Positions 1 to 32,330 of a DNA stretch of 32,330 nucleotides are shown one piece after another (the first letter of the stretch is position 1; each line of letters begins with the position of its first letter). A program made the translations under genes and the position numbers. Origin of the DNA: a virus (taxonomy: Duplodnaviria; Caudoviricetes); the IMG/VR virus record IMGVR_UViG_3300036886_000049, positions 1 to 32,330 of that record, one strand, 5' to 3'. The notes below the pieces were generated by a model, which ran no database searches, was not told the origin of the DNA, and saw only the letters and a program-made list of their open reading frames with translations.

Positions 1-49
1 TGGGTTCCTCGGCCTGGGGAGTATCGGCCGGCTGGTCTTTCTTACTCAC
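1..49 (-). CDS. 5' part of a gene running off the window edge (MSKKDQPADTPQAEEP...)
   Basis: ACGGAGG RBS then GTG at 49; open to the window end; follows the stop of 63..572. Confidence 0.5.
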   Translation of the reverse strand, partial: MSKKDQPADTPQAEEP

Positions 50-62
50 ATGATCCTCCGTT

Positions 63-572
63 TCACCACACCTTCAACAGGTGTCCTGCTTCGTAGACTG
101 CGACGGCTCCAAGGCCGACGCCGAACGTGATGCCTGCTATTTTCCAGACGGCGAGATGGGTCTCAAGGGCCTTCGCGTCAGCCTGGGCTCGGATGGTAGA
201 TGCGGTAGAGTCGGACAAATCCTTCGCCAAGAGCGCGGATTTGTTTTCCGATGTCAACTCCGCTTCCTGCGAGGCTTTCAGCGATGCCCTCAAGGCCGCG
301 TTTTCCAGCGTCAATGAGCCGTTGCTGGTCAGTAAGTTGAGATTGCTGCTGCTCAACGAGGAGTTGTTCTCGGTCAGCCCTTCGACTTGCTTCTGCATCG
401 TTGAGACGAACAAGTCGTAGCTGTTGGGCAAGGTCTGCGCGATCGGCAACAGCGCCTGCCAGAGAGGCTCGGAGATTGGTGAGATCGGCGTCGAGCTTTG
501 CCCCTGCGCCATGAGAGATCCAAAGCACAACAGCACCGCACAGAACAGCACCGAGGGCAAACGCAATCGCAT
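63..572 (-). CDS. Secreted/membrane coiled-coil protein, spanin-like partner (lysis cassette)
   Basis: N-terminal hydrophobic signal (LPSVLFCAVLLCFGSLMAQ), Ser/Leu-rich coiled coil, C-terminal TM (IAGITFGVGLGAVAV); overlaps 178..591 in another frame. Confidence 0.6.
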   Translation of the reverse strand: MRLRLPSVLFCAVLLCFGSLMAQGQSSTPISPISEPLWQALLPIAQTLPNSYDLFVSTMQKQVEGLTENNSSLSSSNLNLLTSNGSLTLENAALRASLKASQEAELTSENKSALLAKDLSDSTASTIRAQADAKALETHLAVWKIAGITFGVGLGAVAVYEAGHLLKVW

Positions 573-591
573 GGCTCACCCAGCCTTTCAC
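178..591 (-). CDS. Putative i-spanin-like protein (N-terminal TM + coiled coil)
   Basis: TM HAIAFALGAVLCGAVVLWI then a long helical region; GTGA overlap with the holin stop; downstream of holin/endolysin. Confidence 0.6.
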   Translation of the reverse strand: MKGWVSHAIAFALGAVLCGAVVLWISHGAGAKLDADLTNLRASLAGAVADRADLAQQLRLVRLNDAEASRRADREQLLVEQQQSQLTDQQRLIDAGKRGLEGIAESLAGSGVDIGKQIRALGEGFVRLYRIYHPSPG

Positions 592-791
592 GGCTGCTTC
601 GGGAGAAGGGGGTTCTGGATCGCGCTGTCAGTGAACCAGATGCGGAGGATCCCGTTGCCGAGGGCCACGAAGATCGTCAGCCCAACAACCCAGCCCTGAC
701 TCTTCACCACACCGAGCACCGCGGCCAGCACGCCCACAATGAGCGTGATGATGTTGAACCAGAGGGTCTTGCTTAAATACCAAGGTTTCAT
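588..791 (-). CDS. Putative holin (2 TM)
   Basis: MKPWYLSKTLWFN start typical of small phage holin-like proteins; two hydrophobic segments; GGAGG RBS before ATG 791. Confidence 0.65.
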   Translation of the reverse strand: MKPWYLSKTLWFNIITLIVGVLAAVLGVVKSQGWVVGLTIFVALGNGILRIWFTDSAIQNPLLPKQP

Positions 792-792
792 A

Positions 793-1332
793 TCACGCCT
801 CCATTTCAAGTATGCCGTCGATCAGGTCACCGGGCTTCACGCCCTGCGCGATGAGCGCGGCGTTGAACTGGCGAAGCTCGAGATCGGGTTGCACAAAACA
901 TCCCGCCGACCACGCCACGCGCGTGTCCTGGCCAGCGGGCTTTCCGCTGGACTTCGGGAACTCCCAATCGTGGTTGAGCCATCGGCTCTTGTTCGTCGCC
1001 GTGCAGGAGTCGTCACCGATCACGTCCCCGCGCAGTGTTACGGCGTTGCAGATGCCGTTCGGCTGGCACTGAAAGTCACGGGGATCCACGCGGAACCGCA
1101 GCTTGAAAGGCCCCGGGGCGATCGTGTCGTAGATATGGACTCCGGGGTCCAGCCCCTCGAGGTTGGCGACGGTCTGGACATGGCCCCAGAAGAGGGGTGT
1201 TTCGTCAAGCATGAGGGACAGGAGATCGAGGGAGTTGTTGCCGTCATTGTTGTCCCATGCGGCCGGAGCGTCTGGTCTTCTCTTCGGCTGGAGAGACAGG
1301 CGGGACCGAGTGACTTTGATGAGGAGGCTCAT
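793..1332 (-). CDS. Putative endolysin-like enzyme, L,D-transpeptidase (YkuD/DUF5675)-like
   Basis: DTIAPGPF...WLNH...WSAGCF His/Cys pattern; sits between membrane genes and holin; start re-called at ATG 1332 (MSLLIKV, ATGA overlap). Confidence 0.5.
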   Translation of the reverse strand: MSLLIKVTRSRLSLQPKRRPDAPAAWDNNDGNNSLDLLSLMLDETPLFWGHVQTVANLEGLDPGVHIYDTIAPGPFKLRFRVDPRDFQCQPNGICNAVTLRGDVIGDDSCTATNKSRWLNHDWEFPKSSGKPAGQDTRVAWSAGCFVQPDLELRQFNAALIAQGVKPGDLIDGILEMEA

Positions 1333-1649
1333 CTTCGTTCCTTCTGGCTGATGGCGGCGTTGGTAAGAAACACAGACACCCTGTTCTTGAAGTTGGAAAC
1401 CTTCTCCTTGGCCTCGTGGAGATTCCCATTGCACTCCTTCCCCTCGATGCACTCCAGCTCGACGATGTTCACGTCGAACAGGATGAGGAGCGCCTCCAGC
1501 ATGAGGGGACTCATGCTCTCGATACGTTCAATCCTCTTTGGAAGGTGCCCGATCTTCCCCGTGAACATCACGATGAACACGATGAGGAGAGTCAGGGCAC
1601 CCCCAAGTCCAGCTCCTATGACTTCCCAGACGAGATCTGAGACCTGCAT
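1329..1649 (-). CDS. Membrane protein with N-terminal TM (holin/antiholin-like)
   Basis: TM VIGAGLGGALTLLIVFIVMF; CNGNLHEA coiled region; first gene of the lysis cluster. Confidence 0.6.
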   Translation of the reverse strand: MQVSDLVWEVIGAGLGGALTLLIVFIVMFTGKIGHLPKRIERIESMSPLMLEALLILFDVNIVELECIEGKECNGNLHEAKEKVSNFKNRVSVFLTNAAISQKERR

Positions 1650-1653
1650 CGGC

Positions 1654-1833
1654 CTACTTCTTGTGCATCTTCTTCAGGGTCTCGGCGAGACGGGCTTCCT
1701 TGCCCACCTTGCCTCCCTTCTTGGCAGCCGCGGCGAGTTTCTTCGCCGGGATCTTCTCACCCTGGGGAACCCCGAGCGCCCGGTGGAGGGCGCCCTTGTT
1801 CTTCGTCGCTCCCGCGATCCAGTTTTTCGCCAT
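1654..1833 (-). CDS. Small basic phage protein (MAKNWIAGATKNKGALHRALGV...)
   Basis: 59 aa, Lys/Ala-rich; GGAGG RBS; WI..A.K..GAL...LGV..G.KIP..KL..AAK.GGK.G..ARLA.TLKK pattern recalled from other phages. Confidence 0.75.
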   Translation of the reverse strand: MAKNWIAGATKNKGALHRALGVPQGEKIPAKKLAAAAKKGGKVGKEARLAETLKKMHKK

Positions 1834-1850
1834 GACCATCCTCCCTTTCG

Positions 1851-3095
1851 TCAGATGTCCGCGTCCGCGGTCCAGTGGATGGAGCAGAGGTCTCCCACCG
1901 CTCCGTTGGTCGTGGCCTCCGCGGTAACGGTGATCGAGGATCCGTACTCCGTGGTGGCGCTGGTGTTGGCCGCGGCCACTCCCTGCACGGCAGGAGTCGT
2001 TCCTGTGTGACGGTAGGCAGTGGCGCCCGCCCCGACAGGGGTGAAGAGGGTGAGCGTGGGGACTGCCCTCTTCCTCGCCACGAACTGGATGGGGACCTGG
2101 ACGGCCGCTGCCGTTCCCGAACCCGTCCTGTTGAGGATGGCCTGCGCCCCGTACCCGCCGTTGGCCACCGTGACCGACGCCGCGGGGGCGATCAGGAGCG
2201 GGAAGCTCTTCTCGTAGAAGCGCTGGCACGCGATGAGCTCATCCCCGAAGGAGCGCGGGTAGTAGTCGCGGACTTCCGAACCCACGTACAGCCCGCATTC
2301 GGTGATCTGGATGATGTCGTTGATCGCGGGGATCGAGTTCGTCCAGATGGTGGGGACAAGGTTTTTGATGTTGGTTCCCGGGGGGACCACGAAGGTCGCC
2401 GAGAACCTCTGCATGACCGCCGAGAGCACGCAGTCCACTCCGCCGCTGCCCCGGGTGTTGTTGATGACGCCCGTCGATTCGGTGAGGACGGGGTTCAGGG
2501 CCAGCATGTTCGTTCCCCAGGTGGGGTCAACGTTCACGAGGCCGAACGCCGACGCGATGGTGGCCGGCGGGGTGTCCGTGGTTCCCGAGGCGTTGAGGTA
2601 AAGCATCCCCAGGCGAAGGGTGGCGGGGTTGGTGAGGTACCTGGCCTTGAACTGGAAGCGCACGAGCAGCCCGGCGAGCTCCGTTGAGTCAGTTCCGTCC
2701 AGCCACTGCATGAGGACGAACTTCCCCGCTCCGGTGATCTGCTTGAAGTTCCCCATGAAGCGGGCTTTCACTCCCGCCACGGGAGCTCCGCTGTTGTCCA
2801 CGTTCTGGAACTGGAGGGAGGCCACCGAGTTGACCATGGCCCACCTGTCGGCGGCGTACACGCGCGCCGTGGTGGAGCTGTACGGGGTCAGCGTGGTGGG
2901 GACCTGCCGCTGGGCGATGGCGAACTCGGGGTTCATCAGGAAGTTCCTGTCCCTGATGCCCGATGGAGACAGCATGTCGATGCTGCCGTCCGACTGCATA
3001 GCCTTCAGGTTGCCATCGGCGGGGTCCTGGTAGATCGAAACCTTTCCCACCGGGGGAACGGAAGGGACCTCCTGAGAGAGAATGAGCTGACCCAT
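1851..3095 (-). CDS. Tail fibre / receptor-binding-like structural protein
   Basis: RNFLMNPEFAIAQR..ADRW..ELIACQRFYEKS..HWTADADI motifs typical of phage fibre/carbohydrate-binding proteins. Confidence 0.7.
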   Translation of the reverse strand: MGQLILSQEVPSVPPVGKVSIYQDPADGNLKAMQSDGSIDMLSPSGIRDRNFLMNPEFAIAQRQVPTTLTPYSSTTARVYAADRWAMVNSVASLQFQNVDNSGAPVAGVKARFMGNFKQITGAGKFVLMQWLDGTDSTELAGLLVRFQFKARYLTNPATLRLGMLYLNASGTTDTPPATIASAFGLVNVDPTWGTNMLALNPVLTESTGVINNTRGSGGVDCVLSAVMQRFSATFVVPPGTNIKNLVPTIWTNSIPAINDIIQITECGLYVGSEVRDYYPRSFGDELIACQRFYEKSFPLLIAPAASVTVANGGYGAQAILNRTGSGTAAAVQVPIQFVARKRAVPTLTLFTPVGAGATAYRHTGTTPAVQGVAAANTSATTEYGSSITVTAEATTNGAVGDLCSIHWTADADI

Positions 3096-3096
3096 G

Positions 3097-3279
3097 TTAT
3101 GTTACCTCCACGATTGATCCGAGACCCGCGTCTATGGAGGCCCCGGTTGAGAGTTCAAGACTCCGAGAGAAGATCATGAACTGGCTTGGCAACAGCACGA
3201 TGCTGTAGTTGATGAAGTTGGACATCGCCACGTATTCGGTGGCCGCTTTCCCCGCTATGTTCTTGCCGAGTTCACCCAT
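3097..3279 (-). CDS. Hypothetical small protein
   Basis: 60 aa, AAGGAG RBS, packed between neighbours. Confidence 0.6.
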   Translation of the reverse strand: MGELGKNIAGKAATEYVAMSNFINYSIVLLPSQFMIFSRSLELSTGASIDAGLGSIVEVT

Positions 3280-3291
3280 GACCCTCTCCTT

Positions 3292-4083
3292 CTACACGTA
3301 ATGGATCGTCAGGTCAACGGTGACCTGGCCAGCGGCGACCAGCGGAACCACCTTGAGAACGATGTCTGTCCCCGCCGGGTAGTCGAGATTCAAGTGATCC
3401 ATGTCGATGTACCCTGCCGAACCTGCGGTGAGGCCAGCGATGACCGTCTGGTAAGCGGTAACCAGTCCGTTGTCGGTGCCTATGTTCCCCTGCACCTGGA
3501 TGAGGAGCTTCACGTTCTGGACGGCAGCCGAGGGGTACAGCGCCTTGAGTTTTCCCGTGCGCTTCGGAACCTCTCCCCCCTGGACCGCAGTGAGGTCCGC
3601 GGGGACCGTCCAGTAGCCCGAGTAGCCGGAGCCGTTGGCGATGAGGATCTTGCAGCAGACGCTCGCCGCGGTGAGGGTGTTCGGTACCCCTCCCGCCCAT
3701 GTGCTCGATCCCGTCTTGATGACGTAGATGTCCCCCGCCTGCACCCCGTCCGTTCCCACAAGGGAGACGGCCGCTGCGAAGACTCGGCGGAAGGTCCCGA
3801 CCGTGGTGACGGCCGTCTGCCCGTTGAGCGCTATCTCCTCGACCAGAGGACGGAGATTGGCGTCCAGCCCATAGACCTTGATCTTTCTGGCTCCCGTTCC
3901 CGCCGCCACGTCCTTCGTGTTGTCCGAGCTGGTGATGTCCAGCTTGAACCCCGCCGTCCCGAAGAAAACGGGGAGGCTCTGGTTCACCGCGAAGTCGTTG
4001 AGGTTGAGGATCGAGGTCCCCGAGTTCACGCCGAAAGCGTGAATCGTGATGTCCTTCCCGAACAGGGAGCCAGTGAGGTCCAT
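3292..4083 (-). CDS. Virion structural protein (beta-rich)
   Basis: DVAAGTGARKIKVYGLDAN..EEIALNGQTAVTT motif recalled from phage structural proteins; AAGGAG RBS. Confidence 0.7.
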   Translation of the reverse strand: MDLTGSLFGKDITIHAFGVNSGTSILNLNDFAVNQSLPVFFGTAGFKLDITSSDNTKDVAAGTGARKIKVYGLDANLRPLVEEIALNGQTAVTTVGTFRRVFAAAVSLVGTDGVQAGDIYVIKTGSSTWAGGVPNTLTAASVCCKILIANGSGYSGYWTVPADLTAVQGGEVPKRTGKLKALYPSAAVQNVKLLIQVQGNIGTDNGLVTAYQTVIAGLTAGSAGYIDMDHLNLDYPAGTDIVLKVVPLVAAGQVTVDLTIHYV

Positions 4084-4094
4084 TCGCTACTCCT

Positions 4095-4448
4095 TCAATT
4101 CCAGTCCACCGAGGGATAGACGGGAATTGCGAACGTGATCCCCGCATCCGTGGGGGGTACGACCACGGTGAAGACCTTTGAGGGATTCCCGAAGGCGTCT
4201 ATCGTCACCGTGAGTTGATAGTCTCCCGCCGTGACGGCCTGCTCGTAGTAGTAGGCGTGGCCATCAGCGCGCAGAGCGGGAAGGTAGTGATCCGCACTTC
4301 CGTTCGCGGAGACCGTGGCATTGTACTGACACCAGTTTTCCACGCGGAACATGGGGTCGAGTGCCGTGGTTGCTGCCGGGACCGCTGCCTGCTGGCATCC
4401 CGTGAGAGCGAGAAGTCCGAGAAGCAGGATGGTGGAAAGGTATTTCAT
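4095..4448 (-). CDS. Lipoprotein
   Basis: MKYLSTILLLGLLALTG-C lipobox; GGAGG RBS. Confidence 0.75.
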   Translation of the reverse strand: MKYLSTILLLGLLALTGCQQAAVPAATTALDPMFRVENWCQYNATVSANGSADHYLPALRADGHAYYYEQAVTAGDYQLTVTIDAFGNPSKVFTVVVPPTDAGITFAIPVYPSVDWN

Positions 4449-4472
4449 CTGAGTATCCTCCGTGCCACCATC

Positions 4473-4880
4473 TTACCCTGTCACCTGCGTCTGTGCAACA
4501 TAAATCGGATCATCGGGAACGTCCTGCAACTCCTGGACGGCCCATGGATCATCGGGAGACTCGTTGTTGTGCATCTCCACGGTGAGCTTCCAGCGGTAGA
4601 GGAGGCCCTGGTAGTGGTCCTTGGCGTCGGGGATGGGGTGCTCGGGTACGGCCTCCACCGGATCGTCCTTCCCCACGGAGGCGCGAGCCATCGTCGACAA
4701 CTCGGCGTTCATCGCCTGCGTGTTGCTGGAGACCTCCGCAAGATCGGCCGCGGTGTCAACGGAGAAGAGGACGGTGCCCTTCTGGTCCACGACTTGGAGC
4801 GTGGAGGGGATCGCGGCAACGGGAACGGGTTCCGATACTTCCGAGGGGTCCTCGCCGAACACGGTGACGAACTTCATCAT
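4473..4880 (-). CDS. Hypothetical acidic protein (possible fibre assembly chaperone)
   Basis: ATGA overlap with the tail-fibre stop, GGAGG RBS; function inferred from position only. Confidence 0.6.
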   Translation of the reverse strand: MMKFVTVFGEDPSEVSEPVPVAAIPSTLQVVDQKGTVLFSVDTAADLAEVSSNTQAMNAELSTMARASVGKDDPVEAVPEHPIPDAKDHYQGLLYRWKLTVEMHNNESPDDPWAVQELQDVPDDPIYVAQTQVTG

Positions 4881-6349
4881 GCCACGTACCTCCCCATCCA
4901 AAGGCTCAAGGCCGCTCCCATACTCTTCGCCTCAGTGCTCTTGCCCATGCGGGGGGTTCCGTTGGTGCCGTCGGTGGTGGGATCCCATTCACCCAGAAAT
5001 CCTAAATTGTCATTGGTTGCCGCGTTTGCAAGACCCGTTGATCCTGACGACCCGTACTTGTAGGTAGTCTTGTGCCTATGCCCCTGCCCCCAGCTCCTTC
5101 TCCTGAGCCCGATGATGTTCTTGTTCTGCGCGGAGTAGGGCGTCTCCTCGTCAAGGTCGCCAGTGGACATGAGCGTTCGGCCCTGCGCCTTGTAGACGAG
5201 TGCGGAGGTTGCGCTCCCCGATATCCGGTAGGCGTAGAAGTTGGCGTTGAAGGCGCCACCGGAGTTGTTGGCCACGGTGTAGGAGAAGGTGAGCGTCCGG
5301 GAGCCTGCGTTTAGGTTTGTGATCGCGTAGTCGCCGGCCGGAACGCTGGCACCGAGAGCGGGAACAGTGACTGGCCGCCATCCCGTGTACGTGCTGCCGT
5401 GAACGAGAAGTTCCTCGGCAAGTGCCGCCAGGATCGCGTCGTTGGCTGTGGTAGCGTTGAACGTGATGGTGACGACGTTCGATGTGATCGACCACCCCGA
5501 GCACCCGAAGGCCGTGACCTCCGTTCCCTGCCCGCGCTGGTAGGCGATGGGGATGCTGAGAAGGTGAGGTACTCCAAGAGGCCAGTGAGCCGTGGTGATC
5601 GTCTGGTCGCCGTTCTCAAGGTAGAGGCCCGCCCAATGGTTCTGAGGGTTCGCCGGATCGTACTGTGACGGGGCAACGTAGTCGTCCGTCCACACGTACT
5701 CCCCGAGGCGGTGGCGGTTCTCCATGTCGAACTGCATCTTGTCGATGGTCGATCCAGCGGGGATGAGTCCGAAGGCGATCTGGAGAGCGATCACCTGTGA
5801 CTGCGCAAGTCCCGCCTGCCACACGGCGTTGATGGGAGCACCGGCCGGAGCGGTTACCGCGGGTGCTCCCGAGGCGTCGAAGGTGAGCTGCTGGAGCGCG
5901 CGGGTAGCCACAATGGGAAGGACGTAACTGAGTCCCGGGGGATCGCTCGTGGGGAAGGTGAGGGCGTACCCCGAGGTAGGGATGTTGCCGTTGCCGATCT
6001 CCTGGATCATCTGGGTGAGCTTGTCGATCATGAACTCAAGGCGGTCGGCGACGATCCCCCCGCCGTCCACAACGCTCTCCTCGTTGACGTGAGGGGTAGA
6101 GCGGAAGATCGTGAGGTTCCCGTAGCGAACGTCCCACGTCCCCATCTTCGTGAGCGTCCCCCCGGTGGGAGAGGGCAAGGTAAAGCTGAAGTCCACCCCC
6201 TGCGTGAGCTGGAGGTTCGGCAAGCCAGTCTGCGACATGATGGCGAATATTTCGGCCTGCTGCCTGTAGCCGAAGGGGATGTTGTACGTCGAAGGCGATG
6301 CGCCCGGGGTGAAGGTGTAGAGTTGGCTCGTCTGCGTCGTGGCTATCAT
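4877..6349 (-). CDS. Tail fibre protein with T7 gp17-like N-terminal anchor
   Basis: YNIPFGY..LTQGVDFSF..LTIFRSTP..DKLTQMIQE N-terminus; C-terminal QGHRH..DGTNGTPR collar/tip motif. Confidence 0.8.
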   Translation of the reverse strand: MIATTQTSQLYTFTPGASPSTYNIPFGYRQQAEIFAIMSQTGLPNLQLTQGVDFSFTLPSPTGGTLTKMGTWDVRYGNLTIFRSTPHVNEESVVDGGGIVADRLEFMIDKLTQMIQEIGNGNIPTSGYALTFPTSDPPGLSYVLPIVATRALQQLTFDASGAPAVTAPAGAPINAVWQAGLAQSQVIALQIAFGLIPAGSTIDKMQFDMENRHRLGEYVWTDDYVAPSQYDPANPQNHWAGLYLENGDQTITTAHWPLGVPHLLSIPIAYQRGQGTEVTAFGCSGWSITSNVVTITFNATTANDAILAALAEELLVHGSTYTGWRPVTVPALGASVPAGDYAITNLNAGSRTLTFSYTVANNSGGAFNANFYAYRISGSATSALVYKAQGRTLMSTGDLDEETPYSAQNKNIIGLRRRSWGQGHRHKTTYKYGSSGSTGLANAATNDNLGFLGEWDPTTDGTNGTPRMGKSTEAKSMGAALSLWMGRYVA

Positions 6350-6367
6350 GCGCGCATCTCGCTTTCG

Positions 6368-6396
6368 ATAGTGTGCCGGGAGACGGCGGGAGTCAA
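6368..6396 (-). promoter_or_regulatory. sigma70-like promoter for the fibre/lysis genes
   Basis: TTGACT-17 nt-CACTAT in the 52-bp gap before the fibre gene. Confidence 0.55.
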
Positions 6397-6401
6397 GGGC
6401 A

Positions 6402-9400
6402 TCACTTCTCCAGCCTCTGCTCGATTCCGCGCGCCACCGAACGCGGGCTCTTGATGGAGGTCCCGAAAACGCCCAGGCCGATGTCTGTCACACCGTCAAC
6501 GAACTTCTGCATGGCGTTGGCCCGCTGCATCTCATTCAGTTTTTCGCCTTGGTGCAGTTTTGCAAGAGCGTCGAGCGTCTGACCGATGAGATCCTCCACT
6601 GATCCTCCGACGTTGCCCGTGTAGGCGCTGGGGAACTTCGTTCGCGTGATGGCTCCCGAGGCAATCGGTCCCACCACGGGAACGTAATTGAGGTTGGCGA
6701 GGGCCTCCTCTTCCCCGAGATTCGGAGCACGCTTCTCCTGTTGCACCTGATTGCCCTTGAGGCTCCCGAATAGCGCATTCCACACGGAGTCCAGGCCGTA
6801 GAAGATAACGCCCTCCGCTACCGTGTAGAACGTCATGGTCTTCACCAGCTTCGTGAGGTTGAACGTGCTCTTGTTCTGCTGGTAGTCCATGAGAGCGCGC
6901 CGCATGTTCTCGAAGGCTTTCATCGGCTCGCTCTGGAACTTCGTGAGGAGACGAGTGGGGGCGGACTTCTGGATCCCGATCTCCTGGCCGCGGGCAGAGG
7001 AAGCGTGGGTCTCTCCTATCACTTGGTCGGCGAACTTCCCCGCGGCACTCATGCGCTGCCCGGGGGTGAGGGCCGCCACGTCACCCTCACTGAGACCCGT
7101 TGCCGACCGGAAGCCGTCAGAGAGGAAGGGCTTCCCCTGCTCGGCGCGTTCGAACTCGATCATGGAGTGCTGGATTGCGGCGTGGGCGTCGATGAGGAAG
7201 GAAAGCTGAGTGCCCTTCTTGTTGAGAAACATCCCCGCCTTCTTAACCTGCGTCCGAACGGCCTTGAACGTCTGGAGTCCCCCCTCGGTGTTGAGCATCT
7301 GGCTCTGCTCCAGCGTCCCGCCCTTGCGCCGAGCTGTGCTCACGAACATCGAGACAGCCTCGGCGGCTTCCTGGGCCTTCCGAGGGTGGGTCGCAACGTA
7401 GGCGGCTCCCTTCAACCACGCATCGGCCCGGACTTCCGTGAAGGACCGGCCAGCGAGGAGGGCCTGCTTGATGGCAGACTTCACGTTGTTGGCGAGGTTG
7501 ATGCTGGTGATGACGTTGCCCAGCCCGTCCATCCCCTTCTCCCACCACTGGCTGGTGTTCCCCTGACCGGCCATGAACTTCAGGTCGTCCCTCATTCCGT
7601 TGAGCACTGGCGCTCCCTGGCGCTGCTTCACGGTCTCGCTGATCTTCGGGTCCCAAAGGATCTTCCCAGCCTCTCCCACTACGGGACCCATCTCGACAAC
7701 GTGGGCCGTGTCGGCCATGACCTCGGGGTAGACCTCGAAGAAGTTGCGAAGCCGAATCGGACCCTTGGCCCCGGTGCGCTCTATCGAGTGACTTTCATCG
7801 GGAGCCGCGCGCACCCAGCGCATGGACTTGCGGAGGGCTTCGATGTCGCTCCGGACATCGGCATCGCGGACCACGTTCTTCGGCCAGTAGTTCTGCTCCC
7901 GTGACATCGGGTAGCCGTAGCGATTCTCGAACTCCTTGGCCCGCTCGTCGCCAGCCTTCAGAAGGTCCCGCGCGGCGATCTCCTTCATCATCTTGATCTC
8001 TTTCGGGTCGAGGTGGCTGAAAAACTTCTGGTAGGTCTCGTCCGGTATCTGGATGACGCGGTTGGGGTCGATGGAGCTTGCGATGGCCGCCCCCGAAAGG
8101 AGAGACGCCTTGTTGTTCTCGGCCTGGTAGTGCATGTAGGCCGACATGATGTCTCCTCGGTCGAGAGTGAAGCCGTCTTCGGTGAACTGCTCGGTGGCAT
8201 ACTTGATGTACTTCAGCGGCTGAGTGCGCCGGTTGATCCCCATGTCTTTCGAGAGCCAGTCGTCCATGACGGGGGAAAGCAGGGCGTTGGCGTGAGGCTC
8301 GCGCCGAAGGTCGGCCTGGAGGAGGTTGCGCGAGACGATCCGGTAGTTCTCCGTGTCCTTCCCCCCGAACACGCGCTGGGCGTTGAAGTCATATCCTGCG
8401 AAGCCCGTGTTCCCCGTGCTCTTGGCGTCCCGCCAGAACTCCTTGCTCTTGCGGGCGAGGGGAGCGCGGGCGCCAGAATCTGCGCGAGCCTGCTCCTCGG
8501 CGTTGAACTTCAGCCCCTGCACCTTCTCGGTAGCTTCCTTGCGGAGGCCGTCCAATTCGATAGCTTTCCCGGTGTCCTGCACTTTGTCGCGCATTCTCTG
8601 GACCCATGCGAGGTTCTTCAGCGCGTCAGTGACATCGGAGAGATCCTCCGGAGAGAGGTCGCGGGCTTTCACGCGCGAAAGGTCTTTCAGCTTCCCGAGG
8701 TCGATGGTAGGTCCGCGGTCGGGTTCGGCAACCAGAGCGTCGTGGACCGCGGAAAGCTCGGAGAGGTAGTCCTTCGTGAGGTTGGCCTTAGAGGTCTTCC
8801 CCTTCAGGTCCAGCTTCTCCCCGAGGGCTTTCACGGCATCACCGAGGTCGCGGTTCATGTACTTGGCCCCGGCTACCACGGCCTTGATGTCGGCCAGGTC
8901 CTTATTCGTCTGAGCGCGAGTCTTGATCTGATCCCGCAAGGACTTCACTGCGGCAGTCTTTTCTGCCCGAGCGGCTTCGAGCGCGGCCTTTCCCTCGGTC
9001 TTCCCCTGGTCCACGGCGAGTTGGAGGTCCGATATTTTCTTGTTGAGGGCCTGCACGTCGGGCCGGCGCTCAATGTAGTCGGATGTGCCCTCCTCGGAGC
9101 GCGTAGCCTCGTCGAGAACGCGGCCCTGTTCTTCGCTCATGGCAGGGGTGACCGGACGGGTTGCGGGTTCGGGGTTCGTTACTCCACCGTTTCCCGTCGA
9201 AGGCCGTTCGGTCGCCTTTGCCTCCAGGGGTTCTACAATCGCGTGCGTCCCGCCCTCGGCGTCGTTGTACCAGAGGACAGCCTTTCCCTCGTCATTGGGG
9301 TCCATCCGAACAGCGTCGTGCCAGTCCTTGGTGACCCCCGGCATCTTGATGTCTTCCCCGTGGGCTTCCTTGGCCTTGTCGAGCATGGCCTTCAGTTGCT

Positions 9401-11186
9401 CGTCGCTCACGGTCGTCTTCTTCGCTGTCTCGGCTTCGAGCTGGGCGGCGTAGGGATCCTCGGCAGGCTTCACTTCGGGGAGTTGGGGTTCCCTGTCCAC
9501 GATGTCCCCGATGGTCTGCTTCGCCTGCATCTCGCGCGTTGCAGCCTCGATGGGGTGCTGAGGGATCTCCGCGGCCTTCGCCTTCTCCGTGGCCGCCTTC
9601 ACGGCTTCCTCGAAGCGCGCTTCCTGGGCCTGCTTGGCGAGTTCCCGGTCGGCCGCTGCGGAGACGGCGTTCTCGATGTGCGTCTGGACCATCGAGCGAA
9701 GCGCCTCGTGGGCGCCAACGGCACCGCCGGCCACGAGGAACTGGCCTACCGCTCCTTCGGTGATCTCGGTGGCAAGCTCCCCGGCGCTCTTCAGCTTCGT
9801 CTTGCCGTACTCGTTTGCCTGCTCCTCATGGAGAAGCTGGGCATAGGCGTCAGCGTGCTCTGGGTTGTCGAAGATTCCGAGATGTTTCCCTGTCTTGTGG
9901 TACAGAGCGATGGCCTGATCGTCAGTGAGATGTTTTCCGTCGTCACTGATTGTCGGGACAAGGATCTCCTTGCCGCGCTCCTCGAATGACATCGACTCCA
10001 CGGTGCTGATTGAGCCATCCTCATTCTGTACCGTTGGGCGAGCGTGGATGTCGATATTTCCGGGAGTGAGAAGGCCCGGTGATTTTGCGAGTCGAGCTTC
10101 CTGAGCCTTCGCCTGCTGGTCCTTCAGCCTGTTTGAGAGCGAGGCCGCCACTTCGGGAAGCGCGGCGTTCGCCGTCGCCATCCCCACCGCCATGAGCCCC
10201 TGCTTCCCGAACGCCCCGGCCGTCTCTGCCGTGGCCGCATCCATCCCGAGGGTTGTACCCAGCTTCCCGGCGGCAGCTTTCGGGATCGCCGTGGCCGCGG
10301 TCTTGTCGATCGCTCCGTTGAGCATGGGACGAATCACGCCGTCGATGAGAGCGTCCCCAACAGGCTTTGAGGCTTCCTGCCCGATTGGGATTGCCATGAG
10401 GCCGATCTGGAGAGCGCCAAGGCCCGTGGCGGCCATGCGGGCGTAGGTGGGGTCCACTCCGCGGTCGATGAGGCTCCCATAGGATCCGCCCACGAGGGAT
10501 CCGAACACCTTCTGGGATTCCCCCACGGCGGCTTCGAGGAAGTGCGTCTTGGGGTTCATGCCCAGCGTCTTCGCCAAAAGCTCACCGCTGAGGATTGAAA
10601 GGCCCGTGTAGGCAACGGTGTCGGTGGCGTGCTCCACCTGATAGCCGAGTTGGAAGGCGATCCCTGCGGCCTGCTGAGGGAGCCACCCCAGCGTAGGCCC
10701 CAGCTCGGCCTGCTGCTTCTTCACGGCAGAACGCGCGTCCTTCGTGGCTTGACTGTCATCGCCGAGGAACATCTTGCCCGCGAGATCCGCATCCTGGGCC
10801 GCGAGCTGCTGGCCCTTGAACGTGTTCTGGACCTTCTGGAATATCGTGGCCGGCGTCTGCCCTTTCACCGAGTCACCGTAGATGTGCTGCGTCACGGCGT
10901 CGAAGTTCTGGTGGACATCCACGGGATGGATCTTCAGCCAGTCGCCAATGGCCTTCGAAGCCTGGATCTTCGCATCGGCCTGAGCGGGATCCGGGGAGAG
11001 CGCCATCACGTTCTGGCGGGCCTGCTCGGGATTTGGGGCAGAGTACGCCGTAGGGACATCGCCCACCGGGAGCTGCGGCTGGTTTGGGACCTTCGGCTCC
11101 GGGTTCGGCGGGGCATACGCGGGAGCCGGGGCTACCGCTGTCGCCGACCCGGGCTCAGGATTCGGAGCGTCGTACTGGTCGCTCAC
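6402..11186 (-). CDS. Large internal virion (ejection) protein, 1594 aa
   Basis: Size, Ala/Lys/Glu-rich helical composition, position as third ejection gene before the tail fibre. Confidence 0.75.
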   Translation of the reverse strand: MSDQYDAPNPEPGSATAVAPAPAYAPPNPEPKVPNQPQLPVGDVPTAYSAPNPEQARQNVMALSPDPAQADAKIQASKAIGDWLKIHPVDVHQNFDAVTQHIYGDSVKGQTPATIFQKVQNTFKGQQLAAQDADLAGKMFLGDDSQATKDARSAVKKQQAELGPTLGWLPQQAAGIAFQLGYQVEHATDTVAYTGLSILSGELLAKTLGMNPKTHFLEAAVGESQKVFGSLVGGSYGSLIDRGVDPTYARMAATGLGALQIGLMAIPIGQEASKPVGDALIDGVIRPMLNGAIDKTAATAIPKAAAGKLGTTLGMDAATAETAGAFGKQGLMAVGMATANAALPEVAASLSNRLKDQQAKAQEARLAKSPGLLTPGNIDIHARPTVQNEDGSISTVESMSFEERGKEILVPTISDDGKHLTDDQAIALYHKTGKHLGIFDNPEHADAYAQLLHEEQANEYGKTKLKSAGELATEITEGAVGQFLVAGGAVGAHEALRSMVQTHIENAVSAAADRELAKQAQEARFEEAVKAATEKAKAAEIPQHPIEAATREMQAKQTIGDIVDREPQLPEVKPAEDPYAAQLEAETAKKTTVSDEQLKAMLDKAKEAHGEDIKMPGVTKDWHDAVRMDPNDEGKAVLWYNDAEGGTHAIVEPLEAKATERPSTGNGGVTNPEPATRPVTPAMSEEQGRVLDEATRSEEGTSDYIERRPDVQALNKKISDLQLAVDQGKTEGKAALEAARAEKTAAVKSLRDQIKTRAQTNKDLADIKAVVAGAKYMNRDLGDAVKALGEKLDLKGKTSKANLTKDYLSELSAVHDALVAEPDRGPTIDLGKLKDLSRVKARDLSPEDLSDVTDALKNLAWVQRMRDKVQDTGKAIELDGLRKEATEKVQGLKFNAEEQARADSGARAPLARKSKEFWRDAKSTGNTGFAGYDFNAQRVFGGKDTENYRIVSRNLLQADLRREPHANALLSPVMDDWLSKDMGINRRTQPLKYIKYATEQFTEDGFTLDRGDIMSAYMHYQAENNKASLLSGAAIASSIDPNRVIQIPDETYQKFFSHLDPKEIKMMKEIAARDLLKAGDERAKEFENRYGYPMSREQNYWPKNVVRDADVRSDIEALRKSMRWVRAAPDESHSIERTGAKGPIRLRNFFEVYPEVMADTAHVVEMGPVVGEAGKILWDPKISETVKQRQGAPVLNGMRDDLKFMAGQGNTSQWWEKGMDGLGNVITSINLANNVKSAIKQALLAGRSFTEVRADAWLKGAAYVATHPRKAQEAAEAVSMFVSTARRKGGTLEQSQMLNTEGGLQTFKAVRTQVKKAGMFLNKKGTQLSFLIDAHAAIQHSMIEFERAEQGKPFLSDGFRSATGLSEGDVAALTPGQRMSAAGKFADQVIGETHASSARGQEIGIQKSAPTRLLTKFQSEPMKAFENMRRALMDYQQNKSTFNLTKLVKTMTFYTVAEGVIFYGLDSVWNALFGSLKGNQVQQEKRAPNLGEEEALANLNYVPVVGPIASGAITRTKFPSAYTGNVGGSVEDLIGQTLDALAKLHQGEKLNEMQRANAMQKFVDGVTDIGLGVFGTSIKSPRSVARGIEQRLEK

Positions 11187-13153
11187 TTACTCACCACCGG
11201 CCACTTCGTCACGTCAGACCCGGCCTTGAACTGTGCGGCCTTCACCGCGTGCCACTGGCCGTTGCCGTTGGCATCCACCGCGTAGGCGTAGACGTTCCCC
11301 CCCGCGCTGTGGAGGTACTGCTGGCCGCTTGCGTCGTGCTGATCGACCTTCGTGACTTTAACTCCAAGATTCTTGGTGAGGTCGTTCTGGAGGACTGTGG
11401 AGAACCGCTTCAGCGTCGGCTGGAAGCCCTCCGTCTGCGACATCTCCCCGATCTCTCCGCGCTGGATGCGCCCCTGGAGATCGTTCATGGCGCCGCGGTC
11501 CTGGGCACCGAAGAATACCTGGTTGAGGATTCCCTCGGTGGAGAACATCTTCCCCACTTCCTTGTTGAGCACCTTGTCCGTCGTCACGGCTTTGATATGG
11601 TCCACCGCAGAGTAGATGTCCTCCAGAGTGGGAGGCTTTCCCTGCGCTGCTTTGTCCCGGTACCACTGGTCGAGCATCATCGTGGCCGCCACTCCCTGCT
11701 CGCGCGGTACCAGTCCCGGGGCTCCGGTCACGGGGTTTGGTGAGGACCACGAGTTGATCATTGATTTCGCGTCGTGGAGAGTGGGGTCGTCGTCTCGCCG
11801 GTTCTTCAGGAGGTAGTCCAACTCCTCGCCGTCGATCTTGATGACCTTTCCCTTGTCCGGCCCGTCCGGGACGGTATAGCCTCCCTCCTTGAACGCCTGA
11901 CGGAATATCGCACCCTTGTCCAGCTTCTCGGAGGAAGGCTCTGAATCGAGGAGGAGGAGATAGGGAGGGATGCGATTGGCGAGCGGTCCCTTCGGGGGCT
12001 CCTTCTCGTCTTTGATGCGAGCCTGGATGAAGCTGTATTCTTTTTCGTAATCCGTGTTGGCTGCGAACTTCTGGTCTTTGTCGGAGAACCAGCGCAGCGT
12101 GTCCTCCCACGAGTTGCCGGCCTGATTGTAGGCATCGACGGAGTTGCTCATCTTCTGATTGTCGATTTTCGCCTTGGAGTCCAGATAGGACATCGCCGCC
12201 TTCATCGTGGCTTCCTGGCGGAAGCCCGGGACCTGGCTCACGAGTTGGTCGAGGGCCTGGCTGTAGATCATGCCTCCCTCGTCGTGCGCCTTCACCGCGG
12301 AGTCGATGACCTTCTGGTTCCACTGCGACTGCTCGCCGGCGTCTACTGCTTTCACCTGGTTGGTGAGTTGCACACGATCCTTCTCGGCTATATCTCCTCG
12401 CATTCCAAGCTCTGCCAGAGCCGCATCAGATCCTTTCTCTTGAACCGTCTGGAGAAGACTCTTTGAGAGCATCCCAAGTTGGGCCGCGGCCTTTGCCGCA
12501 TCTACCTTCTCGGCAAGAACCTGCGGGTGGTAGAAGTTGCTGTAGGTGGGGTTGGAGCCGAAGGCATCGAGCAAATCGGTCTTCCCCGTCCTTATCGCAT
12601 CTTGGGTCGCGTACTGAAGTGCTCTGTCCACTCCCGCCTTGCCGTCATCAAGGGCCTGTTTGGTTGCCTCAGCGTATGCAGATTTGTGTGCTTCCACTGC
12701 CGTACTCGTGAAGTTCTCCATCGCGTACTTAACGAGGTCGGGAAAAGCCTTGTACTTTTCTGCGATGTTCTGCTGCTGCTCATCGAGATACTTCTGGAAG
12801 TCCGGGTTGAGTTTCAAGGAGCGCATCGGAGCTGTGTTTCCGTTGTCGTCTATGCCTTCGCTGGTGATGAAGTCGTAGCCCTTCCCTGGCCCCTGGTGAA
12901 CGAGGTCGATGGCCTTCGCGTTGGCTCCCTCTTTCGCGTGAAGGAGGTCTGCCTGCATGTTCACGAAAGCTGCGTCCTGGGATACTTGGTGGAGGTATTG
13001 ACCAGCCTTTGAAAGTATCTCTGCTCCAGACTTTATTAAGTCACTGGAGTTTTTCTGGTTTTGCTCGGTCGCTCGAAGCAGTCCGGAGTAATCAATGCGT
13101 TCAGCTTGGAGGCTTGGAGTTGCGGGAATAGTGAAATCGTCAAGTCCTGCCAT
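11183..13153 (-). CDS. Internal virion protein, 656 aa
   Basis: Helical; synteny with T7 gp15-like position. Confidence 0.7.
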   Translation of the reverse strand: MAGLDDFTIPATPSLQAERIDYSGLLRATEQNQKNSSDLIKSGAEILSKAGQYLHQVSQDAAFVNMQADLLHAKEGANAKAIDLVHQGPGKGYDFITSEGIDDNGNTAPMRSLKLNPDFQKYLDEQQQNIAEKYKAFPDLVKYAMENFTSTAVEAHKSAYAEATKQALDDGKAGVDRALQYATQDAIRTGKTDLLDAFGSNPTYSNFYHPQVLAEKVDAAKAAAQLGMLSKSLLQTVQEKGSDAALAELGMRGDIAEKDRVQLTNQVKAVDAGEQSQWNQKVIDSAVKAHDEGGMIYSQALDQLVSQVPGFRQEATMKAAMSYLDSKAKIDNQKMSNSVDAYNQAGNSWEDTLRWFSDKDQKFAANTDYEKEYSFIQARIKDEKEPPKGPLANRIPPYLLLLDSEPSSEKLDKGAIFRQAFKEGGYTVPDGPDKGKVIKIDGEELDYLLKNRRDDDPTLHDAKSMINSWSSPNPVTGAPGLVPREQGVAATMMLDQWYRDKAAQGKPPTLEDIYSAVDHIKAVTTDKVLNKEVGKMFSTEGILNQVFFGAQDRGAMNDLQGRIQRGEIGEMSQTEGFQPTLKRFSTVLQNDLTKNLGVKVTKVDQHDASGQQYLHSAGGNVYAYAVDANGNGQWHAVKAAQFKAGSDVTKWPVVSK

Positions 13154-13597
13154 CTATCCCCCCAGCCCAAGCCCGAGGAACCCACCATGCCCGAAGAGTC
13201 CTCCTGTTTGTGTGGCATCAGCCGTAGCTTTTGCTACCTCAAGTTGGCCTTCGGCTTTCGTCTTCTCCAATTCAAGTTGGTTCACAAGGACTTCATAGCC
13301 TGTGTCGTACAGGCTTTTCTGCTGAGTATATGCAGCGGCACTTGAGGTGGGCTGACCTGATCCTCCCGTGTCAATTCCCCTCATGCCCATCGCGGCAAGG
13401 CGGTTGCCAAGGGTTTGTGCCTCGCCGGTCTTATACTCTGTTTTTTTTGCCTCTGAATACTGAGGGAAGAAGTCCAGGTACTTCTGGTAGACGGCCATGT
13501 CGGATTCGGCCGCTTGGTGTCCTGCTTTTGTGGCAGATTTATCTCCAAAGAGGTCAGTAAGCAAATCGATACCGAGTTTGACAAAGTAATCGCTCAT
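13154..13597 (-). CDS. Small internal virion protein
   Basis: Gly-rich hydrophobic C-terminus, Ala/Gln helix; follows tail tube B (gp14-like position). Confidence 0.6.
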   Translation of the reverse strand: MSDYFVKLGIDLLTDLFGDKSATKAGHQAAESDMAVYQKYLDFFPQYSEAKKTEYKTGEAQTLGNRLAAMGMRGIDTGGSGQPTSSAAAYTQQKSLYDTGYEVLVNQLELEKTKAEGQLEVAKATADATQTGGLFGHGGFLGLGLGG

Positions 13598-15483
13598 ACT
13601 TCAACCAACTTGTAGCGCGCCGTGATCGACACGAGGTTGAAAGGAACAGGGTCCACGATGGCGACGTACACCCCCTGATTGTCGTCGATCTGCATGGGGA
13701 GGTTGTCAACGGGGATGAATCCCGACTTCATCGCCGGGGGGTTCCCGTAGGTCATCACACCGAGGATCTGGAGCTTGTCCCAGAAGTTGATCAGCGTCTC
13801 TCCGGGGTTTCCCAGGGGATCGCTCGGAGCCGTCTGCCCAACCCACCCGCCGAGGGATTTGTATACCTTCAGCCAAGCCTTCTCGATTGAGCGCAGCAAC
13901 CCCAGTGCCCCACCCTTCGCGGGAAGTATCGGGATGAGATCCCACCACGCCGAGTAATACGGGAATCCTACCTGGAGCTTCTTCACCGGCTGAGTGTAGT
14001 CGATGACCCCACCCCCCGAACAGGTGACCAGCGGCATCACCCTTCCGTCTCCGAATCCCGCCACCTGCTGAGTACCGAGCGGGGAAGGAAGGCCGGTGAA
14101 GTGGGTGGTGCCAACGCCCCCGGGCGTCTGTGTCTGCCCGCAGTCCAGGTAGAAGCTGTCTTCCTGAGCGGTGGTGTTGATGTCGTCAAGGTACAGGTAC
14201 TCGATGGAGACGGTGGTGCCGCGCACCACGGCGAGCCAGAGCTCATCGTAATTGGTACCGGAGAGGACGCACCCTCCCGCCACCTTGCCAGAGCCCCCAA
14301 TCTGGTGCTGGGAAAATCCGCAGCCGGCGTTCACGATGAACCCTGTGTCCTGCTGCTTCACGTTCGCAGAGACGATCGTGCCGTCAGCCATGCGGATCCA
14401 CGCGATGGGCTCGGGTCGAAGCGTAACCCAGAAGTCCACGGCGACGCGGGACATGAGGTGCTCGGCGTGGTCGGACAGCGGTGCGTCTGAGAAAAATCCC
14501 CTCTGGAGCGAGAGGATGAGGCTGCGCAGCGTCTTTCCATCCGCGCCAAGATAGAGGTTGACGTTGACTACAGGGACCGGCCGCGAGTTGGCAAGAGCCC
14601 CGTAGCTGGCGCTCTTCTTCATCCAGTAGGTAGCGGGAGTTGGGGGGGTACCTGTTACCCCATCAGGGTACATCCATGTGGACTTGTCGGTTCCCGCCAG
14701 AAGGGACTGCGTTGCCAGGAGCCAGAGAACGCGCGAGGCGTTCATGTCGTTCTGGAGGAGGTAGATGGCGTCTGCCGCGGCCGGGGAAGCTGGGATCGTG
14801 AAGATGAGATAGGTCTGCGCCGTCCCGGGAGCAGGGAGCGTGCAGGCGTACTGTGCCGTGGGGTTGGTGTTGGTGCCCGTCAGGAAGAGGCGGCCCGCGT
14901 AGAACTCTCCAGCCCCGGGATAGTGATTCAGGCTGCCGAACGTCTCGGGTGTCCCTGCCGTAGTATTGGTGAACGTCGGCTGGCTTGCCGACCAGGCCCC
15001 GCTTCCGTCAGAGGCGGCGTTCACGATCTCGCAGACGGGGCAGCCCCCCGCGGTACCCGTTGCCGTCCCCGACATGAAGAGCCAGAGCGTTCCGTTCGTC
15101 GATGCGTGGTTGATCGCCGGAAGGTCCGCGAGGGCATAGGCGGGAACGTTCGTGGTGATCGTGGTGACGTAGGCGTGCGTGGCTTGGGAGAACACGTAGA
15201 TCGTGGCTACTCCGGAGACGAGGCAGATGACCAGCGCGAACTGCTGGCCGTACTTCGCGGTGAACTTGACCATGCGGACAACCTGAGAGTCCGCGGGCAC
15301 CACGTAGGAGAAGCGCGTCCCGGGGCGCCGCCGCCAGCCCCCACCCGCGCGCGGGAGCACGTTATACATGAGGGCCGAACCCGTCTTGTACTCGGGGGAT
15401 TCCACTCGGCCCTGGAAGGTCGGAGCTATCTCGCCGTAGCCGAAGTCACCCTTCGTTACCTCATGGACATCGAGATCGCTCAT
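13594..15483 (-). CDS. Tail tubular protein B / nozzle (T7 gp12-like)
   Basis: F.YGEIAP...GR...Y..G...N..P...GG..RRPGT.F N-terminus, YLDCG, VGFPY motifs. Confidence 0.85.
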   Translation of the reverse strand: MSDLDVHEVTKGDFGYGEIAPTFQGRVESPEYKTGSALMYNVLPRAGGGWRRRPGTRFSYVVPADSQVVRMVKFTAKYGQQFALVICLVSGVATIYVFSQATHAYVTTITTNVPAYALADLPAINHASTNGTLWLFMSGTATGTAGGCPVCEIVNAASDGSGAWSASQPTFTNTTAGTPETFGSLNHYPGAGEFYAGRLFLTGTNTNPTAQYACTLPAPGTAQTYLIFTIPASPAAADAIYLLQNDMNASRVLWLLATQSLLAGTDKSTWMYPDGVTGTPPTPATYWMKKSASYGALANSRPVPVVNVNLYLGADGKTLRSLILSLQRGFFSDAPLSDHAEHLMSRVAVDFWVTLRPEPIAWIRMADGTIVSANVKQQDTGFIVNAGCGFSQHQIGGSGKVAGGCVLSGTNYDELWLAVVRGTTVSIEYLYLDDINTTAQEDSFYLDCGQTQTPGGVGTTHFTGLPSPLGTQQVAGFGDGRVMPLVTCSGGGVIDYTQPVKKLQVGFPYYSAWWDLIPILPAKGGALGLLRSIEKAWLKVYKSLGGWVGQTAPSDPLGNPGETLINFWDKLQILGVMTYGNPPAMKSGFIPVDNLPMQIDDNQGVYVAIVDPVPFNLVSITARYKLVEV

Positions 15484-15486
15484 GGC

Positions 15487-16203
15487 CTACGCGAACCTGT
15501 TCGGGTCTGAGAGATCGCCTTCGGTCGAGGAGTCGCCGCCCCGGGTGTCCTCGTAATACTTGTAGCCGCGGACGCCGCTGCCCTGGAAGGTCATCTTCAT
15601 CTTGTCGTCGTTGGCGATGGCATTGCGCAGGGATGAGTCGGCGCTCTTCTCCAGGATCTTCAGGAGCGACGGGTTCTGACGCATCGGCATACAGAGGCCG
15701 CAGGCAAGCTGGTCGTGGACCGCGTGAAGGAACCAGTCGGGGAGCGTTGCCGCATCCTCGTTGTAGAGGAGCCGCTGGTACTTCAGGTAGACCGCCGTTG
15801 CGTTGGTGAGAATCCACCGATCCTCTCGCGCCCACGGCATACTGGAAAGGGTGTCGTCGTCGGAGATCGTCGTCCCGGCTGGAACCGCGTTGATGGCAAT
15901 CACCCCGTCCTGCTGGAAGTCGGAGCAGTCGTTGGGAAGCGCGTAGGCGTAGAGATAGCCGTAGGCGGGAACGTAGTTTCCGTCCACGACGAGCTGGGCG
16001 CGCTTCCTCAGCACGCACCAGTCGTCGTTGGCCGCCAGTACGGCCGTGATGGCATCGGGGAGCAGGTCCGCGCAGATGGCGGAGTTGGGGTCGGTCCCGC
16101 CAATGGCCGAGATTCGGTCCTTCCCCACCGCCCGAAGTGCAGTGTTGCACACCGAAACCCAGGACGCCCCGGGGGATGCTCCAACTATGGGCGTCTGGGC
16201 CAT
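15487..16203 (-). CDS. Tail tubular protein A / adaptor (T7 gp11-like)
   Basis: VCNTALRAVG..I...W....KRAQL..YLYAYALPNDC motifs. Confidence 0.8.
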   Translation of the reverse strand: MAQTPIVGASPGASWVSVCNTALRAVGKDRISAIGGTDPNSAICADLLPDAITAVLAANDDWCVLRKRAQLVVDGNYVPAYGYLYAYALPNDCSDFQQDGVIAINAVPAGTTISDDDTLSSMPWAREDRWILTNATAVYLKYQRLLYNEDAATLPDWFLHAVHDQLACGLCMPMRQNPSLLKILEKSADSSLRNAIANDDKMKMTFQGSGVRGYKYYEDTRGGDSSTEGDLSDPNRFA

Positions 16204-16210
16204 GTGTGTC

Positions 16211-16813
16211 CTACGCCTCCACCGGGACCTTCCCGGCCTTCTTCTTGGCTCGGGCCGCGGCCAGCCGCTCGCCTGCGGCCTTCCTGGCCTCGGCGCTCAT
16301 GGGCTTGCGGGTGCCCTTCTTGGCGGCGGGAGCGGGCCGCGCCGCGGAAGCCGCCGGCTTCTCGGGCCTCTTCAGAGTGATCGGGCCGCTGGCCTCGTAG
16401 GTCAACTGGTCCTGTCCCGCGATGACCTCCTCGGTCGTTTTCTTATTGCGCATGAGAGTCGGCCTGGTGATGGCAACGACGCCGTGGGGAAGTGTGAACT
16501 TGCCCTCGCCGGTCTTGGCGACCAGCCTGTCGTTGGCCTCTTCCTCCGCGGTGAGCTTCCGGTAGGGAAGGACACGCGCGTCCACGATGTCGCACAACTC
16601 GTCGTTGTGGGCCTCCACCCATGCCGCGGCGGCCTCGTCCCCGTACTCGAAGACCTCGGGGAACAGGCCGATGGCCGTCAGGCGGCGAAGCTGGGCCTCG
16701 TCGATGTCGTAGATGCGCTCCCGCCGGTAGTTGTGCGTGATCGGGGTCTCGCGCTTGGAAAGGTGCTGGCGGTCTCCGCTGTCGATGGCGTCGTCGATGC
16801 AGATGAACTTCAT
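16211..16813 (-). CDS. Hypothetical protein with basic C-terminal tail
   Basis: ACGGAGG RBS before ATG 16813 (MKFICIDD); ends RKPMSAEARKAAGERLAAARAKKK. Confidence 0.7.
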   Translation of the reverse strand: MKFICIDDAIDSGDRQHLSKRETPITHNYRRERIYDIDEAQLRRLTAIGLFPEVFEYGDEAAAAWVEAHNDELCDIVDARVLPYRKLTAEEEANDRLVAKTGEGKFTLPHGVVAITRPTLMRNKKTTEEVIAGQDQLTYEASGPITLKRPEKPAASAARPAPAAKKGTRKPMSAEARKAAGERLAAARAKKKAGKVPVEA

Positions 16814-16838
16814 CAGATCCTCCGTTGGATACAAGAGA

Positions 16839-16862
16839 TGGCCCCCTCATACGAGAGGGCCA
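16839..16862 (-). terminator. Hairpin after capsid/cement genes (weak terminator or stabiliser)
   Basis: TGGCCCTCTC-gtat-GAGGGGGCCA, poor U-tract. Confidence 0.4.
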
Positions 16863-16892
16863 CCCGAGTATACCGATTCGGAATCGCGGTTT

Positions 16893-17372
16893 CTACAGGT
16901 TGTTCCCGCCGAGGGTCACAGCCAGCGCGGCCCGTGCGCCGTGCTCGAAGAACACCTCGAAGGTGTTGGACGTGTAGGACCCGCTGGACTTCGCCGTCAG
17001 CCCCTGGCTGAAGTAGCGCCGCACCGTCTCCGGTGCCCGGTGCCTCCACTCCTGCCCGATGGGCCACACGATGCCCGTGGTCGTCGGGGCGTAGGTGGCA
17101 ACGTAGGCCAGGGTCGAGTTCATGGCCGCCACGGTGTCGTCCGCGATGAACGGGATGATGTAGTCCGCCGCGTTGAAGGCGCCAAGGGCGCGCCACACCG
17201 CGTACAGGTCCCGGTCCAGGGTGTGCCGCGTGAAGCGGCTCAGGGTGGACATCGCCCCCATGTCGATGTAGGTCGTTCCGACCGCACCCGCCGGGTAGTA
17301 GTCGGTGTCCTTGGTCGTCGGGGAGATCGTCGCGTTGGCGATCGGTCCGTAGGAAAAGATTGCGTCTCTCAT
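16893..17372 (-). CDS. Capsid cement/decoration-like protein (BPP-1 Bbp16-like position)
   Basis: Start re-called at ATG 17372 (MRDAIFSY) after GAGGAG; beta-rich, YIDMG and VRRY motifs; directly after the major capsid. Confidence 0.6.
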   Translation of the reverse strand: MRDAIFSYGPIANATISPTTKDTDYYPAGAVGTTYIDMGAMSTLSRFTRHTLDRDLYAVWRALGAFNAADYIIPFIADDTVAAMNSTLAYVATYAPTTTGIVWPIGQEWRHRAPETVRRYFSQGLTAKSSGSYTSNTFEVFFEHGARAALAVTLGGNNL

Positions 17373-17398
17373 GGTCTTTGCTCCTCTTTCCCTTCTGC

Positions 17399-18379
17399 CT
17401 ACGCCAGCGCCGTCAGGTTGTTGGGGATGCCTTCGTGCATCCGCAGCGGGATACCCGCCACGAACGTCACAGGCCCGTAGCCCTCGATCGCCTGCACGGT
17501 GAGCGCGCCGTTTGCCGTGTCGCGGTACGCCTGCGCCTCGATCTGGCCCTTGATCGTGCGGTTGACGAACAGGAAGGCGTTCCGTCCGAAGTTCTGGAGC
17601 TGGTTCTTCCCGTAGCGCACGAAGTCGGTGATCGAGAACGTGTTGGCCGCGCCGCTGGTGGCGAGGTTGGTGTAGCGCATGAGCGCCCTGTTGTTGCGCA
17701 GCACGATGCCCGCCCAGATCTGGTACAGGCGGCACCAGGCGTAGTTCTGCCCGGTCCCGGTCGGGGAGGTTACCCTCTGGCGACCGCGGTCCTCGTTGTG
17801 GAACCCGGGGGTCCCGCTGTTGGACGGGAAGGACAGGTGCAGGGTGTTCGGGGACAGCTCCATGAGCCACGCATCGGAGACGGAAGCCGCAGCCCCGCCG
17901 CTGAAAACGTAGGGAGCGCCGCCGGTGAGGGCCGCGCGCCTCATGCTCATCGAGTAGAAGTTGTCGGGTGCCAGTCCGTCGTTGCCGTACAGGAGGTTGT
18001 ACGCCCAGTCCTGGAACGCCCCCTCCATGTTCAGGCCGTCTTCGCTGTCGCGCACGGCCAGGGGGTCATCGACGCCCTGGAGGATGCGCTCGTCGATCTG
18101 CGACTCTCCCTCGTAGAGCTTCACGGGCTCTTCGATGAAGTCGCCAGTCGAGGAGATGGTGGGGATGGGCTGGTTGGCGCGGGAGAACGTGCCCGTTCCG
18201 AGGCGGCTGCCCTGGAACTGGCGGTTCATCACGCCGTGGGTCGCCTTCAGCCAGGGCATGACATCCAGGAGGTCGATGATCTGAGCGAGCTCTCCGAGAG
18301 AGGCCGCCAGATTGTCGAAGTCCTTTCGGATCATCGCCTGGGGAAGGGTCATCTGCGCAAACGCGCTGAGACCTGCCAT
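17399..18379 (-). CDS. Major capsid protein
   Basis: 326 aa; LLDVMPW, ESQIDER, LLYGN, F..GIPLR pattern of BPP-1-like HK97-fold capsids; AAGGAG RBS. Confidence 0.85.
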   Translation of the reverse strand: MAGLSAFAQMTLPQAMIRKDFDNLAASLGELAQIIDLLDVMPWLKATHGVMNRQFQGSRLGTGTFSRANQPIPTISSTGDFIEEPVKLYEGESQIDERILQGVDDPLAVRDSEDGLNMEGAFQDWAYNLLYGNDGLAPDNFYSMSMRRAALTGGAPYVFSGGAAASVSDAWLMELSPNTLHLSFPSNSGTPGFHNEDRGRQRVTSPTGTGQNYAWCRLYQIWAGIVLRNNRALMRYTNLATSGAANTFSITDFVRYGKNQLQNFGRNAFLFVNRTIKGQIEAQAYRDTANGALTVQAIEGYGPVTFVAGIPLRMHEGIPNNLTALA

Positions 18380-18543
18380 TGGTTGGCTCCTTACAGAATG
18401 CGTTTCGTGAGAAACACACCGTCCGGTTCCCAGGCAGGTCAGGGAGGATCAAGGTCCCGATTTACACGGTTCCCAAGGCCCTCTTGAACTTCGAGGTCTC
18501 TTCTGAGTGCGGGTGGAGTCCCGGCACCGCCGAGAAGCTCCTA

Positions 18544-18617
18544 TGGCTGGGATGGGATTCGAACCCATGATCTCGGGGATATGAGCCCCGCGAGGACGAC
18601 CACTCCTCTACCCAACT
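18544..18617 (-). tRNA. tRNA-Met(CAT), initiator (fMet) type; CCA not encoded
   Basis: Cloverleaf AGTTGGG-TA-GAGG..CCTC-G-CGGGG-CTCATAT-CCCCG-AGATC-ATGGG-TTCGAAT-CCCAT-CCCAGCC-A; consecutive G-C pairs in the anticodon stem, 1-72 mismatch, A11-U24. Confidence 0.92.
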
Positions 18618-18623
18618 ATGCAA

Positions 18624-18652
18624 TCAATACTGCCGCTCTGTGAAGTTGTCAA
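18624..18652 (-). promoter_or_regulatory. sigma70-like promoter for tRNA + capsid
   Basis: TTGACA-17 nt-TATTGA(T), 6 nt before tRNA position 1 and just after a terminator. Confidence 0.6.
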
Positions 18653-18657
18653 TAGGC

Positions 18658-18687
18658 AAAGAAAAGCCCCTCCAGGGGGGAGGGGCT
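18658..18687 (-). terminator. Rho-independent terminator
   Basis: AGCCCCTCC-cccct-GGAGGGGCT followed by TTTCTTT. Confidence 0.85.
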
Positions 18688-18707
18688 GTCTCTCGCTTCG
18701 GTGGTCG

Positions 18708-19034
18708 TCAATAGTGCCGGGCAAATAGCCCGTCACACTCCTTGCCGGCCAGCGGCGAATTGTAGATCGCGTTCAGGTTTGCGATGCGTAGTGAAGTCAC
18801 GGATTCCGAAATCATCATAGTGGTGGAAGCAACGACCGCTTCATTCGGAGGGACGGCGAGTGCCGTCATGCTTTCAGCGGTGAAGGTCCCGCCTACTTCC
18901 TCCTGGATGGTGATCTTGGTTCCAATCATCGAGGCGGAAAAATCCGTCCCGTTGTTCGCCCCAAAGGCGAACGCTGGTACCAGCATCGCAACCAGCAAGG
19001 CTGCCAGTATCAGCGCGATCATGCCAGACTTCAC
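18708..19034 (-). CDS. Secreted/membrane hypothetical protein
   Basis: GGAGGT RBS + GTG 19034; signal peptide MKSGMIALILAALLVAMLVPAFA. Confidence 0.65.
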   Translation of the reverse strand: MKSGMIALILAALLVAMLVPAFAFGANNGTDFSASMIGTKITIQEEVGGTFTAESMTALAVPPNEAVVASTTMMISESVTSLRIANLNAIYNSPLAGKECDGLFARHY

Positions 19035-19083
19035 GATTGCACCTCCGCGTTTTTCATGCCCGCCGGCAAATTGAGAGACATGG

Positions 19084-19440
19084 TTATGAGGAGACCAGCC
19101 GGCTCCCGTCGCTGCTCCTGCCATTCAGGGCAACCGGCTCCCCGTCCGCGCCGTAGATGACGCCCGGGGTCAGCTTCGGCGGGGTCTTGTGGACTCCGAG
19201 AAGACGCTGGGCCTCCTCGCTGTAGTGAAAACCTGAGTGCTTCTCCACGACCTGCTCGCCGATGACCTCGCCCTGTCCGTTGACGTTCGGGATGGTGATG
19301 AACACGGCCCTCCGCTCTCCCTGCGGCTGCGGCCGTGCCCCCTGCTTTGACTCGAAGCGCCGGGCGTTCTCGGCCACTCGGTCCACCTGCCCCTTGGAAG
19401 CCTCGATGCTCTTGAGGATGTCCTCTTCCAGCTTGCCCAT
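19084..19440 (-). CDS. Hypothetical protein
   Basis: 118 aa, AGGAG RBS, phage-like codon use. Confidence 0.7.
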   Translation of the reverse strand: MGKLEEDILKSIEASKGQVDRVAENARRFESKQGARPQPQGERRAVFITIPNVNGQGEVIGEQVVEKHSGFHYSEEAQRLLGVHKTPPKLTPGVIYGADGEPVALNGRSSDGSRLVSS

Positions 19441-19443
19441 GGT

Positions 19444-20202
19444 CTATGCTCCTGCCGCCTTCGGACCGTGAACCGCTACCCACTCGGGGGAGTAGTTGCC
19501 CTGGCGGCCGTTGACCGCCGGCTTCTTGTCGCCCCCCCCACCTGCCCCTCCACCCTCTCCGGTAACGAACCCCTTCGGCTCCAGTTTCGCCTGCTCCGCG
19601 GCGATGTCCTTCAGGAAGTCGGGATCGTAGGCGACACCGCTGTTGATGAGGGCCGTCCGCGTTTTCTCCGAGTACCCCGCAAGCCTCTTCACCGCGAGGT
19701 TGTAGGCGGCCTCCGCAGCCTTGGAGTCGCCCCCCATTGCCGCGGTGAGCGCCTGCATCTTGTTCGCCTCCCCCTGGGCCTTTCGCGCCTCGGTGCGACC
19801 GGCCGCGGCCTTGGCGATGCCCTCGATTTTGGTCATGTACGCCTGGGCCTGCTTGCGCGTGTAGCCGTTGGCGTGAACGAAAGCCTTCGCGTCGTCCACG
19901 ACCTCTTTCGGGACGAACTTGTCGTCGTACTTGAGATCGTACTCCTCGGCCTTGGTGGGGAGGTCCATCCGCGCATGGAACTCGGCGACCTCCTCGGGAG
20001 GGCTGTCTTTCGTGGGGATGATGATGCCGCGCTCCTTAACCTTCTGCGCGAGGGAGGCGTGCTCAAGGAAAAGCTCGTTCACGTCTTTCCCGGCGTAGGA
20101 CTTCAGAACGTCGGCGTACTGCTCGCGGACCTCTTTCTTGACTTGGGAAGCAAACTTCGGCTCTGCGGCTTTCGCGGCGGCCTCTTCTTCAGGTGTTGCC
20201 AT
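19444..20202 (-). CDS. Capsid scaffolding protein
   Basis: P..DSPPEEVAEF..RMDLP.KAEEY.L motif, helical, between portal and capsid. Confidence 0.7.
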   Translation of the reverse strand: MATPEEEAAAKAAEPKFASQVKKEVREQYADVLKSYAGKDVNELFLEHASLAQKVKERGIIIPTKDSPPEEVAEFHARMDLPTKAEEYDLKYDDKFVPKEVVDDAKAFVHANGYTRKQAQAYMTKIEGIAKAAAGRTEARKAQGEANKMQALTAAMGGDSKAAEAAYNLAVKRLAGYSEKTRTALINSGVAYDPDFLKDIAAEQAKLEPKGFVTGEGGGAGGGGDKKPAVNGRQGNYSPEWVAVHGPKAAGA

Positions 20203-20551
20203 CTGTTCCTCCGATTTGTGTGAGTTCTGCGGTCACATCGTTCATGTTGGCCGTCGATAATAGCACCTTGGCTTCCGCGGTGTAAGCCCTGAGTGCTGCG
20301 GGGTCAGTGAGGTTCACGTTGGGCTCCTCGCCCTCCCGGATGCCCAGCATGGACAGGAGCCAGTTGTGGAACGCCACGAGGTCGGGCTTGATGCGCTCGG
20401 CCTCCGTCTCGTTGCATCCGCAGCGGTTGGCGATCGCCGAGAGCACCAGCTCCCCGTAGTCTCCCGTTCCCTGGAAGCACGCGATGAAGGCGGCCCGGAA
20501 GGCGTGCTGGATGCGCAACTCCAGAAGGCGCTCTTCGTTGGGTTCGCTCAT
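20189..20551 (-). CDS. Hypothetical protein (Bbp19-like position)
   Basis: F.GT..GELVL..IA..C pattern; ATGA overlap. Confidence 0.6.
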   Translation of the reverse strand: MSEPNEERLLELRIQHAFRAAFIACFQGTGDYGELVLSAIANRCGCNETEAERIKPDLVAFHNWLLSMLGIREGEEPNVNLTDPAALRAYTAEAKVLLSTANMNDVTAELTQIGGTDGNT

Positions 20552-20823
20552 GCCCCGTCCAACTCGTTCGCGCCCTTGATGTGCGAGGCCCCGCAGATGA
20601 AGGCAGCAGCGGTAACGGACCGCTTGATGTCCTCCTCGGAAAGGTGAGCGCCCTGCACTTCCACCATTCCGTCCGTGTAGGCGAGGATGATGACGAACCC
20701 CGCGATGTGCTCGCCCTGGCAGTGCTTGGCGAGGGCGTTCTCGGCGCCAGCCGCGGCGATCATCTTCGGAGCGTTTCGCACGGGAGGGCCGGGCCTCCAG
20801 AGCTTGTTGTTGTTCTCGCTCAC
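20548..20823 (-). CDS. Hypothetical protein
   Basis: Coupled 4-bp overlaps on both sides. Confidence 0.65.
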   Translation of the reverse strand: MSENNNKLWRPGPPVRNAPKMIAAAGAENALAKHCQGEHIAGFVIILAYTDGMVEVQGAHLSEEDIKRSVTAAAFICGASHIKGANELDGA

Positions 20824-21035
20824 GACTTTCCGAACCCGTGCTTCTTCATCAGGTCCTTGGCGTCCTTGTCCGCCTCGGCTTCCGCCATGACCCGCTGGTA
20901 GTTTCCGAGGAAGATCCCCGCGTACTCCTTCATCATCGTGAGAAGGTTCGCCAAGCCGTTCTTGTTCGCCCGAATAGCGTCCTCAAGCTCGGCGACCCTC
21001 GCCTTCAGCGCCGCGTTCTCCTGTTCCAAATCCAT
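20820..21035 (-). CDS. Hypothetical coiled-coil protein
   Basis: AGGAGG RBS; LEQENAALKARVAELE. Confidence 0.7.
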   Translation of the reverse strand: MDLEQENAALKARVAELEDAIRANKNGLANLLTMMKEYAGIFLGNYQRVMAEAEADKDAKDLMKKHGFGKS

Positions 21036-21044
21036 GCCATCCTC

Positions 21045-22784
21045 CTATCCAAGTGCCGACCCCATCGTGGCCGGTGCGGGCTGCGCCATCGGCTGCGCTG
21101 CGCCCTGTACGATCGCGCCCTTGGCGTTGGCCGCCGTGGCGCGAGCTCGATCCAGATTTATGCGGGATTCAGTCTCTTTCTGTTGCGTGATCGCCTGCTG
21201 CTGTGCCGCCGCGGCCCTTCCCTGGCGGATCCGCTGCACGTCCACCATGTTGCGAATCACGTCCTTCGCCATGTCATAGGAGACCCCGATGTCCCGCGCG
21301 TACTGGCTCAGGTCGAAGTTGTCCAGAACGTCTCCGGGCTGGCCCGCGGAGAGCTGCATCTGCACCAGCGCGTTGATCTGCTGGAGGGCGGCCATCGTGG
21401 AGTTAAGGACGAGCTGTTGCCGCTGCATCTGCCAGAGAGGGCCGACGAAGTTGAGCTTCATCTGGCGGCCCTGCGCGCTGCGCGGGGGAGCGCCGAGCCG
21501 GCCGGCCCGAAGTTCCATGAAGAAGAGGTCCTTCAGGAGCGGCTCGACGTATTCGACCTCCAGACGCGAGGAGAACGCGGCCAGCATGGCGGCCTTCTCG
21601 CTCTGGAGGCCGTTGACGCCAGTGGCCGTGCTCTTGGTGATGGCGTCCAGGTTCTGCGTGAGGACGAGGAAGAAGTCCTTGTGGTAGCCGGCCTGCACGT
21701 TCTTCTGGATGGCGAGGTACCGCCCCTCCAGCATCCGTGGGTCGCCCTCCACCTTCTCCCGCTGGTAGTCCTGACCGGGAGGGAGGTAGCTCACATCGCC
21801 AGGGACCCGGGTGATACGGCCGCGGGCGCCGATCGTCGCCTTGATCGACGGGTCGGCCATCCGCTGGCTGATCTTCAGCATGTCCTGGCTCATGGAGTTG
21901 AGCATCTTGATGTTCCCGAGCTGGAGCATCCCGGGGGCGCCCTGGCCCCACGGGCCTGCGTCGTAGCTGCGCATGTAGCGCGCGGCGAAGAAGGGCTTCG
22001 TCTGGTGCGGGTCAATTCTCAGCGGGTGGAACCAGTCGCACAGCGGGAGGGTGATCTCCACGTACTCCCCGGCCGGAACCTCGAAGTCCAACTCCGGGCT
22101 GTACTTCGTCTGCGGGAAGCAGAAGGAGATGAGCATCCAGAGCTGGTCCTTGTTCTGGTCGTAGGCATCCTGGATGGCCGGCGGGCACGCCTCGTATCCG
22201 TACTCCGCGACGATGTTCTGCGCGCTCCACCAAATGTCACGGATGAGCACGTCCACCGCTCCCCACTGGTCGTTGTCGATGTAGCACCGATTCAGGTGCA
22301 GCGTCTTGTAGGAGGGCCTACCGAGGGCCGCATTCTCCTGTCGCCACATGATGCCGGTGGAGAAGTCCAGGAGGGATCGGAGGAAGATGCGAAGCTCGTC
22401 CTTCCACGGCGAGACGTGAAGTTGCTTGTAGACCTGCTTCTCTGCCTTCTGGAGGAACATGCCCGCGTTCTCGTTCATCTTCTCGTCGTCGAACTCCATG
22501 CGAAACCAGACGTTGGAAAAGCCGTAGCCCAGGAGTCCGTCCGCGCACTGGAGGCTGGACTCGGGGGCGGTCCAGTCGAAAATCTTCATGCCCGTGTTCG
22601 GCGATCGCCCGCTTTGCTCGGGGTCGCTCCTGATGTACCAGTCACTCATGTCCTGGTTCACGAAGGAGGCGATCTCGCGCATCGTGTTGTCTTTGAACAT
22701 GCGCACCTTCCACCGCTGGTGGTAGATGTGCTGGAGTTGGGTGATGCTGTAGTTGGAGATCGGGAGGGAGAGGCTCATCTCCAC
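21045..22784 (-). CDS. Portal (head-tail connector) protein
   Basis: IFDWTA, WFRM, PFFAARY, WGQGAPG, TATGV..EK..ML....SRLE.EYVEPL motifs of podoviral portals; start may be ATG 22778. Confidence 0.9.
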   Translation of the reverse strand: MEMSLSLPISNYSITQLQHIYHQRWKVRMFKDNTMREIASFVNQDMSDWYIRSDPEQSGRSPNTGMKIFDWTAPESSLQCADGLLGYGFSNVWFRMEFDDEKMNENAGMFLQKAEKQVYKQLHVSPWKDELRIFLRSLLDFSTGIMWRQENAALGRPSYKTLHLNRCYIDNDQWGAVDVLIRDIWWSAQNIVAEYGYEACPPAIQDAYDQNKDQLWMLISFCFPQTKYSPELDFEVPAGEYVEITLPLCDWFHPLRIDPHQTKPFFAARYMRSYDAGPWGQGAPGMLQLGNIKMLNSMSQDMLKISQRMADPSIKATIGARGRITRVPGDVSYLPPGQDYQREKVEGDPRMLEGRYLAIQKNVQAGYHKDFFLVLTQNLDAITKSTATGVNGLQSEKAAMLAAFSSRLEVEYVEPLLKDLFFMELRAGRLGAPPRSAQGRQMKLNFVGPLWQMQRQQLVLNSTMAALQQINALVQMQLSAGQPGDVLDNFDLSQYARDIGVSYDMAKDVIRNMVDVQRIRQGRAAAAQQQAITQQKETESRINLDRARATAANAKGAIVQGAAQPMAQPAPATMGSALG

Positions 22785-23551
22785 GCTCCCCCGCCGGCCT
22801 GTAGCGGAACGTCGTGCGCGGAGTCGTCCTTCGCCGTGAAGGCGGCAAGGGGGTCCCAGGAATCACTCTCGTCCTTCGGGAGGACCTCGCCCTCGACGAT
22901 CTCGTTCTCGTTGTAGTGGACCCACCACGCGGCCATGAGGATGCAGATCACGAGGTCGTCGTGGAGATCCTCGGTCTCGGCCATGTACTTTTGCTTTTTC
23001 TTGTTGAAGTTGAACCCCGTGAGTTGCGCCTCGATGGCCTCCCGGAAGGGGAGGTCCTTGGCGAAAGCAAGGCGTCCCTGCTCCAGGAGAAGCCCGCCAT
23101 CGGCAACGAGATCGCGCCGTGGCACCAGCCACTCCTTGATCGTGCGCATGGGGGAAAGCTCTCCCGAGCGGGACTCCCCGAAGACGCGGCCGATCTCCTC
23201 GTACACGGGATGCGCTCGGCCACCGTTGGTGAAGACGATGCTGTGCGGGAAACCCCCGAGCTTGCGGAGACGCTCGACTACCGCATCGCCGACGCCGGTT
23301 CCGTCCACCAACTCGTCGCAGTTGCCGCGAAGTTCCTTGCGGCGGATGAGGGCCATGTAGCGCCGCTCCATATCCTCATACCTGAGATTCTCGTCATGCC
23401 ACGCCCACACGCACTGAAGTTCGGAGAGGAGTCGGTCTGAGGATCCTGCCCGAGGGTCGCCATCGACGTAAGAGTACGACCGCTTGAACACGGCCTCCGC
23501 GTATCTATCGCGCTTCGAAGCTATGTCGAAGACGGCCAGGAACTCCTTGAT
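22775..23551 (-). CDS. Terminase large subunit, nuclease (RNase H-like) domain as a separate gene
   Basis: LAVFDIASKRD, LVDGTGVGDAVVE, HDDLVICI acidic motifs; proposed ATC start at 23551 after AGGAGG. Confidence 0.8.
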   Translation of the reverse strand: MKEFLAVFDIASKRDRYAEAVFKRSYSYVDGDPRAGSSDRLLSELQCVWAWHDENLRYEDMERRYMALIRRKELRGNCDELVDGTGVGDAVVERLRKLGGFPHSIVFTNGGRAHPVYEEIGRVFGESRSGELSPMRTIKEWLVPRRDLVADGGLLLEQGRLAFAKDLPFREAIEAQLTGFNFNKKKQKYMAETEDLHDDLVICILMAAWWVHYNENEIVEGEVLPKDESDSWDPLAAFTAKDDSAHDVPLQAGGGAWR

Positions 23552-23552
23552 T

Positions 23553-24236
23553 TTAGGCGGCCCTCCTATTGCCTTTGGCGAGATTTTCTGTCGCCCACAG
23601 CGGTTGGAGGTTTGTCCAATGCGAAGCCACGAACACAAGCGAGGAATCTTTTTTGAAAGGGAACCAGGAAATAGGGACGATGTGATCGACGTGCCACTCG
23701 CCGTAGTTCTCCCACGTCATGCCGGGTTTGAACAGAGATTCGAGATGGTTACGCAGGAATCCAGGTGAACATCCGATGAGTTGTCTTGTCCTGACGCTGG
23801 CGGTCTTCTCTTGGATCATTCGGCTGACAGCGGACCACGGAACCCTGTATCCGGGGTTATCCCTGTCGCGCCTTTTTTGCCATTCGTTCTTGAGAATGTT
23901 GTGACGACCTGGATTTTTTAGACGCCACTCGCGTGATCTTTCCCGTGCGCGCTCCCTGTTTTTTTCGGAGTATTTTAGGCACCTCGCAAGGAACTTACCG
24001 GGATCTTCGGCGTATTCTTTGCGCCTTCTCTCAGCGATCTCCTCCCTATGTTTCGCATCATACTTTCGCCTCACTTCGAGAATATGATCGTGGTTGGCCT
24101 TCTGGTAGCGCTTGATGCCCTGCCTGATTGTCTCGGTTCCTCCGGGATGAGCCTTCCTCCAGAGACGAGTCCTCTCACGAGCCTCCTCGCGGTGCTCCCT
24201 CTGGTATTTGCGATGTTCCTCCCGTCGGTCCTTCAT
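23553..24236 (-). CDS. HNH endonuclease (homing-type)
   Basis: HLESLFKPGMTWENYGEWHVDHIVP..HWTNLQPLWATENLAKGN; charged helical N-terminus; more AT-rich than flanks. Confidence 0.9.
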   Translation of the reverse strand: MKDRREEHRKYQREHREEARERTRLWRKAHPGGTETIRQGIKRYQKANHDHILEVRRKYDAKHREEIAERRRKEYAEDPGKFLARCLKYSEKNRERARERSREWRLKNPGRHNILKNEWQKRRDRDNPGYRVPWSAVSRMIQEKTASVRTRQLIGCSPGFLRNHLESLFKPGMTWENYGEWHVDHIVPISWFPFKKDSSLVFVASHWTNLQPLWATENLAKGNRRAA

Positions 24237-24239
24237 TGC

Positions 24240-24476
24240 TCAGTCGCCCGGGCAGTCGCCGTCCATGTCCATCGCGGGTTCGGCCGGGTCCCAGGGCTTG
24301 CCGTCCGAGCGCTGCGCGCCCTTGACGTAGTTTCCCGGCGCGGGCCACGGGGAAATCGGGACACGCCCGCCAGGGGTGTAGGCGGGAGCGGGGAGTGCGT
24401 TCCCGGGGTAGGGGTTGGAGATCCGCACCGCGTTTCTTCCGCCAGGGAGGGCGGGATTGCTCTTGCTCTTCGCCAT
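24240..24476 (-). CDS. Pro/Gly-rich hypothetical protein (78 aa, MAKSKSNPALPGG...)
   Basis: ATG overlaps the TAA of the upstream gene (TAATG). Confidence 0.6.
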   Translation of the reverse strand: MAKSKSNPALPGGRNAVRISNPYPGNALPAPAYTPGGRVPISPWPAPGNYVKGAQRSDGKPWDPAEPAMDMDGDCPGD

Positions 24477-24763
24477 TACGAGTTGGGGATCTGGGAAGCG
24501 GTCACCATCGCCGCCACCTCGGTCGGGGTGCAGAGCACCATGAAGACCTGGCCGTGGTTCCCCAGGGCGACCAGCTCGTCCATCGCGGCCTTCAGTCCCT
24601 TGACCTTCACGCAGTCCAACTCCGAGGGGGTCCCGTTGCCTCCCAGGAGAGCCGCCTGTACGCTGGCGCCAACGGTGCTGAAGTTGCGGTTCAGGCACTG
24701 CTTCAGCGTGAGCGATGCGCCTCCGACTTCCGTCGAGTCGATTTCCAGAATGTCGACAATGAT
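24476..24763 (-). CDS. Hypothetical protein with non-canonical ATC/ATT start (95 aa; not in the ORF track)
   Basis: GGAGG-8 nt-ATC ATT GTC GAC ATT CTG GAA...; GC3-rich codons; ends TAATG coupled to the next gene. Confidence 0.65.
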   Translation of the reverse strand: MIVDILEIDSTEVGGASLTLKQCLNRNFSTVGASVQAALLGGNGTPSELDCVKVKGLKAAMDELVALGNHGQVFMVLCTPTEVAAMVTASQIPNS

Positions 24764-24795
24764 GGCGTTACCCTCCCGGCAACAGTGTTGCCTCG

Positions 24796-24952
24796 AAAAA
24801 GTTGGGGCGGAAGCGGGCGCCGTGAGGATGAGTCAACGGTGCCGCGGCGAAGACTCCCTTCACGGGAGGCTGACACGAGTGGGTCGGGGAGTGTTTAGCT
24901 TCCCGATACTCGCACGGAGGATGGCCGTGCCGCGCGGTCTATCCCGCCCCTT
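24796..24952 (-). ncRNA. Candidate multi-stem ncRNA / structured leader
   Basis: Closing stem GGGGCGGGA/TTCCGCCCC, several internal hairpins, trailing U-run, promoter directly upstream. Confidence 0.55.
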
Positions 24953-24959
24953 GCTGTCG

Positions 24960-24988
24960 AGAATGTGTCGAATCGCGGGGAGAGTCAA
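24960..24988 (-). promoter_or_regulatory. sigma70-like promoter
   Basis: TTGACT-17 nt-CATTCT. Confidence 0.5.
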
Positions 24989-25134
24989 GTGCGCGACCGC
25001 TCCGCGTTGGTCTTCTTCACCTGCCGGTAGAGAGCCACGAGGGCCTGCTGCTGGCGGTTGGCCTTGTAGCCGTGTTCGATCTCGATCTCGACTGTCTCGG
25101 CCACATTCAACGCCTCGCTTACGGACATGCTCAT
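24985..25134 (-). CDS. Small hypothetical protein (49 aa, MSMSVSEALNVAETVEIEIEHGYKANRQQQALVALYRQVKKTNAERSRT)
   Basis: ATGA overlap with the terL ATPase stop; below the ORF-track cutoff. Confidence 0.55.
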   Translation of the reverse strand: MSMSVSEALNVAETVEIEIEHGYKANRQQQALVALYRQVKKTNAERSRT

Positions 25135-26057
25135 TCCTCGATCTCCTCCGGTTCCTCTCGGAACGCCTGTATGTCGTCACGCACGATGACCCCGGACTTC
25201 AGAGCCCGCAGGTCCTCGCCAACGGCGAATGCGCGCGCGATGTCGCTGTAGCTGAAAAGCTGGGCGTCCGGCTCGACGAACTCCCCGCACTGCTCTTGGC
25301 GGTACTGTTGCTGGCCGAGGTTCTTGAGCTGGACGTTGAGTTGGTGGTCGAGGTTGCGGTGCCGGGGGGAGTAGTAGCCGATGATCCCCTTCGTCTCCTG
25401 CTCCGCGGAGAACTCCTCCTCGGTCTGCATCATCTCAAGGGAGGTCCCGCTGGTCGGGGTGTAGGGCGAGCGCACGTAGTACCGCTCCCAGGATCGGTCG
25501 TGGAAGACTCGGAAGAAGAAGCCGGTCCGGCCGTTGGGCGTGGAGGGGACGAGGAGCTCGCAGTCGGGGTTGTCCGTGAGCATGGGGATGATACCGCTGG
25601 TGATCGCAACGTCTTCGACGCGGGACGCCTCATCGACGATGATGACCGAAGGCTTGCTGCGGCCGCGAGCGGATTTCTCGGTGGTGCAGAGGACCTCGAT
25701 GCGGCTCTCGTCTTCGGTGACGACAAGGGAGTCGGACTCCCGGATGAGCTTGGGGTAGGTTGGGTCGCGGGCCATACAGGCTTTGATCTTCAGCATGTCG
25801 TCGGTGGCCTGGTCCTCGGTGGCGGCCAGAACGAGGATCCGCGAGCCCGGCTTGTACTTGGCCGTGTGCGTTGGCACCACGGCGATGATGCTGGACTTCC
25901 CCGCCTGCCGGGCGCAGTTGAGGCACTTGAACTTGTGAGTCGAGGCCAGGAGGCGGCGCTGCCAAGAGAAAAGCACAAAGCCGGCAACGAGTTTCGCGTA
26001 GCGGACGCGATCCATTGCATAGACCGCGTCCTCATACGCCCGATGATCAAGCATCAA
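25131..26057 (-). CDS. Terminase large subunit, ATPase domain as a separate gene
   Basis: Walker A CARQAGKS, Walker B IIVDEA, coupling motif STPNG, YRQEQCGEF; stops before any nuclease domain. Confidence 0.9.
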   Translation of the reverse strand: MMLDHRAYEDAVYAMDRVRYAKLVAGFVLFSWQRRLLASTHKFKCLNCARQAGKSSIIAVVPTHTAKYKPGSRILVLAATEDQATDDMLKIKACMARDPTYPKLIRESDSLVVTEDESRIEVLCTTEKSARGRSKPSVIIVDEASRVEDVAITSGIIPMLTDNPDCELLVPSTPNGRTGFFFRVFHDRSWERYYVRSPYTPTSGTSLEMMQTEEEFSAEQETKGIIGYYSPRHRNLDHQLNVQLKNLGQQQYRQEQCGEFVEPDAQLFSYSDIARAFAVGEDLRALKSGVIVRDDIQAFREEPEEIEE

Positions 26058-26063
26058 GAAAGG

Positions 26064-26315
26064 CGCTCCTTGATTTTGGGTTACTCGCGTGCATCGGCTC
26101 GCTCGTTGCCAGTGGTTGACTCCTGCTCGGTGGCTCGCTCGATGAACCTGGTTTTCTCCCCTCCGCTGGCTCGCTCTCCATGTATGGGTGTCTTCGCGGT
26201 GTAGGCTCGCTCTTGACTGCTGGGTGACTCGGCAACCGTGGCTCGCTCGTACACGTTGGGTGACTCGTGAGCGCTGGCTCGCTCTGAATCTGTGGTTGAC
26301 TCAAACCAGATGGCG
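26064..26315 (-). repeat. TIGR-like dual-repeat array: 7 units of 36 bp, 14 unique short spacers
   Basis: Strict 18-bp period; alternating 10-bp repeats GAGCGAGCCA and GAGTCA(A/C)CCA separated by 8 variable nt. Confidence 0.85.
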
Positions 26316-26321
26316 TTCATG

Positions 26322-26489
26322 TTATGCGCTGTGCTTCTTCCCGAGATATTCCTCCTCGTAGGGTGCGCGGACTGGCAGTCCCTCAAGGGTACGCCACGCC
26401 ACGTACAGGTCGCGCAGGTAGATCGGGGTGGACAGGCGAAAGGGAAGGTCTCCCGATATGGCGAATCCGAAGGTGATCTCATACCTCAT
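26322..26489 (-). CDS. 55-aa ORF with Tas/Nop-family-like C-terminus (truncated Tas remnant or mini-protein)
   Basis: GGAGGT-8 nt-ATG; MRYEITFGFAISGDLPFRLSTPIYLRDLYVAWRTLEGLPVRAPYEEEYLGKKHSA; stop lies 6 nt before the array. Confidence 0.65.
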   Translation of the reverse strand: MRYEITFGFAISGDLPFRLSTPIYLRDLYVAWRTLEGLPVRAPYEEEYLGKKHSA

Positions 26490-27213
26490 CGGGGGTTACC
26501 TCCAAGGCCAGGGCCTTTTGCTCAAACATGGCGACAACACTCTCACGGGCCTCGGGGAACGGGGCCAGCGCAGCAATGATGTCGGACATGACAAAGCTCC
26601 AGATTTCGGTTCGGCTGATGTTGATCTTCACTTCCCCGCCCATCTTCTGGAGGTAGGCCACGCGGTCGATGACCTCCATCGCCAGGCGCATCGCGTCGTG
26701 GTAGAGCCGGCGGGTGTCGTCGCGCTTGACGGTGAACTCGAAGGCGGACTTGCCGCTCTCGGCCATCTGAGCGATGAGGACGGAGAGCTGGGTGGTCTTG
26801 CGCCGCGTGATGGGCGCGCCGTTCTTCGTCTCCTCGCCGGTGTCCTGATCGTAGTGGGCCACGACCTCCTCGGCCTGGAGGCCCATCCAGATTTTGGTGG
26901 GGTCGTTGGGGTCCTTCAGGTACTCCTCGAAGGCGGTGATGTTCCGCGCCGCCCGGTCGGCCATCTCCTCCAGCTTGGTGAGGAGTCCGTCCACGGTGCG
27001 CATCCCGCGCGCAGCGCGCCGCTGGGCAAGGACCTCGGCAACCCACTTCTGGCGGTACTGGCGGACAGTTCCCGCGGAGATCCCGTGGCGGCGCCCGATC
27101 TGCGCGTCGGTTCCGCGGTCGTCCTCGATGTCCTTGAGGATGGCGGCCCTCCGAGGGTGGGTGTCGATGACGGTGGCCTGCGGGGCGCGAAGGTGGCGCG
27201 AGGGGGTGCTCAT
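26479..27213 (-). CDS. Probable terminase small subunit (N-terminal HTH)
   Basis: TDAQIGRRHGISAGTVRQY HTH, helical body, upstream of terL. Confidence 0.55.
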   Translation of the reverse strand: MSTPSRHLRAPQATVIDTHPRRAAILKDIEDDRGTDAQIGRRHGISAGTVRQYRQKWVAEVLAQRRAARGMRTVDGLLTKLEEMADRAARNITAFEEYLKDPNDPTKIWMGLQAEEVVAHYDQDTGEETKNGAPITRRKTTQLSVLIAQMAESGKSAFEFTVKRDDTRRLYHDAMRLAMEVIDRVAYLQKMGGEVKINISRTEIWSFVMSDIIAALAPFPEARESVVAMFEQKALALEVTPDEV

Positions 27214-27464
27214 TTCGACCTCGGGTAGTTAGGATCGACCCAATGCTGCATGAAGAGGATGAAGTCGCGGACGCTGAACGTCGGCGGGTGCTGACCTCCG
27301 TGCCACCTGCCCGAACGATGTATCAGACCGACGATGGTGACGCGGTGGTCCCTCTTGGCGAGCCAGTTCTCGATCAGGGCCTCGATGCCGGCCGTCCAGT
27401 TCTTCAGGAAGCCATAAGGAACCGCACGTCGCACCGCGGCGACGATTCTCAGGAGGCGCTTCAT
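27210..27464 (-). CDS. Hypothetical protein (MKRLLRIVAAV...)
   Basis: ATGA overlaps at both ends; start re-called at 27464. Confidence 0.55.
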   Translation of the reverse strand: MKRLLRIVAAVRRAVPYGFLKNWTAGIEALIENWLAKRDHRVTIVGLIHRSGRWHGGQHPPTFSVRDFILFMQHWVDPNYPRSK

Positions 27465-28036
27465 CGGGTGAGCCTCGCAAGGTCGATGAGCTTGGACAGG
27501 ACGAAGCGGGTCATCTTCAGGTCGAAGGATGCGTCGTGGGCGCCGGTGGTGTCCATCCCGAAGTGGAGGGCCAGGTCGGTGAGTTTGGCGTCTGCCAGGG
27601 GTACGTCCACGCCCATGTAGGCCAGCGCTGCCAGGAGGGATGACGGGTCCAGGGCCGCGAAGTGGAACCACGATCCGAAGTAGTCGTCGTGGTTGTCCTT
27701 CCAGAGTTGGCGCAGGAAGGCCATGTCGAAGTCCCGCACGTTGTACCCGCCGGCCATGAACTTGTCGTGGTGGTCGTACTTGTCCACGTACTGGCCGAAG
27801 ATGTCCAGCAGGGAGTAGTACATCCCCCGGGGCGGGGGGAATCCAAGGAGCTGCCCGCGGCTGAAGTGGTTGATGTTCAGGGCCGAGTCGTCGATGGCCT
27901 TGCCCTCACAGGAGGAGCGCAGTTCTCCCGAGGCCACTTCCTGGCCGTCGATCTCCACGGCGTAGGACAGGCTGATGATGCCGTGGTGCGCGGGGTCGAG
28001 GCCGCTCGTTTCCAAATCCATCCAGAAAATCTTCAT
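27461..28036 (-). CDS. DEDDh 3'-5' exonuclease (DnaQ-like)
   Basis: ExoI DLETSG, ExoII YNVRDFD, ExoIII HDASFD. Confidence 0.9.
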   Translation of the reverse strand: MKIFWMDLETSGLDPAHHGIISLSYAVEIDGQEVASGELRSSCEGKAIDDSALNINHFSRGQLLGFPPPRGMYYSLLDIFGQYVDKYDHHDKFMAGGYNVRDFDMAFLRQLWKDNHDDYFGSWFHFAALDPSSLLAALAYMGVDVPLADAKLTDLALHFGMDTTGAHDASFDLKMTRFVLSKLIDLARLTR

Positions 28037-28048
28037 GTCATCCTCCTG

Positions 28049-28354
28049 TCAGTCATGGGTGTCTCCCGCCGCCGCCCGCTTCCCGTCGTGCAGGGGAAGC
28101 TCCTTCTTTGCCGAAGCCTCCTCCAGCTTGTGACTCTCCGCGTGAACCTGAATCCTCATGGCGAATATCTCATGGACTCCCGGTGGAACTCTGAACGTAG
28201 ACGGGTGCTCCTGAAGAACGACCTGGCGTAGCGCGTCAATCCACCTGTCATTCTTCTTGTTGGCATCCAGCCAGATTTCAACCTCCCGTTTCATCGCCTG
28301 GGTGTACTTTCCGTAGACCGCCTCAGCCCACGCCGTGAACTGCTGTGCTGTCAT
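28049..28354 (-). CDS. Hypothetical replication-associated protein
   Basis: TAATG coupling to the initiator gene; F.VPP motif; helicase-loader role is a positional guess. Confidence 0.6.
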   Translation of the reverse strand: MTAQQFTAWAEAVYGKYTQAMKREVEIWLDANKKNDRWIDALRQVVLQEHPSTFRVPPGVHEIFAMRIQVHAESHKLEEASAKKELPLHDGKRAAAGDTHD

Positions 28355-29241
28355 TACGCGGGCCCTCCCTCGATTATCTCTCTTACCGCAGGATCAAGCT
28401 CATCTTGGCGCATCGACTCCAGAACCCTGTCCCAGATACTCACCGTGTTCAGAGTGCTGGGCGTGAACGGCTGTCCCGCCCAGAACCTGTCTCTCGACTG
28501 CTTCAACTTCCAGAAGGCGTCGATCACCGCAGCAACTACCTCCTCAGCATTCTCCTTGTCCCTGGCTTTGGCCCTCTTGATGATCTGCTTGATCGACGCT
28601 CCCTCACGAGCGTAGTCGGTGAACTTATTCCCGTTCTGGCTCAGGAACGCCTGCTCAACCTTGTGGTACAACTCCCCATCCTCTCCTATAGTCTCCCGAG
28701 TTATCTTCTCTTTCTTCGAAGAAAGAGAATTAGGAAGTTCAGTATAAGATAAGGTGTCGCGAGGACTCGTCGAGGACTCGTCGAATGATCCAGGAGTTGT
28801 AGTCGAATCATTGGTTTTGGACACACTGAGCTTTTTTGTATTCGACGAACGCTCGACGAGTAATCGACGAGTAATCGACGATAGATCAGCGAGGACTTCT
28901 ACCGTAGAATCGTCTATCCCTGGAATGGTTGATGGAGTGGGTCTGTCTATTCTCTGGTAGCGAAACCAATTAGGATGCCATAGATAGGCATAGCTATCAT
29001 CCCTGTAAACCACCACCAGACCGGACCTGGCTATTTGCTCAAGATCAACACCCACCATTTTCTCGCTGAAGTTGTCGCACGGATGAACCCTGGCTCTGAA
29101 AAGAGGCAGTGATACCTTCACCCGTCCATCGTCGTCAGCTTGTGATATCAGGTAGATGTACAACTTGAACTGAGAATCGGTCAGCTCCATCACCTGCTGA
29201 CTATCCCATATCCTCGGATCAATCATCCGTTTCCTTGCCAC
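28354..29241 (-). CDS. Phage replication initiator / replisome organiser
   Basis: ARKRMIDPRIW..KLYIYLISQADDDGR..PNWFRYQRIDRPTPS.IP N-terminus; internal iterons; start re-called at GTG 29241 after AAAGGA. Confidence 0.8.
   Translation of the reverse strand: MARKRMIDPRIWDSQQVMELTDSQFKLYIYLISQADDDGRVKVSLPLFRARVHPCDNFSEKMVGVDLEQIARSGLVVVYRDDSYAYLWHPNWFRYQRIDRPTPSTIPGIDDSTVEVLADLSSITRRLLVERSSNTKKLSVSKTNDSTTTPGSFDESSTSPRDTLSYTELPNSLSSKKEKITRETIGEDGELYHKVEQAFLSQNGNKFTDYAREGASIKQIIKRAKARDKENAEEVVAAVIDAFWKLKQSRDRFWAGQPFTPSTLNTVSIWDRVLESMRQDELDPAVREIIEGGPA
28766..28882. repeat. Iteron cluster, probable replication origin
   Basis: TCGACGA(G) at 28842, 28853, 28864, 28875 (11-bp period) and inverted copies CTCGTCGA at 28766, 28777 around an AT-richer core. 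Confidence 0.7.
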
Positions 29242-29729
29242 CAAGATTCCTTTCCAAGACGACGGGCAGCACAACGCGCCAGGTGATTAGGTCTGGCATC
29301 CCCAGAAGGAAGGACTGTTGAACTGCCCGTGATCTTGACCCTCTGTTTGCGTCGTCAATCACACGACTCGCATAGTGAACCACCGCAGAATCCAGTTGTC
29401 AAGAAGAATCTTTCGAAATCGTCTCCCCTCCTGGTCACGTAACTCGCACACGGACGAGGGGAAGCAGGGAGAGGGTAAGGGCGCGCGCGGACCCCAGCGG
29501 ACCCCGCCTCGCCCTGGGCGCGGGTCCTTCTGGGAGAATCGACGCGGGGAGGGGTGCGTGCTCTTTCTGTGCGTTCTGTGCGTTCTCTGTGAGATTCCCT
29601 TGACTTGTGCAACGTAACAGTAATTAGGTGATTATTGCCATAGGCAGACTATGTATGCGTGATAGCGCTCACTTGTCCATCATAGCGCACGCATCCACGA
29701 GCCAGCACGGGCGACGACGACCCGGTATG

Positions 29730-30146
29730 TCACTGTGATAGCATCACTGTGAGTCTATCTACTTCTGCCCTGAGTCTTGCGTTCTCCGCGAGTAGTTGTC
29801 CGATGATCTTTGACTCTTCGCTGTTGTGCTTGAACGTTGCCCATTCCAAGTTGTCGAGCCGATTGTTCAGCTTGTTGTTGTCGATGTGATGGACGACGCA
29901 TCCTTCTTGAACACCCTTGAATGTCCGGAGTACCAGGGTGTGGACGTGTTGAGTGTCGGGCCTTTTCCTTCCTGTCTTTGATTTGACTCCACCGAGCGTA
30001 ACACCGAGATAGTTGCCCATCATCCAGCCTTTGAGTATGCGAGTCTTACCACGGATAACGCTCTTGACTCTGCCGTGAGAGCTGACCCAGTAATCGGCTC
30101 CGAGTGTGTGCTTGTGCTGCCTAACCTGTTTCCATTCCTCTTTCAT
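29730..30146 (-). CDS. NUMOD4-like / HNH endonuclease
   Basis: EEWKQV..YWVSSHGRVKS; HVHTLVLRTF..VHHIDNNKLNNRLDNLEW. Confidence 0.9.
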   Translation of the reverse strand: MKEEWKQVRQHKHTLGADYWVSSHGRVKSVIRGKTRILKGWMMGNYLGVTLGGVKSKTGRKRPDTQHVHTLVLRTFKGVQEGCVVHHIDNNKLNNRLDNLEWATFKHNSEESKIIGQLLAENARLRAEVDRLTVMLSQ

Positions 30147-30231
30147 GGACGCAACGTATCATATGGCTACACTTACGTATAGTAGTATCTGAAAAATCTT
30201 CGGGTTTTCGTCGGATTATTGTCTATTGTGC

Positions 30232-30260
30232 TTGACATATACCCGAGTGTATGCGATTAT
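30232..30260 (+). promoter_or_regulatory. sigma70-like rightward promoter with an operator-like inverted repeat in the spacer
   Basis: TTGACA-17 nt-GATTAT; CATATAC-ccga-GTGTATG imperfect palindrome at 30236-30253. Confidence 0.6.
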
Positions 30261-30282
30261 GTAGACACGGAGGATGAAGAGG

Positions 30283-30435
30283 ATGAATACAACATTCTGG
30301 ATGGGTGACACGATGGTAACGGTGAAGGTGCGGGACGACCGGGAAATTGTCCGGGCACTTCGGGAGATCGTGATTCGGAAGGATTCACGGTACACGGCGC
30401 TTTACAATCGCAACACGGAAAAGGATGGGGACTGA
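30283..30435 (+). CDS. Small hypothetical protein (50 aa, MNTTFWMGDTMVTVKVRDD...)
   Basis: GGAGG RBS; fills the gap between the promoter and next gene; alternative in-frame ATG at 30274. Confidence 0.55.
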   Translation: MNTTFWMGDTMVTVKVRDDREIVRALREIVIRKDSRYTALYNRNTEKDGD

Positions 30436-30436
30436 C

Positions 30437-30664
30437 ATGCAGTACGAAAACTACGAAGTGTTTTACATGAGCTCATCGGACTTCATCGAATCGGAGAAAG
30501 ATACTTGGATGCGCGACCAGTACATAGAGTCAGACTATGACGCGGCATCACTCAAAGGCTGGTACTGGTGGGCGTGCATGCCGGGCTGTCTTCCTGATTC
30601 GGATGCTATCGGCCCGTTCGCTACGGAAGCAGAAGCAGAGGAAGACGCAAAGTCGGACGAATAG
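30437..30664 (+). CDS. Acidic small phage protein (GWYWWACMPGCLPDSDAIGPF motif)
   Basis: Motif recalled from uncharacterised phage proteins; ATG 1 nt after the previous stop. Confidence 0.75.
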   Translation: MQYENYEVFYMSSSDFIESEKDTWMRDQYIESDYDAASLKGWYWWACMPGCLPDSDAIGPFATEAEAEEDAKSDE

Positions 30665-30743
30665 ACCAGCACGCCGGATCGGTCTCAATCGGCGACCGGC
30701 CGGCGTAGTGCGAAAGACAGAGAACGGGAAAGGATGGCAAGGG

Positions 30744-32072
30744 ATGAATTACGGCAAGGGAGATCGTGTCACACTGAAAGCCGGCTACGGATATTGGGAC
30801 ACCACGTCCTATCCGTTGGGCGGGAAGTTTGGCCGGGCGCCGGCATGCGGATTGCCGTTGACGATCCGGGACGTTGGCAACGTCGGCAAGGGATGTAATG
30901 CATACGGGAAGACCGACGACGGCCGGAGTATCGCGTTTCACACTGACCATACGGAAGGCAATGCGCCGGGCGTTGTGATAGACACGGAAAGTGAACCGGA
31001 AGCCGAGGAAGCCCCGGAAGAAACCGGGCCGGTCACGGTTCCGCCGTTCTGCCACTATGAGGTATGGAACCGGGAAACGATAGCTCTGGAGCTGTGCGGC
31101 GCCGATGCACCGGACATCCTGACCGAAGACGGCAAGATCACTTGCACCGATCTATGCCAGGAACATGCGGCGTTTTGGATGGATTCAACGCGCGGCCCGT
31201 TCACGGCAAGCAAGAAGCCGCACCCGGCCGGCTACAATTGGTCGGCAAAGATGCGCGCGGCCTACGGAGTCAAAGCCGCATGGGTGGGCGGCGCGTTTCC
31301 CCTGGGGATACCGTCAGACGCCGGGAAGGCTGTCACGGCATTCTACACGGAAGCACAGAGAAGCCGGAACATGGCGCGCATTCCAGCGTCACCGGCCGGG
31401 GTATCCATCGAAGACTTTGCCAAGGATGAACGCACTGCGGCCGGAATGACCGTGGTGGACAAGAAGGCCGAGAAGCCGGAAGAGATCCGGGCGCGCCGGA
31501 TTGCAGAGAAGAAGGCACGCGCGGCCGAGCTCGTGAACGTCGAGCCTTGCCCTGTGGTGAGCGAGCCGGAACCGGTCGCGGTCGACCAGCCGGGCTACTG
31601 CGTCCAGATCAAGGTATACGGAGAATGGCGCACACAGAAAGCCGGGCTGGAAGGCGCCGCAGCCGGCAACATGCGGGACGGCATGGGGCGCATGGGATAC
31701 GAGGCCCGGGTGATGTACGGGCCGGGCGTGGTTGCCGATCCCGTGGAGATCAAAGAAGCCGAGCCGGAGCCGGTTGACTTCGCAGTTCTTGAAAAAAAAA
31801 TCCATGAGAATGTCACGGCCGGTCTTGGAACCGAGAACGCGCGAACCGTCAAGGCCGGGAATGCCGAGTACACCCGGGAGGAGATAGAGCGCGCGTGCGT
31901 CAAGCTGATGGAACAGAAAGACACCTACCGGGGGACCGGGATCCCGGGCGTGCTCTGGAATGTCGGCTTCCGGCTCGTGTACCAGAAGCGGGCCGGCAGT
32001 GATGCACAGATAGCATTCATCCGGGCCCTGATTGCCAAGAAGCCGGAGAAGTACGCTCCGCTTCTGGTGTAG
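30744..32072 (+). CDS. Hypothetical multidomain early protein
   Basis: Long ORF; start re-called at ATG 30744 (MNYGKGDRV); ends SDAQIAFIRALIAK. Confidence 0.7.
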   Translation: MNYGKGDRVTLKAGYGYWDTTSYPLGGKFGRAPACGLPLTIRDVGNVGKGCNAYGKTDDGRSIAFHTDHTEGNAPGVVIDTESEPEAEEAPEETGPVTVPPFCHYEVWNRETIALELCGADAPDILTEDGKITCTDLCQEHAAFWMDSTRGPFTASKKPHPAGYNWSAKMRAAYGVKAAWVGGAFPLGIPSDAGKAVTAFYTEAQRSRNMARIPASPAGVSIEDFAKDERTAAGMTVVDKKAEKPEEIRARRIAEKKARAAELVNVEPCPVVSEPEPVAVDQPGYCVQIKVYGEWRTQKAGLEGAAAGNMRDGMGRMGYEARVMYGPGVVADPVEIKEAEPEPVDFAVLEKKIHENVTAGLGTENARTVKAGNAEYTREEIERACVKLMEQKDTYRGTGIPGVLWNVGFRLVYQKRAGSDAQIAFIRALIAKKPEKYAPLLV

Positions 32073-32127
32073 GCTACGTCTGGACGCCGAGATAGGGATG
32101 AGCCTTTCGGCTCATGGGGGGGGGATC

Positions 32128-32238
32128 ATGCAGTGGTGGTGGTTGGTTATCGCTTATTTCGTGGTCGTCGGGTTTGCCTGGTCGCTGGTAGCGATCTCGA
32201 ACCTGAAAGCGCGCGCACAGAGAGCAAGGAGGAAGTAG
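32128..32238 (+). CDS. Small single-TM protein (36 aa)
   Basis: MQWWWLVIAYFVVVGFAWSLVAISNLKARAQRARRK. Confidence 0.5.
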   Translation: MQWWWLVIAYFVVVGFAWSLVAISNLKARAQRARRK

Positions 32239-32330
32239 ACCCAACAAAGGCGCCGGGCTCCGGGGCAGACCGAGCCGGGGCCGGCAAGAGCTGCGGGCGA
32301 CGAAGGGCGCCGAGCACACGGAGGATGAAT

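Follow-up and report, generated by a model that had tools for sequence, protein, structure and literature searches.

Can a guide-RNA array lying in the packaging operon of a phage be assigned to the TIGR systems and, if so, which protein would use it and what would its guides recognise? Natural TIGR targets and the mode of spacer change are left open in the Discussions of Faure et al. 2025 (PMC12045711) and of a September 2026 preprint (Xu et al., 10.64898/2026.09.09.750476), the latter describing the majority of natural targets as undetermined. The window (the whole stretch of DNA analysed, 32,330 nt) is a linear virus contig, 53% complete according to CheckV, of a podovirus-like phage (portal, GP7-type capsid and terminase ATPase). 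At least half of the stretch is contained in 8 of the 20 listed runs, which are peat metagenomes, while the largest share present in any RNA run is 0.09. The best result of a host search, a terL match of 49% on a contig from a Treponema MAG, is too weak for naming a host.

Structure and position of the array

The array occupies 26064..26315 on the - strand and is found exactly as quoted in the original prediction. It comprises seven units of 36 nt (252 nt), each with half an edge repeat, an 8-nt spacer A, a 10-nt loop repeat, an 8-nt spacer B and a further half edge repeat. Unit 4 (26172..26207, -) carries spacers ACACCGCG / TACATGGA and unit 7 (26064..26099, -) spacers ATGCACGC / AAATCAAG. 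This corresponds to the published description of dual-repeat TIGR arrays: alternating 8-12-nt repeats, short variable spacers and a 36-nt unit, mostly with 5-15 units (PMC12045711). Repeat motifs diverge but covary between systems, those of TaTIGR being UG...CCA (PMC12045711).

The motif CC-N10-AG-N4 is present on the - strand in 14 tandem copies with a constant period of 18 nt. When the window was simulated 200 times with a first-order Markov model, the longest run was three, seen once, and the longest run on the + strand of the window is two. CC and AG occur in 14/14 repeats and CCA in 12/14. Compared by column, the repeats are near-invariant and both 8-nt spacer blocks are variable, with all 14 spacers distinct. 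Both termini fall within the middle of GAGCG|AGCCA, so that the array starts and ends with a truncated edge repeat. These motif and column counts bear out the exact 18-bp period, the 14 differing spacers and the half-repeat ends that had been claimed, and the array gives the single period-36 peak of the window.

The array is located between a gene for a helix-turn-helix protein (26479..27213, -; Pfam HTH_23 below cut-off, no PHROG match), which from its position is likely to be the small terminase gene terS, and the large terminase ATPase gene terL (25131..26057, -; Pfam TerL_ATPase and PHROG terL), whose start is 6 nt past the array end. It was thus correctly placed in the DNA-packaging operon. 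No family is returned at E<=0.1 by an Rfam search of 23000-27700, and no terminator-like sites are found on the - strand at 25900-27700; an intrinsic terminator after a TIGR array is typical, not obligatory (PMC12045711).

A deleted tasA gene upstream of the array

Directly upstream of the array is a fusion ORF of 55 aa (26489-26322), for which 136 longer proteins give matches, in each case at their extreme C-terminus. Protein and profile matches identify its 3' part (26322..26417, -) as what is left of a deleted tasA, its final 31 codons with the stop; the full gene probably encoded a Nop-only Tas. The tail is identical to the C-terminus of the full-length relative P0001 at 30/33 residues, and positions 228-260 alone of a Tas profile (HMM, 260 positions) are matched in the window (E 5e-19). 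For P0001 itself, alignments are obtained with TasH (E 5e-15) and PDB 9mty (E 1e-12); the remnant alone has no match in PDB. The closest full-length relatives of the remnant are Nop-only proteins of about 235 aa, some of which have array-derived N-terminal extensions. The 5' half of the ORF (26418..26489, -) belongs to an unrelated small gene, fused in frame to the tasA tail and homologous to a small gene that is intact after terS in the sister phage L181.

The junction between the two parts contains an 11-nt microhomology (CCTGCGCGACC; 26408..26418, -), defined by the L181 alignment, a contig from run X8 and the tasA loci. The X8 contig has the same sequence as the window across 26408-26690 and diverges beyond; hand translation of the divergent part extends the small gene. 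The switch falls on the 11 nt common to the small gene and to tasA genes, from which we infer that a microhomology deletion left the 31 tasA codons. This deletion looks very recent, the upstream DNA being identical to the undeleted X8 allele. An assembly artefact was considered and rejected, since no differences are seen in the contigs that cross the junction in X6, in X7 and in X3, a possible source of the window, and 8 contigs from three sources encode the fusion protein.

No Nop or IS110 domain is found among the 40 ORFs scanned in the window, and no intact tas in the window or in genomes G001, G002, G003 and G004. The record being 53% complete, a second tas may lie elsewhere in the phage, although G001, a near-identical sister of 45 kb, is without tas. 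Other parts of the Tas profile are absent from the window, G001 and G002. Tas is required for the processing of TIGR arrays (PMC12045711) and tasA is deleted here; the array is therefore expected to be inert in single infection. The prediction of seven guides has to be restricted in this sense: mature guides are not expected from this phage alone. Clearly, the array is a genuine member of the published tasParB-tasA type of dual-repeat TIGR arrays; it is an orphan, with no working system in this genome. Its assignment to TIGR, with GAGCG|AGCCA as the edge repeat, was already proposed from the sequence and stands on the architecture, the tasA remnant directly upstream and the geometry-specific target matches described below.

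The terS-terL interval in sister phages

Relatives were picked for the similarity of their terL proteins, ahead of all spacer searches. There are 11 in viral contigs, two of them close, and a terS search of metagenome contigs added a third (L181). One close relative, L151/G001, is 99% identical to the window over 23 kb. In L151/G001 and in L181 the terS-terL interval holds small ORFs without an array. In the other, L152/G002, it holds a ParB-like gene (PHROG ParB-like, E 5.6e-7) and an array of eight units without tasA; the repeats are the same as those of the window and one unit is 37 nt long. In the window it holds the tasA tail and the array, and parB is absent.

The gene that precedes tasA is homologous to the L152 ParB at 10 of the 11 tasA loci selected, an arrangement named tasParB-tasA by Faure et al. 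2025 (PMC12045711). A near-identical ParB (P0128) and an intact TasA (P0002) each lie on a 5,585-bp ENA contig, and the start of the L152 array translates to the same 11 residues as the array-derived N-terminus of P0002. Together these observations point to an ancestral cassette, parB - array - tasA - array, which would have been lost in two ways (a microhomology deletion and, probably, array-array recombination) and which is never seen intact in this group. Searches of viral contigs with P0002, P0001 or the L152 ParB as queries, and of metagenome contigs by array-end pattern or terS, gave no intact cassette in kin, and none of the 11 other tasA loci examined adjoins a homologue of this terminase. 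Arrays with the GAGCG|AGCCA edge have a Tas-profile match nearby on 48 of 61 contigs, weak matches counted; these contigs come from the first 80 loci (those having flanks) out of 151 that carry this edge. Decayed cassettes of the kind described here would escape tas-anchored surveys such as TIGRFinder.

Guide targets in the terL genes of kin

In TIGR guides, spacer A and spacer B recognise neighbouring sites, one on each strand (PMC12045711). Targets were therefore searched, according to this published geometry, as spacer A joined to the reverse complement of spacer B (8+8 nt) for all 15 guides of the two arrays in 241,329 bases (both strands of the window, G001, G002 and L181). Unit 4 of the window matches at 16/16 positions in the first terL codons of the array-less sister L151/G001. 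Unit 7 matches at 15/16 in terL of L151/G001 and L181, with a further 14/16 site in a small ORF just upstream of G001 terL. Unit 5 of L152 matches at 16/16 in terL of G001 and in that of the window, here at 25852..25867 (-). Two of the 15 guides thus have a perfect target and three a target within one mismatch, all three in the first 300 nt of terL.

Among 20,000 shuffled guides, 66 match within one mismatch, two of them perfectly and 64 at one mismatch, giving binomial P values of 1e-6 for two perfect matches and 1.6e-5 for three near matches. The search of A + rc(B) against phage that had been proposed as a check yields three terL matches with P about 2e-5. Unrelated TIGR guides (n=1,096) give no perfect match and two at one mismatch; three wrong geometries each give 0/15 within one mismatch; and non-cognate spacer pairings give 0/206 perfect and 4/206 at one mismatch. 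The matches are gapless, 8+8 nt in length, and arise only with edge-A-loop-B pairing and A + rc(B). This supports the view that spacers A and B would read adjacent sites on opposite strands here also. Spacers of 9 nt and gaps of 1-2 nt give no better matches. The suggestion that functional spacers may be of 9 nt is not supported, the extra positions adding mismatches, and spacer length for this clade is fixed at 8+8.

The remaining 12 guides (five of seven in the window and seven of eight in L152) have no target within two mismatches in the kin compared. The last unit of L152 is three mismatches from the site that window guide 7 fits with one. Collection-wide scans with guides 6, 2 and 3 gave 35, 39 and 57 exact matches, which is the chance level. 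None is in a close relative by blastn, and tblastn relates only four near-identical records (guide 6) to the window. In these records the tail gene is 28% and the portal 24% identical, and the guide-6 match was not counted. The four (L188, L204, L211 and L213) represent a distant podovirus-like phage with the site in its tail gene, a homologue (28%) of window 15483-13594, and the match may be due to chance. A more general rule, that guides resemble their own flanking genes, was not retained: 60 of 685 units from other arrays are within three mismatches of their own flanks compared with 44, 48 and 46 in controls, no clear excess in what is a weak test, close kin not being included. The route to TIGR targets that this locus indicates is to search close kin only.

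Own alleles and self-avoidance

Each array-bearing phage differs from its own guides at the corresponding sites. The window allele of the guide-4 site (26021..26036, -) has four mismatches, three at third positions and one changing Met to Glu. It lies in a recoded terL 5' end, with a GC3 of 0.61 compared with 0.94 in L151. The window allele of the guide-7 site (25774..25789, -) also has four mismatches to the guide; compared with L151, three codons in a row each carry a synonymous change. L152 has three synonymous differences, again in consecutive codons, in its own allele of the unit-5 site. Own-allele mismatches are thus 4, 4 and 3 at the three sites, and nearly all are synonymous. Further clustered terL substitutions among the sisters (L152 at about 2740-2770 and about 3070-3100; window 25575-25520) possibly reflect escape from guides outside this sample.

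These alleles bear on the notion that the guides formerly adjusted expression of the phage's own terminase, matches to kin reflecting an ancestral own allele. The target is indeed the next gene in the operon and TasA is a reversible repressor (10.64898/2026.09.09.750476), but clustered synonymous changes precisely at the own target sites indicate escape and not maintenance, and we regard such self-regulation as very unlikely.

Spacer turnover

The last two units are shared between the window and L152: the repeats are identical at 40/40 nt and the spacers at 27/32. In units further in, the repeats remain alike (17-20/20) and spacer identity falls to 1-6/16. The fourth-last unit carries in both phages the same rare repeat variant (found in one of 1,096 other units) together with wholly different spacers, both of which match kin terL. 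This hints at spacer replacement in place, inside an existing unit, from one pair of arrays compared. In the shared units (26064-26135) each of the five spacer changes between the window and L152 affects a position that is A in the window sequence (Fisher P 0.002, post hoc). Adenine-biased, DGR-like spacer mutation was rejected as a rule: in 28 other near-identical pairs 27 of 62 changes are at A. No reverse transcriptase is found in G001 or G002.

We also considered whether the array simply encodes repeated protein units of 12 residues (ERA..E..) and has no function as RNA. An ATG at 26320 begins a reading frame that stays open across most of the array, and arrays situated upstream of tasA often form part of the TasA reading frame, as an N-terminal extension of the protein. 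This frame stops inside unit 7, however, the L152 array contains a stop and a frameshift, and four of the five changes in the shared units fall at first or second codon positions. Coding would also leave the A + rc(B) matches unexplained. The reading is largely refuted and almost certainly wrong.

Alleles occurring together in metagenomes

In run X6 the window allele (depth 6.7) is found alongside an array-less allele (depth 28-30). The latter equals L151 at 19/19 listed sites, including the guide-7 site, although X6 may share the source of L151. Run X7 contains window-type and L152-type pieces together, and array content is therefore polymorphic within one sample. A loose end in X7 at 26308 represents a third allele, whose tasA 3' end is the same and whose first unit is different; no target is found in kin for that unit. 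Another, at 26140, joins an L152-type unit to the shared last units.

Proposed function

The array of the window is the leftover of a tasA deletion, and its guides match the terL of sisters and not its own; the intact cassette, we think, probably acted as an RNA-guided repressor of co-infecting relatives. In this scheme, which is built from sequence comparisons, the array would be transcribed along with the packaging operon and the transcript would be cut by TasA into 36-nt guides. A TasA dimer, free of nuclease, would then bind the rival's terL near its start and block transcription, and the rival, with terL repressed, would package fewer genomes. Synonymous recoding of the phage's own terL sites would provide self-immunity. 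During single infection the array in the window would stay silent, and it could be used only with TasA from a co-infecting sister.

Besides the terL matches and the tasA remnant, further observations support such kin interference: TasA, which has no nuclease, represses transcription in E. coli (Xu et al., 10.64898/2026.09.09.750476), target and array alleles share samples, and own sites are recoded. On the other hand, both array-bearing members are without tasA, and an effector lost twice fits badly with a strong benefit. TasR, moreover, caused no drop in phage plaquing in E. coli (PMC12045711), which also counts against it, as do the 12 guides for which kin offer no target, the lack of a clear excess among the 685 units and the position of the 11 other tasA loci away from this terminase family.

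The position of the targets could alternatively be explained by a homing-like drive. Here, guides would mark the cassette-free allele beside the insertion site and recombination would copy in the cassette with the recoded terL start, the lesion being made by TasA, TasParB or the neighbouring HNH nuclease. Such a drive needs a nuclease and TasA has none; L152 guide 5 aims at the window, which is already cassette-bearing; and other tasParB-tasA cassettes do not adjoin terL. It would nevertheless account for the location of all three targets within 300 nt of the cassette edge, for a guide-4 site situated in the first codons of the array-less allele and for the recoded first 90 nt of terL, which are identical in the window and L152. 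The same operon carries optional free-standing HNH genes, and homing endonucleases are described as clustering at terminase genes (PMC10055350). Taken with its lesion maker, the drive appears unlikely to us.

It is also conceivable, but rather improbable, that orphan arrays are kept for an activity in trans, loading onto the TasA of a co-infecting sister and redirecting or diluting it (as guide donor or decoy). There are two separate tasA losses, with the array retained both times. The repeats of the two shared units are unchanged at 40/40 nt where spacers differ at 5/32, and several alleles are present in common samples. If the deletion is as recent as it looks, intact repeats need no selection, and the L152 array has signs of decay in its 37-nt unit and in a last unit three mismatches from the guide-7 site. 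A broader proposition combines kin interference with such activity in trans: TIGR-TasA cassettes would be reprogrammable modules against the neighbouring essential gene, their spacers rewritten in place, and Tas-less arrays would persist as cheaters, arming or hijacking the TasA of co-infecting sisters. As a joint claim this is no better than a doubtful possibility. The idea of inter-phage competition, in which the guides repress terL of relatives, can be tested directly with the three guide-target pairs.

Relationship to known systems

The locus resembles the tasParB-tasA loci of Faure et al. 2025 (PMC12045711) in its 36-nt units with 10-nt edge and loop repeats, in the array directly downstream of tasA and in the ParB-like gene of the L152 interval. 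It differs from these loci (PMC12045711) in that tasA is reduced to 31 codons in the window, parB is absent and no terminator follows the array, and in that natural targets can be named, in the terL of sister phages. With SpTIGR-TasH of Salicola phage CGphi29 (PMC12045711; PMC13421893) it shares 8-nt spacers, a 16-bp target and, in the remnant, the C-terminal stretch with the Y/H processing loop. Unlike TasH, relatives of the remnant are without an HNH domain, and the window contains no intact protein.

VIPR systems (10.64898/2026.04.26.720920) are likewise phage-borne, with RNA-guided repression and natural targets in competing phages. They use another protein and guide code, whereas here the orthologous packaging gene is targeted in near-identical kin and the self allele is recoded. 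Homing endonucleases that act in interference competition (PhiPA3 gp210, PMC11620839) and the free-standing ones encoded near terL in phages (PMC10055350) are likewise elements next to an essential gene, attacking a rival's allele of it and sparing their own; here specificity would be RNA-encoded and multiplexed and the effector without nuclease.

The array type is therefore already described; what is new is the naming of natural guide targets in kin terL. We found no report of natural targets in kin terminase genes or of orphan arrays in the parts of the TIGR literature accessible without subscription. The two repeats and the term 'ParB' are absent from the four text files of the Faure supplements (PMC12045711), and figs S4 and S14 may show the repeat type. 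The locus provides three named guide-target pairs, each accompanied by a resistant allele, a rare lead on natural TIGR targets.

Other features of the phage

The large terminase appears to be split (26057-22775, -): its ATPase is encoded at 26057-25131 and, probably, its nuclease at about 23575-22775, with three small ORFs and an HNH gene in between, a layout common to L151, L152 and L181. At the start of the likely nuclease gene is an optional free-standing HNH gene (endonuclease VII-like; 24236-23553, -), which is of one type in the window and L151, replaced by a different ORF in L152 (4382-4879) and absent from L181 (about 7150). A short AAGGA repeat flanks this HNH gene in the window, and the gene downstream of it seemingly lacks an ATG or GTG start, with AGGAGG 10 nt before an ATC codon. 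A NUMOD4-HNH homing-endonuclease-like gene is present at 30146-29730 (-). Finally, 11-nt tandem repeats at 28760-28881, in two inverted blocks inside the replication-initiator gene, resemble origin iterons.
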